Source: an uncultured Bacteroidales bacterium
Lineage (GTDB): Bacteria > Bacteroidota > Bacteroidia > Bacteroidales > PUMT01
NCBI GenBank assembly: GCA_964520585.1
Contig: CAZFOO010000002.1
Span: forward strand, 9,672 to 73,671
Direction of reading: 5' to 3'
DNA: 64,000 nucleotides
Every line of letters begins with the position of its first letter. The first letter of the stretch is position 1. The notes under the pieces were generated by a model. It was not told the origin of the DNA and did no database searches. It saw nothing but the letters and a program-made list of their open reading frames with translations. Below, one piece after another: positions 1 through 64,000 of this stretch. The position numbers were made by a program, and so were the translations under genes.

Positions 1-159
1 TTTAATAATCCGACAAAAATAAGGTAAAATGTTAATTTAACTGGATTAAAGTCAGGTTTTTTACAATACTGGTTTATGAGAATAAATTATAGTTATCGTA
101 CTTTTTATCCTTATTTTACTATAACAATGTATTTGTATTAAGTATTTCACTCTAATGGA

Positions 160-290
160 ACCTGCATGGTTTATTGACCTGAGGGTCGATTTCACATGCA
201 ATAATAAGTTCTTTTAGCCATATTCATCTGATGTGAAATTCATGATTCAGATATTTTGCTTTTCAATCCATGATACCCTTATAGTTTGCC
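160..290 (+). repeat. Intergenic repeat family, copy R1: core TTGACCTGAGGGTCGATTTCACATGCA at 174-200, distal block at 224-288
   Basis: The core and the distal block (tcatctgatgtgaaattcatgattcagatattttgcttttcaatccatgataccc) align by eye to 8434-8460 / 8528-8569 and to 50174-50200 / 50221-50247. Confidence 0.7.
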
Positions 291-453
291 CATTTTATTT
301 TTGTATCGAAGTACTATGAGGTCTTCATACAGAATAGTGGTGTTAAAAAAATGGGATTAAAGATCATATTGCTCATTGATAAAAGAGCCTGTTGTAAACT
401 ATTATAAGTTTATGTTACTTTTGCCATGATTAACCATTCCTTTTGAAGTTAAA

Positions 454-1902
454 ATGATAAACCTTAAGGAGCATTTCAAGCTATCGGCTGTATATACCTT
501 TTTTGCCGTGTTCCCGGCCCTGCTCCAGCTTATCGTTTACCCCATAATTGAGGGGGAAAACCGGCTTGGTGCTGCTGATTTTGGTCACCTGGCTATTACT
601 GAGGCTATCATATCCATGGTTTTTCTTATCTGCACCTTTGGCATGGGGACAGGCATAGCAAGGTTCTATTATGACCACAAAGATGATAAAACAGGTTACA
701 ACTACCTGGTTTCATCTGTTTTGAGCGGTATTTTAGGTCGCGGACTATTACTGATGGGACTGGTACTGGTGCTCGGTCCTTATGCAGGAAGTCTTTTCCC
801 GCTTCCCGCTCTTCAAAATTTCGGCGAATATGGTCCCTCCCTGGTTATTGCCGGTTTGAACAGGTCGGTTATCGCAACTCTATTGGTACTTTACAGAAAT
901 GAAAAGAGGTTAAGAGCATTTGTAATTGTAAGTTTTTTTTCAGGAGTGCTCAGATCCGGATTTCAACTTGTGGGTGTATTCCTGTATGATCTGTCTTTCA
1001 TCGGTTATGTCTACGGGACGGCTGCAGGAGGGGCTATCCTGGCCTTAATTCTTGTTTTATATACCTACGGAAGCTGCGGAATGCATTATAAGCGCTCCCT
1101 GTTGAAGGCTTTGCATAAATTTGCCGGTCCGCTTTTTTTGACTGAGTTGATATATTGGGGACTCTTATTCGCCGACAGGTTTTTTCTTATCAATAATCCT
1201 GGTGAATTGGGTATATATGATAATGCTATGAAATTTGCCATTGGCATTCAGATGATAATCCAGGGCCTGACCAGCGCCGTTCAGCCGGAAGTTTACCGGT
1301 ACATGAAACAGGGGGTGAAAGAGAAAGAAAATGAAATAAAAACCTTATCAAACCTTTTTATAGCTGAAGCTGCCGGAATAATAGCTTTTAGCATTTTACC
1401 GGTAATGCTGTTTATCCAGCTGTTTTATGAAACAGAGCTGACTCTGTCGGGGGGACTGGTGGCAATTGTTTTTGTGCGGTTTATACTCAGGGCACAATAC
1501 CAGGTATTTTCCTGGCCTCTGCTCTTTAAAAAGAAATCGAATGTATTCTTTTATATTAATTCTGCCGTTCTGATAATTAATCTGGGAATGAACTGGTTTC
1601 TCACACCAGCTATTGGTTATTATGGCGCCGTTATAGCATTCCTCACCGCTTTTATTGTCCAGATAATCGCGTTGAAAATAATACAGAACAGGATTGCACC
1701 GGTCGGTTATAACTACAAAAAGGTGTTTTATTTTCCACTGGCAATGATTATTGCAGCAGTATTACTGGAGATAATTAAACTGTCTTCACCGGCAGGTCCG
1801 TTTCTTACTTCGGGCATTCTGGTTTTTTTGATTATCGGGGGACTGGTAATTTTGTACCGGGGGGAGCTTTTAAAAATTTTCCTGAAATTAAGGTCTAAAT
1901 GA
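454..1902 (+). CDS. Polysaccharide biosynthesis protein / oligosaccharide flippase (Wzx, MOP superfamily-like)
   Basis: 482-aa ORF that is hydrophobic throughout, with many predicted TM helices. It sits next to polysaccharide-modification genes. Confidence 0.7.
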   Translation: MINLKEHFKLSAVYTFFAVFPALLQLIVYPIIEGENRLGAADFGHLAITEAIISMVFLICTFGMGTGIARFYYDHKDDKTGYNYLVSSVLSGILGRGLLLMGLVLVLGPYAGSLFPLPALQNFGEYGPSLVIAGLNRSVIATLLVLYRNEKRLRAFVIVSFFSGVLRSGFQLVGVFLYDLSFIGYVYGTAAGGAILALILVLYTYGSCGMHYKRSLLKALHKFAGPLFLTELIYWGLLFADRFFLINNPGELGIYDNAMKFAIGIQMIIQGLTSAVQPEVYRYMKQGVKEKENEIKTLSNLFIAEAAGIIAFSILPVMLFIQLFYETELTLSGGLVAIVFVRFILRAQYQVFSWPLLFKKKSNVFFYINSAVLIINLGMNWFLTPAIGYYGAVIAFLTAFIVQIIALKIIQNRIAPVGYNYKKVFYFPLAMIIAAVLLEIIKLSSPAGPFLTSGILVFLIIGGLVILYRGELLKIFLKLRSK

Positions 1903-3201
1903 TGCCTCAAGTTTTGTTATCTGGGCATATTCAATCACCATCCTTACACTTCTTTCCACCTGCCGGTCGATTCTTCTCCTGTTGTACCTTACTTTTTTGG
2001 GATCAAACCAGCTCAGGTCATTATGATACTTTCCGATCAGATCAATTGCTTCATCTATACCGGTTTTCCGGCAGTCAATAGCCAGAAAATCATCCAGAAA
2101 CTCCGCCATGATATCAGTATATTTTATATGCCAGGCAAGGCTGATTACCGGTGTTCCCATGTATAATGCAGATGCAACCGAATGATAACGCCCCGTGATG
2201 TAAAATGAAAGCAGCCCTATAACAGCCCTGACCTCACTGTATGAAAGTTCTTCTCCGGTTATAAAAACATTCTCTTTTTCTCCTGTCTCATCCATTAGCT
2301 CTCTGGCAAGATGAAAGTCGCATTTATTTGGGTCTATCCTGTCCATTGCATGTGGAATAATAAGAACCTGGAAACCGCGGCTTCTGTATTCACCGATAAG
2401 CCTTTTACTAAGTGCACGGTGATTAAGCCCGACAGAATTATTGCTGTCTGCTGAAGTTATGCCGCTTAGCACCCTGCTGGGAGAAATTCCAATTACAGGC
2501 TTGGCGGGATCTATTCCGAGGGAAACAAGGTAATCTGTTGCTTCAGATTTTGATGCGGGTTTTAGTACAAGTGAAACGTCGGGAAACAGATATAAAGGTG
2601 TTTTAAAATTGAATTTTCTCAGATATTCAAGATTATTGCCTCCCCTGATAAAAAGGAAAGGCAGATCTTCCAGTAATCTTTTGGTTATGCGCCTGAACAG
2701 AAAACCCTCAAGAGGTCCGTATGATTTGGTATATTTGAAATATGGAGTAGCATGCCGCTGCGACATTTTTTGGAACATGCGGCAAAAGAGTAACTCACCC
2801 CATTTCTTTTTTATTCCGCTGTTACCAATAAATTCGATTCCTGCCATATCAATAACCATATCTGCTTCTTCTACCGATTTAACCAGATTACGGTACATAT
2901 TAACAGGACCAGATTTTTTACCGTGTTTATAAAACCCTGGCAAAAAAAACAGCTTTTCTGCAAACTTAACAAAGGGGTGTAACATATCTATCAGAAAACT
3001 ATATTTCCAGTAACTTAACAATCTGATGTTCCTTTCCTCTGCAAATTCAATGTTTGGTTTGTTATAATAAGCAGACTGCACCGGCATAGTAAATTCAACA
3101 TCTGCAATTTTTTTCATTTTCCGGATAAGCGGCAGTACAAGTCCCTGAACACCATAATTATATTTCAGGTCATATACATCGGTAATAACTATCTTCATCA
3201 T
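1888..3201 (-). CDS. Polysaccharide pyruvyl transferase family protein
   Basis: 437-aa ORF. The C-terminal region (ITGRYHSVASALYMGTPVISLAWHIKY) is typical of CsaB/WcaK-type pyruvyl transferases. Its 3' end overlaps the flippase 3' end by 15 nt. Confidence 0.65.
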   Translation of the reverse strand: MMKIVITDVYDLKYNYGVQGLVLPLIRKMKKIADVEFTMPVQSAYYNKPNIEFAEERNIRLLSYWKYSFLIDMLHPFVKFAEKLFFLPGFYKHGKKSGPVNMYRNLVKSVEEADMVIDMAGIEFIGNSGIKKKWGELLFCRMFQKMSQRHATPYFKYTKSYGPLEGFLFRRITKRLLEDLPFLFIRGGNNLEYLRKFNFKTPLYLFPDVSLVLKPASKSEATDYLVSLGIDPAKPVIGISPSRVLSGITSADSNNSVGLNHRALSKRLIGEYRSRGFQVLIIPHAMDRIDPNKCDFHLARELMDETGEKENVFITGEELSYSEVRAVIGLLSFYITGRYHSVASALYMGTPVISLAWHIKYTDIMAEFLDDFLAIDCRKTGIDEAIDLIGKYHNDLSWFDPKKVRYNRRRIDRQVERSVRMVIEYAQITKLEASFRP

Positions 3202-3287
3202 TGCATGAATTTAACAAATTAACCGGAACGACGGTCTCTATATTACAAAATAAGTCAACTGCTTTTACACCAGTATAAGCCTGATAA

Positions 3288-4595
3288 TCACACCCTGTCT
3301 TTTCTTTTCAAAACTATTCCGGTGGCATAGGCTATCATTTCTTTAAGCTTAAAGGGCAGGAACTCCAGTAATCTCATATGTCTGAATTTACGATCAAATT
3401 CTTTAGAAGTGCCGGAAGAGAAAAGTCTCACTGACCGTTCAAAGCGCTTAGCGGCTTTATGGTTCGTTTTAACTTTATGGTTGGTAGCGGGTATCGGTGG
3501 ACCGTAATCCGGTACATACCTGCCTCTCTCTTTCCAAATAGAAACTGAAGTATTCCAGGTGGCCCTTCTGGTGGCTATATCCTGCCCTTTTTCAATCTTG
3601 TTAAGATCTGCCGGTCCTAACTCAATATATCCCTTCTTCCCGGCGTCCTTAAGCAATTCTTCTCCCCTCTGTGTCCAGCAAACTGCTGCTGTCTGTCCCT
3701 GCCTGGATTTATCTAATCCCCAGGTATCACCGAGTGAAATATCAGAATACATATTCAGCTTGTCATGGCAAAGAAAACAATAAGGAGGTTTTAAAAATCT
3801 TTTTACAAAGACTCTCTTTGAATTGGGGACTTCCACTGTTTCTCCCTCTTTTGTCTCAATAACACAGTTCCCGGGAAAAGATCCGTAACGTTTATCAATA
3901 TATCTGAATCTGCTTATTTCTTTGGCTTGGATCTTTGTACCGGAAATAAGATGGTCAATTGTTTTATAAGATAATACTGAGTCACAGAATAATCCTATTA
4001 TAAAAGGTTTTTCTTTACCTTTCTTTTTATGGGCCAGATAATTGTGTAGCCCTCTTATCTGGCATGAAAGTCCCACATATACCAGGTTCCCGGTGTCATC
4101 AATATCCTTTAGGACCGAATTCAAACCAACCGGTCCATACCAGGAAGACTGTGCTGGAGATAAGTCCGCTCCACTTTTAAAAACAACAGGCCCGTGTCTA
4201 AGAGGATTTTCTTGTTGCGCTGTTAAAAGCGCTTTATTTACAATTCCACTGTCCAGCAAATAAGAAACCAGTGCGGTGGCAATACCTCCGCTCTTGCCAT
4301 TTTCTTTAACAGTCCTGCTTCTGGCATAACCACAGAAACCGGATAATGGCCGCCCCGAAAAAGGATCTGCACCGGAACGGATCAGTTCCGGCAAAACATG
4401 GGTTGCGGAGCAAACTTTTGTGCAGGCTCCACATAAAATGCACTTTTCATGGTCAACTTCAGCCTGCAGCAGCCCGGTTGGTGATTCATAAATACTAATG
4501 CAATCGACCGGACAAACAGACACACAGGTAGCACATCCGTTACAGAGTAACTCATCTGCAACAAATTGCACTGTGACTGTTTTATCCTTTACCAT
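3288..4595 (-). CDS. Coenzyme F420 hydrogenase/dehydrogenase beta-subunit-like protein with an N-terminal 2x[4Fe-4S] ferredoxin domain
   Basis: Two CxxCxxCxxxCP-type motifs (CNGCATCVSVCP, CILCGACTKVC) followed by an FrhB-like body. This family is commonly paired with pyruvyl transferases in polysaccharide loci. Confidence 0.6.
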   Translation of the reverse strand: MVKDKTVTVQFVADELLCNGCATCVSVCPVDCISIYESPTGLLQAEVDHEKCILCGACTKVCSATHVLPELIRSGADPFSGRPLSGFCGYARSRTVKENGKSGGIATALVSYLLDSGIVNKALLTAQQENPLRHGPVVFKSGADLSPAQSSWYGPVGLNSVLKDIDDTGNLVYVGLSCQIRGLHNYLAHKKKGKEKPFIIGLFCDSVLSYKTIDHLISGTKIQAKEISRFRYIDKRYGSFPGNCVIETKEGETVEVPNSKRVFVKRFLKPPYCFLCHDKLNMYSDISLGDTWGLDKSRQGQTAAVCWTQRGEELLKDAGKKGYIELGPADLNKIEKGQDIATRRATWNTSVSIWKERGRYVPDYGPPIPATNHKVKTNHKAAKRFERSVRLFSSGTSKEFDRKFRHMRLLEFLPFKLKEMIAYATGIVLKRKDRV

Positions 4596-4615
4596 AAGAC
4601 GCTTAACAAATTGTG

Positions 4616-6982
4616 TTACTTTAAATTAACTTCAAACAGCTTCAGTATACGCCGGTATTCATCAACCCAGCTGCTGGTTTCAGTAAATGAATGCCGTTCT
4701 ACCGGATATACGGCAAGTTCCCAGTCCTCTTTTCCCAACTCTATCAACCGTTGAGTCAGCCGAACAATATCCTGGAAATGTACATTATCATCAACCATGC
4801 CATGACACATTAAGAGATCTCCCTCGAGTCCTTCGGCAAAATAAATGGGAGAGCTGCGAACAAACGCCAGACTGTCACTTACAGGTGTATTGAGAATATT
4901 TGATGTATAACCATGATTATAATGTGCCCAGTCAGTTACCGACCTTAAGGCAGCACCGGCAGAGAATATATCCGGATGGTTGAACATCCCCATAAGAGTG
5001 ATAAATCCCCCGTACGAGCCACCGTATATCCCGATACGGGAAGGATCTATATCATACTCTTCAACCAGGAACCGGGCACCATCAACATTATCGGAAAGAT
5101 CCTTCCCTCCCATATGCCGGTAGATACCGGTCCGCCAGTCGCGGCCATATCCGGCACTGCCCCTGTAATCGATGTCTAAAACTGTATACCCTTTATCTGC
5201 CAGCAAATTATGGAACATATATTCCCTCAGATAACTGCTCCACCATTTATGCGCATTCTGAAGGTAACCGGCACCATGAACAAAAATAACTGCGGGTCCG
5301 TCCGGATCAGGATCTTCAGGCCGGTAAAGCCTTGCCCATACTTCCTCTCCGTCCCCGGCAGTAAAGGTAAGGAGTTCCGGTTCCCGCCATTCATATTCCT
5401 TAAATTCCGCGGTCAGTGAATTAGTTATCCGGGTGTAACCGGCACCAGGTTTATTGTCCGCTATAAACAACTCCCAGGGTTTATTAAAATATGAATACCT
5501 TACAGCCAGTTTTTTACCATCGGGTGAGATAACTGCATCATTTCTTCCCTCCTTCTCCGTGATCAGGGTCCGCGCTCCCCCCTCAAGAGGCATACGGTAA
5601 AAATGACGCTCTCCCGGATGCACTTCATTAGATGCAAAATACCAGTGTTTCCCGTCCGGTGATATCTCTGGATCATAAATCTCGAAATTACCTGATGTCA
5701 GTGCCTGCTTTTCACCGGTATTTACATCAAGTGTATAAAGATGAGACCAGCCTGTCTCTTCTGACTGGAACCAGATTTTATTGTTACATGGCATCCATCC
5801 CATGCCGCCACCGCCCCAGATATTTATACCGGGGCCGGCAATCCATGCTTCATCCCTCTGACGGTCAAGTAAACTTAACTCTCCGTTTTCAGGGTCGAGC
5901 AACATGATCCATCTGTCTTTGTTATCTTTTGCCCTGATATTAACGATTGCATTTTCCCCGTCTTCCGACCAGAATATGCCAGTTACCAGAACCTCCCGGT
6001 CCTCATCAAGCTCTTCGCCTTCAAAACCATATTCTATTCTGTATTCGGGCACATCCCTTATGCCGGGTATATCAGTTGTTTTTATCTCATAACTTGTTTT
6101 TTTTTCAATATTATAGATTCCGGCAGAAACAGACATCCCGGGCATTCCAACCTTAGCATTGGTTGTTGAATGTTCGGTATATCCAGAGAAAGTAACAAAT
6201 TCGGGTATAATGGCCTGTTTTGCATCCTGCCGGGAATAAAGGGAATAGGTTACAAATTTTTCTCCGGCATTCAATTGTATGTTTCCTGCAGTTGCATTCC
6301 CGGTATATATTGTAAGAGGCCTTTCAGGCTTATCATTTTCTCTCTGCTTTTCTCTCTGTTCCTCCATCTCCTTCCTTTCCCGGAGGACCTCAAACAGATC
6401 TAACTGCTGTTCTTCCAGCCATTGATCCTGTGGACTTCCGGATCCTTCAGCCGGCTTGCTTCCCTTGCGGAAATCAGTAACCTGCCTCGTCTTTCCCGAT
6501 ACCAGGTCTATCACAAATAAATTATTCCCGGAAACATAGCTTATACCTTTTTCATCTTTGGTAAAGCCGGGCGATGAAGCTCCCTGAAGTGTGTTAGTAA
6601 GCTGTATTGTTTCGGATCGTTTCAGATCTCTGATAAAAATATCCCCGTTTTTGATATAGATTATCTTTTCCCTTTTCTTGTCGTAAACTACTTGCCCTGG
6701 AGGGAGTTCTCTTCGCTGGCGGGGACTGACCTTTTGGACTTCACCGGTTTTTAAATCATAGCTGTATAATGAATCGGAGGGAAAACCTTCCGGATTCCAC
6801 TGAAAATAGATTGTTCTGCTGTCTTGTGACCACCAGGGATTTCCGGGCTGGGGACCGATATACTCGTCTCCCTTCATAATATTCTCAAGTGACAGGAAAG
6901 TTCCCGACTGAGCATACAGATAAACTGTAAAAAGAGGTAATAAAGAACAAGCCGCCAGGATAGCTACAAAGCGTCGTAACAT
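4616..6982 (-). CDS. S9 family serine peptidase (prolyl oligopeptidase / DPP-IV-like), secreted
   Basis: 788 aa with an N-terminal signal peptide, a long propeller-like N-terminal region, and a C-terminal alpha/beta hydrolase carrying GGSYGG (GxSxGG nucleophile elbow). Confidence 0.8.
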   Translation of the reverse strand: MLRRFVAILAACSLLPLFTVYLYAQSGTFLSLENIMKGDEYIGPQPGNPWWSQDSRTIYFQWNPEGFPSDSLYSYDLKTGEVQKVSPRQRRELPPGQVVYDKKREKIIYIKNGDIFIRDLKRSETIQLTNTLQGASSPGFTKDEKGISYVSGNNLFVIDLVSGKTRQVTDFRKGSKPAEGSGSPQDQWLEEQQLDLFEVLRERKEMEEQREKQRENDKPERPLTIYTGNATAGNIQLNAGEKFVTYSLYSRQDAKQAIIPEFVTFSGYTEHSTTNAKVGMPGMSVSAGIYNIEKKTSYEIKTTDIPGIRDVPEYRIEYGFEGEELDEDREVLVTGIFWSEDGENAIVNIRAKDNKDRWIMLLDPENGELSLLDRQRDEAWIAGPGINIWGGGGMGWMPCNNKIWFQSEETGWSHLYTLDVNTGEKQALTSGNFEIYDPEISPDGKHWYFASNEVHPGERHFYRMPLEGGARTLITEKEGRNDAVISPDGKKLAVRYSYFNKPWELFIADNKPGAGYTRITNSLTAEFKEYEWREPELLTFTAGDGEEVWARLYRPEDPDPDGPAVIFVHGAGYLQNAHKWWSSYLREYMFHNLLADKGYTVLDIDYRGSAGYGRDWRTGIYRHMGGKDLSDNVDGARFLVEEYDIDPSRIGIYGGSYGGFITLMGMFNHPDIFSAGAALRSVTDWAHYNHGYTSNILNTPVSDSLAFVRSSPIYFAEGLEGDLLMCHGMVDDNVHFQDIVRLTQRLIELGKEDWELAVYPVERHSFTETSSWVDEYRRILKLFEVNLK

Positions 6983-7157
6983 AAAGCAGGGATTTAATTT
7001 TGTAAACAGCCTGCAAAATACAAAAAAAGTTGGTTAAGGCTGCCAATTTTAATACTCATGAGGCCACGGTAAACAAATAATTGTCCGGAAAATGAGTTTT
7101 TATCTATCCTGGATAACTATCATAACTAATTGACCTAATAAGGATTCAATCAATTAA

Positions 7158-8108
7158 TTAAACTCTTTCTCCTGAAGGTAAGGCTTCACGGAATTCCTGT
7201 GGTATCATGTCAATAATATTCAGGATCTCCTCCACGTCGAGCGAAGTTAAAAGCCTAAGTCTTGTTTCCCTGAAATTTACCAGTCCCTTAAAATAGGCAA
7301 CAAAATGACGCCGCATTTGCAATATTCCCACTCTTTCTCCTTTCCTTTCAATCGATTTGAGAAAATGCTCCTTTGCTATCTGCGATTTTTCAAGCAGGGT
7401 CAACGGAGGCAATAATGTCCCCGTATCCAAATAATGCCTTATTTCCCTGAAGATCCATGGTCTCCCCACCGTGGCACGTCCTATCATGATCCCGTCAACA
7501 CCATACCGGTCAAACATCTCTTTTGCCCTTTGAGGCGAATTAACATCCCCGTTACCAAACACGGGAATTTTCATGCGCTGATTATTCTTAACCTCACCAA
7601 TAAGATGCCAGTCCGCGCTCCCCTTATACATCTGCGCCCTTGTTCTTCCATGTATTGTTATAGCCTTAATACCAACATCCTGAAGTCTTTCGGCGACCTC
7701 AACGATGGGTTTGCTGCTTTCATCCCATCCCAGGCGGGTTTTTACAGTAACCGGGAGGGATGTGGCTTTAACAATTTCCGAAGTCATTTCAATCATCAAC
7801 GGAATATTCCGAAACATACCCGACCCCGCACCCCGGTTCGATATTTTTCTAACAGGGCATCCATAATTTATATCTATCATTTCGGGCGCTGATCTTTCAG
7901 CCATACCAGCAGCATTAACCATTGCTTCTGTAATATGTCCGTAAAGCTGGATTCCCATGGGTCTTTCGTAATCAAATATATCTAGTTTCTGCACACTTCT
8001 CCTTCCGTCGCGGATTAATCCATCGCTCGAGATGAATTCGGTGTACATAAGATCAGCTCCGAATTTTTTACACATATACCTGAATGAAGGATCGGTGATA
8101 TCCTCCAT
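7158..8108 (-). CDS. dusB: tRNA-dihydrouridine synthase (DusB-like). The conserved N-terminus continues in frame upstream to about 8162 without a canonical start codon
   Basis: MEDITDPSFRYMCKKFGADLMYTEF plus a TIM-barrel Dus body. Upstream in frame reads LVKIENTELRDKPLLLAP before the first ATG. Confidence 0.8.
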   Translation of the reverse strand: MEDITDPSFRYMCKKFGADLMYTEFISSDGLIRDGRRSVQKLDIFDYERPMGIQLYGHITEAMVNAAGMAERSAPEMIDINYGCPVRKISNRGAGSGMFRNIPLMIEMTSEIVKATSLPVTVKTRLGWDESSKPIVEVAERLQDVGIKAITIHGRTRAQMYKGSADWHLIGEVKNNQRMKIPVFGNGDVNSPQRAKEMFDRYGVDGIMIGRATVGRPWIFREIRHYLDTGTLLPPLTLLEKSQIAKEHFLKSIERKGERVGILQMRRHFVAYFKGLVNFRETRLRLLTSLDVEEILNIIDMIPQEFREALPSGERV

Positions 8109-8240
8109 TGGGGCAAGTAAAAGCGGCTTATCCCTTAGTTCTGTATTTTCTATTTTAACCAGATGCTTAAATTTATTTCAATAGTGAACATAACAAGATT
8201 TAGGTTGTAATATTGCTTAATTTTTAAGATTTCTGAATAT

Positions 8241-8578
8241 TTATCCTGTAAAAAGCAAGGAGTCAAAATTTCGTCAAGAGGGTACAAAATTTTAACATGC
8301 GGTTGATTATACATGCTATTATTAGTTCTATTCGTAGTATTCATCAGATGTATAATTGATCTGTGGTCTATTTTGAATGCAACCGACTTTACATTTTGCT
8401 AAACTGATCTGATGAAAAATTCAGATAAAAAATTTGACCTGAAGGTCGATTTCCCATGCAATATATTGCGTTTTGTTGTTATATTCTTATAAAGTATAGT
8501 TAGCACTGTGGTTAACAATGTGTTAATAATTCATGATCCGGATATTTTGCTTTTCGGTCCATGGAACCCTCATATATT
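8241..8578 (+). repeat. Intergenic repeat family, copy R2: proximal block 8241-8297, middle block 8385-8460 with core hairpin TTGACC-TGAA-GGTCGA at 8434-8449, distal block 8528-8578
   Basis: The blocks align by eye to 40245-40300, 50121-50200, 250-288, and the inverted copy at 57481-57560 (shared caatatattgcgtt). Confidence 0.75.
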
Positions 8579-8652
8579 ATTGAGATAAAAATATTAATTT
8601 CGTTGATTCCATTAAAAAAGAGATGTTAATCTAATTGCTAATATAATAGACT

Positions 8653-9579
8653 ATGGGAAAAGGTATTCTTCAAAATACTAGTCCGTTCACAAAGTTAATG
8701 TTTTCTGCATTTTTTATTCTGGCCAGTTTTCTTGTGGCTCTTTTCGGGGGACTACTGCTTGCCATGCCGATATTTGACATGGGCTTCATGGAGCTGGTTG
8801 AGAATATGTCAAATATTTCACATCCCGATTATGCAAACCTGCTTAAATATTTCCAGGTAGTTCAATCCATAGGCCTTTTCGTAATACCACCCTTTATCCT
8901 GGCGTGGTTTTTTGGTGGCGATACCTTAAGGTATCTTCAACTTAACAAGAGAATCAGCGGGAGGACCATTATGCTAACCACGATAATCATGATTTCGGCC
9001 ATACCGCTTATTAACCTTCTGGCGCACCTGAATACTCAGATCTCACTGCCTGATTTCATGTCTCCTATTGAAGATTGGATGAAACAAGCCGAGGAGTCTG
9101 CCAAACAGCTCACTGAAACTTTTCTTCGGGCAGATACTATAGCGGACCTTTTGTTTAATCTTTTTGTAATAGCAGTGATCCCTGCCATAGGTGAAGAATT
9201 ACTTTTCAGGGGGGTTGTTCAGCGGCTTTTCGCAGAATGGACAAGGAACAAGCATGCCGGGATATGGATATCAGCCATAATATTCAGCGCCATGCATCTG
9301 CAGTTTTTCGGTTTTATTCCACGCATGATGCTTGGTGTTATGTTCGGATATATGCTTATATGGAGCGGACGAATGTGGATACCAATTACAGCACATTTCG
9401 TTAACAATGCAGTGGCAGTGCTGGTATATTTTTTTATTCAGAAAAAACAGGTTAGTGAGGACATGGAAACCATTGGGGCAGAGCCGGGGGATTGGCTATA
9501 TGCGTTGCTTAGTCTGATTTTTTTTGTTTTCTTTCTTACATTCTTCTACAGGAGCTATAAAAATAGTATAACCAACTGA
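8653..9579 (+). CDS. CPBP family intramembrane glutamic endopeptidase (CAAX protease / Abi-like)
   Basis: Multi-TM protein carrying the GEELLFRG, FSAMHL and AHFVNN motifs characteristic of CPBP/Rce1-like proteases. Confidence 0.8.
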   Translation: MGKGILQNTSPFTKLMFSAFFILASFLVALFGGLLLAMPIFDMGFMELVENMSNISHPDYANLLKYFQVVQSIGLFVIPPFILAWFFGGDTLRYLQLNKRISGRTIMLTTIIMISAIPLINLLAHLNTQISLPDFMSPIEDWMKQAEESAKQLTETFLRADTIADLLFNLFVIAVIPAIGEELLFRGVVQRLFAEWTRNKHAGIWISAIIFSAMHLQFFGFIPRMMLGVMFGYMLIWSGRMWIPITAHFVNNAVAVLVYFFIQKKQVSEDMETIGAEPGDWLYALLSLIFFVFFLTFFYRSYKNSITN

Positions 9580-9701
9580 CTGCATTTGAGGCATATGAAT
9601 CCGATTATAGCTACTTCTGATCTCTAATTTAAGTTGATAAATCCAGCCAAGGCTTCTGAACTGTAATTGAAGTAAATAAATTCACTCATGGCGAATATCC
9701 T

Positions 9702-10412
9702 TTAATTATAAAGGTTAAGACTGTTTATTTCATTTTTTCTGTAAATATATACCAGCCCATATTCTTTTGCTTTTTCCCTTCTCAAATCATCAGGAAGATC
9801 TTTAAACGATTCTTCAACCTCGTTCCAGATTTGTAAAATTATATCATCAGCCTCAGATCTCATATCCGAAATCTTTTCCAGAGTTCTGGCAGTATTTTTT
9901 TTCAGGGTTTTCTGATGGTGATGCGCATCAAGAAAATTTTCATACCGTACCCTTACCAGGGCAATGGTTGGATTGGTAATGGGACTGCATCCATTCATGA
10001 TCCGTTCTGCTTCTCCCCTGATCAGCTTTTCGCCCCACTGGATCAACTCTACTTCGCTGTTTAAAGGAGGTGTTCGGTTATCATCAGCGGTCAGGCCATA
10101 ATGCTTCCTTGTGTCTGGACTCAAATCTCCCCTTAATATAGCCATATTGACAACCTGAATAAAATGGGATAAATAGATTCTGGCCTTTTTCATAGTAGCT
10201 GAATACTGTTTATTTTTCTTCGTCTGCTCCATATAGGTCTGTTTATATACGTGTATGGCATTCTGATAACTGTCAAGAAAACACTGCAGTCTTTGATTTG
10301 ATTTTTGTGAAAAGGCAAGTTTAAAAGGGGGTAATTCCTTACCCTTTGAAAGAGCAGTTTTCAAAGCTTTTAGCCGGGCTTTATCAGTATTGGGAAGGCG
10401 TCTGTAAGGCAT
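9702..10412 (-). CDS. Hypothetical protein (helical, no recognisable motif)
   Basis: The ORF-track frame is 9702..10517. The start is more plausibly the internal ATG at 10412 (MPYRRLPNTDKARLKALK...). No catalytic motif recognised. Confidence 0.5.
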   Translation of the reverse strand: MPYRRLPNTDKARLKALKTALSKGKELPPFKLAFSQKSNQRLQCFLDSYQNAIHVYKQTYMEQTKKNKQYSATMKKARIYLSHFIQVVNMAILRGDLSPDTRKHYGLTADDNRTPPLNSEVELIQWGEKLIRGEAERIMNGCSPITNPTIALVRVRYENFLDAHHHQKTLKKNTARTLEKISDMRSEADDIILQIWNEVEESFKDLPDDLRREKAKEYGLVYIYRKNEINSLNLYN

Positions 10413-10786
10413 ATAGCATAAAATTTTGTTAATATGGCTCCTGGCAATTGGTTCTTGAATGCGAAAATATAATTTATCCGGAAACACGGACAACCATCTG
10501 CATAAAATTCCATACAATCATTGTCTGTAAATTACTATTTTACGGTATCTCTCTTTCATATGTTACATAATTAAAATTATATTAAGCTGCTAATGAGTTA
10601 AAAGCAATAATATGTTTCTTCAGGCTCACTTTCCGGTTATTTGATAAAACAGAAATTTGGTGTTAATTTAGCACATATAATAGAACGGAATTTATTGAAC
10701 CTTTGCATATAATCCGCTGATTCGCTGATCAGGATCAGGGTTTTAATTGGACTGTTTATATCATAATTAAATAATAGGATATTATT

Positions 10787-12184
10787 ATGTTTAAATCATC
10801 AACATATCAGACACGCAGAGACGGGCTAGTAAAAAATATGGATTCGGGACTAATACTTATGCCCGGCAATGAAGACGTCCCCATGAATTATAGATCAAAT
10901 ACCTATCATTTCAGGCAGGATAGTTCATTTTTGTACTTTTTTGGCCCTGACCGGCAGGGACTTACTGGATTAATTGATGTAGATGAGGATAAGAGTATAT
11001 TGTTTGGCGATGATGATGATCTGGATAACATCATCTGGATGGGAAAACGGACTTCTATCCATTCTCTCGGTGAACAGGCAGGTGTGGATGAATGTCTTCC
11101 CCTGATTGAACTGGAAAAAGTGTTGAAAGACGCATTGAATAAAGGCAGGCCAATACATTACCTCCCCCCGTACAGAAAAGAAAAATTGCTGAAAATCGCA
11201 AAATGGCTTGGAACAGATCATTCCGTGGTAATAGAGCGGGCTTCTGATGAACTTATCAGAAATGTGGTTCACCTAAGATCTGTCAAGTCGCCCGAAGAAG
11301 TGGCAGAAATTGAAAAGGCGGTGGATATCGCCCACGAAATGCATACTGTTGCAATGAAAATGGCCATGCCCGGCACATACGAAAGAGAAATTGCGGGTAG
11401 AATTGAGGGGATTTCACTTTCCCATGGTAATCCTGTTTCTTATCCGGTCATATTAACCATAAACGGGCAAATTCTCCATAATCATTATCATGGAAACATG
11501 CTCAGCAAAGGAAACATAATGGTTACTGATGCAGGAAGTGAAACAGATATGCGCTATGCAAGTGATATTACCAGATCAGTACCAGTTGGCGGAAAATTCC
11601 TTCCTGAGCAAAAAGATATATATAATATTGTATTAAAATCCCTGCAGGAATCTGTTAAATCAATAAAGCCTGGAGTTCCGTTCAAAGACATTCATTTGAA
11701 AGCGGCAACAATAATTGCCGGCGGATTGAAAGATCTGGGTCTTATGAAGGGAGATATACGGGAGGCAGTAGATAATGGTGCTCACGCACTTTTCTTTCCT
11801 CACGGATTGGGACATATGCTTGGTCTTGACGTCCACGATATGGAGGACCTGGGTGAAGACAACGTCGGATATGATGAGGAGATAATCCGTTCCGGGCAGT
11901 TTGGCCTTGCATTCCTGCGGCTAGGAAGACGCCTGCAGAAAAATTTTGTAGTTACTGTAGAACCGGGTATTTATTTTATCCCCGCTCTCATAGATAAATG
12001 GAAATCAGATAACATGTTCAGGGAATTTATAAATTATGATAAGCTGGAAGCCTACAGGGATTTTGGAGGAATAAGGATTGAAGATGATGTGCTGGTTACC
12101 TCAAATGGCAGCAGGGTTTTGGGCACTCCGATAGCGCAGACCATAACTGAGATCGAGGAAATAATGAAAAAAGGACGCTCATAG
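10787..12184 (+). CDS. pepP: Xaa-Pro aminopeptidase (M24B, aminopeptidase P family)
   Basis: 465 aa with pita-bread-fold metal-ligand context (DAGSE..., HGLGHMLGLDVHD, VEPGIY, RIEDDVLV). Confidence 0.8.
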   Translation: MFKSSTYQTRRDGLVKNMDSGLILMPGNEDVPMNYRSNTYHFRQDSSFLYFFGPDRQGLTGLIDVDEDKSILFGDDDDLDNIIWMGKRTSIHSLGEQAGVDECLPLIELEKVLKDALNKGRPIHYLPPYRKEKLLKIAKWLGTDHSVVIERASDELIRNVVHLRSVKSPEEVAEIEKAVDIAHEMHTVAMKMAMPGTYEREIAGRIEGISLSHGNPVSYPVILTINGQILHNHYHGNMLSKGNIMVTDAGSETDMRYASDITRSVPVGGKFLPEQKDIYNIVLKSLQESVKSIKPGVPFKDIHLKAATIIAGGLKDLGLMKGDIREAVDNGAHALFFPHGLGHMLGLDVHDMEDLGEDNVGYDEEIIRSGQFGLAFLRLGRRLQKNFVVTVEPGIYFIPALIDKWKSDNMFREFINYDKLEAYRDFGGIRIEDDVLVTSNGSRVLGTPIAQTITEIEEIMKKGRS

Positions 12185-12394
12185 ACGATGTTAGGATGTA
12201 AAGATCTGATACATCCTGACAACTTAAAAAACAGGCTGATAAACAATCATCATTTATTGATCATTGATACTTCCCTGATAGTTTGAAAAATTCCCGATCA
12301 GCTTTTCGTGAAGGTATTAAAAGGCTTACTCATGGTGACAACAATATTAACACTGTATAACAGGATTAACATTGTACAGCCGGGGAGCGGGATC

Positions 12395-13147
12395 CTATGT
12401 TTTAAACCCGGCTTTCAGAAATTCACGGTTGAGCCTTGCTATATGCGCAAGTGATATGCCCTTGGGGCATTCGGCTTCACAGGCACCGGTATTGGTACAG
12501 CTTCCAAATCCCAGTTCGTCCATCTTCGCTATCATAGAAAGTGCACGCTTGCCGGTTTCTGCTTTTCCCTGGGGAAGAAGAGCAAGCTGCGAAACTTTTG
12601 CAGCAACAAAAAGCATGGCCGAAGAATTTTTACATGCAGCAACACATGCCCCGCAACCTATGCATATGGCTGCATCAAATGCTTCATCGGCATCTTCTTT
12701 GGGAACGGGAATGGAATTAGCCTCAGGTGCAGCACCTGAGTTGACCGAAATGAACCCTCCGGCCTGCATTATCTTATCAAAAGCCTGACGGTCCACGATC
12801 AGATCTTTAAGTACCGGAAAAGACTTTGCCCTCCATGGCTCAACGATTATGGTATCGCCGTCATTAAATCTTGTCATCCGGAGCTCACAGGTGGTTACAA
12901 GATCATCCGGGCCGTGGGGCCTTCCGTTAATATAAAGAGAGCAGGAACCGCAAATACCTTCACGGCAATCATGTTCAAAGGCCACAGGATCATCGCCGCT
13001 TTCAATTAATGTCTTGTTAAGAAAGTCAAGCATTTCAAGAAATGACATCTCTCCAGAGACGCCGGTTAGAAAATAATCCACAAAATTACCCTGGCTACCG
13101 GCGTCCTTTTGTCTCCATATTTTGAGTTTAATATCCATATTGATCAA
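12395..13147 (-). CDS. sdhB: Succinate dehydrogenase / fumarate reductase iron-sulfur subunit
   Basis: Three Cys clusters: CREGICGSC (2Fe-2S), [11 protein letters not shown] (4Fe-4S) and [12 protein letters not shown] (3Fe-4S). Confidence 0.9.
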
Positions 13148-13559
13148 ATTATTTATTACCCCTTTCCAGTTTTATATTAATGTATTTAAAATTTAAGTCT
13201 CTTCCTGTTATTATATTATCTCTATCCTTAATCTCCAACCTCTTCCCGCAATTGCATTGTCTATATCTTAAAACCTTAACTTTCCCCTGCTACTGAATTA
13301 CCTATATCTTTATATCCCAGTCTTTTCATGTTATGTAAAACTATTAGTTCCCTGCTCCGTTAATTTAGTATGCATAGTGTCTGAAAGATTTCAATCAATT
13401 TAATTATTAAGCTGAATATTCTGTTAGCCTCATTAATTCATAAATATTCGCATCATTATGAAATTAAGCAACCTGTTATCTTAGTGGTGAAAAATAATTT
13501 GTTTCAAAGGTTAAATGGCTCAAGTATATTTCTAAGTTTATGAATTAATCAAGTCAGGA

Positions 13560-15479
13560 CTATTTATAGCTTCTCTCCTGCATTTCAACATTCTCAAATA
13601 TCAGCTCTTCTTTATGAAGTTTGTGATCCTTTCCACTTTCCGTATATTCCCAGGCGGCAACATAAGAATATTCACTGTCTATCCTTTGTGCCTCGCCATC
13701 GGGCGTCTGACTTTCTTCCCTGAAGTGGGCACCACATGATTCCTCTCTGGTAAGAGCATCCTGGCACATCAAATGACCTAAATCAAAGTAATCGGCCACC
13801 TTAACAGCTTTTTCCAGTTCCTGGTTCAGTTCATCAGAGCGGCCGGGGATTCTGACATCTTTCCAGAATTCCTGTTTAAGCTCTTCAATCATATCAATAG
13901 CTTTCTTCAATCCCGTTTCATTCCTCACCATTCCGCAATGATCCCACATGATCTTCCCCAGACGGCGGTGAAACGAACTGACAGACTGGGTACCATTAAC
14001 TGCCATCAGACTGCGTATTTTCTCGACGGAATCTTTTTCTGCCTGTTCAAATTCCGCAATATCTGTAGATATTCGTGGGGTTTTTATCTCATCGGCAAGA
14101 TAATTTCCAATGGTAACAGGTAATATAAAATACCCATCCCCCGCACATTGCATAAGCGAACCCGCTCCCAGCCTGTTAGCGCCGTGGTCAGAAAAATTGG
14201 ATTCGCCAATGGAGAAAAGACCGGTTACCGTGGTCATTAAATTATAATCAACCCATAACCCACCCATGGTATAATGTCCGGCAGGATAGATCCGCATGGG
14301 CTCTTTTAATGGATTAATCCCCGTGATCTTTTCATACATTTCGAAAAGGTTGCCGTATTTGGTTTCTATAGCTTTTTCTCCATGCTTCTCTATCGCACGG
14401 CCAAAGTCAAGATAAACGGATAATCCGTTATCACCCGCACCAAACCCGGCATCACAGCGTTCTTTTGCAGCCCGAGAAGCAACATCCCGGGGAACAAGAT
14501 TACCGAATGCCGGATAACGCCGTTCAAGGTAATAATCCCGTTCATCCTCCTTTATCTCATTAGGATGCCTTTTATCTCCCTTAATCTTCGATACCCATAT
14601 CCGCCCATCATTGCGCAGTGATTCCGACATGAGGGTCAACTTCGCCTGGTAATCATTAAGCTGGGGAATGCTGGTGGGATGAATCTGCACGAAGCTGGGA
14701 TTGGAAAACAATGCTCCTTTTTTATGGGCAGCCCAGGCAGCAGTTGCATTGGAGCCTACTGCCAGGGTGGAAAGATAATATATGGTTCCGTATCCGCCAC
14801 TGGCAAGCACCACCGCATGTGCTGAATGGCGTTCAATATCTCCTGTCAGAAGATTCCTTGTCACTATACCCCTGGCTTTCCCGTCAACAATCACCAGGTC
14901 AAGCATATCACGCCTGCTGTACATAGTCACCTTTCCTTTGGCGATTTGCCTGGTTAACCCACTGTAGGCACCAAGCAGACATTGTTGCCCGGTTTGACCC
15001 TTGGCATAAAAGGTTCGTGAAACCTGTACTCCTCCAAAAGACCGGTTGTCAAGATATCCGCTGTATTCTCTTGCAAAGGGGACTCCGGCGGCAACCAGCT
15101 GGTCGATGGACTGATTGCTGACTTCGGCAGCCCGGTATACGTTTGCTTCCCGGGCACGGTAATCTCCCCCCTTAATTATGTCTTTAAATAACCGGAAAAC
15201 GCTGTCGCCGTCATTTTTATAATTCTTGGCTGCGTTCATCCCTCCCTGGGCAGCTACAGAGTGGGCCCGTCGTGGTGAATCCTGAAAACAAAAAGCTTTT
15301 ACGTTATATCCCAGTTCTGCCAGTGTAGACGCAGCAGATGCCCCGGAAAGTCCGGTACCAACAACTATTATATCCAGTTTGGTCTTATTGGCGGGATTGA
15401 CCAGTTTTACACTGTTCTTATGATTGCTCCACTTATCTGCCAGAGGACCATCTGGTATCTTTGCCTGTAATTTACTCAT
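13560..15479 (-). CDS. sdhA: Succinate dehydrogenase / fumarate reductase flavoprotein subunit
   Basis: 639 aa with the N-terminal FAD fold [12 protein letters not shown] and the HYTMGG motif. Lies between the cytochrome b and Fe-S subunit genes. Confidence 0.9.
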
Positions 15480-15524
15480 ATTATTTCTGATTGATTAAAT
15501 GATTACACTGCAGTTGATTGCGGT

Positions 15525-16205
15525 TCAGATCATGCCCCTGAAATAGTTCACAAGGAAATAAACCGGAATTATAGAAAAACCCGCAGCTATAATAACAGAA
15601 TATATCATACCTATAATATTCAGCCGCCGGCTCCATATCCGGTTACTCAGGCCAAGGGTCTGAAAAGCCGATTGAAAGCCGTGTAAAAGATGAAAGCCGA
15701 GGGTGACTGCACCGGCAACATATATTAATACATACCACCAGATAGTAAATTTGCTTGCCACAAGCGAATATGCATCCTGAACCATTACCCCTCCATATTC
15801 AATATACTCCATTTCTCCAAACTGCATTTGGATCCAGAAATTGGAAAGATGTAATACAAGGAAAATTAAAATAAGACTACCCAGTACAAACATATTACGG
15901 GAAGGCCAGCTGCTTGTTTTACTCTGATCAACCTTTGCAAATTTCGTTGGACGGGTATCCTGATTGGTAAATGTAAGATAGGCTGAATAAATGATATGTA
16001 ATAGAAAACCTACGGCAAGCATCGGCTCCATGAAGCTAATTACATAGTCGGTGGCCATGAAGTGTGCAACAAGGTTATAGGAATCCTTACCGGAGAGTAA
16101 AAACAAGTTCACCGTAAGATGGACAGCCAGAAATGAGATCAGAAATAATCCCGAAATGCTGACCAGGAATTTTTTGCCAATTGAAGCTTTTAAGAAACTG
16201 CTCAT
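15525..16205 (-). CDS. sdhC: Succinate dehydrogenase / fumarate reductase cytochrome b membrane subunit (Bacteroidetes type)
   Basis: 226-aa protein with five hydrophobic helices and conserved His residues, immediately upstream of sdhA. Confidence 0.75.
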   Translation of the reverse strand: MSSFLKASIGKKFLVSISGLFLISFLAVHLTVNLFLLSGKDSYNLVAHFMATDYVISFMEPMLAVGFLLHIIYSAYLTFTNQDTRPTKFAKVDQSKTSSWPSRNMFVLGSLILIFLVLHLSNFWIQMQFGEMEYIEYGGVMVQDAYSLVASKFTIWWYVLIYVAGAVTLGFHLLHGFQSAFQTLGLSNRIWSRRLNIIGMIYSVIIAAGFSIIPVYFLVNYFRGMI

Positions 16206-16620
16206 AAAATTGTGATTAATACTGTTAATGAAATCCTAATGAGACAAAGTTCATAATGAATAATGAAAATCTGTTATGTAAAATAATTATGAACACTAAA
16301 GGTTATATTACAACAATAATTGATCTAAGATTAACAAATCATGGTTGTTCCATATGTCAGGTAAACTAAATTGATCCAGCTGCAAGATACAAAAAATCAA
16401 TTATCTGTATTTTAAAAAAACTACCCCAATGATGACGATTACAAAACATGATTCAGAATTCTTGTAAATAATATAGACATATCAATAATTCCTTATATGC
16501 AAATATATTGGCTTCAATGAATATTTTCAATGATATTATGCCGGATTAAGATAATTTATATCTATTCCATTTTGTATCTTTTATTAAATTTGCATTATAT
16601 GTAAAATCAATAGTATACTA

Positions 16621-17418
16621 ATGATTAAGAAAATACCCTTTGACAACACTGAGATAAGGTTTTCCGATACCGGCCAGGGCATCGCTCTGGTACTTCTTCA
16701 CGGATACCTGGAATCATTGGAAATATGGGATAACTTCGTGAAAAAACTTCCAGATGATATAAGGATCATATGTCCCGATCTGCCGGGGCACGGGAAATCC
16801 GGAATATTAGGGGAAGTTCATACCATGGAAATGCTGGCGGAAAGCGTCATTGCCGTTCTTGATCATTGCCAGATTGATAAATGTTTCATTGCCGGACATT
16901 CCATGGGGGGATATAGCGGACTGGCATTGCTTGACAATTATCCTGAAAGACTACGTGGAATTTGCCTGTTTCACTCACATCCCTTTCCCGACACAAAACG
17001 AACCATGAATAACCGTTGCCGTGAAATGGTACTGGTTAACCAGGGTAAAAAGGAACTGATTTCAATGATTAACATTCCCAGAGCTTTCTCAAAGGAAAAC
17101 CTGGGTGATCTTAAACATGAAATAATACGTGCCACAAAAATTGCAATATCTAACCCGGATGAAGGTATTAATGCATGCCTGCTGGGTATGATGGAACGGC
17201 CTTCCAGGGAAGAAGTGCTAAGAGAAACGGATATCCCCGTACTGGTAATAGCAGGTAAACATGATAACTACATCCCTTTTGATGAGGTTGCAAAAAAAAT
17301 ACCACTTCCCGGAAAGTCGAAGTTTGTTACACTTGAAAATTCTGGGCACATAGGTTTTATTGAAGAACCTGAAGAATCTGCAAAAGCAATTTACAGCTTT
17401 ATCAAATCCACAATATAA
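16621..17418 (+). CDS. Alpha/beta-fold hydrolase
   Basis: 265 aa with the HGY oxyanion region and the GHSMGG nucleophile elbow. Confidence 0.7.
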   Translation: MIKKIPFDNTEIRFSDTGQGIALVLLHGYLESLEIWDNFVKKLPDDIRIICPDLPGHGKSGILGEVHTMEMLAESVIAVLDHCQIDKCFIAGHSMGGYSGLALLDNYPERLRGICLFHSHPFPDTKRTMNNRCREMVLVNQGKKELISMINIPRAFSKENLGDLKHEIIRATKIAISNPDEGINACLLGMMERPSREEVLRETDIPVLVIAGKHDNYIPFDEVAKKIPLPGKSKFVTLENSGHIGFIEEPEESAKAIYSFIKSTI

Positions 17419-17531
17419 ATTTCTCCTCTGATCCAACTAAGATCAAATAGCAATGATTTGCCGGAGACTTTGACCAAAAACGCGCATTGTCATAATATCC
17501 CGGGAAGCGACTAATTACCAGAAAATTATAT

Positions 17532-18911
17532 TCAAATCATCTTCCCCGGATCAACCCATGCACTGAATTGTTCATTTGTAACCAATCCCAGTCCAATTGC
17601 AGCCTCACGAAGAGTGATCTTTTCTGAATGCGCTTTTTTAGCAATCTTTGCTGAATTCTCGTAGCCTATGTGAGTATTGAGAGCCGTAACCAGCATAAGC
17701 GAATTTTCCAGGTTTCTTTCTATTACAGCATAATCCGGCTCAATTCCTACGGCACAGTTATCATTAAAAGAAATGCAGGCATCACCCAGTAATTGTGCAG
17801 AATTTAAAAGATTATCAATCATCACCGGTTTAAAAGTATTAAGCTGAAAATGTCCCTGCATGCCACCGGTAGTTATTGCCAGGTCATTCCCGATCACCTG
17901 CGTACATACCATACTGAGTGCCTCAATTTGTGTCGGATTGACCTTACCAGGCATAATTGATGATCCGGGCTCGTTGGCTGGCAGGATTAGCTCCCCAATG
18001 CCGGAACGCGGACCGGATGCCAGTGCCCTAAGGTCATTTACTATCTTCATCAGACTTACCGACAAGACCTTAAGTGATCCAGAGACTTTTACAACCGCAT
18101 CATTTGCCGATAAGGACTCAAATTTATTTAGTGCGCTTACAAAGGGATAGCCGGTAAGTTCGGCAATTTTAACGGCAACCAGATCAGCATATCCTTTGGG
18201 GGAATTTATCCCCGTGCCAACCGCTGTGCCGCCAAGTGCAAGCTCGCAGAGATGAGGCAAGGAGGTTCTGAGATTCTTTAACCCGTGATCTATCTGGGAA
18301 ACATACCCGGAGAATTCCTGTCCAAGTGTCAGGGGAGTTGCATCCATCCAATGAGTACGACCGATCTTTACAATATCGTTAAAGTCAGCGGACTTCGTAA
18401 CAAAAGTATTTCTTAACTTTTCAATTCCGGGTATGGTTACCTCTGCAATCATTTTATAGGCAGCAATATTCATCGCGGTGGGAAAAGTGTCGTTCGATGA
18501 CTGGGACTTATTTACATCGTCATTGGGATGAATGAAAGGTGTCCCTTCTCCGAGCTTGTTGCCTGCCAGTACATGAGCCCGGTTTGATATCACCTCATTG
18601 ACATTCATGTTCGTCTGTGTTCCCGAACCTGTTTGCCACACAACAAGCGGAAATTGATCATCAAGCTTGCCTTCGGTAATCTCATCGCAGACTTTTGAGA
18701 TAATCGCGGCCTTTTCATCGGAAAGCGCACCCAACTCATAATTGGTAAGAGCCGCTGCTTTTTTAAGAATAGCGAAGGCCCTGATTATTTCAACAGGCAT
18801 CTTCCTGTTGCCAATCTTAAAATTATTCAGTGACCTCTGGGTCTGTGGACCCCAGTACTTATCTTCCGGCACCTCAACGGGCCCCATAGTGTCGTGTTCG
18901 ATTCTATACAT
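17532..18911 (-). CDS. fumC: Class II fumarate hydratase
   Basis: [13 protein letters not shown] signature. The homologous N-terminus [15 protein letters not shown] begins at the ATG at 18911, so the 67 extra codons in the ORF track (to 19112) are probably not translated. Confidence 0.9.
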
Positions 18912-19150
18912 AAAACTCAAATTTTTATTACCGTAATAACAATAAATATTATGTTTTGGTTTTATTCTCTGTGTTAAATCCGGATGAAACATACAAAAAA
19001 AATCTCTAAAATCGGACCATCCGGTACCAGCCGGGATCACTTCAACCCAATAATTTATTCGCACCGCGAATGCCTGAATACACAATTGCCTTTGAAACAC
19101 TGTAACCGACACATGACTTTGCGCTAAAAGGAGAAAAATGTGCCCACCTG

Positions 19151-20240
19151 CTACTGAGATCCGAACTCCATCAGATAAGATTTTATAAAGCCTCCCAGTT
19201 CTCCGTCAAGCACATCCTGGACGTTAGAAGTCTCATGATTTGTCCTCACATCCTTAACAAGCTTATAGGGATGAAGAACATAATTCCTTATCTGCGATCC
19301 CCATTCAATCTTCTTTTTGCCACTTTCTATCTCAGCCTGGGCCTGGCGGCGTTTTTCAAGCTCCATTTCATAAAGCTGTGACTTCAAAATCTTCATGGCA
19401 TTCTCCTTGTTCTTCAACTGCGAACGGTCCTCCTGGTTCTCAATCACAAGACCGGTAGGATGATGTCTCAACCTGACAGCTGTTTCTACCTTGTTCACAT
19501 TTTGTCCGCCTGCTCCACTGGCGCGGTAAGTTTCCCAGGTTATATCACCTGGATTGACCACGATCTCAATATTTTCATCAACCACCGGCGAAACAAAAAC
19601 TGATGCGAAACTGGTATGACGCTTATGATTCGCATCAAATGGAGAAAGCCTCACCAGACGGTGTACCCCCGATTCGCTTTTAAGATACCCATAGGCATAA
19701 TCTCCTGTGAATTCAAGGGTTACAGTCTTTATCCCGGCTTCTTCCCCTTCCTGGTAATCCAGTTGCCTGACAGTGTAACCGTTTTTTTCTCCCCACCTGA
19801 GGTACATTCTCATAAGCATTCCGGCCCAGTCGAGACTTTCTGTTCCCCCTGCACCGGCATTTATCTTTAATATAGCCCCGAGAGGATCCTCTTCACTGCT
19901 CAGCATATTCCGGAATTCCATGTCCTCTATAAAAGAAAGAGCCTTTTTGTATTGCAAATCCACTTCCTCTTCGGTAGCTTCTTCCTGCTGATAAAACTCA
20001 TAAATAACTTCCAGCTCATCCAGTGCTTCACGAACACGGTTATAACCGCTGGTCCAGTTCTTCAAAAGCGAAATTTCCCTTAACTGCCTTTCAGCTTCTT
20101 TGGAATCATCCCAGAACCCGGGGTCCTGGGTTTTTTCTTCTTTTTCTTCAATCTCTATAAGCTTCCTGTCGATGTCAAAGATGCCTCCTCAGCGCTTCAC
20201 TGCGCCTTACAAGATCTTTTAAGTTTTCTGAAGTAATCAT
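19151..20240 (-). CDS. prfB: Peptide chain release factor 2, made by a programmed +1 frameshift: join(20240..20178, 20176..19151) on the minus strand
   Basis: SPF and GGQ motifs are present. A 21-codon upstream ORF ([21 protein letters not shown]) ends at an in-frame TGA within AGGAGG-CAT-CTT-TGA-C. The +1 frame continues as [13 protein letters not shown]... into the long ORF. Confidence 0.9.
20174..20189 (-). promoter_or_regulatory. RF2 autoregulatory +1 frameshift site (SD-like AGGAGG, slippery CTT, TGA C)
   Basis: The minus strand reads aggaggcatctttgac. The E. coli paradigm is AGGGGGUAUCUUUGAC. Confidence 0.85.
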
Positions 20241-20312
20241 ATTATTATTATTATTTTTAATCTCTGTTCTGCCGATTAATTTGTTAATCACAGGCAATTA
20301 AGTTACACAAAA

Positions 20313-20798
20313 TTAATTATCTTCTATAACGATCATATCATCAAGTACTTTGTTAATCAGATCGTATTCATACCCTTTACTGCTGGCAAACCTGTGAAGC
20401 TTTGCTTTAAGTTCCGCTCCATCCCCTGCAGAAATGGATCGTTGCTTTTTAGCCAGTTCTTTTTTCAATGCTTCGGTATATTCCTCTTCATCAATCCTTC
20501 TTATCGCATCTTCAATTATATTTTTGGCGATGTTCTTTCTTATTAGTTCATAGGATATCTTTACTTTTCCCCATTTATTATTCCGGAACTTACCCCCTGC
20601 AAACATCCTCGCAAATCTCCATTCATCCAGATATTTATCATCAACAAGCTGGTTGATGATTTTTTCGGTATCCCCCGAATTGACACCCCAGTCAAAGAGT
20701 TTCTTTCTCACATCGTAGCGGCATCTCTCTTCAAGCGCACATAGCTTCCTGGCCTTTTCCAGAGCCTCTGCGTGACTAATTTTTTTCTTTACATGCAT
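20313..20798 (-). CDS. recX: RecX family regulatory protein
   Basis: 161-aa helical-repeat protein with the YLDEWRFARMFAGGKFRNNKWGKVKI pattern typical of RecX. Confidence 0.65.
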   Translation of the reverse strand: MHVKKKISHAEALEKARKLCALEERCRYDVRKKLFDWGVNSGDTEKIINQLVDDKYLDEWRFARMFAGGKFRNNKWGKVKISYELIRKNIAKNIIEDAIRRIDEEEYTEALKKELAKKQRSISAGDGAELKAKLHRFASSKGYEYDLINKVLDDMIVIEDN

Positions 20799-20825
20799 TT
20801 TTCAAAAATTAATAATTTCAATGAT

Positions 20826-21686
20826 CTATAATACAGCCCTTGCCATGCGGTATTTACCGTTAATATCCTTTCTGATCTCAATTTCAGAAAACATCAGCCG
20901 AGTTAACATCTCCCTGATCTGATCAGCTTTATTCTCGTTGATCTCAAAAAAAAGTTTTCCGCCGGGATTAAGAATTTCCTTTGCCACGCTAGCAATTGCC
21001 CTGTAATATTTTAAAGCCTGCATATCCGGAACAAAAAGCGCTCCCAAAGGCTCGTAGTTCAGTACGTTTTTATCTATCAGTTGTTTTTCTGATTCGGTTA
21101 CATATGGGGGATTACTTACAAGTATATCAAATTTTCCTGATTTTACAATAAAAGGATTAAAAATATCTTCAATAATAAATTCTATTTTAGCGCCGGACTT
21201 CATTGCATTAAGTTCTGCAAGCCTGATAGCCCTTTCCGAAATATCAGTGGCAACAACTTCAGAAAGGGGCAAATTTAGAGCAAGAGCTATTGCGATACAT
21301 CCGCTGCCTGTGCCGATATCAATTATGCTTACAGGAATCTTGTCATTATCGTCGACAATCCATTTTACAAGTTCTTCGGTTTCCGGTCTGGGAATTAGAA
21401 CATCGGATGTAACCCTGAGCCTGAGCCCGTAAAACCATGCTTCACCAAGTATATATTGTACAGGCTTATGAATGAGCAATTGATTAACTATCTCTTTTAT
21501 TTGTAAAACCTGAGAATTGGATAAATTTGTATTGTTCTTTGTCAGAATATCTGTTGGGGAAAAATTCAAAAGATGCTCGAAAATCATTTCTGTGAACTTC
21601 CGGATTTCCCTGGCAGGATAATATTCAATTAACTCACTCTTAATGTATGATGAAACTTCCTTAATCGTAAAGGATTCCTTATTCAT
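20826..21686 (-). CDS. prmC: Release-factor glutamine N5-methyltransferase (PrmC/HemK)
   Basis: SAM-binding DIGTGSGCIAIALA and the catalytic NPPY motif (VSNPPYV). Confidence 0.85.
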   Translation of the reverse strand: MNKESFTIKEVSSYIKSELIEYYPAREIRKFTEMIFEHLLNFSPTDILTKNNTNLSNSQVLQIKEIVNQLLIHKPVQYILGEAWFYGLRLRVTSDVLIPRPETEELVKWIVDDNDKIPVSIIDIGTGSGCIAIALALNLPLSEVVATDISERAIRLAELNAMKSGAKIEFIIEDIFNPFIVKSGKFDILVSNPPYVTESEKQLIDKNVLNYEPLGALFVPDMQALKYYRAIASVAKEILNPGGKLFFEINENKADQIREMLTRLMFSEIEIRKDINGKYRMARAVL

Positions 21687-21739
21687 GATTCAAAGATTCA
21701 TATTTTTTATATATTTTTTGCAATCAAATAAAAAAACCA

Positions 21740-22912
21740 ATGCCAGAGTACACCCGAGATGAAATATTTATGCAAAGATGCCTGGACCTTGCCTCGCTGG
21801 GAGCGGGAGAAGTAGCTCCTAATCCCATGGTAGGAGCAGTTTTGGTTTATGACAATAAAATTATAGGAGAAGGCTTCCACCAGTACTTTGGAGAAGCTCA
21901 TGCAGAAGTCAATGCTATAAATCATGTCATCAGTACTGAACTGCTCGGGAAATCAACTTTATATGTTAATCTTGAACCATGCTCTCACCAGGGCAAGACT
22001 CCCCCCTGTGCAAATCTGATTATTGATAAGAGGATTCCAAGAGTTATTATCGGGACAACCGATCCTAACAAACTTGTTTCCGGCCGGGGCATAAGCCTCC
22101 TAAAGAATAATAGTGTAAAGGTAATCACAGGAGTACTTGAAAACAAATGTAAAACTCTTAACAAAAGGTTTTTTTCATGGCATCAAAACAAAAGACCCTA
22201 TATTATTCTGAAATGGGCACGATCGGCAGACGGGTTTATTGACTACGACAGACCGGCAGATGCTCCCATAGGCCCGAACTGGATCACTTCGCGGACTGCA
22301 AGGATTCTCGTCCATAAGTGGAGAGCCATGGAGCAGGCAATTCTTGTGGGAACCAGGACAGTGATTAAAGATGATCCCGGACTGAATGTAAGGGACTGGT
22401 CAGGGAAAGACCCCTTGAGAGTAATTATCGACCGGAAAATGATACTTGGAGAACACCTTCGTGTTTTTGACAACAGGCAGAATAGTCTCGTTTTTACCGA
22501 TAAGAATCTGCATGTAACCAAGAATCCATTTTCAGGAGGAAAGAATACATATACCGGTATGGGTGCTTCTGATAAGCGTATTAAAAACCCGGATCCACAA
22601 TTACCCCGGGCAATTACGGAAGACAAATTATCATCTGGCGGGCGGACCAGGTATGCGGGCATTGTTTTTGACGATTCTGCCGAAATACAGATGCTGGATA
22701 TTCTCTACAGGGAAAATATCCAGTCGGTAATAATCGAAGGAGGAGCATTTACCCTGAACCGTTTTATTGAAAAAGGCTTGTGGGATGAAGCAAGAATATT
22801 TACGGGACCAGTACTTTTCAAAAGAGGCATCAGATCGCCGGCAATAACAGGCAATTCAATTTTCAGCAGGGAAATCGGCAACAGTTTGCTTCAGGTCATT
22901 CATAATGACTGA
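21740..22912 (+). CDS. ribD: Bifunctional riboflavin biosynthesis protein RibD (pyrimidine deaminase / uracil reductase)
   Basis: Deaminase zinc motifs HAEVNAI and PCSHQGKTPPC, and a C-terminal reductase domain ending SVIIEGGAFTLNRFIEKGLWDE. Confidence 0.85.
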   Translation: MPEYTRDEIFMQRCLDLASLGAGEVAPNPMVGAVLVYDNKIIGEGFHQYFGEAHAEVNAINHVISTELLGKSTLYVNLEPCSHQGKTPPCANLIIDKRIPRVIIGTTDPNKLVSGRGISLLKNNSVKVITGVLENKCKTLNKRFFSWHQNKRPYIILKWARSADGFIDYDRPADAPIGPNWITSRTARILVHKWRAMEQAILVGTRTVIKDDPGLNVRDWSGKDPLRVIIDRKMILGEHLRVFDNRQNSLVFTDKNLHVTKNPFSGGKNTYTGMGASDKRIKNPDPQLPRAITEDKLSSGGRTRYAGIVFDDSAEIQMLDILYRENIQSVIIEGGAFTLNRFIEKGLWDEARIFTGPVLFKRGIRSPAITGNSIFSREIGNSLLQVIHND

Positions 22913-22935
22913 CTCTTCCCGGATAGTGAACTAGT

Positions 22936-23943
22936 CTAATTTGATTCCAGTATACGGAATAATTCATCCAGTTGCGGAGTAAGTATGATCTCGGTCCGCC
23001 TGTTCTTGCGCCTTGCTTCCGGTGTATCAGCAGGATCTACCGGCATATGCTCTCCGCGTCCCGCAGCAATTAGCCTTTGTGGATCAATTTCTGTACCATC
23101 AAGAAGAATACGTACAATAGAAGTGGCTCTTAGTACACTGAGATCCCAATTATCGCGCATCCTGGCACCAGGTATTACAGGTACATCGTCGGTATGTCCC
23201 TCAATCATTATATTTATACCGGGATTCTGCTCCAGAACACGCGCCAGATCATTAAGCGCCCTTACCCCTTCAGGATCCACTACCGTACTGCCGGTCTGGA
23301 ACAACAATCGCTCCTGAAGTGAGACATACACTTTACCGTTTTTTTCATAAACACTCAAACCTTGCCCTTCAAATCCGCGCAAAGCTGAGGAAATTTTATC
23401 ATGCAGGGCATTCACTATTGAATCCTGGCGGGCAAGGATATTCTCAAGCTCAACTAAACGGGCATTTCTTTTGTCCAGATCACGTGACATCTTCTCAAGA
23501 ACTTTTTCCTTCTCCAGCAGATCCTGTTCGATCTCTTTCAAACGGTCTTCCCTGGCCATTAAATCTTCTTGTGTGGATTGTAATTGTTGCAGCAACCGTG
23601 TAGTCTCCCTGGCACTCCCTTTCATAATTGCCTCCTGTGCTTCCTGCAAATCACCGAACTGGCGTTTTACTCTTTCCAGTTCAGATCTTGTATTCCTTAA
23701 CACCAGTGCACGTTGAGTACTGTCCCTCACCAGCTCTTCGATCTCTTTATCCATAACTGCAATAGAAGCTTCCAGTTCGGTAAGCTTTACCTCCAGTTTT
23801 TTGTTTTCAATCAGAAGTGAATCGCGCTCCTGTTCAGCCTGAATCTTATCATCTCTTATTTCCTGAAAATGCTTCGCCGGAACGCATGATGCTGCCATCA
23901 ATATAACCAAAAGTATAATTGTTGCTTTTAATGAATATCCCAT
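22936..23943 (-). CDS. OmpA-family lipoprotein with a long coiled-coil
   Basis: Lipoprotein-type signal (LMAASC), a heptad-rich central region, and a C-terminal OmpA/MotB peptidoglycan-binding domain (NRRTEIIL). Confidence 0.75.
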   Translation of the reverse strand: MGYSLKATIILLVILMAASCVPAKHFQEIRDDKIQAEQERDSLLIENKKLEVKLTELEASIAVMDKEIEELVRDSTQRALVLRNTRSELERVKRQFGDLQEAQEAIMKGSARETTRLLQQLQSTQEDLMAREDRLKEIEQDLLEKEKVLEKMSRDLDKRNARLVELENILARQDSIVNALHDKISSALRGFEGQGLSVYEKNGKVYVSLQERLLFQTGSTVVDPEGVRALNDLARVLEQNPGINIMIEGHTDDVPVIPGARMRDNWDLSVLRATSIVRILLDGTEIDPQRLIAAGRGEHMPVDPADTPEARRKNRRTEIILTPQLDELFRILESN

Positions 23944-24125
23944 TCTTAATATATAATAATTAGTAAATGTTTTGGTTTAGATAATTACCCATGCATTTTA
24001 CAAATATAATAAGTAACAGGGCAAGTTAAGGATTTTAACGTTAATATATCGTTGTTTATTATTAATTTTGCTTTCTGTTGTGTTGCTAAGGAACATATAT
24101 AAAAATGCATATTACCATATATTGG

Positions 24126-24157
24126 TTTGGTCATATTGGAAAAAACTATTAGGTTTG
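24126..24157 (+). promoter_or_regulatory. Bacteroidetes-type promoter for dxs: -33 TTTG (24126-24129) and -7 TAGGTTTG (24150-24157)
   Basis: Exact TTTG, a 20-nt spacer, then TAnnTTTG, located 27 nt upstream of the dxs ATG. Matches the published Bacteroides sigma-A consensus spacing of 19-21 nt. Confidence 0.5.
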
Positions 24158-24183
24158 AATAATAATTACCTGCAAAATATAAA

Positions 24184-26115
24184 ATGGATTCATCTGATAA
24201 AAACTATGAACTACTGAATGGGATCGACTTTCCTGCTGATCTTAAAAAGCTCAATGTCAAAGATCTTTTGCAGGTAAGCGATGAACTCAGGAGATTCATA
24301 ATAGATGTCGTTTCTTCAAACCCGGGCCATTTCGGGGCAAGCCTTGGCGTAGTAGAACTTACCGTAGCACTGCACTATGTTTTCAATACACCCAGAGACA
24401 CAATAATCTGGGATGTGGGTCATCAGGCCTATGGTCATAAGATACTGACCGGACGTAAAAAAATATTTCATACAAACAGAAAATACAAAGGAATAAGCGG
24501 TTTTCCCAAGCTTAAAGAAAGTCCGCATGATTGTTTCGGCGTTGGCCATTCATCAACCTCAATTTCAGCTGCTTTAGGTATGGCTGTGGCTTCAGGTCTG
24601 AGAAATGAAAAAGACAGGCAGTTTGTTGCTGTTATTGGCGATGGATCCATGACAGGGGGACTTGCCTTTGAGGGTTTGAATAACGCAGGGATACAAAATT
24701 CCAATCTGCTTGTAATTCTTAATGATAATAATATCGCAATAGATCCTAACGTCGGGGCACTTAAGGAATATCTTCTTGATATCACTACCTCTCAGACCTA
24801 TAATAAGTTAAAAGATGACCTTTGGCATCTTCTTGGGAAATTAAGCAAGCTCGGACCCAATGCCAGGGAAGCTGCCAAGAAAATTGAAAGCGGACTTAAG
24901 ACTGCTCTTCTGAAACACAGCAATCTTTTTGAGTCTATGAATTTCAGGTATTTCGGACCGGTAGATGGTCACGATGTCACACACCTTACCAGTGTTCTAA
25001 GGGATCTTAAGAATATTCCCGGCCCAAAATTACTTCATGTCAGAACAGTTAAGGGTAAAGGTTTCCCGCAGGCAGAACTGAATCAGACCATATGGCACGC
25101 CCCAGGGCTATTTGACAAGAATACGGGGGAACTGCTCAAAATAAAATCCAAAAAACCTTCACCACCAAGATATCAGGATGTTTTTGGTCAGACCATGCTC
25201 GAACTGGCAGAAAAAAATGACAAAATCGTAGGAATTACTCCAGCAATGCCAACGGGTTGTTCACTCAACTTAATGATGGAAAGGATGCCTGAACGCACCT
25301 TTGATGTGGGCATCGCAGAGCAGCACGCGGTAACTTTTTCTGCCGGTCTTGCTGTCAAGGGCATGATTCCCTTTTGCAATATCTACTCCTCATTTATTCA
25401 AAGAGCATACGACCAGGTTATTCACGATGTCGCACTTCAAAAACTGAATGTAGTTTTTTGTCTTGACCGTGGGGGACTGGTAGGAGATGATGGAGCCACC
25501 CATCACGGTTTTTTTGATATAGCCTATATGCGGTGTATCCCCAACATGACAGTTTCTGCCCCCATGAATGAAGAAGAGCTCAGGAACCTTATGTATACTT
25601 CACAACTCGGGAATATGGGGCCCTTCGTCATAAGGTATCCACGTGGGAACGGAGTGATGGCGGACTGGCAGAAGCCTTTCAGGGAAATTCCAGTGGGCAG
25701 GGGACGCAAGCTCAGAGACGGAACAGATCTTGCTATTTTAAGTATAGGACATCCGGGCAACTTCGCAGCATCCGCATGCGCATCTCTGGCCAAAATGAAT
25801 ATTAGTGCTGCTCATTTCGATATGCGCTTTGTAAAACCCCTGGATGAGGAATTACTTCATAATGTGTTCAAAAAATTCAACAAAATAATTACCATTGAGG
25901 ATGGTATGATAAGCGGTGGATTTGGCACGGCTGTTTTAGAGTTCATGGCAGATAACGAATATAAGGCAAAGGTAATTCGACTGGGAATACCGGACCGGTT
26001 CACCGATCAGGGTTCACTTCAGCAACTTTATGCAGAATGCGGATATGATGAAGCCGGTATAATTAAAACAGCCAAAAAACTGGCTGGAAAACTTATCCTT
26101 TCCTCCACAGGCTGA
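24184..26115 (+). CDS. dxs: 1-deoxy-D-xylulose-5-phosphate synthase
   Basis: 643 aa with the ThDP motif [18 protein letters not shown] and transketolase-like pyrimidine-binding and C-terminal domains. Confidence 0.9.
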
Positions 26116-26378
26116 CACATCCTTACCTCGTCCGGTGCTTTGCAGCATTAGTTAATAGTTAACAACTATGGAAGTCTGAGAAATCCACCCGGCAGAAAAC
26201 AGGACTATCTCACAGTGAAAAGATCTTAGCAAATCCACAGCATAATGGGACCTGCCATTGCCTGCCGGGATTATGCACTGCCGGCGGCTCATTTTGTGAA
26301 TAGGAAAGTAACCCGCGAATATTTTGTGATTTAATCAACAATTATTTATCTTCGCATGCCTGCAGATTACGGCATCAG

Positions 26379-26462
26379 GCCCGGATGGCGGAATTGGTAG
26401 ACGCGCTGGTCTCAAACACCAGTGGTAGCAATACCGTGCCGGTTCGACCCCGGCTCCGGGTA
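26379..26462 (+). tRNA. tRNA-Leu (anticodon CAA), type II with a long variable arm, CCA not encoded
   Basis: Hand-folded cloverleaf: acceptor GCCCGGA/TCCGGGT, anticodon arm CTGGT-CTCAAAC-ACCAG, variable arm TGGTAGCAATACCGT, and T arm GCCGG-TTCGACC-CCGGC. Confidence 0.9.
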
Positions 26463-26464
26463 CG

Positions 26465-26502
26465 AACAACCTCCTGAAAACTTCAGGGGGTTGTTTTCTT
26501 TT
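26465..26502 (+). terminator. Rho-independent terminator after tRNA-Leu
   Basis: AACAACCTCCTGAA / TTCAGGGGGTTGTT stem (one U-G pair), a 3-nt loop, then TTCTTTT. Confidence 0.75.
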
Positions 26503-26588
26503 AGCCAGCCAGCCAACATCTACCTTCTTCGGAAATAAAGGAGTATAACAGAAGTCGCATTTAAAGATTAAAAAAATGAAATGGCTGG

Positions 26589-29500
26589 TCAAGTCTTCCG
26601 TAATCCGAGACTCTCGAAAAACCTGACAGTTTTTCTGGGAGCTTCCACAAGAATAAAAAGAAAAAGAATCAGTGTCATCAGCCATAAGACAAAAAGATTA
26701 AACCATAAGGTATTGACCTGATCATTGTTGAATATCTTTACCGAAGCATAGAAGTGTGCCCTCCCGATATTTGAATCGGGAATAAGATAAACCGGATCCT
26801 TTTTCTGAACAAGCCTTTGATCTGTTTCGTAAATCACGTTTATCTCATTCCGCCTCAGCACCATATTTGAAAGCGCTTTGTTGTGATGATTCTGCCGGAG
26901 ATGGTAAAGTTCACCGGGGCCCATTTCTGATTCGAGTGTTTTATAAATGCTGTCTCTTTCTGCAGCGGCTTCCCGTGCAACATTGGAAAAATGAAGGCGA
27001 AGGTAGATAAGGTAACCGGAGACTTCCTCAGCAACCATTTCTGTAAACCCGTCAACACTGATATTATCAATATATTCAAACGGCATTAATCCCGAAGCTC
27101 TTCTAAGGTAATCTATTTCATTGCGAAGAATAGTAAGGTTTTTCTCTGTTTCTTCAGTAACAGTACCCAGCCTGATATCCCTTTCAATAAGTTCAACTTT
27201 GGCAAGAAGACGGGGAATCAGGAATGATGCCTTGAAAGAAGCATCACTGTTTTGTTGTTCATACTCAAAGAAATGTTTCTGAAAATTATTACCGGCAAAT
27301 TGCTCGACGGCAAGAGCTTCAAAAGCCCACCGTGAAGCCATAAGATCTCCCACAAGCGGAACATGTATCTTATCGGTTACGCTGTCATGCAATTCATCAA
27401 ATTTCACCACGACACCCCCCAAAAGCAATTGGGGAACAAGTAAAAAAGGTACAAGGATATATATTGTAACCACTGAATTGAAAGCGGAGGATATTAACAA
27501 TCCCAGCATATTAGCAAAACATGCAGTACTAAAAAGTATTAACCAATAAGTCAAAGTCATCCCCCTGATCTCGAGAATTAAATTCCCCACAATAACAAAA
27601 GTGATCATCTGAATAGCGGAAACAAGAAACACCCAGCCCACCTTCGAGCTAAGGTAGCTAAACCAGCTAAGATTTAAGAATGATTCCCTTTCAAGAATTT
27701 TTCTGTCTTTTATTATCTCCTCCGCACTTACAGACATACCAAGAAAAAGAGCAACAATCACAGCCATAAATAGAAATGAGGGGAGATTTACATTTTCTGC
27801 AAAGATATATTCTCCTTCATACAGGTATTTGGTAAAGTAACCAAGAATAAAAGCAAGAACGGGTGCCTCAAGTAAACTGATAAGCAGGTATTGACGGTTA
27901 CTCAATTTGGATAGAAAATTTCGAATGCTGAAAATCATGAACTGGTTTTCAATGCCGGGAAGAGAAAACATATTGGGGGGCATTACATCTTTTCCGGGCT
28001 TAATGCTAATGCCTGATGCAATTTTTTCTTTGTAATATTTATACCATTTTGCAGGTGGGATCTTCCTTTTTTGGGTGTGGTGCCCCGAGCGGCTAACCTC
28101 TTTTGCTTCAACAATCTTAAGTATCTGCTCAGATGATATATTACCGCAACAATTGCACTCTGTCTGGCCGGCATTAACATGTCCGCTTATGGTTTTAAAA
28201 TATACCAGTGCTTCAAGCGGGTTCCCGTTATATATGGGATAACCTCCCTTATCAATTACCCATAGCTTATCAAGGAGTTTAAAATTGTCAGAAGAAGGCT
28301 GATGAATATTGGCAATGACCAGTTTCCCCTTCATTGCCTGCTCCTTAAGCAGAGCCATAACAATATCTGAATCAAGTGAAGACAGTCCGGAAGTAGGTTC
28401 ATCTACAAAAAGCACGGAAGGCTCCCGTAATAATTCCAAACCTATATTAAGCCTTTTTCTCTGCCCCCCGCTTATGAATTTTTTCAAAGGATTTCCTACC
28501 TGTAAATGACTAATCTCATCGAGCCCCAGATTGGCAAGCACCTTTTCAACAATTTCTACTATTCTCTCTTCCTTTAAATTTCCAAAACATAATTTTGCAT
28601 TATAATAAAGGTTCTGGTAAACTGTTAACTCCTCTAAAAGCATGTCGTCCTGGGGCACATAGCCTATCTGTCCTTCAATTCTGTCAGCATCTTTATGAAT
28701 ATCGTAAGAATTTACCAGTATCCTGCCCTTATCTGGTTTTAGCTTACCGTTTAAAACATTTAAAAGAGTAGACTTGCCCGAACCACTTACACCCATCACT
28801 CCGATCAGCTGACCCGACTCTTCAGAAAAACTAAATGGCCGGATGCCATTATCACTCAAAGGATAACGGAACTCAATATTATCAGCCGTCAAAACAATTT
28901 TTATTCCTGCATGACTCCGAAAAAACCGGGATGAAATATCAGAATAATATATGGGTGCAATTTTATCTCCCCTGATTATCCCGCCCCGGTTAAAAATATA
29001 AAACCGGTCGGTTAACAAAGGTTTTCCTTCATAATTAAGGTTATCATTTCCTTTATATCTGAAGACAAACATCCCGGTACTCCTTATAATCATAACGATT
29101 ATCTTCCCATCAAGAGCCTCTCTCTCAATGATTCTTTTCGAATTTTGATCCCGGGGCTTATTATTTTCAACCCATGCCCCTTCGAGGTCATCAGCAAGGG
29201 TTTTTTTTGGTTTTTTAATTACCAAAAGATTATGGGGATCAATATTCTCATTTTTGTCTTCCAGAATAAATGCCTTGGCATCCTTAACTTCTTCAGGAGA
29301 TATATTAAAACTGTCAGCTACCGTCCTGATAAATATACGTTCGGGTTCAGAAAAAATATTATCTTCATTTATAAATTCCAGGAGCCTTAAGAAAACAATG
29401 ATTCTCTCATTATGATGCAGGTCATGGTTAATTTGCCCGCAGATATTTATTACCTGATCCTTTAGCAGGGAATCTACCTTTGAACCTGCATCTATATTCT

Positions 29501-29690
29501 GCAGTTCGCGGGCATAAAAATCTGAATAATCGTTAAAGAGCTTTAAATATTCAACAGCAATGGATTCATCCAGATGCTGCCGCAGATAGGATAAAACCAC
29601 CATCTTACCCCGTTCAGAGATCCTTTTTTCGTTTACATTGGCTATTAATGCAAACAAATGAATCAATGCATTTAAAATTGATTCACTCAT
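26589..29690 (-). CDS. ABC transporter, fused ATPase-permease (ABCG/ABC-2-like), with an N-terminal non-ABC module and a large insert before the last TM helix
   Basis: Walker A GVSGSGKST (about aa 298), signature ISGGQRKRL, Walker B LFVDEPTSGL, then five hydrophobic helices, about 230 aa of helical sequence, and a final TM helix (LWFNLFVLWLMTLILFLFILV). Confidence 0.8.
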   Translation of the reverse strand: MSESILNALIHLFALIANVNEKRISERGKMVVLSYLRQHLDESIAVEYLKLFNDYSDFYARELQNIDAGSKVDSLLKDQVINICGQINHDLHHNERIIVFLRLLEFINEDNIFSEPERIFIRTVADSFNISPEEVKDAKAFILEDKNENIDPHNLLVIKKPKKTLADDLEGAWVENNKPRDQNSKRIIEREALDGKIIVMIIRSTGMFVFRYKGNDNLNYEGKPLLTDRFYIFNRGGIIRGDKIAPIYYSDISSRFFRSHAGIKIVLTADNIEFRYPLSDNGIRPFSFSEESGQLIGVMGVSGSGKSTLLNVLNGKLKPDKGRILVNSYDIHKDADRIEGQIGYVPQDDMLLEELTVYQNLYYNAKLCFGNLKEERIVEIVEKVLANLGLDEISHLQVGNPLKKFISGGQRKRLNIGLELLREPSVLFVDEPTSGLSSLDSDIVMALLKEQAMKGKLVIANIHQPSSDNFKLLDKLWVIDKGGYPIYNGNPLEALVYFKTISGHVNAGQTECNCCGNISSEQILKIVEAKEVSRSGHHTQKRKIPPAKWYKYYKEKIASGISIKPGKDVMPPNMFSLPGIENQFMIFSIRNFLSKLSNRQYLLISLLEAPVLAFILGYFTKYLYEGEYIFAENVNLPSFLFMAVIVALFLGMSVSAEEIIKDRKILERESFLNLSWFSYLSSKVGWVFLVSAIQMITFVIVGNLILEIRGMTLTYWLILFSTACFANMLGLLISSAFNSVVTIYILVPFLLVPQLLLGGVVVKFDELHDSVTDKIHVPLVGDLMASRWAFEALAVEQFAGNNFQKHFFEYEQQNSDASFKASFLIPRLLAKVELIERDIRLGTVTEETEKNLTILRNEIDYLRRASGLMPFEYIDNISVDGFTEMVAEEVSGYLIYLRLHFSNVAREAAAERDSIYKTLESEMGPGELYHLRQNHHNKALSNMVLRRNEINVIYETDQRLVQKKDPVYLIPDSNIGRAHFYASVKIFNNDQVNTLWFNLFVLWLMTLILFLFILVEAPRKTVRFFESLGLRKT

Positions 29691-29829
29691 TGTTATTGCA
29701 TATTAGAATTTAACTATTTATTCCGCCCTGATTAAACAAGGTCACTTTAAATCATTATACCAGGAGGCACGATAAATGATTCCAGATGTACATGAAAATT
29801 TTTTATACAATTTAAATACACGCGAATGT

Positions 29830-29865
29830 AAAAAGCCGGCTAAAAACATAATGCCGGCCTTTTTA
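29830..29865 (-). terminator. Hairpin terminator (bidirectional-capable) between the lipoprotein gene and the ABC gene
   Basis: aaaaaGCCGGC-taaaaacataat-GCCGGCcttttt. The palindromic 6-bp GC stem is flanked by an A-run and a T-run, so a T-run follows the stem on either strand. Confidence 0.55.
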
Positions 29866-29886
29866 AATTAAAAAAAATAAAAAACC

Positions 29887-30717
29887 CTATTCAATTATAT
29901 CTGACCTGATATTTTCGATCTTTTCAACAAATGCGTCCAGTTCATCATTTGCCATCGGCGATTCAAGATTTTCAAGGAACTTATAAATATCTTCCAGGCC
30001 GGGATATAAAGAACTTACATAAGTATCATCTTCCAGATCATCCATGAGAGAAAGAAGTTTTTCAAGTGGCTCATCCTGCTGAAGAATTATATCAGTGATC
30101 TCAGTATTGTCCCTGGCACCAATAGCAATTTGCGAGGTAAGGTACATTCCCTCAATCCAGCTTCCGGTCATAACCAATAGAGAAAGATCGGGTCTGCGCG
30201 TTTCGGTAAGATAATTATAAGTATCAATAAACGACTCGGCAACAATATAAATAAGCGAATCTTTATTGTCAAGATTATTTTCTACTCTATCAACAAAATC
30301 CTGGTTAAAGGTTGTTGAAACATTAAGTTCATCTACAAGCTGATTGCATACCTGCAGGTACCTTCTGATGTCCTGGTTCATCTCATATGTGGCGGCATAG
30401 CTAAGGTCGGCACCATAGACTCCGAGATTTAATGCTTTACTTCTTTCAGTAAAATACTTGTCAACATTCGAAGGGGAATTGGATATTCCCAGAATATAAG
30501 GAGCACCAGCCCTTTGAAGTAATTCAACAACCTCAACGGAAGTTGGTATTGGATATTCCTCCACATCCTCAACCTGACGGGCGGTAAGTTCTTCTCTTTC
30601 CTTATTTTCGGTAATGGCACGCGATTCCCCTTCCTGCCTGCTGCCACAGGAAATACTGAATATCCCGATAAAAAAGACAGTTGCAGCCAGGTAAATTGAT
30701 CTCTTTAATGCTTCCAT
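29887..30717 (-). CDS. Hypothetical lipoprotein (all-helical, acidic)
   Basis: Signal peptide with lipobox FSISCG. No recognisable catalytic motif. Confidence 0.55.
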   Translation of the reverse strand: MEALKRSIYLAATVFFIGIFSISCGSRQEGESRAITENKEREELTARQVEDVEEYPIPTSVEVVELLQRAGAPYILGISNSPSNVDKYFTERSKALNLGVYGADLSYAATYEMNQDIRRYLQVCNQLVDELNVSTTFNQDFVDRVENNLDNKDSLIYIVAESFIDTYNYLTETRRPDLSLLVMTGSWIEGMYLTSQIAIGARDNTEITDIILQQDEPLEKLLSLMDDLEDDTYVSSLYPGLEDIYKFLENLESPMANDELDAFVEKIENIRSDIIE

Positions 30718-30912
30718 TGTTTATTGTTTAAGTAATTACTAATTAAAATAAATTTATTTGCAAAAATCGGATGTTAAAAGCAATTTATCTCTAAATATCC
30801 ATGCCGGATAGTTCCGTCCGGACCAACTAGTGTTTCTACCGTATAAATTTATAAAAATTATGTTTCGAATGAAAACTAATTACAGATTATTTTTTCCTGA
30901 TATTTTCCTGAT

Positions 30913-31851
30913 CTACCTCAACGAAAATTCACCTGAACCTATCTGATATCCCTCAGTATAAACATTCACCTGGTAAACGCCCGGGATAAAGCTTCCATCG
31001 TCATTATAATATATACATGCATCAATATCTATATTCTCATAATTGACATCCCGGGAAGCAGTATAGATTAATTCCTCCTCATCCACCATCACAATATTAT
31101 CGGCTGAAGTTGTCAGCACCAGACTATCAGGCCGGATAATCCGGATATAAAGCGTCCGCATCCCGGGTTCTGCTATTGCATTCCTTTTTAGGGTAAAACA
31201 AACCTGAATCTGTTCAACCCTTCCTATCCGGTCAGTTTCACGTCCCCTGCGGTTTATTGATAAAGCTTCAAGATTCTCCACCATCAACCTCGATCCAAGG
31301 TCCACTCTCTCAGAAAGTTCCTCCTTGACTTTTATTTCCTGTTCCAGTTGACTTTCGGCAACCACCGCCTGCTGCCTTACCTGCATATTTTCCTCCCTCA
31401 ATCTTATATTGTCTCTGTTAAGGGAATCAACCTGCACAATATAACTTTTCAAAACATCCCTGAGCGTTCCAAGCTCACTGCGGTACTCACTTATCCTGGC
31501 AGCACTGTTTATCCGGGTACGGTTAAGTTCTTCAATAAGTTTGGTTATTTCCTCCTGACGCGTCTCCAGTTCGGCATTCATATTCTCATTATCTGTCTGA
31601 AGGGCATCATACTCATGCGACAAATCTTCAAGTTCATTAATTAACTCAAATTTTTCCCTTGTCACCTCTTCCAGCTTAATAGCTTCCTGTTTTCTATCAT
31701 AAAGAAGCCAACCCATTACAGCAATCAGAAGCACCAGCGCTGCTGAAAGTGAAATCAATATATAGGTAAGCTTCTTACCTGTCATTTTTGGTCTTGTTCC
31801 TGATCCTTCTGTGCCGGATCTATCGATGCTCGTTCCCATTATTCTATTCAA
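30913..31851 (-). CDS. Hypothetical single-pass membrane protein with a coiled-coil and a C-terminal beta-rich domain
   Basis: One TM helix (LTYILISLSAALVLLIAVMGWLL), about 150 aa of heptad-like E/Q/R/L-rich sequence, then a beta-strand-like C-terminus. Confidence 0.55.
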   Translation of the reverse strand: MNRIMGTSIDRSGTEGSGTRPKMTGKKLTYILISLSAALVLLIAVMGWLLYDRKQEAIKLEEVTREKFELINELEDLSHEYDALQTDNENMNAELETRQEEITKLIEELNRTRINSAARISEYRSELGTLRDVLKSYIVQVDSLNRDNIRLREENMQVRQQAVVAESQLEQEIKVKEELSERVDLGSRLMVENLEALSINRRGRETDRIGRVEQIQVCFTLKRNAIAEPGMRTLYIRIIRPDSLVLTTSADNIVMVDEEELIYTASRDVNYENIDIDACIYYNDDGSFIPGVYQVNVYTEGYQIGSGEFSLR

Positions 31852-31952
31852 TCAGTTTAAATTCAACTTACTATGCTTTTATTTGTCAGGGGTAAAATTA
31901 TGCCATTTATTTAATAAATATTATAGCCCCCAGGTATTATTATAATTCCATC

Positions 31953-33176
31953 TCATTCTTCTGAGGTCTTGTCGACAGCGCTTGCAAAATAGTTGTTGAG
32001 AATTTCTGCCCCCTGAAATACTATCTTCGCGCCATCAGGTAATTTCCCCGGATTTTTGATCTCTACCATTCCATCAATGTTTATGCCAGTAATAACCTTA
32101 ATCTTCATGTATTTATTATTATGGAATGCAAAAATAAAACGGCCATCCTCACAGGTTATTGCAGAGCCGGCGGGAACCAATACTGAATCCTCCGGCTTTT
32201 TTTCATGGCTTATCCAGCCATTAAGTCCGGGTTTAAATATTTCGCCAGCAGATGCAATTACCTGATCATTAATATTGAGCCGAAAAAACCCCGTAACCAA
32301 CTGGTCTTTAGTGATAAACTGACTGATGCCGGTCAGCGTTACAGGGATTGATTTACTGTTTTCAAGTCCGGGAGTGAAAAAAAAATCATCAGATTCTTGA
32401 AACTCCCTAACATCCGAAAGGTCCATATGAGTTTCTGCCGTAAAATTGCCCGGAGAAAAAATCCCGGCTACCTGATGACCCAAATTATAAAATTTCCCTG
32501 TGCCTGAAATACATTTTATTACTGTACCCTCCAACGGAGCATAAATTTCTATCTCATCAACCATACCCGATTTAATGATGCTATCGCCGGATATGCCCAA
32601 AAATGAAAGCTTTCTATCGTATGCTTCAAGAGAAGCCAGTGCAGATTTATAATCGCGTTCGGCAATCTGAAAGCTACGCAATGATGAGGCATAATCAAGA
32701 GAAAGATCTCCTTTACGATGTAATTCCTGTTCATGATAAGCGGTCATCTCTTTTGCTTCAATAAATGCTGATTGCAGCTTGTAGAGTCCGGGATGACCTA
32801 TTACAAAAAGCGGATCGCCCTTTTTTACCTTTTGTCCCTCTTTAACCAGAATTTTATTTATAAAAGCATCCATAGGTAATGATACTCCTGAATAATTATC
32901 ATAATTTAAATTCAACCTGGCCCGGTATATCCCTTTTCCCGGAAGCACAGTGCGATACGGCTTACCGGTTACCAATTTATGCTGAATGTTCTGGACCCCG
33001 GCTGCAGGTATTTCATCCTCACCAAAATGCTCCATATCTGCAGTGTTTTGATCTGTGTTGCCGCAGGCACAGACAAATAAATATATCATGGCCAGAATCT
33101 TTAACACATAACGGGAAGGCCATTTAATGACAGGGACAGAGTACCTATTTAACATAATATTCAAGTTGAATGGCAA
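31953..33176 (-). CDS. Efflux transporter periplasmic adaptor (membrane-fusion protein, HlyD/RND-MFP-like), probable lipoprotein
   Basis: Lipoyl-like motif VKEGQKVKKGDPLFVI, a helical-hairpin region, and beta-barrel-like C-terminal domains. The start is ambiguous (33176 or 33155) and overlaps the upstream TolC-like gene. Confidence 0.65.
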   Translation of the reverse strand: MPFNLNIMLNRYSVPVIKWPSRYVLKILAMIYLFVCACGNTDQNTADMEHFGEDEIPAAGVQNIQHKLVTGKPYRTVLPGKGIYRARLNLNYDNYSGVSLPMDAFINKILVKEGQKVKKGDPLFVIGHPGLYKLQSAFIEAKEMTAYHEQELHRKGDLSLDYASSLRSFQIAERDYKSALASLEAYDRKLSFLGISGDSIIKSGMVDEIEIYAPLEGTVIKCISGTGKFYNLGHQVAGIFSPGNFTAETHMDLSDVREFQESDDFFFTPGLENSKSIPVTLTGISQFITKDQLVTGFFRLNINDQVIASAGEIFKPGLNGWISHEKKPEDSVLVPAGSAITCEDGRFIFAFHNNKYMKIKVITGINIDGMVEIKNPGKLPDGAKIVFQGAEILNNYFASAVDKTSEE

Positions 33177-34377
33177 GTTGATTATATTCGTTCAGAGCTG
33201 TGAGATATCCACGACGAATTTTATAAACATTCTTCATTGATTTAAATACCTGATCAAACTCAATATCTTCCCTTTCATATTGAAGCAGGACGGTCTCCTC
33301 TATGTTTAGAGCATTTTCCAGTGCATGTTGATTGTAATATACTATCTCTTCGTAAAGCTGATCAAGTTTATAGATAATATTGTTTATTATAATTTTCATT
33401 TCATCTCTTTTACTTTCCATTTCATAATGAGAAATGTCTTCGAGTATACGTGATTGCCTGATCTCATTGCGAAATGGCAAGGACCATAAAGGAATTCCCA
33501 AACTTATCTGCCAACCTGTAAAACCATTTAAGCCTTCGATGCTGCGGTTGAAAACCCCGGCAGATATTTCAGGGAACAATCTGGTCCGGGCAAGGGATTT
33601 GTTGAGACCGGCTATCTCGGAAAGAAGTCGGTAATACTCCGTATGCATATTATCACCTGAAAAATTTTTTTCTGTTGAAGAAAAATCAATAAGATACATT
33701 TCAAGATTTATGTCCGGCAGCAATATATCATTATCCCAGGAAATGAGTTGCCTGAGGTTATTGGCAATCATTTCTATGCCTGATTTAATCTTGGAGAGGT
33801 CTGTTTCTGCCTTTGCAGTGGTTGTTCTGATATTTAACAGCTCAATCAATTCTGTTTCCCCTGCCTTATATTGCAGCTCGGCAATCCTCTGCTTTTCCCT
33901 GAAATAGAACAAATGCCTGTCCATCTGCTTTTGCTTCTCATAAAGGTAAAGCCATCTGTACCAATACTGCTTTACCTTCATTTCGAGTTCATTTTGAGTC
34001 ATCTCCAACACTATATGATGTTGCTCCAGCTTTTTAGAATCAATCTGTTTTCTTACGAAATATGAAGGAACAGAGCCGAAGCTTTGCAAAATTTCGAGAT
34101 TATGATCATTGCGGGGAGAAAAGAGCTCTCCCTTTTGAAAAAAGGCTTCCGTTGGGGGGAGCATGGAAAGACCACCTGTTTTGCCTTTGGCAAGCTCTAT
34201 TTCCGCTTCAGCAATACGAATCGGATAATAGTTGTCAGAAGCCATTTCAAGAGCTTTGTCCAGACTTAGGAGCAAGGGATTTTGTTGAGCATAAAACCTG
34301 GCGGGCATCAACAGAAACATAAAAATTAGCAGAGCTAGGTATTTGCGCATCCCAAAAATATTTAACCTGTTGGGCAA
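33145..34377 (-). CDS. TolC-family outer-membrane efflux protein
   Basis: 410 aa with a signal peptide (possible true start MRKYLALLIF at 34350) and two-fold repeated helical/beta architecture typical of OEP/TolC proteins. Confidence 0.7.
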   Translation of the reverse strand: MPNRLNIFGMRKYLALLIFMFLLMPARFYAQQNPLLLSLDKALEMASDNYYPIRIAEAEIELAKGKTGGLSMLPPTEAFFQKGELFSPRNDHNLEILQSFGSVPSYFVRKQIDSKKLEQHHIVLEMTQNELEMKVKQYWYRWLYLYEKQKQMDRHLFYFREKQRIAELQYKAGETELIELLNIRTTTAKAETDLSKIKSGIEMIANNLRQLISWDNDILLPDINLEMYLIDFSSTEKNFSGDNMHTEYYRLLSEIAGLNKSLARTRLFPEISAGVFNRSIEGLNGFTGWQISLGIPLWSLPFRNEIRQSRILEDISHYEMESKRDEMKIIINNIIYKLDQLYEEIVYYNQHALENALNIEETVLLQYEREDIEFDQVFKSMKNVYKIRRGYLTALNEYNQLAIQLEYYVK

Positions 34378-35193
34378 CTATTTTTTTCTGCCGCGTTCAG
34401 GCTGCCCCGATTTATTTTTATAACTCCGGAACAATAGCAAAAATCCGGCGAGAATAAAAGGTATACTTAACCATTGACCCATATTAAGAGTCATTCCGGT
34501 TTCAAATTCAACCTGAACTTCTTTGATAAACTCGATAAAAAACCTTACTGTAAAAAGCAATATCAAAAAAATACTGAATAAAACCCCTTGTTTGGGCTTT
34601 CCGTCAGAACGCCAATAGAGGAAATGGAGCAGCAAGAATATCGCCAGGTACGAAAGTGCTTCATATATCTGGGTAGGATGTTTTGGCACAACTTCACCGG
34701 CCCTGACAAATATAAATCCCCAGGGAAGGTTGGTTTCAACACCATATATTTCTGAATTCATCAGATTTCCCATTCGTATAAAAAACCCTCCAAGAGCCAC
34801 AACAATACCGATTCTGTCAAGTATCCACAAAATGGGCCTCCTGATAGATTTGGAATAATAATAAAGTGCGACAGGTATCCCGATAGCAGCTCCATGACTT
34901 GCCAGTCCTCCTCGCCAAATTTTAAGTATCTCAACAGGATTGCTGAGATAGTACTCGGGTTCATAAAACAGGCAGTGCCCAAGCCGGGCACCGACTATTG
35001 TGCCAATTGCAACATACATGGTGAGTTTGTCAAGCAATTCAACTGAAATGCCTTCTTTCTTGTATACCTTAAGAAATTCCAGGTATCCGAACAAAAAGGC
35101 TGAGGCGAAAAGCAGACCATACCAGCGAATGGCAAAACTGCCAATTCTGAATACTTCAGGATCTACATTCCAGGTAATGGAAGTAAGCAACAT
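34378..35193 (-). CDS. lgt: Prolipoprotein diacylglyceryl transferase
   Basis: Polytopic membrane protein with the RGGLASHGAAIG motif and the conserved N-terminal region FRIGSFAIRWYGL. Confidence 0.85.
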   Translation of the reverse strand: MLLTSITWNVDPEVFRIGSFAIRWYGLLFASAFLFGYLEFLKVYKKEGISVELLDKLTMYVAIGTIVGARLGHCLFYEPEYYLSNPVEILKIWRGGLASHGAAIGIPVALYYYSKSIRRPILWILDRIGIVVALGGFFIRMGNLMNSEIYGVETNLPWGFIFVRAGEVVPKHPTQIYEALSYLAIFLLLHFLYWRSDGKPKQGVLFSIFLILLFTVRFFIEFIKEVQVEFETGMTLNMGQWLSIPFILAGFLLLFRSYKNKSGQPERGRKK

Positions 35194-35489
35194 AACAACA
35201 AAATTTATTGAGGGGTAAATTTATAAAAGAATTGTAAAAAGAAGGGCTTATATAATATTTAATTTATAATTTAATTATATACTGCCCCGTTCTTTAGTCT
35301 GAAAAAGTCGTTCTATAAAATCCATGGCAAGGCAGGTCAGGAAAATTTCTGATTAAATTAAAAGTTATTGGCAGTTTGATTGTTTTCTTAGTGCCTTAAC
35401 CGGATTTTGACAACTTTCTATTGAGTAAATAATCCGCTAAAATCGGGTTATCCACCATCGCAGGAGGGGACTTTAACTGAGACCGCGGG

Positions 35490-35520
35490 TTTCAAAGATT
35501 GACTAAAGTTTGTAAGTTTG
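35490..35520 (+). promoter_or_regulatory. Possible Bacteroidetes-type promoter: -7 TAAGTTTG at 35513-35520, imperfect -33 TTTC at 35490-35493
   Basis: Exact TAnnTTTG 20 nt upstream of the TTG start at 35540. The -33 element is imperfect. Confidence 0.3.
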
Positions 35521-35539
35521 CATCAAAAAAATCAAAATA

Positions 35540-37456
35540 TTGAATCATAAAATATCATATCTGCTGGTGATCCTGCTGATATTAAGCATGGTGATCTCCC
35601 TGTTCCCGCGTTGTGCCAATATCGTGCCACCCACAGGCGGCCCCAGGGACAGTATACCCCCCCAAATTGTGAGTAGTACCCCGTCCAACTACTCCACAGG
35701 AATTTCGGGGACAGACATTCAAATTGAATTTGATGAATTCATTCAATTGCGCAATATTAATCAGCAATTTATTATCACGCCCCCCCAAACAGAAAATCCC
35801 GAATTCAGGGTAAGGGGAAGGAACCTGTATATTGACCTTAAAACAGAACTCATACCAAACACCACATATACCCTGAATTTTGGCGATGCCATAGTGGACC
35901 TTAATGAGGGAAACGCATATTCGAATTTCGAGTTTGTTTTTTCTACAGGAGATGTTATCGATTCTCTGAGCTTTTCCGGCACCGTTTTAAATGCTTTTGA
36001 CAATCAACCTGCCGAAGATGTAATAGTTATGTTATATAATGAACTGCAGGATTCGATCCCCTACAAGCAAATTCCGCTATATGCCAACCGCACGGGAGAA
36101 GACGGACGCTTTCAGCTAAATAATCTGAGGGCAGATACATTTCTGGTATTTGCCCTGAGAGATGTGAATAATAATTACTTATATGACAGGCCCGGAGAAG
36201 AACCTATCGCATTCCGCGATCAATTTATAATACCAGACACCCTAAACGCCGGAGATCAGATTAATAAGCAGCAGCCAGGAAATTCCTCACTTCCTGATTC
36301 TGCCGGTATTAATTGGCACGATGAATCCGTACCAGAAAATATTACCGGAGGGCCCACTGTCATCGCAGAACCAGAAGATACATTGGGACAGATAAATAAT
36401 GAAAACAGTGAAAATTTTACTCCTCCTGATACTCTGAACACTGAGCATAAACATGCTTTTGGTTTCGCTTCAGGCGATACCTTATTCCTTTTTAATGAAG
36501 AAACCGGTAGGCAATATTTAGATTTAACCGAGAGACCGTCAAGGGAGCAACTCCTTTTTGTATTTAATCTACCTCTCAAGGAAGAATGGACTATAGAGCC
36601 TCTCAATTTTGAACCGCCGGAAGACTGGGCAATGGTTGAGAGAAACTTACATAATGACAGCATAATATACTGGATAACCGACCCTGGTACCAGAAATACC
36701 GATAATTTGCAATTTCTTGCTACCTACTTGGCAACCGGTCCGTCAGACTCCCTGGAAATTATCAGAGATACGGTAAATATGAATTACACCACTCCCAGGC
36801 AAACAAGAAGACAGGAGCAATCCACAGAACCTGAAGACAACCTCGAATATGATTTTGATATCCCCTCTGAAGGGAACCAGGAACTAAACAAAGATCTTGG
36901 AATAAAATTTTCAGAGCCATTGCGGGAGACAGACAATGAAAAAACAGATCTGCTGACGGTGCAGGAAAGTGATGAGCAGTCTCAAGATTTTGAATTAATC
37001 CGCGATTCCCTGGAAATAAGAAGGTATTTTATAAAAACAGACTGGATTCCCGGCATGGATTATAAATTTACGGCTGAACCCGGTGCCTTCATAAGCATTT
37101 TTGATAAAGAATCTGACAGTATCGATTTTAATTTCACAACAAGGGCCGGCGACCATTATGGAAGGATATTGCTAACTATGGCCGGAGTGGACACCAATAT
37201 AATTGTGCAACTTCTTGATGAATCAGAAAATGTACTAAAAGAAGATTTTCTCGATAGAGACGGACCTGTTACGTTTGATTACCTTCAGCCTCAGAAATAC
37301 AGGCTCAAAGTAATCTTCGATACCAATAACAATAATCAATGGGATCCCGGAGACTACCTGAAAGGGATACAACCGGAACGAACAGTCTTTTATGGAGAAG
37401 TCATAGCAACCCGGTCTAACTGGGATATTGAAGTTACCTGGGATTTACAGCAATGA
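35540..37456 (+). CDS. Ig-like (SbsA-type) domain-containing lipoprotein
   Basis: TTG start, lipobox LFPRC, and the motif PPTGGPRDSIPPQIV typical of Bacteroidetes Ig-like domain lipoproteins. The middle region is acidic and low-complexity. Confidence 0.6.
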   Translation: MNHKISYLLVILLILSMVISLFPRCANIVPPTGGPRDSIPPQIVSSTPSNYSTGISGTDIQIEFDEFIQLRNINQQFIITPPQTENPEFRVRGRNLYIDLKTELIPNTTYTLNFGDAIVDLNEGNAYSNFEFVFSTGDVIDSLSFSGTVLNAFDNQPAEDVIVMLYNELQDSIPYKQIPLYANRTGEDGRFQLNNLRADTFLVFALRDVNNNYLYDRPGEEPIAFRDQFIIPDTLNAGDQINKQQPGNSSLPDSAGINWHDESVPENITGGPTVIAEPEDTLGQINNENSENFTPPDTLNTEHKHAFGFASGDTLFLFNEETGRQYLDLTERPSREQLLFVFNLPLKEEWTIEPLNFEPPEDWAMVERNLHNDSIIYWITDPGTRNTDNLQFLATYLATGPSDSLEIIRDTVNMNYTTPRQTRRQEQSTEPEDNLEYDFDIPSEGNQELNKDLGIKFSEPLRETDNEKTDLLTVQESDEQSQDFELIRDSLEIRRYFIKTDWIPGMDYKFTAEPGAFISIFDKESDSIDFNFTTRAGDHYGRILLTMAGVDTNIIVQLLDESENVLKEDFLDRDGPVTFDYLQPQKYRLKVIFDTNNNNQWDPGDYLKGIQPERTVFYGEVIATRSNWDIEVTWDLQQ

Positions 37457-37574
37457 AGTATGCACAGGCAGGTTAATGCTCAGGCAAGACAGGATGAAAA
37501 AGTGCCCGGTATCTTATAAAATCTAAAATAGCCGCTCCTGATAATATGTTATCAAATTTAAACACAAATAGTTT

Positions 37575-39110
37575 ATGACTTTTACGATAAAGAAAAAGTG
37601 GACTGTCACAGTCATAATTGCTTTATTAATTATTTCATGTTCTGATACAGAGAACCGGCCTATACGTATACTCACAGGCGGTATCAGGCATGAATCCAAT
37701 ACTTTTTCAACCGATCTGACAATGGAAGGGGATTTTACAGTGCTAAGGGGAGAAGAGGTTCTGGAAAATTCCGAATGGGCAGAGCATTTTTCCGGTACGC
37801 AGACCCGGTTTATCCCCACCCTTCATGCCTATGCAAGACCTTACGGGGTAGTTTCACGCGAAGCTTTCGAAAAGTTTATGGGAGAAATAACTGAAGGGGT
37901 AAGGCAATCCGGTGAAATTGACGGGATATATTTGGACATGCATGGAGCTCTGCATGCAGAGGGCTATGAAGATGCTCAGGAATATCTCATTAAGGAGATC
38001 AGAAAGGTGGCGGGAGAAAATGTTTTGATCAGTGGCAGTTTCGATCTGCACGGAAATATGTCGGCCGGCTTTGTTAATGAGCTCGATATTCTTACAGCTT
38101 TCCGAACAGCTCCTCATGTGGATGGAAATGAAACAAAGATCCGGGCCATTCAACTGCTTACCGGGGCAATCAAAAATTCCATGAAACCCGCTATTGTTCA
38201 CATTCCTGTACCTGTCCTTATTCCAGGAGAAAAGGGTATTACTTTCGTTGAACCGCTATATTCGATTTATGAAAGGCTCCCGGAAATATCAGAAAAAGAG
38301 GGAATTCTGGATGCATCCGTATTTATAGGCTGTGCCTGGTCCGATCTTAAAAGGACATCCATCACCGTTCAGGTAGTAGCTGAAGATTCTTCATACATGG
38401 CGATGGCCGAGAACGAAGCAAGAAAATTAGCGGCAGATATCTGGAATATCCGTAGCGAACTTGAATTTGAAGTACCTGTGGCGGAAATTGATGATGCTAT
38501 AGATGTTGCCCTTGATGATCCTGCCCAAACGGTATATATATCAGATTCCGGAGATAATACTACTGCCGGAGCTGCGGGTGACATTCCCCTGGTTCTGGAA
38601 AGGCTTATTGCAAAGGGTGTAAAAGATGCTGTTGTGGCGGGCATCGTTGACAGGAAAGCTGTTCTGGAATGCATTGAAAATGGAACCGGATCAAGAGTTA
38701 AATTGGACATCGGGGGTAAGCTGGATACTGTTTTTGGAAGCCCGCTCCCAGTAGATGGATTTGTAAAAAGCATTACCCAAACCAGCCATAATGATACCGC
38801 TGCCATTGTCAATGTGTCAGGTATAGATGTTGTTCTTCTGAGCCAGCGGCGTTCATTTACAAGGATCGGGGATTTTAATGATTTGAATATTGATCCCCTG
38901 GGCTATAAAATAGTTGTAGTGAAACTGGGTTATCTGTATCCCGAATTACGGGAAATAGCTCCAAAGTCGATAATGGCATTAACCCCGGGCATGGCATACC
39001 AGGTTGTTGAAAAACTTCCCTATAAGAACATACAAAGACCGATATATCCACTGGATCCCGATATGGAATGGGATCCGTACGAATACCCTTTCCCGGAAAC
39101 TAAAAATTAA
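37575..39110 (+). CDS. M81 family metallopeptidase (MlrC-like), lipoprotein
   Basis: Lipobox LIISCS, the N-terminal MlrC-type motif GGIRHESNTFS, and size and C-terminal domain consistent with the MlrC family. Confidence 0.65.
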   Translation: MTFTIKKKWTVTVIIALLIISCSDTENRPIRILTGGIRHESNTFSTDLTMEGDFTVLRGEEVLENSEWAEHFSGTQTRFIPTLHAYARPYGVVSREAFEKFMGEITEGVRQSGEIDGIYLDMHGALHAEGYEDAQEYLIKEIRKVAGENVLISGSFDLHGNMSAGFVNELDILTAFRTAPHVDGNETKIRAIQLLTGAIKNSMKPAIVHIPVPVLIPGEKGITFVEPLYSIYERLPEISEKEGILDASVFIGCAWSDLKRTSITVQVVAEDSSYMAMAENEARKLAADIWNIRSELEFEVPVAEIDDAIDVALDDPAQTVYISDSGDNTTAGAAGDIPLVLERLIAKGVKDAVVAGIVDRKAVLECIENGTGSRVKLDIGGKLDTVFGSPLPVDGFVKSITQTSHNDTAAIVNVSGIDVVLLSQRRSFTRIGDFNDLNIDPLGYKIVVVKLGYLYPELREIAPKSIMALTPGMAYQVVEKLPYKNIQRPIYPLDPDMEWDPYEYPFPETKN

Positions 39111-39117
39111 TAATTCG

Positions 39118-39990
39118 TCATGCCGGCGGTATTCCCCGGTATTTTTTGAATCTTGCGCCAAGCTGAAGATCTTTTGAGGTAACGCAAAGAACCGGAACAG
39201 GAGATTTGCTGAGCATCTGCTGGGCATTACTGCCCAGTAAAAAATTCCGGAATGAAGATTCCTGCTCAGTCATAATTGAAATAAGGTCCATTTTCTCGTT
39301 ACGGGCATATTCAATTATCGTTTCGGGAATGTCTTCTCCCTTACGTATGGTGACAACTGTTTCAATTCCATTCTCTTCAAAATAATCCGAAACTTGATTT
39401 GACCATGATTTGATCCTTTGCATAAGATCCGGATCATTCCCTGACGATACGCCCATAACGTGAACCTTTGCCCCGAAATGTTTTGCTATCTTAAGAGTAT
39501 ATGGTACTTTCTGCCGGGTTTCCATTGTGTAATCAACCGGAAGAAGTATCCTTGCGATATTGTTAGGAACAATTCCGTATTTTATAGCAAATACAGGGCA
39601 TTCGCTTGCAGTTATTATCTTTAAAGCATTGCTCCCGATGAATAATTCCTCAAAACCCGAGGCCCCATGGGTAGATACTGCGATCAGAGAACCTTCAAAA
39701 GACTCAGCCTGCTCCACAACTTCATCATAGATCTTCCCTTTTTTTATTATATATGTCAACTCAACTCCATCAGGAAGTTTATGAGCATACTCTTCCTGAA
39801 TTTCCATAAACCTGTTTTTGGCGAAACTGTTTTCCTCATCCCGGGAAATTTGAGAGAAATCCGAGCTTCTTTTAACAACATAAACCATTTGGATATTGGC
39901 TTTTGTTCTTGAAGAAATTATCAAGGCCAGATCAAGCCCGTTCATAGATTCTTTCGAAAAATCGAGTGGAACAATTATCTGCTTCATCAC
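39118..39990 (-). CDS. Universal stress protein, tandem UspA domains
   Basis: Two repeats of the Usp fold pattern (IIVPLDFS...VSTHGASGFEELFIGSNA and ILLPVDYT...LGSNAQQMLSKSPVPVL). Confidence 0.8.
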   Translation of the reverse strand: MMKQIIVPLDFSKESMNGLDLALIISSRTKANIQMVYVVKRSSDFSQISRDEENSFAKNRFMEIQEEYAHKLPDGVELTYIIKKGKIYDEVVEQAESFEGSLIAVSTHGASGFEELFIGSNALKIITASECPVFAIKYGIVPNNIARILLPVDYTMETRQKVPYTLKIAKHFGAKVHVMGVSSGNDPDLMQRIKSWSNQVSDYFEENGIETVVTIRKGEDIPETIIEYARNEKMDLISIMTEQESSFRNFLLGSNAQQMLSKSPVPVLCVTSKDLQLGARFKKYRGIPPA

Positions 39991-40244
39991 AAAATATTTA
40001 GTCTCTTATGCAATGGTTAATATTAATTTTTAAATTTTACGTAAAAAGACACAACTTAGTTATACAAAATCCATATTTTCTGGCATTTTAAATTATTTTT
40101 TTATTTGAACATCACAGCAATCTTCAATTCATCTCATCAGATAAAATCCGGAAGTATCACACGAGTCATATTTTAAATAGTAAATAACGAAGGTTACAAT
40201 TTTTCTTTCCGGAATAAATGATATTGTTTAAAATTTTTTACATT

Positions 40245-40598
40245 TATACTGTTAAAAACAAGAAGTAAAAATTTCGTCAATAAAATACAAAATTTTCACT
40301 TACAGGATGAATCGCTTCGCTTTAACTTATATTATTTAAAGTATTCAGATTATTTATCATTTATGCTACTTAGTCAGGGCTCGGAAAAAATGCTTTTCAA
40401 TCCGTGAATCGTCATACAATGTAATTCTTCTCTGATCTATTTAAAAGCACTAAAAAAGCATGTGTAATCGACGAAATCAATTTTTTTCATCCGTATGTGT
40501 GTATTTTGACTTCGTCGATTTTTCATTTAGCCAGCTTTACTTTTTGCTGATTTTGTCTGATGAAAAATTCGGATAAAAAAAATTCATGTACATTTACG
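40245..40598 (+). repeat. Intergenic repeat family, copy R4: proximal block 40245-40300, distal-type block 40383-40421, 15-bp inverted repeat 40467-40481 / 40506-40520, and a 55-nt block 40530-40584 identical to 50121-50175
   Basis: Direct comparison of the sequence with R2, R3 and R5. This copy lacks the 65-nt core module. Confidence 0.8.
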
Positions 40599-40622
40599 TT
40601 TAAACCAATCCCGGCACTAACC

Positions 40623-42287
40623 ATGATGAAAGAAAATTTTATTGAGTTTATTGGAACCAGTATTAAAAACAACTGGGATAAGCAAGCCTTTTCAGACTAC
40701 AAAGGCTCAAGCTATAAATATTCCGATGTAGCCCATAGGATAGCACGAATACATATAGCATTTGAACAGGGCGGCATTAAAAGAGGCGATCATATAGCCC
40801 TTCTTGGTAAGAATTCAGCTCACTGGACAATAGTCTACCTTGCCACCATATCTTATGGTGCAGTGATAGTTCCCATTCTTCCGGATTTCAAGCCTAAAGA
40901 CGTACATCACATTGTAACCCACTCCGATTCCAAAGTTCTATTTGTCGCCGAAAATATTCTGGAAACATTGAAAGAAACTGAAATGGCCGGGCTTCAGGCC
41001 ATATTTTCAATTAGTGATTTTTCTTTGATTTCTCATGCAGGGAAGATTGGGCTAAAAGAAAAACTTGCTTCCATTGATGATCTTTTTGAGAAAAAATATG
41101 ATGGAGGATTTAATACGGGAAACTTTACCCTTGCAGAAGTACCGAATAACGATCTGGCCGTCATTAGCTATACTTCAGGAACAACAGGGTTTTCCAAAGG
41201 AGTCATGCTACCACATAACAGTCTTATTGCTAATATTGTATATGCGCATAACAACATGCCACTTCAACCGGGAGATGCAATAGTGTCTTTTCTCCCCCTT
41301 GCACATTCTTATGGATGTGCTTTTGAATTCCTGTTCCCTTTTACGCTGGGATGTCATATAACCTTTCTTACCAAAACCCCGTCTCCTCAAATCATATTAG
41401 GAGCTTTTAAAGAGATAAGGCCCAGACTTGTACTTGCAGTACCTCTGGTAATTGAAAAAATCTACAAGAAACAGCTTCTTCCTGTTCTTGAAAAACCTTC
41501 CGTCAAATTTATGCTCAAGGTACCCGGTATCAATAACTTAATCTATAAAAAGATCCATAAAAAGTTAACCGATGCTTTTGGGGGTAATTTTCATGAGGTG
41601 GTCATTGGAGGTGCAGCCTTAAACAAAGATGTAGAACTGTTTTTTAATAAGATAGGCTTCCCTTTCTCTATCGGATATGGCATGACCGAATGCGGTCCAC
41701 TTATAAGTTATGCAAACTGGGATAAAACCAGACTCGGGTCCGCAGGCAAAATGGTTGACACTCTCGAAGTAAAGATAGATTCTGAAGATCCTTATAATGA
41801 AGTTGGGGAAATAATGGTGCGCGGAGAAAATGTGATGACTGGATATTACAAAAATGAACAAGCAACCAGTGATGTACTTGATAAGGACGGATGGCTTCAC
41901 ACAGGAGACCTGGGAGTAATTGACAAAGATGACTTCGTTTATATCAAAGGCCGGAGTAAAAGCATGTTACTGGGGCCTTCAGGCCAAAATATATATCCTG
42001 AAGAAATTGAGGCAAAACTTAATAACATGCATTATGTTCTTGAGTCGGTTGTGATTGAAAATAAAGGACGGCTGGTTGCACTGGTATATCCTGACCATGA
42101 AGCTGCCAAAAATGCCGGCATTGATGATACAAACCTGGAAGCCATAATGGAGAACCATCGCAAAGATCTTAACAATGAGCTGCCGGTTTACATGAATCTT
42201 CATAAAATACGGATATATCCTGAAGAGTTTGAAAAGACACCGAAAAAAAGCATTAAGCGTTTCCTTTATATGGGAGAAGAGGAATAG
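40623..42287 (+). CDS. Long-chain-fatty-acid--CoA ligase (AMP-binding enzyme)
   Basis: AMP-binding motif YTSGTTGFSKGVM. The homologous N-terminus starts at MMKENFIEF (40623). The ORF-track start at 40560 lies inside the repeat. Confidence 0.8.
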   Translation: MMKENFIEFIGTSIKNNWDKQAFSDYKGSSYKYSDVAHRIARIHIAFEQGGIKRGDHIALLGKNSAHWTIVYLATISYGAVIVPILPDFKPKDVHHIVTHSDSKVLFVAENILETLKETEMAGLQAIFSISDFSLISHAGKIGLKEKLASIDDLFEKKYDGGFNTGNFTLAEVPNNDLAVISYTSGTTGFSKGVMLPHNSLIANIVYAHNNMPLQPGDAIVSFLPLAHSYGCAFEFLFPFTLGCHITFLTKTPSPQIILGAFKEIRPRLVLAVPLVIEKIYKKQLLPVLEKPSVKFMLKVPGINNLIYKKIHKKLTDAFGGNFHEVVIGGAALNKDVELFFNKIGFPFSIGYGMTECGPLISYANWDKTRLGSAGKMVDTLEVKIDSEDPYNEVGEIMVRGENVMTGYYKNEQATSDVLDKDGWLHTGDLGVIDKDDFVYIKGRSKSMLLGPSGQNIYPEEIEAKLNNMHYVLESVVIENKGRLVALVYPDHEAAKNAGIDDTNLEAIMENHRKDLNNELPVYMNLHKIRIYPEEFEKTPKKSIKRFLYMGEEE

Positions 42288-42313
42288 CCTTATTCCTGAC
42301 CGGAAAATCTCCG

Positions 42314-42349
42314 GAAGCCATTTGTTTTATTGCAAATGGCTTCTTTTTT
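42314..42349 (+). terminator. Rho-independent terminator after the acyl-CoA ligase gene
   Basis: Perfect 11-bp stem GAAGCCATTTG / CAAATGGCTTC with an 8-nt loop, followed by TTTTTT. Confidence 0.85.
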
Positions 42350-42459
42350 GTATTTTAGAGCCCTTTCCTTAAATCTTTATTAGTACGAACCCTTAAACAA
42401 CACAGATAAAAGTTACATAAATCAGAAGATGGTCTTACAAGTACAAAATATAAATATTT

Positions 42460-43941
42460 ATGCAAAACAATAACCTCTACCTGGCATTTGATTTCGGCGC
42501 TGAAAGTTCAAGGGCCGTTTGCGGATATCTTGAAAATAACAAGCTTTCCCTCAAAGAAATTTACAGGTTTAAAACCGGAATGCTCTCGCTGGACAATCAT
42601 TTTTACTGGAATGTTTATCGGTTTTATGAAGAAATGCTCAGGGCTATGAGCATTTGTGCCCAAAAAGAAAAACTCCAGCCCTGCTCAGTAGCCATCGATT
42701 CCTGGGGCGTTGATTTCGGATTTTTGTCTGAAGACGACACCATTATCCGTATCCCTTATGCCTATCGTGATTTGCAGGTAACTGATGCAATGCCTGATTT
42801 TCATAAGATAGTTCCCCCAGAAAAGATATATTCGTTAACCGGAATTTCCATGCAGCCTTTTAACAGCCTCTATCATCTGCATGCAATGAAACTTAATAAC
42901 GACCCGGTTCTAAAAATGGGCCGGAGACTGATGTTCATACCCGATCTTCTGAATTTTCTTCTTTCAGGAGAAAAGAAAACCGAATTCAGCTTTGCAACAA
43001 CATCACAATTGTATAATCCTTTTAAAGGACAATGGGAGGAGGAACTTCTTGCAAAAGTAGGGTTGGATACTTCACTGATGAATGATATCATTGCTCCCGG
43101 TGAAATCATCGCTCCTATAAAAGATGATATTTGCAGTCAAACCGGTATCAGGCAGGCTAATTTGGTATCTGCATGTTCACATGATACTGGATCGGCTATT
43201 GTAGCCGTACCGGCAACCGGGGATGACTGGGCCTATATAAGTTCAGGGACCTGGTCGCTGATGGGACTGGAACTCAATTCTCCAATTGTAAACGAAAAAG
43301 CTCTGGAATATAACTTTTCTAATGAAGGCGGTGCAGGAGGAACGTTCAGATTTTTGAAAAATATCATGGGGCTATGGTTGTTGCAGCAATGTCAAAAAAG
43401 ATGGTCGGATTCAGGAAAGGAATACAATTATCCTCAACTCATCGATGAGGCTGCCAGGGCAACCCCTTTTAAAACATTCATAGATCCGGATTACGAAAAA
43501 TTTTTCAATCCCCCCGACATGTTGTCGGCAATAGATGATTTTTGTGAGCTCACCTCACAAAGCAAGCCCTCTTCCCCGGGTGAATATGTAAGAGCGATAC
43601 TTGAAAGCCTTGCTCTTAAATACAGGCACGTGATGGAACAACTTACTGAGGTGAGCGGAAAACAGATTAATACAATACATATCATAGGCGGGGGCACAAA
43701 GAATAAATTACTTTGCCAGTTTACTGCTGACGCCACAGGGAAAAAGGTGATTACCGGACCGGCAGAGGGTACGGCGGCAGGAAATATCCTTATGCAGATG
43801 ATTGCAAAAGGACAGGCCGGTTCTATCGAAGAGATCCGGTCAATTGTAAGGAATTCTTTTGATTTCGGGCTATATACCCCCGGGATGTCCCCTAAATGGG
43901 AAAATGCATACCAGAAATTCCTTGAAATTTTAAAAAGATAA
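42460..43941 (+). CDS. FGGY-family sugar kinase (rhamnulokinase / L-fuculokinase-like)
   Basis: 493 aa with the N-terminal phosphate-1 motif AFDFGAESSRAV and a C-terminal IHIIGGGTKNKLLCQ motif. Convergent with fucP-fucI. Confidence 0.7.
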   Translation: MQNNNLYLAFDFGAESSRAVCGYLENNKLSLKEIYRFKTGMLSLDNHFYWNVYRFYEEMLRAMSICAQKEKLQPCSVAIDSWGVDFGFLSEDDTIIRIPYAYRDLQVTDAMPDFHKIVPPEKIYSLTGISMQPFNSLYHLHAMKLNNDPVLKMGRRLMFIPDLLNFLLSGEKKTEFSFATTSQLYNPFKGQWEEELLAKVGLDTSLMNDIIAPGEIIAPIKDDICSQTGIRQANLVSACSHDTGSAIVAVPATGDDWAYISSGTWSLMGLELNSPIVNEKALEYNFSNEGGAGGTFRFLKNIMGLWLLQQCQKRWSDSGKEYNYPQLIDEAARATPFKTFIDPDYEKFFNPPDMLSAIDDFCELTSQSKPSSPGEYVRAILESLALKYRHVMEQLTEVSGKQINTIHIIGGGTKNKLLCQFTADATGKKVITGPAEGTAAGNILMQMIAKGQAGSIEEIRSIVRNSFDFGLYTPGMSPKWENAYQKFLEILKR

Positions 43942-44109
43942 TGAAACTACCCCGGGGCAGAGCCCCGAAGTATGCTAATGGTATTTGTTATTTCCGGCCC
44001 GTAGTATAAGGGTATCCAGTCACTTAATGAATAATATATTCACCTTCCCTACTGCCGGTTTAAAATGTGGCCACGGCTTATTAATCATTACATTACGGGA
44101 TCGGGAAAA

Positions 44110-45372
44110 TCAGCTTAACGGCTCTTTCCGGAAAATGTTGAAAGTCCCGAAACGACCGTAGATTGCAATAAGTGCAAAACAAAACAACGGAACTAAAAAC
44201 GCTAATTTAATACTGCCTGTGAGGTCAGAAACTTGTCCCTGAATAGCTGTGAGCACTGCACCTCCCAGAATTGCCATTATAAGCCCGCTGGCCCCTATTT
44301 TCGTATCATTACCCAGTCCGCGGACCGATATACCATATATTGTGGGAAACATCAGTGACATACAGGCTGAAATTGCTACCAGTGATATAACAGCAGGATA
44401 CCCGCTTAACATTATTACTCCCAAAGTACAGATAATAGCCAGAAGGGCTGAGATGCTAAGAAGATTGCGTGGACTGAAATACTTCATCAATCCGGTGAAA
44501 ACAAAACGCAGGACAGTAAAAACAACCAGAGCGGCAATATAGTATGTTGATGATTGCTCTTCATTTGTACCAAGCTCCTGCATAACAAATCTTATGGTAA
44601 AAGACCATACTCCTATCTGTGCACCAACATAAAAAAACTGGGCCAGTACGCCGCTGGTATACCTGGAATTTTTTAAAAGTCTGCCAAGACTTGCTTTAAG
44701 GTCAAGGCGCACCTCTGTGTCAGAGGCTTTTGGCATTTTAGTGGTGGCAATTATGAGCCAGATCACCAATAAAAACAGTGCAACGCCCACATACGGCCCC
44801 ATCATGGCATTTAGCTCCTGAGCTCTTATGACACCAAGTTCTTCGTGGGTCATGAGTGCCCGGTCTGCTGCTCCTGCATGGTTAAGATGGGAAAGAATAA
44901 AATATTTGCTTATGATGACACCCGTAATTGATCCTATAGGATTGAATGACTGTGCAAAATTCAATCTCCGCGTTCCGGTTTCTTCCGGCCCCATCGCAAT
45001 AATATAGGGATTTGCCGTCGTCTCCAGTACTGATAAGCCACCGGCAAGAATGAACAGGGCTCCAAGAAAATGACCGTAACTCATGGTAAGGCTTGCAGGA
45101 TAAAAAAGCAGTCCCCCGGTGATAAACATCCCCAGGCCCAGTAATATACCGGACTTATAAGTGAATTTCCTGATAAAAATTGCGGCTGGTAAGGCAAGAC
45201 AGAAGTAGGAACCATAAAAAGCTATCTGTATCCAGGATGTCTGAAAATCACTCATGCTCAGAATCCGTTTAAATGCAGCCAGCAATGTATCAGTCATATT
45301 ATTGGCCAGACCCCACATGAAGAAAAGTGAGGTTACCAGTATAAAAGGCAAAAGGGGAGTTGACTTTCTCAT
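44110..45372 (-). CDS. fucP: L-fucose:H+ symporter permease (MFS)
   Basis: 12-TM MFS protein. The N-terminal segment LFFMWGLANNMTDTLLAAFKRI resembles the FucP signature region. Lies downstream of fucI. Confidence 0.8.
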   Translation of the reverse strand: MRKSTPLLPFILVTSLFFMWGLANNMTDTLLAAFKRILSMSDFQTSWIQIAFYGSYFCLALPAAIFIRKFTYKSGILLGLGMFITGGLLFYPASLTMSYGHFLGALFILAGGLSVLETTANPYIIAMGPEETGTRRLNFAQSFNPIGSITGVIISKYFILSHLNHAGAADRALMTHEELGVIRAQELNAMMGPYVGVALFLLVIWLIIATTKMPKASDTEVRLDLKASLGRLLKNSRYTSGVLAQFFYVGAQIGVWSFTIRFVMQELGTNEEQSSTYYIAALVVFTVLRFVFTGLMKYFSPRNLLSISALLAIICTLGVIMLSGYPAVISLVAISACMSLMFPTIYGISVRGLGNDTKIGASGLIMAILGGAVLTAIQGQVSDLTGSIKLAFLVPLFCFALIAIYGRFGTFNIFRKEPLS

Positions 45373-45586
45373 AAATAAATATTGTTAATTAAAAATAAGC
45401 AGTAAGCATTAGCCATCAGCAAAGATGAATATAATTAGAATAAATCAGGTTCATCAAATAAATATTTAAATTTTATCAACTGGTCGGATATATCAATAAT
45501 CTTCAAAAGATCTGATTAACCTGCCTGCTGCTTCCAGATACAAAAATAGCATAAGAGGCAATATTTGAGAGGTTAAAAATATAATT

Positions 45587-47377
45587 TTATTTATATAATG
45601 GTCCGAAATTTCCACACGCTCTGTAGTCAGCTCCTTCATGGTCCATACCAAATGCCGGCCAGGCAGAAGGACGGAAAATAGTGTCGTTTGGAACATTGTG
45701 CATAGATACAGGAATACGCAGTAAGGCAGCCAGACTTATCAGATCTGCCCCGATATGTCCATAGGAATATGCACCGTGATTTGCACCCCAGTTTGCCATT
45801 ACAGAATATACATCTGTAAATGGTCCGCTACCGGTTAGATTTGGAACAAACCATGTTGTAGGCCAGGTAGGATCAGTCCGGTTGTTCAAAACATTATGTA
45901 TATTTTCCGGAAGTCCGACAGTATATCCTTCTGCCAGCTGCAACACAGGGCCCAGTCCATCAACAATATTTATCCTGGACATGGTAACAGGCATACTCCC
46001 TTTAGTCAGAAATGTGGATGAATATCCCCCTCCCCTGAAATATTCAGTTGTTGCGGGCCCCCATGTGGTATTCTTAAGGCACTGGCCGGCTTCCTCATCA
46101 GTTACTTCCCACCACGGCTTAATTGCCGGCTTACCTTCAATACTTTGCATTCCCGTGCCATCCAGAGCAGATGGCCCCGAATTGATAAGATGAATAAATC
46201 CTTTTGATGCAATGCCTTCAGGCAAATATCCGGTTACCCGTTTAACTGCTTCGGGGCTCCAGTAAGTTCTCACATCAGAGAAGACCTGTGCGCTACCAGT
46301 TAACAGGTGGCCGAAAAGCATTGCAACTCCATTCAGGCTGTCATTCTCTGTTGCAAGCATAAAAGGCTGTCTGATTCCGTTCCAGTCGAATGATGAACAG
46401 AGCATTGCCTCCATGAAATCACCGTTTGGAAAATGATCGGTCCATTGCCTCTGGCCCTGGAATCCGGCAACCAGCGCATTGTGACCAAGAGCCTCTTCTC
46501 CAAATCCGGCCTCTTTGAGCTTTTCATTGCCAACCATGAGGTCACGGGCAATGAGAGTCATTTTTACTACAAACTCCCAATCTTTGTCCTTCTGCTCGCG
46601 GGATCGTTGTTTATCAGGTGGATTCCTGTCCTCACCCTCCTTACAATTATCCTTTACCCATTTTATAGCCTGCTGAAATTCATCGTTATCGTAAATATTT
46701 TCATCTATACGACGTACAAACTCAGACATATCAACATATTCATTCCTCATTCCCAGGTATTTCTGAAAAAATCCGGCATCAACAATTGATCCTGCTATAC
46801 CCATGGAAACTGATCCCATCGAAAGATAAGAGGTGCCGCGCATGGTAGCAACAGCCAGTCCGGCCCTTGCAAATCGTAATATTTTCTCTTTAACATCCTC
46901 CGGAATAGTATCATCATCACTGTCCTGCACATCCCTTCCATAAATCCCGAATGCCGGCAATCCTTTCTGATTATGAGCAGCCAGTACGGCAGCAAGGTAA
47001 ACGGCACCCGGTCTTTCGGTTCCGTTAAAACCCCAGACAGCCTTGGGCAAATAAGGATCCATATCCATGGTTTCACTTCCGTAACACCAGCAAGGTGTAA
47101 CAGTTAGGGATACTCCCACTCCTATTTCTGAAAATTTATCGGCACATGAGGCTGCTTCAGTAACTCCGCCGATGCAGGTATCAGGAATAACACATTCAAC
47201 TTTGCTGCCATCCGGATGCCGGAGATTATTTTCAATTAGCTCCGCAGCCCTGATGGCCATATCCATTGTTTGCTTCTCAAGCGATTCTCTTACTCCTTTA
47301 CGTCTTCCGTCAATTGTGGGCCTTATTCCAATTTTAGGTCTCCGTCCCACAAGTCTGTTTTCTTTTCTGGGTTCCAT
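45587..47377 (-). CDS. fucI: L-fucose isomerase
   Basis: [22 protein letters not shown]-terminal signature. Starting at the ATG at 47377 gives about 596 aa, close to the roughly 590-aa length I recall for the E. coli enzyme. The ORF-track start (47422) adds 15 non-homologous residues. Confidence 0.9.
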
Positions 47378-47574
47378 ATCAAATATTATTAATGTTCCGG
47401 TTATTAAAGAATATTGAGGCAAAATGCCGGTGATCTTCTATCTTTGGGCCAATGGCTATCATACCTGGTCATGCACGCTGCAAAAACGGTATTGGGTTTT
47501 AATAGATTCAGCCTGTTTTTGGGCCTAAGTTAAAAAATTTCCTTTGAAAACCATTTTTTATCATTTATGCCAAT

Positions 47575-47600
47575 AAAAAAAACCGGCATTATCCGGCTTA
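47575..47600 (-). terminator. Weak hairpin plus T8 run downstream of the small ORF at 47715-47915
   Basis: The minus strand reads aagCCGGataatgCCGGtttttttt. The stem is short (4-6 bp) but is followed by eight T. Confidence 0.35.
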
Positions 47601-47714
47601 TGATGAAACATAAATATGATGATACGGAAATTTATAATGGATAATTATTTTAGAAAAGCATTATAAAACAGATTAAAATGATAGTCTTAAATATATCCCG
47701 ATCATGATACCCCT

Positions 47715-47915
47715 CTAAAATCCCATAAGTTTCCTAATCTTATATATGGCTAATTGTTCATAGGCCTTTTCTATATCATGCTCTACATTTATCTCCTTAT
47801 GTGTGCCACTATCATTTCTGTAATATTCTCTAAATTTTGAAGGATATTCCCTGATTTCCATCAGATGCTCAATCCTATTCTCTTCACAGCTTATTAACTC
47901 ATCAAGTTTTTCCAT
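47715..47915 (-). CDS. Small hypothetical protein (66 aa, charged and helical)
   Basis: ORF only. No motif recognised. A possible terminator lies downstream. Confidence 0.35.
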   Translation of the reverse strand: MEKLDELISCEENRIEHLMEIREYPSKFREYYRNDSGTHKEINVEHDIEKAYEQLAIYKIRKLMGF

Positions 47916-48077
47916 GACATCAGATGTTATTTTTTACTTCTTTTAGTTTTATGACGAACAAAATCCGTTTTCGTTACATCAGGATAAAATTTTTTCAGAT
48001 TTTTATTTGATATAACATTTTGTAAATTCACATCTGTTTTCTGACTATTTATTCATAATGCAAAAGATCATCCGGGT

Positions 48078-48755
48078 GTGAAACAAATTACAATTATAGT
48101 AGCGGGCGGTTCAGGTAAAAGAATGAACAGTGATATTCCAAAACAATTTCTTTTATTGAACGGAACTCCCGTTTTGATGCGAACCATCAGTTCGTTCCAC
48201 CAATACGATCCGCTAATGGAATTCATAATTACCCTTCCTTCAGATCAGGTTAAATATTGGCAGACTCTCTGTAAAAAGTACAGGTTTAATATTTCTCATA
48301 CAATAGTTATTGGAGGAAAAACCAGGCATCATTCTGTAAAAAATGCTATGGAAAAAATTCAACCAGGCTGCCTGGTAGCAATACACGACGGAGTAAGACC
48401 CATTATAAGCAAAGCACTTATCCGCACTTGTTTCGACACCGCGGGTATACTCGGTAATGCGATTCCGGTAGTTGAACTTTCAGAATCGATCCGCAAAGTT
48501 GATGGAGAGAAAAATTCCGCTGCCAACCGTTCACATTTCAGATTGGTACAAACTCCCCAGGTTTTTCAATCCGGACAATTGATAGACGCATTCATGCAAC
48601 CTTATAAACCAGAATTTACCGATGAGGCTAACCTGGTTGAATCAGCCGGTTATATGATCCATCTGGTAAAAGGGCAAAAGGAAAACATTAAAATAACTAC
48701 CACTCTTGATATGTACATTGCCTCTTCAATTCTGGAAAATAGCGGACTTTTTTAA
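48078..48755 (+). CDS. ispD: 2-C-methyl-D-erythritol 4-phosphate cytidylyltransferase
   Basis: GTG start, IIVAGGSGKRM P-loop-like motif, IHDGVRP and QTPQ motifs. Confidence 0.85.
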   Translation: MKQITIIVAGGSGKRMNSDIPKQFLLLNGTPVLMRTISSFHQYDPLMEFIITLPSDQVKYWQTLCKKYRFNISHTIVIGGKTRHHSVKNAMEKIQPGCLVAIHDGVRPIISKALIRTCFDTAGILGNAIPVVELSESIRKVDGEKNSAANRSHFRLVQTPQVFQSGQLIDAFMQPYKPEFTDEANLVESAGYMIHLVKGQKENIKITTTLDMYIASSILENSGLF

Positions 48756-48837
48756 TCATTAAGATACATTGAGGAATATTGCAATTACACTAAATATCAT
48801 TACATATTGCAGATTACAATTAAAAATATGAAATCAT

Positions 48838-49830
48838 ATGGATACAGTTAACTGGGGCATTATCGGCTGCGGCAATGTGACAGAAGTCAAAAGCGGACCG
48901 GCATTTAATAAGATAAAAGACTCAAGACTGGCAGCTGTTATGCGCCGGGATGCCGGGAAAGCCAAAGATTACGCCATGCGGCATAATGTACCAGCATGGT
49001 ATGACGATGCTCAAAAATTAGTAAATGATCCTGATGTAAATGCTGTATACGTTGCTACACCCCCCGGGTCTCATGCAGAATATGCGATAATGGCCATGAA
49101 AGCAGGAAAGCCGGTATATGTTGAAAAACCGATGGCTACAAGCTACCTGGAATGCCAGGAAATGATAAAAGTTTCTGAGAAAACGGGAGTGCCTCTTTTC
49201 GTGGCCTATTACAGGAGAATGCTTCCGGGTTTTGTGAAGGTGAAGGAATTGTTGGATTCTGAAATCATAGGAAAACCCCTGTTCTTTTCTATCAGGTTTT
49301 TTACTCCTCCCCAAGACGAGGATTTTCAAAGTAATCTGCCCTGGAGGGTTATACCAGAAATATCAGGAGGCGGTTATATTTTTGATCTTGGAAGCCACCA
49401 GCTGGATTTTATCGATTATATACTCGGACCTGTTGAACAAATTTCTTCACTTGCCCTTAACCAGCGGAACCTTTACCCGCCTGAAGATTATGTTGCGGCA
49501 GGATTAAAGTGCAAAAAGGGAGTAGCAGGCAGCGCGGTATGGAGTTTCGCTGCACCAGGACATATGAAAGAAGACTCGATTGAGGTTGCCGGAGAAAAAG
49601 GCAAAATTGTGTTTTCCTGCTTTGACTTTACAGATATTGAATTGACTGTGGATAGAGAAACCCGGTATTTCAAAAACCTCCGTCCTGAACATGTCCAACA
49701 AAATCTGATCCAGACCATAGTCGACGAACTTCAGGGTAAGGGTAAATGTCCCAGTACGGGAATTACAGCAGCACGTACCAGCAAAGTGCTTGATGAAATA
49801 ATAAAAACAGGGACTGCATCTCTGTTTTAA
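48838..49830 (+). CDS. Gfo/Idh/MocA family oxidoreductase
   Basis: N-terminal Rossmann motif WGIIGCGNV and the EKP motif (VYVEKPMA). Confidence 0.8.
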   Translation: MDTVNWGIIGCGNVTEVKSGPAFNKIKDSRLAAVMRRDAGKAKDYAMRHNVPAWYDDAQKLVNDPDVNAVYVATPPGSHAEYAIMAMKAGKPVYVEKPMATSYLECQEMIKVSEKTGVPLFVAYYRRMLPGFVKVKELLDSEIIGKPLFFSIRFFTPPQDEDFQSNLPWRVIPEISGGGYIFDLGSHQLDFIDYILGPVEQISSLALNQRNLYPPEDYVAAGLKCKKGVAGSAVWSFAAPGHMKEDSIEVAGEKGKIVFSCFDFTDIELTVDRETRYFKNLRPEHVQQNLIQTIVDELQGKGKCPSTGITAARTSKVLDEIIKTGTASLF

Positions 49831-50120
49831 TATGGGTGACTGACATCTAAATACTCACCTCGGGACCTCTCACCGGGCAAAATTCTTCGGACTAAAAATA
49901 AATTCTTCATTTTAGTTATCTGGACATGAATATACTGTAGAATACTTGCCATTCATAACAGGGTCAAATGAAACAATGCTGAATCTTTGACGTTAATTGT
50001 TCTTGTAACAGATAACCCACTATTGATTCACCATATTTGTTTTATTTCGATGTTAAATTATATAAAAAATATTACGAATTAATTTTCTGTCAGACGATTT
50101 ACAGTTATAACCTTCATTGC

Positions 50121-50250
50121 GCCAGCTTTACTTTTTGCTGATTTTGTCTGATGAAAAATTCGGATAAAAAAAATTGACCTGAAGGTCGATTTCTCATGCA
50201 AAATCTTGTTTTTTGTTAAGTTTTCAGCTGATGAGAAATTCATGTATATT
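50121..50250 (+). repeat. Intergenic repeat family, copy R3: 55-nt block 50121-50175, 65-nt core module 50176-50240 with hairpin TTGACC-TGAA-GGTCGA, then catgtatatttgtac
   Basis: 50121-50175 is identical to 40530-40584. The core aligns to 8434-8460 and 174-200. CTGATGARAAATTC occurs on both sides of the core. Confidence 0.85.
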
Positions 50251-50326
50251 TGTACAGTTATCAAATTTTTTTATTCATTCGGTTGATCGGAGCTTTAGTG
50301 TGCATACCTGCATGCACTAACCTTAT

Positions 50327-50659
50327 TTGTTAAACATGATGGACAGAAAAAGTAAAAAGAGCAGTATTGTATTCGGGATATTTCTTATTTTTGTTGGTAT
50401 TGCACTCCTGTTGAACAATCTGGAAATTATTCCCCGGCTGCTTCCGGAGTACATCTTTTCATGGAAAACATTGCTTGTAGCACTTGGTTTAATATTTGCA
50501 CTTACAGAAAAGGATAAAACCCCGGGTATTGTTCTGGCAGCTATTGGCTTTTATTTTCTGATACCTGATATATGGAATATTAATCCTAGTGAAGCCGGGC
50601 TCTTCTGGCCAATTTTATTTGTTGCTGTAGGTCTTTCAATACTTCTTTCAAGAAAGTAG
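50327..50659 (+). CDS. Small four-helix membrane protein (LiaI/LiaF-like TM domain?)
   Basis: 110 aa with four hydrophobic segments. The start may be the ATG at 50336. Family assignment is tentative. Confidence 0.5.
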   Translation: MLNMMDRKSKKSSIVFGIFLIFVGIALLLNNLEIIPRLLPEYIFSWKTLLVALGLIFALTEKDKTPGIVLAAIGFYFLIPDIWNINPSEAGLFWPILFVAVGLSILLSRK

Positions 50660-50804
50660 CGCTGAATCAACAAACATTATAATATGGAACCGGCATAAGA
50701 GCAGCTGGCAACATCTGTTTAAACACAAAACTGTTATAAAGCAACTAATTTTTAGTAAATTAACAGTCTAAACTCTCCTGTTTACCAACCTAATAATAAT
50801 TCAT

Positions 50805-51113
50805 ATGGCCTCATTAAAAAATGACAATCCTCAGGAAAAAACTGTAAAAAGTCATCATCTGAGCCTTATTTTGCTAATGATATTTGCTCTGCTCCTGGTT
50901 ATCTTTGCTATTCAGAACTCACATGATGTGGTAATAAGATTATGGTTCTGGAGGTTCGATACTTCTATGGCACTTGCTCTTGTAATTTCAATTATTGCAG
51001 GATTTCTTCTCTGTTCTTTATATACACTTCCACTACTACAAAGCAAAAACAAAATTATACGTTCAAAAAATAAGGAGATTGAAAAAATTAAAGCAGAAAA
51101 AAACCATTTCTGA
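50805..51113 (+). CDS. LapA family (DUF1049-like) inner-membrane protein
   Basis: Two TM helices with the FAIQNSHDVVIRLWFW motif and a basic C-terminal tail. Confidence 0.65.
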   Translation: MASLKNDNPQEKTVKSHHLSLILLMIFALLLVIFAIQNSHDVVIRLWFWRFDTSMALALVISIIAGFLLCSLYTLPLLQSKNKIIRSKNKEIEKIKAEKNHF

Positions 51114-51208
51114 AACTACACGCTGACAGATTAAAAAATTTTGCTTCTTTACAAGAGAAATTCACATTTATTTTGTAACTTATAAATAAAAATCATTCAA
51201 AGCATCGA

Positions 51209-51901
51209 ATGAGGATATGCGATATATATAAAGATTTTTTTAATCTTTTCTATCCTCGCCTTTGCACAGCATGTGATTGTGTATTGCTGAAACAGGAAAG
51301 GTATATTTGTACAAGCTGCCTTTATTACCTTCCGGAAACAAATTTTCATATGGAGAAAAATAACTCTATGGCACAGCTTTTTTGGGGCAGAGTGCTAATA
51401 GAGGAAGCATCGGCAATGTATTATTTTGAAAAAGGCGGCAAATGCAGAAAAATAATTCATCAGATTAAATATAAAGGGCATCCTGAACTTGCCCGTTATC
51501 TTGGCAATATATACGGAACTGAACTGTCGCTAATGGGAAAATATGCAAATACAGATATTCTTATACCGGTACCACTTCATCAGTCCAGGCAAAAGCAAAG
51601 AGGATTCAACCAAAGTGAATGGTTTGCGAGAGGTCTTGCGGATAGCCTTGGTAAAACAGTAATGACCGGTGTTCTGGTAAGATTTCTGGGCTCGGGAACA
51701 CAGACAAATAAATCAAGGATAGAGCGCTGGGAAAATGTGAAAAATAACTTCAGGGTGAAGTTCCCTGAAAGAATTGAAAATAAACATATTCTGCTGGTAG
51801 ATGATATTGCAACAACAGGTGCGACGTTGGAATCATGTGCCTCTGTACTGTTAAAAAATAATGGGGTAAAGGTAAGTATCATTACACTGGCTTTTGCCTG
51901 A
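51209..51901 (+). CDS. ComF family protein (phosphoribosyltransferase domain)
   Basis: N-terminal Cys pairs (CTACDC...CTSC) and the C-terminal PRTase motif ILLVDDIATTGATLE. Confidence 0.8.
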   Translation: MRICDIYKDFFNLFYPRLCTACDCVLLKQERYICTSCLYYLPETNFHMEKNNSMAQLFWGRVLIEEASAMYYFEKGGKCRKIIHQIKYKGHPELARYLGNIYGTELSLMGKYANTDILIPVPLHQSRQKQRGFNQSEWFARGLADSLGKTVMTGVLVRFLGSGTQTNKSRIERWENVKNNFRVKFPERIENKHILLVDDIATTGATLESCASVLLKNNGVKVSIITLAFA

Positions 51902-51913
51902 CCATTAACTGTA

Positions 51914-52516
51914 TCACAACTGATACTGCAAAATAAAAGAGATCACATTATTATTCTGTCCCCTGTTAAAATAGTATGTACCTCCCCCGGCATGTTTCCT
52001 GACAGGAACGATAGAATATGAAAAACGGCCATTTAAAGATAGTCTCTCTTTAAAGAACCAGGCAATCCCAGTAATTGCAGAAAATTCAGTTTTATCGAAA
52101 GGTTTTGCATCAGGCAATTCACCCAGTTCATCTTTTTCCCTTACATTAAACAGATAACCGACTGCCAGTCCACTTTCAATGGCAATTTCAGAAGTAATAA
52201 AATATCTTATACACAAAGGTATCATTATATATTTCAGGTCAATACGGTAATATTGAGGGTTTTCTATTGAAGTCTCCAGCTGGCTTCCCTTTGATGAATA
52301 ACTAATCTCCAGTTGGCCGGCCCATGAATTCATAAAAAAAGTATTGGCAAATATCCCATAAGTTGCTCCTGCTTTATTATACCCGGAAAACCCATCACCA
52401 TCTATCTGAGAAATATTAATCCCCCCGGTGATACCGGCATTAAAAGTCTGCGGATAGACAGCTTTCGTTACCAAGAAAAGTGACAACAGGATTAGGTAAT
52501 AAAGAAATATTAGCAT
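51914..52516 (-). CDS. Outer-membrane beta-barrel protein (PorT/OMP_b-brl family-like)
   Basis: Signal peptide, alternating beta-strand pattern, and a C-terminal aromatic residue context (ILQYQL). Confidence 0.6.
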   Translation of the reverse strand: MLIFLYYLILLSLFLVTKAVYPQTFNAGITGGINISQIDGDGFSGYNKAGATYGIFANTFFMNSWAGQLEISYSSKGSQLETSIENPQYYRIDLKYIMIPLCIRYFITSEIAIESGLAVGYLFNVREKDELGELPDAKPFDKTEFSAITGIAWFFKERLSLNGRFSYSIVPVRKHAGGGTYYFNRGQNNNVISFILQYQL

Positions 52517-53233
52517 TTAAATTGGATATTTTTTGCCGGTTAATTTTTCAAACAATTTCACCGTTCCTGTACTGGCTTTTTCTTTGATTATCTCAATCCG
52601 TGTCCTGCCCCCATAAATAACATCTTGAGGATCTATTAGATAGACAGGGACACCTCCAGGAACATAATCAAGTAAACTTGCAGCCGGATATACATTCAGG
52701 GAAGTCCCGATAACCACAAATAGATCCGCTTTCATTGTTATATCAATCGCAGGTTCCATAGCTGGTACAGGCTCACCGAACCAAACTACATGAGGCCTTA
52801 GTGGAAAGCCTTTTTCACACCGGTCGTCTGGTCCGATCTCCCATCCTTCAACATCATAAACCAGTTCAGGAAATTTTGTACTCTGTGCTTTCCGAAGTTC
52901 TCCATGCAAATGAAGGACCCTGCTGCTTCCTGCCCTTTCATGCAGGTCATCAATATTTTGAGTAATAATGACGACATCATAATACTTTTCCAGTTCAGCC
53001 AGTGTTATATGTGCTTTATTGGGTTTGCACTGAAGCAATTGTTTACGCCTCTCATTATAAAACTTCCGGACCAGTGCCGGATCTCTTTCCCATCCTTCTG
53101 GGCTTGCTACTTCCATGATATCGAATTCCTCCCATAACCCACCCATATCTCTGAATGTCCTAATGCCACTCTCGGCACTTACTCCGGCCCCGGTTAAAAC
53201 AACAAGATTCTTCATTTGCAAAGTATTTAGCAA
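52517..53233 (-). CDS. cobB: NAD-dependent protein deacylase (Sir2 family)
   Basis: GAGVSAESGIRTFR, QNIDDLHERAG and HLHGEL motifs. Confidence 0.85.
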   Translation of the reverse strand: MLNTLQMKNLVVLTGAGVSAESGIRTFRDMGGLWEEFDIMEVASPEGWERDPALVRKFYNERRKQLLQCKPNKAHITLAELEKYYDVVIITQNIDDLHERAGSSRVLHLHGELRKAQSTKFPELVYDVEGWEIGPDDRCEKGFPLRPHVVWFGEPVPAMEPAIDITMKADLFVVIGTSLNVYPAASLLDYVPGGVPVYLIDPQDVIYGGRTRIEIIKEKASTGTVKLFEKLTGKKYPI

Positions 53234-53607
53234 TTAGTTAATATGCTAGGCTTTATAAGAGCGGAAAGGATTTTTGCAAATTCCTGACAGTTTACTGACT
53301 GCCCGCCGGTTGTATAAATAAATTAATTAATAATTCATACGATCTATTTTGTGTTTCCGAAATATACCATCTTCGTAACAAAAAAGCAATAAAACAGTTG
53401 ATTCAATAATGAATTCTGGAAAAGGAAAATATTTCATATTGCAAAATCTGCCAGTTATTGCTCAGGGGCAGGAGCCCGAATAATTATATATAACTTGTTC
53501 TATAATTCAACTACAAACACTGTATTCTGTATTATAAAACTTATGGTTAACTTAGCACATATGGAGGATATAACATTCCTGACATCAACCATTTCAAAAT
53601 CAACCAA

Positions 53608-55539
53608 ATGATAGATCAATCAACAATTGAAAAAATTATTGACACCTCCGAAATAACAGATGTTGTTCAGGATTTTATCACACTAAAAAAGCGAGGAGTT
53701 AACTATATCGGACTTTGTCCTTTTCATAACGAAAAAACACCTTCATTTACTGTTTCTCCTTCAAAGGGTATCTTTAAATGTTTTGGGTGTGGCAAGGGAG
53801 GAAATGCTGTAAATTTTGTGATGGAACATGAACATGTTTCATGGATAGAAGCATTAAGATTTTTAGCTAAAAAATATGATATAGAAATAGTTGAGAAAGA
53901 AATATCAACCGAAGAAAAAGAAAAGCAGGATGATCGGGAAAGCATGTTGCTTGTTACAGGTTTTGCCCAAAAGTTTTTCACAGGATCTTTACATAATCAT
54001 GAGGAAGGGCTGGCCGTAGGAATGGAATATCTTAAAGAAAGGGGATACCGGCGTACAATTATTGATAAGTTTCAGCTGGGCTATTCACCCGGGAAATGGG
54101 ATAGTTTTACTTTAGAGGCACTGAAGAATGGTTTTAAAATTGAATATCTCGAGAAAACAGGACTGACAATAAGAAAAGGGGATAAAACATTTGACAGGTT
54201 CAGCGGACGTATAATTTTTCCTGTCCATTCTATCTCTGGCAAAGTACTTGCTTTTGGAGGGAGGACACTCCGGCAGGACAAAAACACTGCAAAATATCTT
54301 AATTCCCCCGAATCTGAAATATATCACAAAAGCCGCGTTTTATACGGATTATATTTTGCAAAGCGTTCAATCGTTCAAAATGATAAGTGTTATCTGGTAG
54401 AAGGCTATACCGATGTTCTTTCCTTACACCAGTCCGGCATCGAAAACGTAGTTGCATCTTCTGGTACTGCTCTTACAATTGATCAGATTAGGCTTATTAA
54501 AAGATTTACAAATAATATAACCATTTTATACGATGGAGACGAAGCAGGGTTAAAAGCTTCACTCAGAGGTATGGATCTGATTCTTGAAGAAGGCATGAAT
54601 GTTAAAATACTGCTGTTCCCCGAAGGAGAAGATCCGGATTCCTATGCCAGGAAGACAAATTCCGAAGGTTTCGGTGAATATTTGAAAAATAATGAGCTTG
54701 ATTTTGTATTATTTAAAACTCGCCTGCTTAGCGATGATGCCAAAAGCGATCCTGTTAAAAAGGCCATGATGATAAACGATATAGTCAGATCAGTTGCTAA
54801 GATCCCCGACCCTATAACAAGAATGGTCTATATAAAAGAGTGTGCCGGCATACTTGATATTGAAGAGAAGGTATTGTACACAGAAGCAGACGAGCTTAGA
54901 AAAAAGGATAATGATAAAAAACATCGTTATGTTACTCAAAAGGATTTAAATATAAAAAAAGACACCACACAATCCCCCTTCAAAACCAATACCCATGTTG
55001 AAAGAGAAATGCATGAAAGAGAAATTATCCGTCTGCTTGTCAGTCACGGACCAAAAGAATTACTCTTTCCGGAAAGTAAAAATGATGAGAAACCTGTTAC
55101 TGTTGCATATTTTATTGTAAATGAACTGGAGAGAGATGAACTCGTAATGACTAATCCGGTTTATAATATTATAATAAGTGAGTATCGAAATCTTATTGAA
55201 CAAAACGTTATCCCTTCGGAAAAAAGTTTTACCAATCACCAAAATACAGACATAAGTCAGCTTGCTGCAGATCTCTTAAGTACCTCATATGATATAAGCA
55301 GAATTTGGAAGAGAAAAGAAGCATTTGTTGAAATGGAAGAAGACAAGCTAAAAGAAATTGTCCCTTCGGCAATACTTGCTTACAAAAGTTTTATCTTACG
55401 ACAGGAATTGAAGGATACAGAAGAAAAATTAAAAGAAGCCGGAAATGAAGAATCGGTTTTACTGCAGCAGAGATACATGATACTTAAAAGCACAAACAAT
55501 CAGTTGGCCAGACAATTGGGTAACAGAATAGTTTCCTGA
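53608..55539 (+). CDS. dnaG: DNA primase
   Basis: Zinc ribbon CPFHNEKTPSFTVSPSKGIFKCFGCG, TOPRIM EGYTDV, and YDGDEAG. Confidence 0.9.
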   Translation: MIDQSTIEKIIDTSEITDVVQDFITLKKRGVNYIGLCPFHNEKTPSFTVSPSKGIFKCFGCGKGGNAVNFVMEHEHVSWIEALRFLAKKYDIEIVEKEISTEEKEKQDDRESMLLVTGFAQKFFTGSLHNHEEGLAVGMEYLKERGYRRTIIDKFQLGYSPGKWDSFTLEALKNGFKIEYLEKTGLTIRKGDKTFDRFSGRIIFPVHSISGKVLAFGGRTLRQDKNTAKYLNSPESEIYHKSRVLYGLYFAKRSIVQNDKCYLVEGYTDVLSLHQSGIENVVASSGTALTIDQIRLIKRFTNNITILYDGDEAGLKASLRGMDLILEEGMNVKILLFPEGEDPDSYARKTNSEGFGEYLKNNELDFVLFKTRLLSDDAKSDPVKKAMMINDIVRSVAKIPDPITRMVYIKECAGILDIEEKVLYTEADELRKKDNDKKHRYVTQKDLNIKKDTTQSPFKTNTHVEREMHEREIIRLLVSHGPKELLFPESKNDEKPVTVAYFIVNELERDELVMTNPVYNIIISEYRNLIEQNVIPSEKSFTNHQNTDISQLAADLLSTSYDISRIWKRKEAFVEMEEDKLKEIVPSAILAYKSFILRQELKDTEEKLKEAGNEESVLLQQRYMILKSTNNQLARQLGNRIVS

Positions 55540-55542
55540 TGG

Positions 55543-56691
55543 TCAATCCGAAATAAACAGATCTGAAATTATACCATCGGCAAAAAATTTCCCGCTTCTG
55601 CTTATAAATATTCTATTACCGTTCCTGATAAGCTTGCCATTATCCATATGATCACGGCTCTCATTTATAAAGTGACTAAGATATCCAGTCCCGAACTCTC
55701 TTTTTAACTTCTGCATATCAATGCCCCAATGGGTACGCAACGAAGTAAGTATATATTCATTATATTTATCTTTAAGGTCAAGCTTTTCATGATCACAGGG
55801 GATTATACCTTCCCGGATCTTTTTGATATACTCACTGTTATTTCTTATGTTCCATTGCCTTGAATTACCGTTGTATGAATTGGCGGAGGGACCGATTCCC
55901 AGGTAAGGTTGTTGTAACCAGTAGGAAGAATTGTGCCGGGAAATAAAACCAGGCCTGCAGAAATTTGATATCTCATAATGAATAAACCCTTCCTTTTCTG
56001 CCAGATCAATAAGCGTTTCAAACTGCTTGAAACCTTCTCCTTCATCAGGTTCTTTCATCAGACACTTTTTTACTTGATGAGCATAAACGGTTTTACTTTC
56101 AAGAGTAAGGTGATAAGCAGAAATATGTTGAATGTTACTTTTAAAAGCTATCGCCAGATTCTTAATCCATTTTTGCGCGTGCATACCCGGAAGACCATAT
56201 ATAAGATCAATACTAATATTATCAAAACCGGCAATATGGCTGTTTTTTATAGAATCAACAGCTTGATTTCCATTATGACGCCGGTTCATCCATATAAGAT
56301 CATCGTCAAAAAATGACTGGATACCAATACTTAACCTGTTAATGCCAAGTTTCTTTAATTCCACAAGATAAGGAAGGGACATGTCATCAGGGTTTGCCTC
56401 AATAGTAATTTCAACATTATCGGCAACTCTGTAATTTGACTTTATATGGAAAATAATGTTACTTAATTCAATACTGGTTAAAACCGATGGCGTTCCACCT
56501 CCAAAATAAATTGATCTTATTGATTCTGTACCCAGATATCTGTGTTGCAATTTAATTTCGTTAATCATGCAATCAAGCAATTCATCTTTGTTTCGCATAG
56601 ATACCGAGAAATGAAAATCACAGTATATGCAAACTTTCCTGCACCAGGGAATATGAATGTAGATACCAGCCACAAAATATGGATTCAGCAA
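55543..56691 (-). CDS. hemW: Radical SAM family heme chaperone HemW (oxygen-independent coproporphyrinogen oxidase-like)
   Basis: CRKVCIYCDF radical-SAM cluster motif, GGGTPS, and a HemN C-terminal domain. Confidence 0.8.
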   Translation of the reverse strand: MLNPYFVAGIYIHIPWCRKVCIYCDFHFSVSMRNKDELLDCMINEIKLQHRYLGTESIRSIYFGGGTPSVLTSIELSNIIFHIKSNYRVADNVEITIEANPDDMSLPYLVELKKLGINRLSIGIQSFFDDDLIWMNRRHNGNQAVDSIKNSHIAGFDNISIDLIYGLPGMHAQKWIKNLAIAFKSNIQHISAYHLTLESKTVYAHQVKKCLMKEPDEGEGFKQFETLIDLAEKEGFIHYEISNFCRPGFISRHNSSYWLQQPYLGIGPSANSYNGNSRQWNIRNNSEYIKKIREGIIPCDHEKLDLKDKYNEYILTSLRTHWGIDMQKLKREFGTGYLSHFINESRDHMDNGKLIRNGNRIFISRSGKFFADGIISDLFISD

Positions 56692-57146
56692 TTTATTTTC
56701 TTATCCATAACTGGTATTTTATTAATTCGTTTCACGTGACGTCCTCCTTCAAACCGGGTATTGATAAATTCATCCACAATTGATACAGCCTCCTCCCTAG
56801 TAATATATCTGCCTGGAAGGGCACATACATTAGCATCATTATGAAGCCGGACGACATGGGCTACTTCTTTTTTCCAGCATAAAGCAGATCTTATACCCTG
56901 ATATTTATTAACAACCATATTAACACCATTTCCACTTCCACAAACAACTATACCGAATGTAAATTCACCTTTTTCAACAGATCCTGCAACAGGATGTGCA
57001 AAATCAGGATAATCCGTTATATCATCAGAATATGATCCAAAATCATGATGATCCAACCCTTTTTTTTTAAGATACTCTATTATATGTTGTTTTATGTAAA
57101 ATCCTGCATGGTCAGAACCAAGAGCAATATTGACATTTTTGTCCAT
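56685..57146 (-). CDS. rpiB: Ribose-5-phosphate isomerase B
   Basis: LGSDHAGF and CGSGNG motifs. Overlaps the hemW start by 7 nt. Confidence 0.85.
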   Translation of the reverse strand: MDKNVNIALGSDHAGFYIKQHIIEYLKKKGLDHHDFGSYSDDITDYPDFAHPVAGSVEKGEFTFGIVVCGSGNGVNMVVNKYQGIRSALCWKKEVAHVVRLHNDANVCALPGRYITREEAVSIVDEFINTRFEGGRHVKRINKIPVMDKKINC

Positions 57147-57440
57147 TATTTAAATAAAGTTAAAATACAAAAATCTTAATTTTCCAATTATTTAATGATG
57201 CTGGTTACTCTGCCCGGGCATAATTTTCCATATGCTCATACAGGCACTCGGCAAAGATAAATAGCACCGACAAATCCAGGTAAACTACTTTTTAAATTCG
57301 TACGATACCGGGACTCACAAAAAATTATAAATTAAATAACTATCTATACTTTAAATACCTATTAATTAGGTACTAAATCGAATAATTTAAATCAAATAAA
57401 CCCGGTACAAATGTAGATGAATTTTTTTTCATTAAAAATT

Positions 57441-57560
57441 TCACATTGACGAATGAAAATAATTTGAATTCGTCGATTACATATCAATTTAAAATTCAAT
57501 ACAACGCAATATATTGTAAGATTATCGACCTTCAGGTAAAATTTTTTTATATGAAATTAT
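57441..57560 (-). repeat. Intergenic repeat family, copy R5 (inverted orientation)
   Basis: The reverse complement reads ...ataaaaaaattttacctgaaggtcgataatcttacaatatattgcgttg...gtaatcgacgaattcaaattattttcat. This matches R2 8420-8480 and R4 40465-40490. Confidence 0.75.
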
Positions 57561-58174
57561 TTCGGGGAGAGCGGTTCGTTACCTCCCCGCCCTTTAACAG
57601 GAGAAAATTAACATTTACTAATGATATATTGTCTGAAAAATAATTAAAAAAAAAATTGTATAGTAACATTGGCTATCGTATATAAAATATTTTCTTTTAA
57701 TCAAGTTTATATATCAATATCAACAAGCAAATAATTAACTATTATTAAACAATGAAATATCAATCATTAATTAACATTATTGTTTTTAACAATTACCAAT
57801 TTTGTTGAAATTACACTATATGTCCTTATACCTAAAACTATTATGAATTATAAAATTGTTGATAATAATTATTTTTGGTATAATTTAATGTGGATATTTA
57901 AATCATTTATATTTATAAACACAATTAACAGGATATATATACCATATATTTAAATAAAATTAAAAAAGATAATAGTATATATCGTGTTAGTAAGAATTAT
58001 TTGAATGAATTGAAATGGGCATGGAAAAATACCCTAGCTTTGTAACAGGAATGATATTTTTATATGATATTTACAATTGCACTAAAAATAAATTGTTTGT
58101 ATGTATCTGAAATTGATATTGCAAAAGATATTGTAATTATATTGAATAATAAATAATCAATTACAATTGTATAG

Positions 58175-59197
58175 ATGGATAATGATTTTGACATTAGGAA
58201 TGAGATAATTGATAATCCTGATAAAGAATTGGAATATAAACTGCGACCTGTATATTTCAATGAATTTAAAGGACAGTTGAAGACAGTTGAAAATCTTAAG
58301 GTGTTTGTTACTGCCGCAAAAATGCGGCAGGAGGCATTAGATCACGTGTTATTGCATGGACCACCAGGACTTGGGAAAACGACACTTGCAAATATTATTG
58401 CAAGTGAGATGGGCGTTAATATTAAAATTACATCAGGACCGGTACTCGATAAGCCTGGCGATCTTGCCGGTTTACTTACCGGACTTGATGAGGGTGATGT
58501 TATGTTTATTGATGAAATTCACCGGCTTAGTCCCGTTGTTGAGGAATATCTGTATTCCGCCATGGAGGATTATAAGATAGATATTATGATTGATAAGGGG
58601 CCTGGTGCCCGGTCTGTACAACTAAAACTAAATCCTTTTACCCTTATTGGTGCAACGACAAGGTCTGGATTGCTGACCAGTCCCCTGCGATCAAGATTCG
58701 GAATTAATTCACATCTTGAATATTATGATTCTGAAATTCTTGATAAAATAATTAAGAGATCAGCTGGCATTTTAAATGTATCTGTTTCTGACGATGCTTC
58801 ATTTGAAATAGCAGGAAGAAGCAGGGGTACTCCAAGAATTGCCAACGCCCTTCTCCGGCGTGTCAGAGATTTTGCGCAGGTTAAAGGAAAAGGCTTTATT
58901 GATATGCAAATTGCTAAATATTCTTTAAAGGCTTTAAATATTGATAAGAACGGTCTTGATGAAATGGATAATAAGATTCTTATGACCGTTATTGAAAAAT
59001 TTGGGGGCGGTCCTGTTGGTATTTCTACTATAGCTACTTCTATTGGTGAAGATGCAGGGACTATAGAAGAGGTTTATGAACCATTTTTAATTAAAGAAGG
59101 ATATATTAAAAGGACCCCAAGGGGAAGGGAAATTACATCACTAGGTTATCAGCATCTTGGAAAAAATATGCCTGGTCGTGAAAACCTGTTATTTTAA
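58175..59197 (+). CDS. ruvB: Holliday junction branch-migration helicase RuvB
   Basis: Walker [10 protein letters not shown], Walker B MFIDEIH, sensor and arginine-finger context, and a winged-helix C-terminus. Confidence 0.9.
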
Positions 59198-59411
59198 AAT
59201 GGATGATTATTTATTAACTTGATATATACATTTTTTTTATAAATCAGTTAATGTGTTAGTATGTGAATTTAAAATTTTACAATGGAAAATTGTTCTAAAT
59301 GCGCTTGGAGTTAAAATAAATTTGCCATATTTGCTTTAAAATAGTTTCATACTAAAATCATTTTGAAAATTTTTATATAAATTTGATATTTTAAACTTTT
59401 AAATATTTAAT

Positions 59412-59582
59412 ATGAAACAATTGATTCGGAACCTGGGTTTAATTTTGTTTATTATTGCTGTTGCTTTGCTGGTTTATGGAACCAACAGCTCAATGACAAG
59501 CAATACTATCTTAATAGCCAGCGGTGCAATGATTATATTGGGATTAATTGTTCATGTTATTATGAACAAAAAGATGGATTAA
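59412..59582 (+). CDS. Small two-TM membrane protein (56 aa), absent from the ORF track
   Basis: Hand translation: MKQLIRNLGLILFIIAVALLVYGTNSSMTSNTILIASGAMIILGLIVHVIMNKKMD. Two clear hydrophobic helices with positive charges at both ends. Confidence 0.4.
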   Translation: MKQLIRNLGLILFIIAVALLVYGTNSSMTSNTILIASGAMIILGLIVHVIMNKKMD

Positions 59583-59594
59583 TAATTAGCATCG

Positions 59595-60299
59595 CTAAAA
59601 AACATTTCCTGCCTTTTTTAGTCCCTTGATATCCAGAAGTTTTATCCGTCTGCCATGCAATTCAATCAATTTATCTGACTTGAATTCAGATAATAACCTG
59701 ATTACCGATTCTGTAGCTGTGCCTACTATATTAGCAAGTTCCTCACGTGTAAGGGTTATTTTTAGAAACTGCTCATCATCCAGATCAAAATTGTTCTTAA
59801 GGTGAATAAGTACTTCAGCAAGTCTTTCACGAACTGTTTTTTGGGCTATATCTGTTATGTATGCATTGGATTCACCAAGTTCCTTACATGCAAGCTGCAT
59901 CAGGTCCATTGAAAAGTCTCCGTTACTTTTGAATAGTTTGATCAGGGTATCTGCAGGAATAAAGCAAAGATGAGAATCTTCTATTACTTTTGCTGAGGTG
60001 CAGGCTAGCTCTCCGCTTAGAACCGAGCGGAATCCTATTATATCCCCCTTTTTGGCAAATGTTATTATTTGTTCTTTTCCGTCTATTCCGGTTTTATATA
60101 TCTTAATAATACCATCATTTACGCAATAACAACCAGATATCCTGTTGCCTTCATGATAAATAACTGAACCTTTTTTATAGGGTACGCAATTTTTATCAAG
60201 CGAGAGAAATTCGTATTCTTCTGGACTTAAATGCCTGAATATATTTTGAAATTTATTTGTACAATTTTCACATGAAGATATTGAAGAGTTATTTTTCAT
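59595..60299 (-). CDS. Crp/Fnr family transcriptional regulator
   Basis: cNMP-binding beta-roll followed by the C-terminal HTH REELANIVGTATESVIRLLSEF. Confidence 0.8.
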   Translation of the reverse strand: MKNNSSISSCENCTNKFQNIFRHLSPEEYEFLSLDKNCVPYKKGSVIYHEGNRISGCYCVNDGIIKIYKTGIDGKEQIITFAKKGDIIGFRSVLSGELACTSAKVIEDSHLCFIPADTLIKLFKSNGDFSMDLMQLACKELGESNAYITDIAQKTVRERLAEVLIHLKNNFDLDDEQFLKITLTREELANIVGTATESVIRLLSEFKSDKLIELHGRRIKLLDIKGLKKAGNVF

Positions 60300-60525
60300 G
60301 AGAATTCAGTGTATTAATAGTTATGACCTGGTGCTTTGAATTACAAATAATATACAATTAATAAAACAGAAATAATTATAATTAATTGCAATTTAATTAT
60401 CTATAAATATATAAAAACTATAATAAATGGTAAAAGTAAAATATGAGACTATAAATATATTATGATTTGTTTGTTATAAATAATAAATTTGTAAAATTAG
60501 TAAAATAAATTAAATAAGGTTCTCT

Positions 60526-60942
60526 ATGAAATCAGTTGTTGAAGTTAAATGGAATGGAAGAAAAAATTTTTCAGCCGCTATTGATGATCATACAATAATC
60601 ATGGATCTGGATGAAGAAAGAGGAGGAAATAATGAAGGTCCGCGACCAAAACCCTTGATGTTAGCTTCTTTAGGTGGTTGTTCAGGCCTTGATGTTATTT
60701 CAATTCTTGGTAAGATGAAAATTGAGCCTGATTATTTTAATATGCATATTGAAGGTGAGCAGACTGAAGATTTGCCGAAAAGATATGATAAAATTAAAAT
60801 AATATATGAATTTAAAGGAAAGGGATTATCTCTGGAAAAAATCAAAAAGGCTATAGAGTTATCGCAGGATAAATACTGTGGTGTTAGTGCTGTGTACAGA
60901 AAAAGTATCGATATAAGTTATGAAATAAGGATTGATGAATAA
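60526..60942 (+). CDS. OsmC family protein (peroxiredoxin-like)
   Basis: 138 aa with two conserved Cys contexts (LGGCSGLDV and DKYCGVSA). Confidence 0.8.
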   Translation: MKSVVEVKWNGRKNFSAAIDDHTIIMDLDEERGGNNEGPRPKPLMLASLGGCSGLDVISILGKMKIEPDYFNMHIEGEQTEDLPKRYDKIKIIYEFKGKGLSLEKIKKAIELSQDKYCGVSAVYRKSIDISYEIRIDE

Positions 60943-60975
60943 ATGATCAATTTAATCAGATAAACCTCAAATTAT

Positions 60976-61992
60976 CTATATTACTCCGGAAAACTGGTTC
61001 AGGAATCTGACATCATTTTCAAAATACATTCTTATATCTTTAATATCATATTTTAAAAGAGCTATTCTTTCGATTCCTAGGCCAAATGCAAAACCTGTAT
61101 ATTTCAACGGATCAATTTTACATTCTTTTAAAACATTAGGATCTACCATTCCACAACCTAACACTTCAAGCCATCCTGTATTTTTACATAATTTGCAGCC
61201 TGCACCCTTACAGCTGCAGGAAACATCCATTTCCCCGGATGGTTCGGTAAAGGGAAAAAATGACGGGCGGAGTCTGATTTTAGTATCTTCACCGAAAAGC
61301 TCCTTTGCGAAGTATTCAAGTGTCTGTTTGAGATCAGCAAATGAAACGTTTTCATCTACATACAGGCCTTCAATTTGATGAAAAATACAATGTGATCTTG
61401 CTGAAATCGCTTCATTTCTGAAAACTCTTCCCGGAGATATGGTTCGGATTGGCGGTTTCGTGTTTTCCATCACTCTTACTTGAACTGATGATGTGTGTGT
61501 CCTGAGAAGTATATCGGGATCTTTTGAAATAAAAAAAGTATCCTGCATATCTCTTGCCGGATGTTCCGGGGGAAAATTAAGAGCCGAAAATACATGCCAG
61601 TCATCCTCAATTTCTGGTCCTTCGGAGATAGTAAAACCAATTTTGCTGAAAATATCAATTATCTCCTTTCTTACCAGTGATATAGGATGTCTGCTTCCTT
61701 GCTGGATAGTATATGAAGGAAGAGTCAAATCCAAATCGCCGATATGTTTATTATCAGTCGATAATTGCCTATTGGTTATCAAGATTTTTTCCTGTACTGA
61801 ATTCTTCAGTTCATTAAGCGATTTCCCTGTAGATTTTTTTTCTGGGGGAGGTAATTTTTTAAATTCTTCGAATAATTTGTTGATAATACCTTTTTTACCC
61901 AGAAAATCAATTCTGAATTGTTCCAGTTCTGATGTATTTTGAGGTGAAGCTTCTTTTACTTCTTTTAGCGCCTGATCAATTTTTTCTTTCAT
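60976..61992 (-). CDS. pheS: Phenylalanine--tRNA ligase alpha subunit
   Basis: Class II aaRS motifs ([29 protein letters not shown]). Confidence 0.9.
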
Positions 61993-62026
61993 ATCCTGTT
62001 ATGATACAATAATAAAAAAATTCAAA

Positions 62027-62833
62027 TTAAAGAATTACTATTTTCATTTTAATGTCCTCTATCGGTCTGTCTGATGAATCTGTTTGTTGAGAAGCAATTG
62101 CATCAATGACATCAAAACCATTTATAGTTTCTCCAAAAACAGTATATGATCCGTCCAGATGCGGTGTGCCTCCATTTTCAGTGTATGCGTCTCTTTGTTG
62201 TTCTGAAAATTTAAAAATATCCGGGGTTTTGGAATCTTCTGTTATTATTTCAGCAGCTTGCCTGGAAATTTCATTGTAATCAGGAGCTATGTTATCGTTT
62301 AGATACTTTTTTTCAAGATCTCTGAAAATTTCTGAATAACGTTGCTGTTTAATATTGTTATTAATTTTTAATTCAAGGTCATCTAGCTCTTGCATTGTAA
62401 ACACTGTACCTTTAACTATATAAAATTGTGAGCCTGATGATTCTTTTTCTGGATTAACATTATCACCCAAACGGGCTGCTGCAAGTGCTCCTTTTTTATG
62501 AAAAAGATCAGCATTAATTTCAGCCGGGATTTTGTAACCCGGACCACCTGATCCCAATTGCGTTTTAAGTCCGGGTTTTTTTGAATCCGGATCTCCTCCC
62601 TGGATCATAAAATCATTTATAACTCTATGGAGCAACTGATCATCATAAAAGCCTTCATTAATAAGGGTTATAAAATTATCGCGATGTAAAGGTGTTTCAT
62701 CATAAAGTTTAATATCAATATTTCCTAATGAGGTTTCTATACGGACCATCACGTTATCTTTTTCTGAATTGGTTTTTTTGCCTGTACATGCTATCATAAT
62801 TATTGCAAGTATTGTCAGATAAATTTTTAGCAT
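62027..62833 (-). CDS. Cyclophilin-type peptidyl-prolyl isomerase, lipoprotein, with an internal insert
   Basis: Lipobox IMIACT, HRVINDFMIQGGDP, SQFYIV and LDGSYTVFGE. A helical insert of about 70 aa lies between the core strands. Confidence 0.8.
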   Translation of the reverse strand: MLKIYLTILAIIMIACTGKKTNSEKDNVMVRIETSLGNIDIKLYDETPLHRDNFITLINEGFYDDQLLHRVINDFMIQGGDPDSKKPGLKTQLGSGGPGYKIPAEINADLFHKKGALAAARLGDNVNPEKESSGSQFYIVKGTVFTMQELDDLELKINNNIKQQRYSEIFRDLEKKYLNDNIAPDYNEISRQAAEIITEDSKTPDIFKFSEQQRDAYTENGGTPHLDGSYTVFGETINGFDVIDAIASQQTDSSDRPIEDIKMKIVIL

Positions 62834-63826
62834 TTGACAATGGATTAAATTTTGATATATATTATACCTGTTTTCGTATAATGGGTATTGTTAAATGTAT
62901 CAAAAATGCCATGAAAATACTGAAATAAAGTGGTCTTTAATATTATGCAAACCTACATAAAAAATCCATATTGTTATAATGGTTTTATATATTGTTACGT
63001 TGTATCAAATTTCTAAATATATGTTTTATTTTAAACAAATACTGATAGTTGACAATAAAGCCAAATATGTAGATAATAACAATTTGAACTTTAAAACCGG
63101 TATAGACAACCTGTGAAAAGGAATATAGTTATTATTTTTTGCATATGAGTTTATGCAAAACATTTGTATTCATAAAAGGTCGGACTTGTTTTAAATAGTG
63201 ACGATGCTAAATGACTTGCATATATAGGAGTTAACCGTGCACTTGAAGAAAATGAAATTCCCATTGATTAAATTAATGGAACATCCATCAAAAACAGCCT
63301 ATTCTGAATATTTCCGTCTGAATTCTTATTCAAGTATTGGTTTAGTCCGTGATATAGTATTAATGACACGTTCTTCTTTAATAATTAAAGTGCAGCGTTA
63401 CTTAATTCTACTGGTTATCTACCAATTCTCCCTGGCAAAACGTTGTTTCTTAAAAATTTTGTGCTACAAGCTTTGCCGGTGGGATGGTGATTATTCCTAT
63501 TTTACGTTTAAGAGAACAGTTTCAATTAATATTAGAGGCCTATATTTTTCAACCCTATGAAAAGATTTGTTCCGATGCGTTAAACAGGCCCCTCTGTATG
63601 CATATTTTAAGCCCCGTTATTTTATTGTAAGTGCTTCCTTGGTTTATCATACGGCTTTGGGACCTGCTTCACATGGCCTTAATTATTATGATAAAAGCGG
63701 TAGAAATTTTATTTTTATTTAATTACATGTATCTTATTTTTAACCAAAAAGCTTTGTATTAATGAATACCTGTAAGTTTATTTTATATTTATCTTTCATG
63801 TTTATATCTTTCCGGTTTAATTCAAT

Positions 63827-64000
63827 ATGAATTTAGTTATGCTGTTCAACGAGCGATTTAAGGGATTAAAAGATATTATTACAGGTAAATTTTCCGGCTA
63901 TTTTTCTATTGCCGGGAATACTGTTTTATTTATTTTAAAAATGTGGGCAGGTGTTGTTACTGGTTCAGTTGCTCTCATTGCCGATGCATGGCATACACTT
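63827..64000 (+). CDS. Cation diffusion facilitator family transporter, 5' fragment (runs off the window)
   Basis: Hand translation: MNLVMLFNERFKGLKDIITGKFSGYFSIAGNTVLFILKMWAGVVTGSVALIADAWHTL. SVALIADAWH is the CDF TM2 signature context. Confidence 0.65.
   Translation, partial: MNLVMLFNERFKGLKDIITGKFSGYFSIAGNTVLFILKMWAGVVTGSVALIADAWHTL

Follow-up and report, generated by a model that had tools for sequence, protein, structure and literature searches.

Small nested repeats of a soda-lake Bacteroidales clade probably form an insertion family that targets the -7 promoter box

Several classes of mobile or repeated DNA provide the background against which a new family of small repeats can be viewed. 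Members of the IS200/IS605 family have no terminal inverted repeats, produce no target duplication, insert 3' of a short target, and carry inverted repeats near their ends. The BOX elements of Streptococcus pneumoniae (boxA - boxB(n) - boxC) are small intergenic modular repeats with variable tandem internal units and stem-loops, often located near gene starts; to our knowledge, they have no defined promoter-box target. REPs are G+C-rich and mostly reside at 3' ends or between convergent genes. In Bacteroidota promoters, the -33 TTTG sits about 19 nt upstream of the -7 box. The housekeeping-sigma promoter consensus of this phylum is -33 TTTG / -7 TAnnTTTG, and Bacteroides insertion sequences supply outward TAnnTTTG promoters to silent resistance genes (PMC9330008). 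REPs span 20-40 bp and bear a GTAG or CGTC tag (PMC3733652). Within Bacteroidota, BrickBuilt, a MITE of Porphyromonas gingivalis, is described as species-restricted, always intergenic, and modular, with a leader and a tail, an internal tandem repeat, and promoter elements in its segments (PMC4596501).

The window considered here is a 64,000-nt stretch of DNA from an uncultured Bacteroidales bacterium, in which the first-pass annotation had described four sequence blocks (a to d) shared by five intergenic stretches, R1 to R5. The sharing is real: repeat finding and blastn-short recovered every block where it had been reported, in all five stretches (Table 1). Block d was returned by blastn-short from R1 and R2 only. 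The block b copies of R3 (50121-50175) and R4 are identical at 55/55 positions (E = 4e-26). Matches of the window to a covariance model of the repeat unit at E < 2e-4 are confined to the five spacers. The mosaic order of blocks is only apparent. The blocks are not free modules, and the mosaic arises by nesting of two types of parts. Blocks b and c are the 3' and 5' portions of adjacent ~74-nt units, termed unit U; block a belongs to a different part of ~150 nt, termed element A, whose left arm it forms. The five stretches are probably copies of a lineage-restricted family of small, non-coding, nested insertions in which element A targets the -7 box; we assign this reading a probability of roughly 0.72.

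Table 1. Positions of shared blocks, repeat parts, and adjacent promoter boxes in the window. Bits and E values refer to the unit covariance model.
Stretch	Feature	Positions	Strand	Details
R2, R4	block a	8220-8296; 40223-40299		77% identical
R2, R4, R3	block b	8374-8436; 40522-40584; 50113-50175		blastn-short and repeat search
R1, R2, R3, R5	block c	167-217; 8427-8477; 50167-50217; 57524-57558		last copy inverted
R1, R2, R4	block d	237-283; 8528-8574; 40374-40407		first two 85% identical; third weaker
R1	unit U	168..241	+	hairpin 1 TTGACCTGAGGGTCGA; stem 2 arms ATTTCACAT / ATGTGAAAT; 77.6 bits, E = 6e-16
R1	block d module	237..290	+	follows the unit in place of the right end usual in other copies; 85% identical to 8528-8574
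R1	native -7 box TACTTTTG of gene 454-1902	416..423	+	30 nt before ATG; kept in L026, L029, L030; outside the repeat
R2	left arm of element A (block a)	8243..8291	+	preceded by box-like ATATTT(A) at 8237-8243
R2	unit U nested in block a loop	8286..8358	+	hairpin 1 TTAACATGCGGTTGA, a compensated variant; stem 2 arms ATTATACAT / ATGTATAAT; 51 bits, E = 1.6e-9
R2	degenerate unit U	8359..8427	+	3' half is block b, 96% match to 40556-40580; read by eye, below model threshold
R2	unit U (block c)	8428..8502	+	hairpin 1 and 5' arm intact, 3' arm decayed; 61.2 bits, E = 5.5e-12
R2	block d module	8528..8580	+	repeat search and blastn-short
R4	native -7 box 7-mer TACATTT (left flank)	40239..40245	+	with native upstream T-run; empty sites in L088, L089, L090
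R4	composite element A	40246..40595	+	relatives at 80-84% ligase identity have an empty site with one native box
R4	left arm / block a	40246-40330	+	
R4	block-d-like piece	40374-40407		
R4	weak inverted unit	40422-40486		
R4	unit U	40500-40570		
R4	right end GGATAAAAAAAATTCATG	40571-40588		
R4	own TACATTT	40589-40595		rebuilt box TACATTTA ends 26 nt before ATG at 40623
R3	presumed native box 7-mer TAATTTT (left flank)	50080..50086	+	presumed from the R5 pattern, with no empty orthologous site for comparison
R3	element	50087..50251	+	92.7 bits
R3	partial unit (block b)	50113-50167		
R3	full unit U	50168-50241		followed by TTCATG
R3	own TATATTT	50245-50251		rebuilt box TATATTTG 83 nt before ATG at 50336
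R5	element A	57409..57603	-	left end C-TCCTGTTAA starting at 57603; 34 bits, E = 2e-5
R5	unit U	57475-57546		
R5	own TACATTT	57409-57415		after right end TTCATC; rebuilt box TACATTTG (57408-57415) points at rpiB
R5	native -7 box 7-mer TAATTTT (left flank)	57604..57610	-	empty site in L095

Element A measures ~130-150 nt without passengers, and its composites, at 130-350 nt, contain no ORF. It begins with (A/C)T(C/A)CTGTAAG..., the first part of which, (A/C)T(C/A)CTGT..., is common to L002, L004, L005, L011, L029, R4, and R2, and it terminates in ...CTGAAAAAA(T)TTCATG and, after that, a TAYATTT of its own. Three loci with empty sites place the insertion point between positions 7 and 8 of the native Bacteroidota -7 box (TAnnTTT^G). 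At R4, the related loci L088, L089, and L090 each possess one TACATTTA, and share with the window both the T-run upstream of it and the cg.taaaccaa...ATGATGAA downstream, so that a single tttttttTACATTTAc.g.taaaccaa is read in each. In the window, this box is occupied by a 350-nt element (its own right-end 7-mer included), with TACATTT on both sides of a 343-nt body. The sdhC site is empty in the window and in L030, where a single TATATTTG is found; L029 has a 133-nt element A with TATATTT on both flanks, and L026/L024 carry a unit-type insert that ends at the same box. For R5, L095 reads TAATTTTG, compared with TAATTTT, then C-TCCTG...TTCATC-TACATTT, then G in the window; at the left flank, the empty site reads agataatgtTAATTTTGtggtgat and the window agtaaatgtTAATTTT and then the element.

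Seven element A copies (six identified by systematic scan and L017 by eye) all have TAYATTT on both flanks. On the left, the flank reads TAnnTTT in every case and leads into the same end of the element, in one orientation. Between the two flanks, the 7-mers match at 7/7 positions in three copies and at 6/7 in the other four (n = 7). In R5, the right 7-mer, TACATTT, differs from the native TAATTTT, which contradicts simple target duplication and argues for a copy borne by the element, a choice that draws mainly on this one empty site. The terminal box was at one stage considered a purely element-borne portable promoter; this view was revised, since the empty sites reveal a native box already present. 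Reading the seven copies by eye, no convincing terminal inverted repeats were seen between the left ends and the reverse complement of the right end, CATGAAATTTTTTCAG. Also by eye, a left inverted repeat (TCCTGTAAG / CTTACAGGA) is perfect in L011 and weak in R4 and L029, and an A/T inverted repeat near the right end (AAATTTTTTC / GAAAAAATTT) has a low-complexity sequence. Within the window, the majority of TAYATTT sites carry no insertion. Conspecific assemblies exhibit no insertion polymorphism among them and, thus, no sign of recent activity.

Copies R1 and R2 do not fit the element A model cleanly. The R1 region contains ~320 nt of extra DNA relative to the orthologous spacers of L026, L029, and L030. 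TACTTTT lies on both sides of R1, yet the native upstream sequence adjoins the right copy; the TACTTTT at 99-105 may be where the R1 insert begins on its left side, although this assignment is ambiguous. R2, with three units in tandem, has no recognisable right-hand box, and both stretches end in block d. The dusB-CPBP spacer measures 544 nt in the window vs 355, 182, and 167 nt in relatives.

These junctions bear directly on the suggestion of the first-pass annotation that the family might be MITE-like. That suggestion is supported by the empty orthologous sites with exact junctions at three loci and by the presence or absence of units within otherwise identical block a copies. However, the family is not a classical MITE: terminal inverted repeats are not seen, and the 7-mers on either side do not look like a plain duplication of the target. 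The same flanks could also be read as homology for exchange, with the repeats spreading by recombination or gene conversion between promoters ("promoter reuse"). Groups of highly similar promoters before different genes are known in prokaryotes (PMC3575422), the flanks here are always promoter boxes and thereby offer short shared homologies, and in four of the seven pairs the two flanks are one base apart, which donor and target cores of unlike sequence would produce; moreover, neither the window nor the DNA next to units in related loci yielded a mobilising enzyme. Nevertheless, seven bp is very short for homologous recombination, the same precise ends recur at unrelated loci, and units occur at several positions of element A, inverted as well, where no box is present. 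In addition, the covarying stem and invariant hairpin described below suggest recognition of a structure. Consequently, spread by exchange between promoters is considered unlikely.

Unit U is a hairpin module of ~70 nt, occurring in either orientation and in tandem arrays of up to three, with a G+C content of 24-43%. Its hairpin 1, 13-16 nt in length, comprises a conserved 6 bp, TTGAC(C)-loop-(G)GTCGA, among which a T·G pair is invariant. A second, 9-bp stem (ATTTCNCAT / ATGN'GAAAT) encloses a ~35-nt loop and displays compensatory changes at four positions. Across 44 distinct units, 95.2% of stem cells are paired and six pairs show double changes; one position has all four Watson-Crick pairs (CG 13, AU 12, UA 10, GC 4). 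The covariation score is 0.209 vs 0.077 in shuffles (0/500 reach the score) and 0.02-0.11 in slid controls; the alignment behind it was fitted to the model structure, which favours pairing, and an independent MAFFT alignment yields the same main covarying pair. Because neighbouring units of a tandem carry different arm variants, the pairing is formed within one unit.

Units are separable from the element that hosts them. In L004, L005, L011, L015, L029, and R4, the block a loop contains no unit, whereas it holds one of 72-73 nt in L002, L081, and R2 of the window. Units also reside at other places in element A, including in inverted orientation, and usually lie at an A-tract/T-tract junction. 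Head-to-head doublets are present in L011, L015, L022, L077, R4, and R5. In the favoured reading, unit U is a second mobile module that lands inside element A and produces the mosaic of blocks. Candidate duplications flanking the unit (TT, AATT, and TTGAC) each suit only part of the junctions and were rejected. A CRISPR-like array with a ~74-nt period was likewise dismissed: its "spacers" are conserved subfamilies, and the arrays consist of just 1-3 units.

Conserved pairing of this kind is also what a structured RNA would display, and the first-pass annotation had listed a small structured RNA among its options. Under this explanation, the units would primarily be RNAs, either 5' leaders transcribed from the displaced native box or a small RNA family, with stems maintained by RNA folding. 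The strong compensatory change agrees with it, the invariant T·G pair of hairpin 1 would become a G·U wobble in a plus-strand transcript, and a T-run follows hairpin 1 on the minus strand. Furthermore, the native box and its own upstream region lie just left of the element, making transcription into the element plausible. Against it, a search of Rfam 15 matched the repeats to no known RNA family: at the gathering threshold, the window yielded only tRNA-Leu, and six related loci yielded nothing at E <= 1. Apart from the invariant T·G, mismatches number 9 G·T, 14 A·C, and ~14 others, favouring neither strand, so that assignment of an RNA strand from G·U vs A·C mismatches was abandoned. Fold z-scores of single units are only -0.2 to -2, no conserved promoter is seen before the units, and both unit orientations occur within element A. 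Hairpin 1 with its T-run was also considered as an intrinsic terminator of the minus strand and discarded; a terminator scan calls it on neither strand, and real terminators of this genome have much longer stems, of 7-13 bp. Taken together, these observations make a primary RNA function improbable, and this option of the annotation is not supported.

Window genes that have no element in front of them carry strict TAnnTTTG boxes at 19-57 nt upstream. After the last unit of an array, a TAYATTT(G/A/C) box follows at 3 nt, or at 18 nt with an intervening linker, and all 16 boxes after array-terminal units read TACATTT or TATATTT; among ordinary boxes upstream of genes, a CA or TA middle pair is found in just 10/52. 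The distance from the array box to the next same-strand ATG is 19-101 nt in 13 of the 16 arrays and 148-232 nt in the other three. Exactly 19 nt before the box lies the TTTC of the conserved loop motif ATTTTCA, which agrees imperfectly with TTTG, at three of four bases.

As reported earlier, all copies in the window lie upstream of gene starts and none occupies its convergent 3' gaps. Orientation had been judged a weak test, which was too cautious: units with high scores, within the window as well as in related genomes, face the start of a gene on their own strand. Some variant units in L011, L013, L022, and L077 point at gene 3' ends, and those of L090 are located in a gap between two same-direction genes. 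The 5' position and orientation of the copies follow from target specificity for the -7 box, and a regulatory role is not needed. Genes downstream of units include those for RF2, fumarase, a TonB receptor, a ZIP transporter, cyclophilin, Ppx, sdhC, and acyl-CoA ligase, which are unrelated housekeeping genes with no common function. Of the earlier proposal of a shared promoter module, the link to promoters is real, as the -7 box is targeted and a replacement copy is carried. In contrast, the family does not have the look of a module retained for co-regulation.

The same observations weigh on the idea that the shared blocks are binding sites of a global regulator or an alternative sigma factor and define a regulon. 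Such a regulon would account for the position of every window copy upstream of a gene start and for a highly conserved, nearly palindromic hairpin sequence. It would not account for the lack of a functional theme downstream, for relatives whose orthologous genes have no element, or for the identity of R3 and R4 over 55/55 positions, even those that vary among other copies. Hairpin 1 tolerates a 3-nt change in spacing (TTGACCTGAAGGTCGA vs TTGACTTCGTCGA), which fits a hairpin and not a double-stranded operator. A regulon is, hence, very improbable.

The family is restricted to one clade, a group of uncultured soda-lake Bacteroidales, among the genomes and metagenomes scanned. The 44 distinct units come from the genomes sampled, and a metagenome scan returned 55 loci, with genuine units from one soda-lake sediment sample only. 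About eight matches in other phyla were rejected, as they are G+C-rich, have no unit flanking motifs, and agree in number with the chance estimate for a 20-mer; a phage origin was set aside after scans of viral contigs gave a chance match only. Between genomes with orthologous proteins of 63-88% identity and spacers that cannot be aligned, units retain 88-97% identity. Neighbours of R3-R5 have no unit-adjacent orthologue in other genomes, and an apparently shared ligase site was discounted because the ligase beside L015 is a 30% paralogue of the window gene. Contigs L001, L005, L015, L025, and L081 start or end inside repeats; since repeats break metagenome assemblies, copy numbers from MAGs are underestimates. 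No transposase or recombinase was found in the window or beside units in the fetched related loci, and no parent insertion sequence with the same ends, Y1/HUH transposase, TnpB, autonomous copy, or RAYT gene was detected in the window and fetched loci. In short, the family is a small, non-autonomous, lineage-restricted mobile repeat with an unusual promoter-box target.

How such insertions might proceed can be outlined from the junctions. A trans-acting enzyme that recognises hairpins of single-stranded DNA may mobilise both modules, following an IS200/IS605-like logic with a short, strand-specific target; this mode of recognition would explain stem covariation without an RNA-type strand bias. 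Upon insertion, the element 7-mer joins the native G, rebuilding a full TAYATTTG box at the native distance from the gene, and the original box with all upstream DNA is displaced by 150-350 nt. The rebuilt box and the unit TTTC 19 nt upstream could then keep the gene transcribed, cut off from its former upstream control. If this model is right, a gene that receives an insertion still has a consensus -7 box at its native distance but is detached from the DNA formerly upstream of the box, a simple route to rewire the regulation of many housekeeping genes in one lineage. A more specific conjecture, which we consider doubtful, is that the -7 box is recognised as the site where RNA polymerase melts DNA. 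A single-strand-specific transposase would find the exposed non-template strand of open promoter complexes, so that insertion would be promoter- and strand-specific, and the family would act as a natural promoter-swapping device with nested hairpin units as recognition handles. If true, the family would keep the core box and its spacing to the gene while replacing all upstream regulatory DNA. Although small mobile repeats are common, the literature found on TAnnTTTG contained no published example of one that enters a core promoter element and restores it. The conserved hairpin also provides a specific probe for the soda-lake clade.

Among known systems, the IS200/IS605 family and its miniature derivatives (palindrome-associated transposable elements) share several traits with element A, which has no terminal inverted repeats and no clear target duplication, inserts directly 3' of a short specific sequence in one orientation, and has a right end resembling its target. 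Stems paired without RNA-type strand bias extend the likeness, and candidate inverted repeats lie near each end. In contrast to that family, the target here is 7 nt long and is itself part of a promoter, the poorly conserved left inverted repeat sits at the very end instead of subterminally, and the search for a Y1/HUH transposase, TnpB, or autonomous copy in the window and fetched loci was negative. Membership of element A in IS200/IS605 is a lead, not a result. REP, BIME, and REPIN sequences (PMC3733652, PMC8049555) likewise combine short hairpin repeats into mosaics and head-to-head doublets, and their sequence is kept across diverged genomes as if constrained by a trans-acting enzyme. Unlike them, the present units are A+T-rich, ~70 nt long, and placed in 5' regions, with no RAYT gene seen; every copy in the window, like most of those in related loci, precedes a gene start, which is not a REP-like location. 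No conserved GTAG was seen in the units, and CGTC occurs only within the variant hairpin TTGACTTCGTCGA.

Like BOX elements, the family consists of small intergenic modular repeats with tandem internal units that form stem-loops near gene starts. However, the sequences are unrelated and belong to another phylum, and the internal units here are separately inserted, occur in both orientations, and covary. BrickBuilt has 23-nt tandem repeats and small inverted-repeat ends, whereas the present family has ~70-nt units with a covarying stem, no inverted-repeat ends, and the -7 box as its site. Finally, as with the promoter-supplying insertion sequences of Bacteroides, a mobile element brings a Bacteroidota-type promoter element beside a gene. 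Those are full insertion sequences with transposase genes and no promoter-box target; here, a miniature element enters an existing box and replaces it.

All shared blocks of the first-pass annotation, designated (a) to (d) and distributed over five intergenic repeat copies (R1-R5), were recovered in their places by a repeat search and a blastn-short self-comparison of the window (G+C 39%). The block matches have E values of 1e-4 to 4e-26, and R3 and R4 have 55 identical bases in common. Covariance-model matches to the hairpin unit defined below occur in these five spacers and nowhere else in the window. At the gathering threshold, the sole Rfam match in the window is tRNA-Leu(CAA) (26379-26463); a mechanical ORF overlapping it (26335-26685, minus strand) is almost certainly spurious.

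Repeat copies of the window, their covariance-model unit matches, and the units of related locus L090
Feature	Positions	Strand or orientation	Context
R1, repeat copy	160-290		
R1, unit	168-241		
R2, repeat copy	8241-8578		
R2, unit	8286-8358		
R2, unit	8428-8502		
R4, repeat copy	40245-40598		
R4, unit	40500-40570		
R3, repeat copy	50121-50250		
R3, unit	50168-50241		
R5, repeat copy	57441-57560	inverted	
R5, unit	57475-57546	minus	
L090, unit	12499-12587	minus	non-5'
L090, unit	12629-12710	minus	non-5'

Scanning one genome per species for the core of block (c) returned 24 loci, 16 of them in four soda-lake-sediment Bacteroidales MAGs (SLJO01, SKND01, PWPZ01 and SKQJ01). The other eight, from unrelated phyla and G+C-rich surroundings, were rejected as true units because they lack the flanking motifs and their number equals the chance estimate for a 20-mer. 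From the flanks of the true matches, block (c) is the beginning of a ~74-nt unit, in which an A-run precedes hairpin 1 (TTGACCTGAAGGTCGA), and stem 2 follows with ~35 nt between its arms, ATTTCNCAT and ATGN'GAAAT. Block (b) combines a linker with the 3' half of the unit before it. Searched with a covariance model, the window and related loci gave 50 matches, representing 44 distinct units. The only genuine units in the metagenome collection are those of a single soda-lake sediment sample, and scans of viral contigs found none; the units are restricted to one clade. Several public contigs start or end in the repeats (L025 at position 1; L001, 28-100; L005, 1-73; L015, 1-119; L081, 1-172), which evidently break short-read assemblies, so that MAG copy numbers are underestimates. 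Proteins P0121 and P0241, 100% identical to window genes, carry discordant labels between NCBI MAGs, 'Bacteroidales bacterium' in one and 'Cyclobacteriaceae bacterium' in another.

In an alignment of the 44 distinct units fitted to the covariance model, standard pairs fill 95.2% of cells versus 87.5% in shuffles, and six pairs have changes on both sides versus 3.3 (1 of 500 shuffles reaches six). The covariation score is 0.209, compared with 0.077 in shuffles (0/500) and 0.02-0.11 with slid partners. One stem position is occupied by CG (13), AU (12), UA (10) and GC (4), and an independent MAFFT alignment gives the same main covarying pair. Stem 2 arms include ATTATACAT/ATGTATAAT, ATTACACAT/ATGTGTAAT, ATTTTTCAT/ATGAAAAAT and TTTTGCAT/ATGCAAAA, among others; since neighbouring tandem units carry different variants, pairing takes place within a unit. 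The T·G pair of hairpin 1 is kept in 43 of 44 units, and a shorter form (TTGACTTCGTCGA) fits a hairpin rather than a double-stranded protein site. The remaining stem mismatches, excluding this invariant T·G, are G·T (9), A·C (14) and others (~14). Single-unit fold stability is ordinary (z -0.2 to -2), and on neither strand do the units resemble an RNA under selection. The structured RNA suggested earlier is thus not supported, given the missing strand bias and the lack of any Rfam family matching the repeat.

Side-by-side spacers delimit a small insertion element, element A. Its left end, (A/C)T(C/A)CTGTAAG...CTTACAGGAGGAACCGCTTCGC..., is block (a), and its right end, ...TTTTTTCATCCGTCTGTGTGTAATTTAAGCTGAAAAAA(T)TTCATG, is followed by a 7-mer. 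The motif TAYATTT stands on both flanks of all six copies in a systematic scan and of L017, identified by eye; three of these seven pairs are identical and four differ by one base. The units are passengers inside element A. The block (a) loop is empty in L004, L005, L011, L015, L029 and R4, and filled with a 72-73-nt unit in L002, L081 and R2. Units also occupy the right-hand loop or follow the right-hand A-run; inverted ones follow the A-run on the other strand, which accounts for the head-to-head doublets in L011, L015, L022, L077, R4 and R5. A further module, block (d), was found in the window's lineage only. Another module, with G+C-richer arms (AAACCCGCAT ... ATGCGGGTTT, then CATCTGTATTTG), occurs at L026 9764-9851 and L011 421-461 and is probably another subfamily missed by the unit model; the L026 copy, in the dusB-CPBP spacer, faces dusB, opposite to the R2 array.

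Syntenic loci were obtained through homologues of DusB, acyl-CoA ligase and RuvB, in relatives at 80-88% protein identity. The dusB-CPBP spacer, 544 nt long in the window, is shorter in relatives (355, 182 and 167 nt), and the two shortest versions lack a unit. Upstream of dusB, the motif cttgttatgttcac (window 8109-8180) is conserved in the orthologous spacers of L026, L029 and L030; it is probably the native promoter region of dusB, which the R2 insertion leaves intact. At the R4 site, tttttttTACATTTAc.g.taaaccaa occurs once in each of L088, L089 and L090, ~30 nt ahead of ATGATGAA. Both flanks recur in the window, where the box is interrupted by a 350-nt element (343 nt of body and the element's own 7-mer at the right end), so that TACATTT stands on both sides of the body. 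The sdhC site has one TATATTTG in the window and L030, a 133-nt insert flanked by two TATATTT copies in L029, and in L026/L024 a unit-type insert ending at that box. The R5 site reads ...agataatgtTAATTTTGtggtgat in L095; in the window, C-TCCTGTTAA...TTCATC-TACATTT lies between ...agtaaatgtTAATTTT and G, the left 7-mer being the native box and the right one differing from it. These junctions are most simply read as the result of an element, with a TAYATTT of its own, entering the native box between positions 7 and 8. Four conspecific assemblies, 99.5-99.99% identical to the window, have no indel at R3-R5 and hence give no sign of recent movement. The rpiB-ruvB spacer (window 57147-58174) is very A+T-rich and unusually long, spanning 1028 nt versus 675 nt in L095, the R5 element accounting for just ~195 nt. 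Between the rebuilt box and the rpiB ATG are 261 nt, which may hold a long leader or a small gene that escaped annotation.

All 16 unit arrays are followed, at 3 nt or, with a linker, 18 nt, by TACATTT or TATATTT plus one base. This box matches the Bacteroides -7 box, TAnnTTTG (PMC9330008). The next same-strand ATG lies 19-101 nt downstream in 13 arrays and 148-232 nt downstream in the other three; strict TAnnTTTG boxes also occur 19-57 nt upstream of several element-free window genes. The middle pair is CA or TA in 16/16 array-terminal boxes versus 10/52 ordinary ones, a bias consistent with an element-borne TAYATTT. Downstream genes are unrelated to one another and include release factor 2, fumarase, lytic transglycosylase, TonB-dependent receptor, ZIP transporter, cyclophilin, Ppx/GppA, sdhC and acyl-CoA ligases. 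The release factor 2 ORFs start inside the PCRF domain, at profile position 36 in the window (19151-20300, minus strand) and 91 in L077 (10058-10813). A programmed +1 frameshift is well known in prfB, and is a candidate explanation for such truncated starts.

Some features do not fit. R1 and R2 end on the right in block (d) rather than the standard right end, and no clear right-hand box was seen at R2. R1 is flanked by TACTTTT copies, ambiguous as boundaries because native upstream sequence adjoins the right copy. Most TAYATTT sites are unoccupied, some variant units face 3' ends of genes, and the L090 units lie between two same-direction genes beside an extra small ORF. This gap, from the ligase to the FGGY kinase, measures 153-172 nt in the window and L088, where it contains a conserved terminator; in L090 (11657-12932) it extends to 1276 nt and includes the extra ORF, of 153 aa.

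The family is marked by well-defined ends, nesting, a stem whose structure is preserved, and a specific target used in one orientation. Movement may occur in trans, through a hairpin-reading enzyme acting on single-stranded DNA. On the element side, IS200/IS605-type likeness comprises the absence of inverted repeats between the ends and of clear duplication, a strand-specific short target mimicked by the right end, and candidate inverted repeats close to the two ends. A mobilising enzyme was not found in the window, which holds housekeeping genes only, and no transposase lies beside units in related loci. After insertion, the host gene would likely keep a consensus box at its native distance, while all former upstream DNA would be displaced by 150-350 nt. 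In unit-bearing copies, the TTTC of the conserved loop motif lies 19 nt upstream of the box.

Literature searches on TAnnTTTG brought up no case of an element inserting within the -7 box. The initial proposal of a MITE-like element is supported by the empty orthologous sites, but a classical MITE is rejected because terminal inverted repeats were not seen, and REP elements differ in size, composition and location. By the features tested, the family is not a member of the IS200/IS605-type, BOX or BrickBuilt groups. It acts most like a miniature IS200/IS605-type element, and its architecture is closest to that of pneumococcal BOX elements or of the P. gingivalis BrickBuilt MITE (PMC4596501).

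Follow-up and report, generated by a model that had tools for sequence, protein, structure and literature searches.

Eukaryotic ABCG-type exporters have been studied in depth, whereas few bacterial ones are understood. The eukaryotic ABCGs (ABCG2, ABCG1, ABCG5/8 and White) and the PDR pumps (Cdr1 and Pdr5) have the nucleotide-binding domain (NBD) ahead of a six-TM ABC-2 membrane domain (TMD), an order and fold shared by the Bacteroidota protein that we describe here. In ABCG2, extracellular loop 3 (EL3) is disulfide-bonded and about 45–60 aa long. Our protein shares with ABCG half-transporters the motif that precedes this loop between TM5 and TM6, but carries an extra domain at the EL3 site. 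Unlike the ABCGs, it also has an N-terminal TerB-like and FHA-like module and a candidate lipoprotein partner.

Among bacterial relatives, we know of no large periplasmic insert in Rv1747 of Mycobacterium tuberculosis. Rv1747 is an FHA-FHA-NBD-TMD protein, likewise an ABCG-like half-transporter with an FHA-fold cytoplasmic module before the NBD (PMC3138270, PMC5549992). It is reported to have two FHA domains, a non-structured linker whose threonines are phosphorylated by PknF, and an operon shared with pknF (PMC3138270, PMC8339232). The Bacteroidota protein, in contrast, has a single truncated FHA-like sandwich that lacks the binding residues, a TerB-like domain, and no adjoining kinase gene.

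Two further groups invite comparison. The type VII mechanotransmitters MacB, LolCDE and FtsEX likewise combine an ABC ATPase with a large domain in the periplasm and with periplasmic or lipoprotein partners, and MacB, like our protein, has its NBD fused at the N-terminal side. However, these proteins have the FtsX fold of four TM helices, in which TM1 and TM2 enclose the periplasmic domain, whereas ours is of the ABC-2 type with six TM helices, has its domain between TM5 and TM6, and has no adaptor as a conserved neighbor. ABCA1-type exporters, NosDFY-NosL, KpsMT-KpsE and CcmAB are type-V analogs in which extracytoplasmic domains, or partners that are lipoproteins or periplasmic proteins, receive the cargo or the mechanical work. 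The extra domains found here, though, have no sequence or fold similarity to theirs, and the extracellular domains of ABCA proteins sit between TM1 and TM2.

A widespread family of ABCG-type half-transporters

We analyzed a 64-kb stretch of DNA from an uncultured Bacteroidales bacterium, hereafter the window. All coordinates are positions within it, and residue numbers refer to the 1033-aa ABC protein, whose gene and parts are as follows.

26589..29690, minus strand: ABC gene, 1033 aa plus stop codon (ORF list and translation)
29256..29690, minus strand: TerB-like seven-helix cytoplasmic domain, aa 1-145 (AF2, Pfam across homologs, Foldseek)
29136..29255, minus strand: charged linker, variable and partly disordered, aa 146-185 (AF2 and alignment)
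28905..29135, minus strand: small beta-sandwich, FHA-like in fold only, aa 186-262 (AF2 and Foldseek)
28191..28904, minus strand: NBD with the full set of catalytic motifs, aa 263-500 (Pfam ABC_tran and motifs)
27906..28190, minus strand: NBD-to-TMD linker, aa 501-595, containing a CxxC motif (aa 512-515, DNA 28146-28157)
27396..27905, minus strand: TM1-TM5 of the ABC-2 type membrane domain, aa 596-765 (Pfam ABC2_membrane, hydropathy, ABCG2 alignment)
26712..27395, minus strand: periplasmic insert, aa 766-993 (AF2, alignment, searches)
26592..26711, minus strand: TM6 and Lys/Arg-rich cytoplasmic tail, aa 994-1033 (hydropathy, AF2, charge count)

The N-terminus, MSESILNAL, is conserved, with M1 and E3 invariant among 40 homologs, which supports the ATG as the start. 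The preliminary description had named no strand for the gene. Pfam searches placed ABC_tran at aa 285-434 (E 3e-30) and ABC2_membrane at aa 583-768 (E 7.5e-20). Walker A (GVSGSGKS), expected at about aa 298 from the preliminary description, lies at aa 300-307; the signature ISGG starts at aa 406, Walker B (VLFVDE) at aa 426 and the H-loop (HQP) at aa 463. K306, Q347, S407-G409, D430-E431 and H463 are invariant among the same homologs. With Walker A, Q-loop, signature, Walker B Asp-Glu and H-loop all present, the NBD is catalytically intact.

Hydropathy placed five TM helices within aa 600-765 and a sixth at about 994-1016, where AF2 predicts helices at aa 994-1014 and 1017-1032; the C-terminal tail has five Lys/Arg residues against one Asp/Glu. 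Across an alignment of 77 sequences, the NBD and the TM1-TM5 block are the two most conserved regions. In the linker between NBD and TMD, C512 and C515 of the CxxC motif are invariant (40 homologs); PF19055 (ABC2_membrane_7) matched 35 of these 40 proteins and was not assigned to aa 501-595. The best NCBIfam model was TIGR00955, the White/ABCG subfamily of pigment precursor permeases (aa 291-807, E 3.5e-67), with a score of 227 bits that misses the curated cut-off of 736. By this score the protein is a relative, not a member, of the curated subfamily. When we compared the family profile with PDB sequences, residues 75-565 of ABCG2 aligned with profile positions 296-772 (E 8e-51). These matches bear out the ABCG/ABC-2-like core seen in the preliminary description, and on sequence grounds we class the protein as a Bacteroidota-specific ABCG-type (ABC-2, 'type V') half-transporter with the NBD before a 6-TM domain. 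As a half-transporter, it presumably works as a homodimer.

Homologs number in the thousands, and none of the best 120, at 50–76% identity, is less than full length, so the architecture is not a product of chance. A 100% identical protein occurs in a Bacteroidales MAG. The full architecture is found in at least 80 species-level genomes and about 1000 clusters at 50% identity across Bacteroidota; the genomes belong to the Bacteroidales, Cytophagales, Flavobacteriales, Sphingobacteriales and Chitinophagales. Among environmental members of the phylum the family is widespread. Its proteins are always annotated generically. No curated model in Pfam or NCBIfam covers the three extra regions and our literature search found no description of this ABC family, in keeping with the earlier impression that the combination does not belong to a characterized family. 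We conclude that this is a real, widely conserved and hitherto uncharacterized family of Bacteroidota ABC exporters.

A TerB-like and FHA-like module precedes the NBD

The TerB family (PF05099), which includes Klebsiella TerB, P. gingivalis PG1108 and the N-domain of DjlA, has a helical bundle similar in size and fold to the start of our protein, with conserved acidic residues. Known TerB domains stand alone or are joined to other modules; we came across no account of one attached to an ABC transporter. AF2 modeled aa 1-290 with a pLDDT of 82.9 and placed seven helices over aa 3-143. The Pfam TerB match is weak in the window protein (E 0.012-0.07, 13.8–16.3 bits against a gathering cut-off of 24.4), but 34 of 40 homologs match at E ≤0.1, the best at 1.5e-7, and many homologs carry precomputed PF05099 matches. 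Foldseek matched the model to PG1108 (2h5n), a TerB family protein, over 132 columns (TM-target 0.55, probability 0.98). These results support the TerB-like look first noted from the sequence, weak as the Pfam match is in this protein itself. Three acidic residues of the domain, E105, D110 and E134, do not vary among 40 close homologs.

The linker that follows is the least conserved part of the protein and its sole gappy region (top-residue frequency 0.22, gaps 0.29), with a stretch predicted to be disordered at aa 177-183 (pLDDT <50). Beyond it, AF2 predicts a sandwich of six or seven strands, six of them within aa 186-241 (pLDDT 90-94), and the strands of the NBD start at aa 268. FHA domains are eleven-stranded beta-sandwiches. 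Foldseek matches to our sandwich were almost all FHA domains (43–77 columns, probability up to 1.0), with weak E-values (0.08–1) and coverage of about half an FHA fold. Of the phosphothreonine-binding residues of FHA domains (Gly-Arg, Ser-x-x-His, Asn), no Arg, Ser-x-x-His or Asn is conserved across aa 184-264 in the 77-sequence alignment, where only G214, G236 and Y248 are invariant or nearly so. These results agree with the original reading of an FHA-like region without the canonical residues.

We rejected homology to FHA at the sequence level. There was no Pfam FHA match in the window protein at E up to 5, FHA is absent from the 25 Pfam families listed for 40 family members, and the profile of the sandwich retrieved no FHA chain from PDB sequences. 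When we looked for the N-terminal module in proteins of other architecture, a low-yield search brought up nothing but fragments of this family. Two variants, P0316 (803 aa) and P0301 (777 aa), lack the module; P0316 is most likely a truncated gene call, since its cluster holds a member of 1046 aa.

A periplasmic domain replaces extracellular loop 3

The alignment with ABCG2 stops at profile position 772, just ahead of the insert, and the motif RWAFEALAVEQFAGNNF at aa 787-803 matches the ABCG2 motif that precedes EL3. Five TM helices lie before the insert and a Lys/Arg-rich tail follows TM6, which places the insert in the periplasm. All of this supports the original proposal that the insert occupies the EL3 position and faces outward. 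Thus, the counterpart of ABCG2 EL3 has been replaced by a periplasmic domain, which, in contrast to the ABCG2 loop, is about 230 aa long, helical and devoid of any conserved cysteine.

The AF2 model of aa 740-1033 has a pLDDT of 84.7, and above 90 over the insert. The domain consists of a conserved re-entrant or external helix motif (787-803), a stalk of three helices (808-923) and a conserved membrane-proximal segment, QKKDP...GRAHFYA.VK; the long helices run over aa 808-841, 846-866 and 884-923, and short strands then lead into TM6. From the predicted helix lengths, the stalk would be about 5–6 nm long. In the 77-sequence alignment the length of the insert is invariant (gap 0.00-0.01); its membrane-proximal segment is about as conserved as the NBD-to-TMD linker and the distal stalk helices are poorly conserved. 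The insert is specific to the family, with matches in 1008 clusters, every full-length one of which has it at about aa 750-990. Its sequence had no Pfam or NCBIfam match, its profile found nothing credible among PDB sequences, and its predicted fold gave nothing meaningful against the PDB in Foldseek (best E 0.43).

An adjacent lipoprotein gene is conserved with the ABC gene

Next to the ABC gene is a lipoprotein gene that had gone unmentioned in the preliminary description.

29887..30717, minus strand: cognate lipoprotein gene, 276 aa, directly upstream of the ABC gene on the same strand

We compared 80 related loci, of which 71 were informative in having room on both sides of the ABC gene. 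The lipoprotein gene adjoins the ABC gene in 52 of the 80 loci, all 52 being among the 71, and is missing from this position in the other 19. Of these 52 lipoprotein genes, 46 are upstream of the ABC gene and share its strand; the median distance over all 52 is 122 bp. Cys24 of the lipobox is invariant in the 52 homologs. On a neighbor-joining (NJ) tree of 77 family members the adjacency is spread over the whole tree, indicating that the pairing is ancestral, and its retention across orders in which other neighbors are shuffled argues for selection on the pairing. The lipoprotein matched nothing in Pfam, NCBIfam or PDB, and its 1558 homologs are nearly all unnamed or called 'hypothetical protein'. 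A duplication of the periplasmic insert was rejected as its origin, since the two gave an hhalign probability of 0.3% and are therefore unrelated. Twenty loci also encode a secreted protein of about 142 aa between the two genes, never in the absence of the lipoprotein; this small protein had no credible relative in Pfam, NCBIfam or PDB, and no homolog was found in the window. The recurrence of this adjacency suggests that the lipoprotein, of no known family, is a conserved partner of the ABC protein.

This pairing bears on the possibility that the protein exports drugs or toxins in the ordinary way of ABCG2 or DrrAB, its extra domains a lineage-specific decoration and the lipoprotein's position an inherited synteny with no functional coupling. 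The closest PDB sequence matches of the core are indeed the multidrug exporters Cdr1, Pdr5 and ABCG2, and homologs are annotated 'ABC-type multidrug transport system'. However, the lipoprotein has stayed beside the ABC gene through the shuffling of other neighbors, the extra 490 residues are kept at fixed length over about 1000 sequence clusters, and no regulator of the drug-pump type is linked. We consider an ordinary efflux pump quite improbable.

The gene neighborhood is largely housekeeping

The ABC gene is flanked by two hairpins.

29830..29859, minus strand: GC hairpin with a GCCGGC stem and a 12-nt loop, followed by TTTTT, between the lipoprotein and ABC genes (read from the sequence)
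26464..26496, no strand assigned: 15-bp hairpin between the convergent dxs and ABC genes (terminator scan, flagged on the plus strand)

The first may be an attenuating terminator; its loop exceeds the 8-nt limit of the consensus scan, which therefore did not flag it. With a hairpin and T-run between the two genes, their co-transcription is uncertain. The second starts 93 nt past the ABC stop codon and is likely a bidirectional terminator.

In the window, lgt, OEP, MFP, coiled-coil protein, lipoprotein and ABC genes lie on one strand, with the HlyD-type adaptor at 31953-33176 and the TolC-like outer-membrane factor at 33145-34377, upstream of the ABC gene. The protein could accordingly be the inner-membrane part of a tripartite pump, its insert docking the adaptor and the outer-membrane factor as in MacAB-TolC. 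The same gene order is repeated in a close relative (L002), and the 64-kb window holds no RND pump ORF, the ABC gene being its sole ORF of more than 800 aa. Against this, the HlyD/TolC-like genes accompany the ABC gene in only one of 80 related loci, and no other HlyD or OEP family genes occur among the recurrent neighbor clusters with scanned representatives, although adaptor genes are normally tightly linked to pump genes. In addition, the membrane domain is ABC-2 rather than the FtsX fold of MacB, and a terminator-like hairpin lies ahead of the ABC gene. We find a tripartite assembly highly improbable and reject it at the family level. The neighborhood comparison across Bacteroidota that had been suggested at the outset thus yielded a conserved lipoprotein gene, but the HlyD/TolC-like genes were not conserved, and the hedged analogy to pumps that dock membrane-fusion proteins is not supported.

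The setting is one of housekeeping genes (dxs, lgt, carA, purH and mreBC), which suggests a core envelope function, with no biosynthetic or defense island and no linked biosynthetic genes that point to a cargo. TerB domains do occur in defense islands; an anti-phage system was nevertheless rejected, as PADLOC returned only generic ABC-ATPase and coiled-coil matches amid these housekeeping genes. No kinase domain was found in the 14 window ORFs scanned (17.5–39.1 kb) or in the scanned representatives of recurrent neighbor clusters from related loci.

In 11 of 80 loci, drawn from several orders, a SiaC and DUF6272 gene pair that resembles the SiaB/SiaC phospho-switch adjoins the ABC gene. Such pairs lend some weight to a mechanotransmitter or sensor with no transport function, in which ATP hydrolysis would move the stalk to activate, release or sense the lipoprotein, as in FtsEX, LolCDE/MacB and BceAB, or the stalk and lipoprotein would report envelope status to the TerB/FHA-like module. 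A stalk of invariant length yet poorly conserved sequence resembles a lever or spacer, the lipoprotein would be its dedicated partner and the cytoplasmic module resembles a signaling module; the ABC-2-type CcmAB and NosFY probably also do periplasmic mechanical work. However, the membrane domain is about as conserved as the NBD and can be aligned with true ABCG exporters as far as TM5, known mechanotransmitters have the FtsX fold and not ABC-2, and SiaC genes accompany the ABC gene in only 14% of loci, for the most part in opposite orientation, with no SiaC homolog in the window. On balance, we regard a purely mechanical or sensory role as unlikely.

A candidate route for hydrophobic envelope components

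The architecture of the ABC protein is solid, and from it we infer a function. Among the ABCG, ABCA and bacterial ABC-2 exporters that have been characterized, most transport hydrophobic compounds, lipids or polymers linked to lipids, and an extracytoplasmic acceptor often receives the cargo. Tentatively, we propose that the protein is a regulated type-V ABC exporter that hands a hydrophobic envelope component to the lipoprotein via its periplasmic stalk, a reading that we hold to be possible but somewhat short of probable. NBD closure driven by ATP would extrude a hydrophobic or lipid-like component from the inner membrane, and the paired stalks over the exit of the translocation path would hand it to the tethered lipoprotein. 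In one clade the small secreted protein would join in, with delivery inside the envelope. The TerB-like/FHA-like module may gate the ATPase in answer to a signal from the cytoplasm, which could be a metal ion or a partner protein. We counted the ATPase motifs, the insert at the EL3 position, the lipoprotein adjacency, the secreted third component, the fixed insert length and the housekeeping setting in favor of this exporter. Counted against it were the loci with no adjacent lipoprotein gene (19 of 71) and the poorly conserved distal stalk, which fits a spacer or mechanical element equally well as a conduit, along with the hairpin and T-run between the two genes, the absence of linked biosynthetic genes and the weak E-values behind the FHA-like assignment.

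A broader proposal, which we think somewhat unlikely, is that the ABC protein and lipoprotein, with the secreted protein in one clade, form an undescribed Bacteroidota-wide envelope trafficking machine, whose ABC protein, a regulated ABCG-type extractor, would hand a membrane lipid or other lipidated or hydrophobic cargo by way of its helical stalk to a tethered lipoprotein acceptor.

To the ABCG fold, this family adds a TerB-like and pseudo-FHA module, a 230-aa stalk at the position of the 'lid' loop, and a dedicated unannotated lipoprotein. Should the hand-off model prove wrong, the family would still offer structural and genetic studies a well-defined target. If it is true, it would give a two-gene handle on the movement of hydrophobic components across the Bacteroidota periplasm and a natural case of an ABCG exit loop elaborated into a conduit. 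To our knowledge, the transport of the characteristic non-phospholipid lipids of Bacteroidota and the sorting of their surface lipoproteins are poorly understood. The trafficking machine, if real, would be a new route from the inner to the outer membrane in this phylum.

The ABC protein has an intact ABCG-like core

The ABC gene is an ATG-started ORF (26589..29690, minus strand) encoding 1033 aa. Translation of this ORF confirmed the coordinates and peptides quoted in the preliminary description, which gave no strand, and the start codon is supported by homologues, in which the N-terminus, MSESILNAL..., is almost invariant. Pfam placed ABC_tran at residues 285-434 and ABC2_membrane at 583-768, and the top NCBIfam match was TIGR00955 (White/ABCG subfamily; residues 291-807, 3.5e-67), at 227 bits, far under the 736-bit cut-off of that model. 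A profile of the ABC family aligned with residues 75-565 of human ABCG2 (8e-51), and also with ABCG1, ABCG5/8, Cdr1, and Pdr5. The Pfam domains and the ABCG2 alignment bear out the ABCG/ABC-2-like core first proposed for this protein. The ATPase should be active, since none of its motifs is missing and all are invariant in homologues: Walker A at 300-307, signature at 406, Walker B at 426-431, and H-loop at 463.

The linker between NBD and TMD carries an invariant CxxC at residues 512-515 (28146-28157, minus strand; ECNCCGN), with the family consensus ECxxCGNVNPEQIL. This motif could be an inter-subunit metal or redox site. In eukaryotic ABCGs, a C-P...NPxDF region at the NBD dimer contact lies at what is presumably about the same position.

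The N-terminal module pairs TerB-like helices with an FHA-like beta part

An AlphaFold2 model of residues 1-290, built from 60 aligned sequences (pLDDT 82.9), has the following order:

3-143, seven helices
after the helices, a short strand and a helix
177-183, disorder
186-241, six strands
from 268, NBD strands

Using Foldseek, we found that the helical part matches P. gingivalis PG1108 (2h5n) over 132 columns with a probability of 0.98. Under threshold in the ABC protein (E 0.012-0.07), Pfam TerB was found in 34 of 40 homologues, with 1.5e-7 as the best E-value; together with the 2h5n match, this substantiates the TerB-like look noted earlier. TerB domains are known for an acidic cluster, and the conserved acidic residues of the helical part fit it: E105, D110, and E134 are invariant, and E117 nearly so, in 40 close homologues, with only E134 of these still near-invariant in a wider 39-sequence sample.

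For the beta part, Foldseek returned almost exclusively FHA domains (CEP170, Rad53 FHA1, aprataxin, PNKP, DgcB, MEK1, and TIFA), in matches spanning just 43-77 columns at E 0.08-1. No FHA signal was found at the sequence level, either in Pfam scans of the ABC protein and 40 homologues or in a profile search of the PDB, and a 77-sequence alignment has no conserved Arg, Ser-x-x-His, or Asn in this part. The beta part had been described as FHA-like without the canonical residues, and it still appears so. Because the structural matches are weak and short, sequence signal is absent, and the FHA residues are not conserved, we would call it an FHA-like pseudo-domain rather than an FHA domain, a call made on weak scores.

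No region of the ABC protein is less conserved than the linker joining the two parts (146-185), and no other is gappy. Searching with residues 1-262 for other architectures returned just fragments of the protein's own family. There are two apparent N-terminally short variants, P0316 and P0301; a cluster check covering P0316 found a full-length member in the same cluster.

An insert of conserved length is predicted to form a periplasmic stalk

Hydropathy indicates five TM segments within residues 600-765 and a sixth at about 994-1016, and the tail past the sixth has five K/R versus one D/E. The ABCG2 alignment ends at profile position 772. Just beyond, RWAFEALAVEQFAGNNF (787-803) resembles the ABCG2 stretch RYGFTALQHNEFLGQNF, with 8 of 17 identities (pairwise E 0.02). 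In ABCG2, RYGFTALQHNEFLGQNF lies directly before extracellular loop 3. As the NBD is cytoplasmic, residues 766-993 very probably face the periplasm. The motif match, the 5+1 TM segments, and the K/R-rich tail agree with the earlier placement of the insert, outward-facing, at the ABCG loop position.

In an AlphaFold2 model of residues 740-1033 (pLDDT 84.7, and >90 through the insert), helices at 808-841, 846-866, and 884-923 are followed by two short helices and small strands before TM6. Judging from their lengths, the three helices would give a stalk about 5-6 nm long. Our searches assigned the insert no known domain: Pfam gave no match, its profile found nothing credible among PDB sequences, and Foldseek against the PDB returned generic helical bundles only (best E 0.43, probability ≤0.38). 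The insert is essentially without indels in 77 family members. Among ordered regions its distal helices vary most, and conservation is high in the membrane-proximal segment (QKKDP...GRAHFYAP.K) and in the motif preceding the stalk. Used as the query of an exhaustive phmmer search, the insert retrieved 1008 clusters at 50% identity. All full-length phmmer matches are 988-1063 aa with the insert at about 750-990, so the insert is specific to this ABC architecture.

A lipoprotein gene travels with the ABC gene

Relatives of the ABC protein are encoded in at least 598 of at least 600 stretches from a scan of species-representative genomes. The best 80 of these at least 598 formed our set of related loci. 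They come from Bacteroidales (including Rikenellaceae, Tenuifilaceae, Marinilabiliaceae, and Salinivirgaceae), Cytophagales, Flavobacteriales (Vicingaceae, Crocinitomix, and Salibacteraceae), Sphingobacteriaceae, and Chitinophaga. Nearly all of their homologues span residue 1 to about 1030, and four end at a contig edge. Carriers of the ABC gene include the culturable Breznakibacter xylanolyticus and Labilibaculum euxinus. An uncultured Bacteroidales MAG encodes a protein 100% identical to the window's, and homologues bear generic source names throughout. Some genomes have two paralogues (loci L008 and L044 in MAG JBDLJL01; L027 and L033 in MAG JAUWMO01); of the MAG096 paralogues, L008 has an adjoining lipoprotein gene and L044 does not.

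In the window, the ABC gene is the last of a same-strand run:

34378-35193, minus strand, lgt
33145-34377, minus strand, TolC-like OEP, directly after lgt
31953-33176, minus strand, HlyD/RND-type adaptor
30913-31851, minus strand, 312-aa TM and coiled-coil protein
29887-30717, minus strand, 276-aa lipoprotein
26589-29690, minus strand, ABC gene

The OEP and adaptor genes overlap by 32 bp. The 312-aa protein combines one TM helix (about residues 29-51) with a ~130-aa coiled coil and a C-terminal domain rich in beta structure; it had generic coiled-coil matches only and no Pfam or NCBIfam family. Downstream, a 116-aa ORF (26335-26685, minus strand) that overlaps the ABC gene at its 3' end is most likely spurious. 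Within it, where dxs and the ABC gene converge, is a strong hairpin (26464-26496), likely a bidirectional terminator. Another hairpin (29830-29859), between the lipoprotein and ABC genes, may terminate or attenuate transcripts coming from the lipoprotein gene.

When we searched the related loci for these neighbors, the lipoprotein alone was found to travel with the ABC gene, in 52 of 80 loci (coiled-coil protein, 2/80). Counting only loci in which the ABC gene is flanked by 1.5 kb or more on each side, the fraction is 52/71. In 46 of the 52 loci the lipoprotein gene shares the strand of the ABC gene and is upstream of it; the median distance across all 52 is 122 bp. The association occurs on all major branches of a neighbor-joining tree of 77 ABC family members, which indicates that the pairing is ancestral. 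The lipoprotein family comprises 1558 homologues, nearly all unnamed or 'hypothetical protein', with an invariant lipobox cysteine; it has no relatives in Pfam, NCBIfam, or the PDB. Direct comparison ruled out a relationship between lipoprotein and insert.

The gene context bears on two alternatives. A plain drug efflux pump would suit a core whose nearest relatives are multidrug exporters, but the lipoprotein pairing makes it improbable. Less probable still is a tripartite pump of the MacB type that would recruit the upstream adaptor and OEP, as their gene order is limited to the window's immediate relatives. The full order from lgt to the ABC gene recurs in the relative L002, and adaptor and OEP were not found in the other 79 loci. 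With each found in just 1 of 80 loci, the suggested analogy to pumps that dock to membrane-fusion proteins is unsupported. No RND or MacB pump gene occurs anywhere in the 64-kb window.

In 20 loci, within one large clade, the lipoprotein and ABC genes are separated by a gene for a ~142-aa protein with a signal peptide and Cys, which was never found without the lipoprotein; two examples are:

L035:9001-9426, ~142-aa secreted protein
L029:9486-9908, ~142-aa secreted protein

It matches no known family, has no homologue in the window, and is a possible third component.

Other neighbors

Recurrent neighbor clusters among the scanned representatives are housekeeping genes that vary by lineage (carA, purH, mreB/C, argG/H, and lysS), and others, judged by sequence, look like ksgA and a MacB/FtsX-type permease. 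PADLOC detected no specific defence system. For one distant 1063-aa member, P0403 (ERZ1426830), the second gene upstream encodes, on the opposite strand, a neutral/alkaline ceramidase (PF04734), a single case that may be coincidental.

SiaC-family genes (PF09345) lie by the ABC gene in loci L022, L031, L036, L041, L046, L057, L071, L076 (at L076:5282-6246), L077, L079, and L080, usually on the opposite strand, within about 600 bp in eight loci and at 1.4-3.8 kb in the other three; the window has none. In the six loci where SiaC and DUF6272 are both visible, they occur as a pair or as a fusion, and the two look like a SiaB/SiaC-like phospho-switch pair, possibly linked to the FHA-like domain. 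The presence of these genes in 11 of 80 loci, and the spacer-like stalk, would suit a mechanotransmitter or sensor, which we consider unlikely, although less so than either pump.

A proposed role in envelope export

The fold class is known and the cytoplasmic domains have precedents, in TerB and in the FHA of Rv1747. No curated family, solved structure, or paper that we found describes the domain combination, the periplasmic insert, the lipoprotein family, or the conserved gene pairing. The protein joins an intact ABCG-like engine and two cytoplasmic accessory domains to a probably periplasmic stalk of fixed length, placed where the exit loop lies, in an ancestral genetic pairing with the lipoprotein. 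Our reading of its function is, as a whole, tentative and somewhat short of an even chance: an ABC homodimer would extrude a hydrophobic or lipidic envelope component, the N-terminal module would regulate the ATPase, and the tethered lipoprotein would receive the component from the paired stalks, through or along which it had passed.
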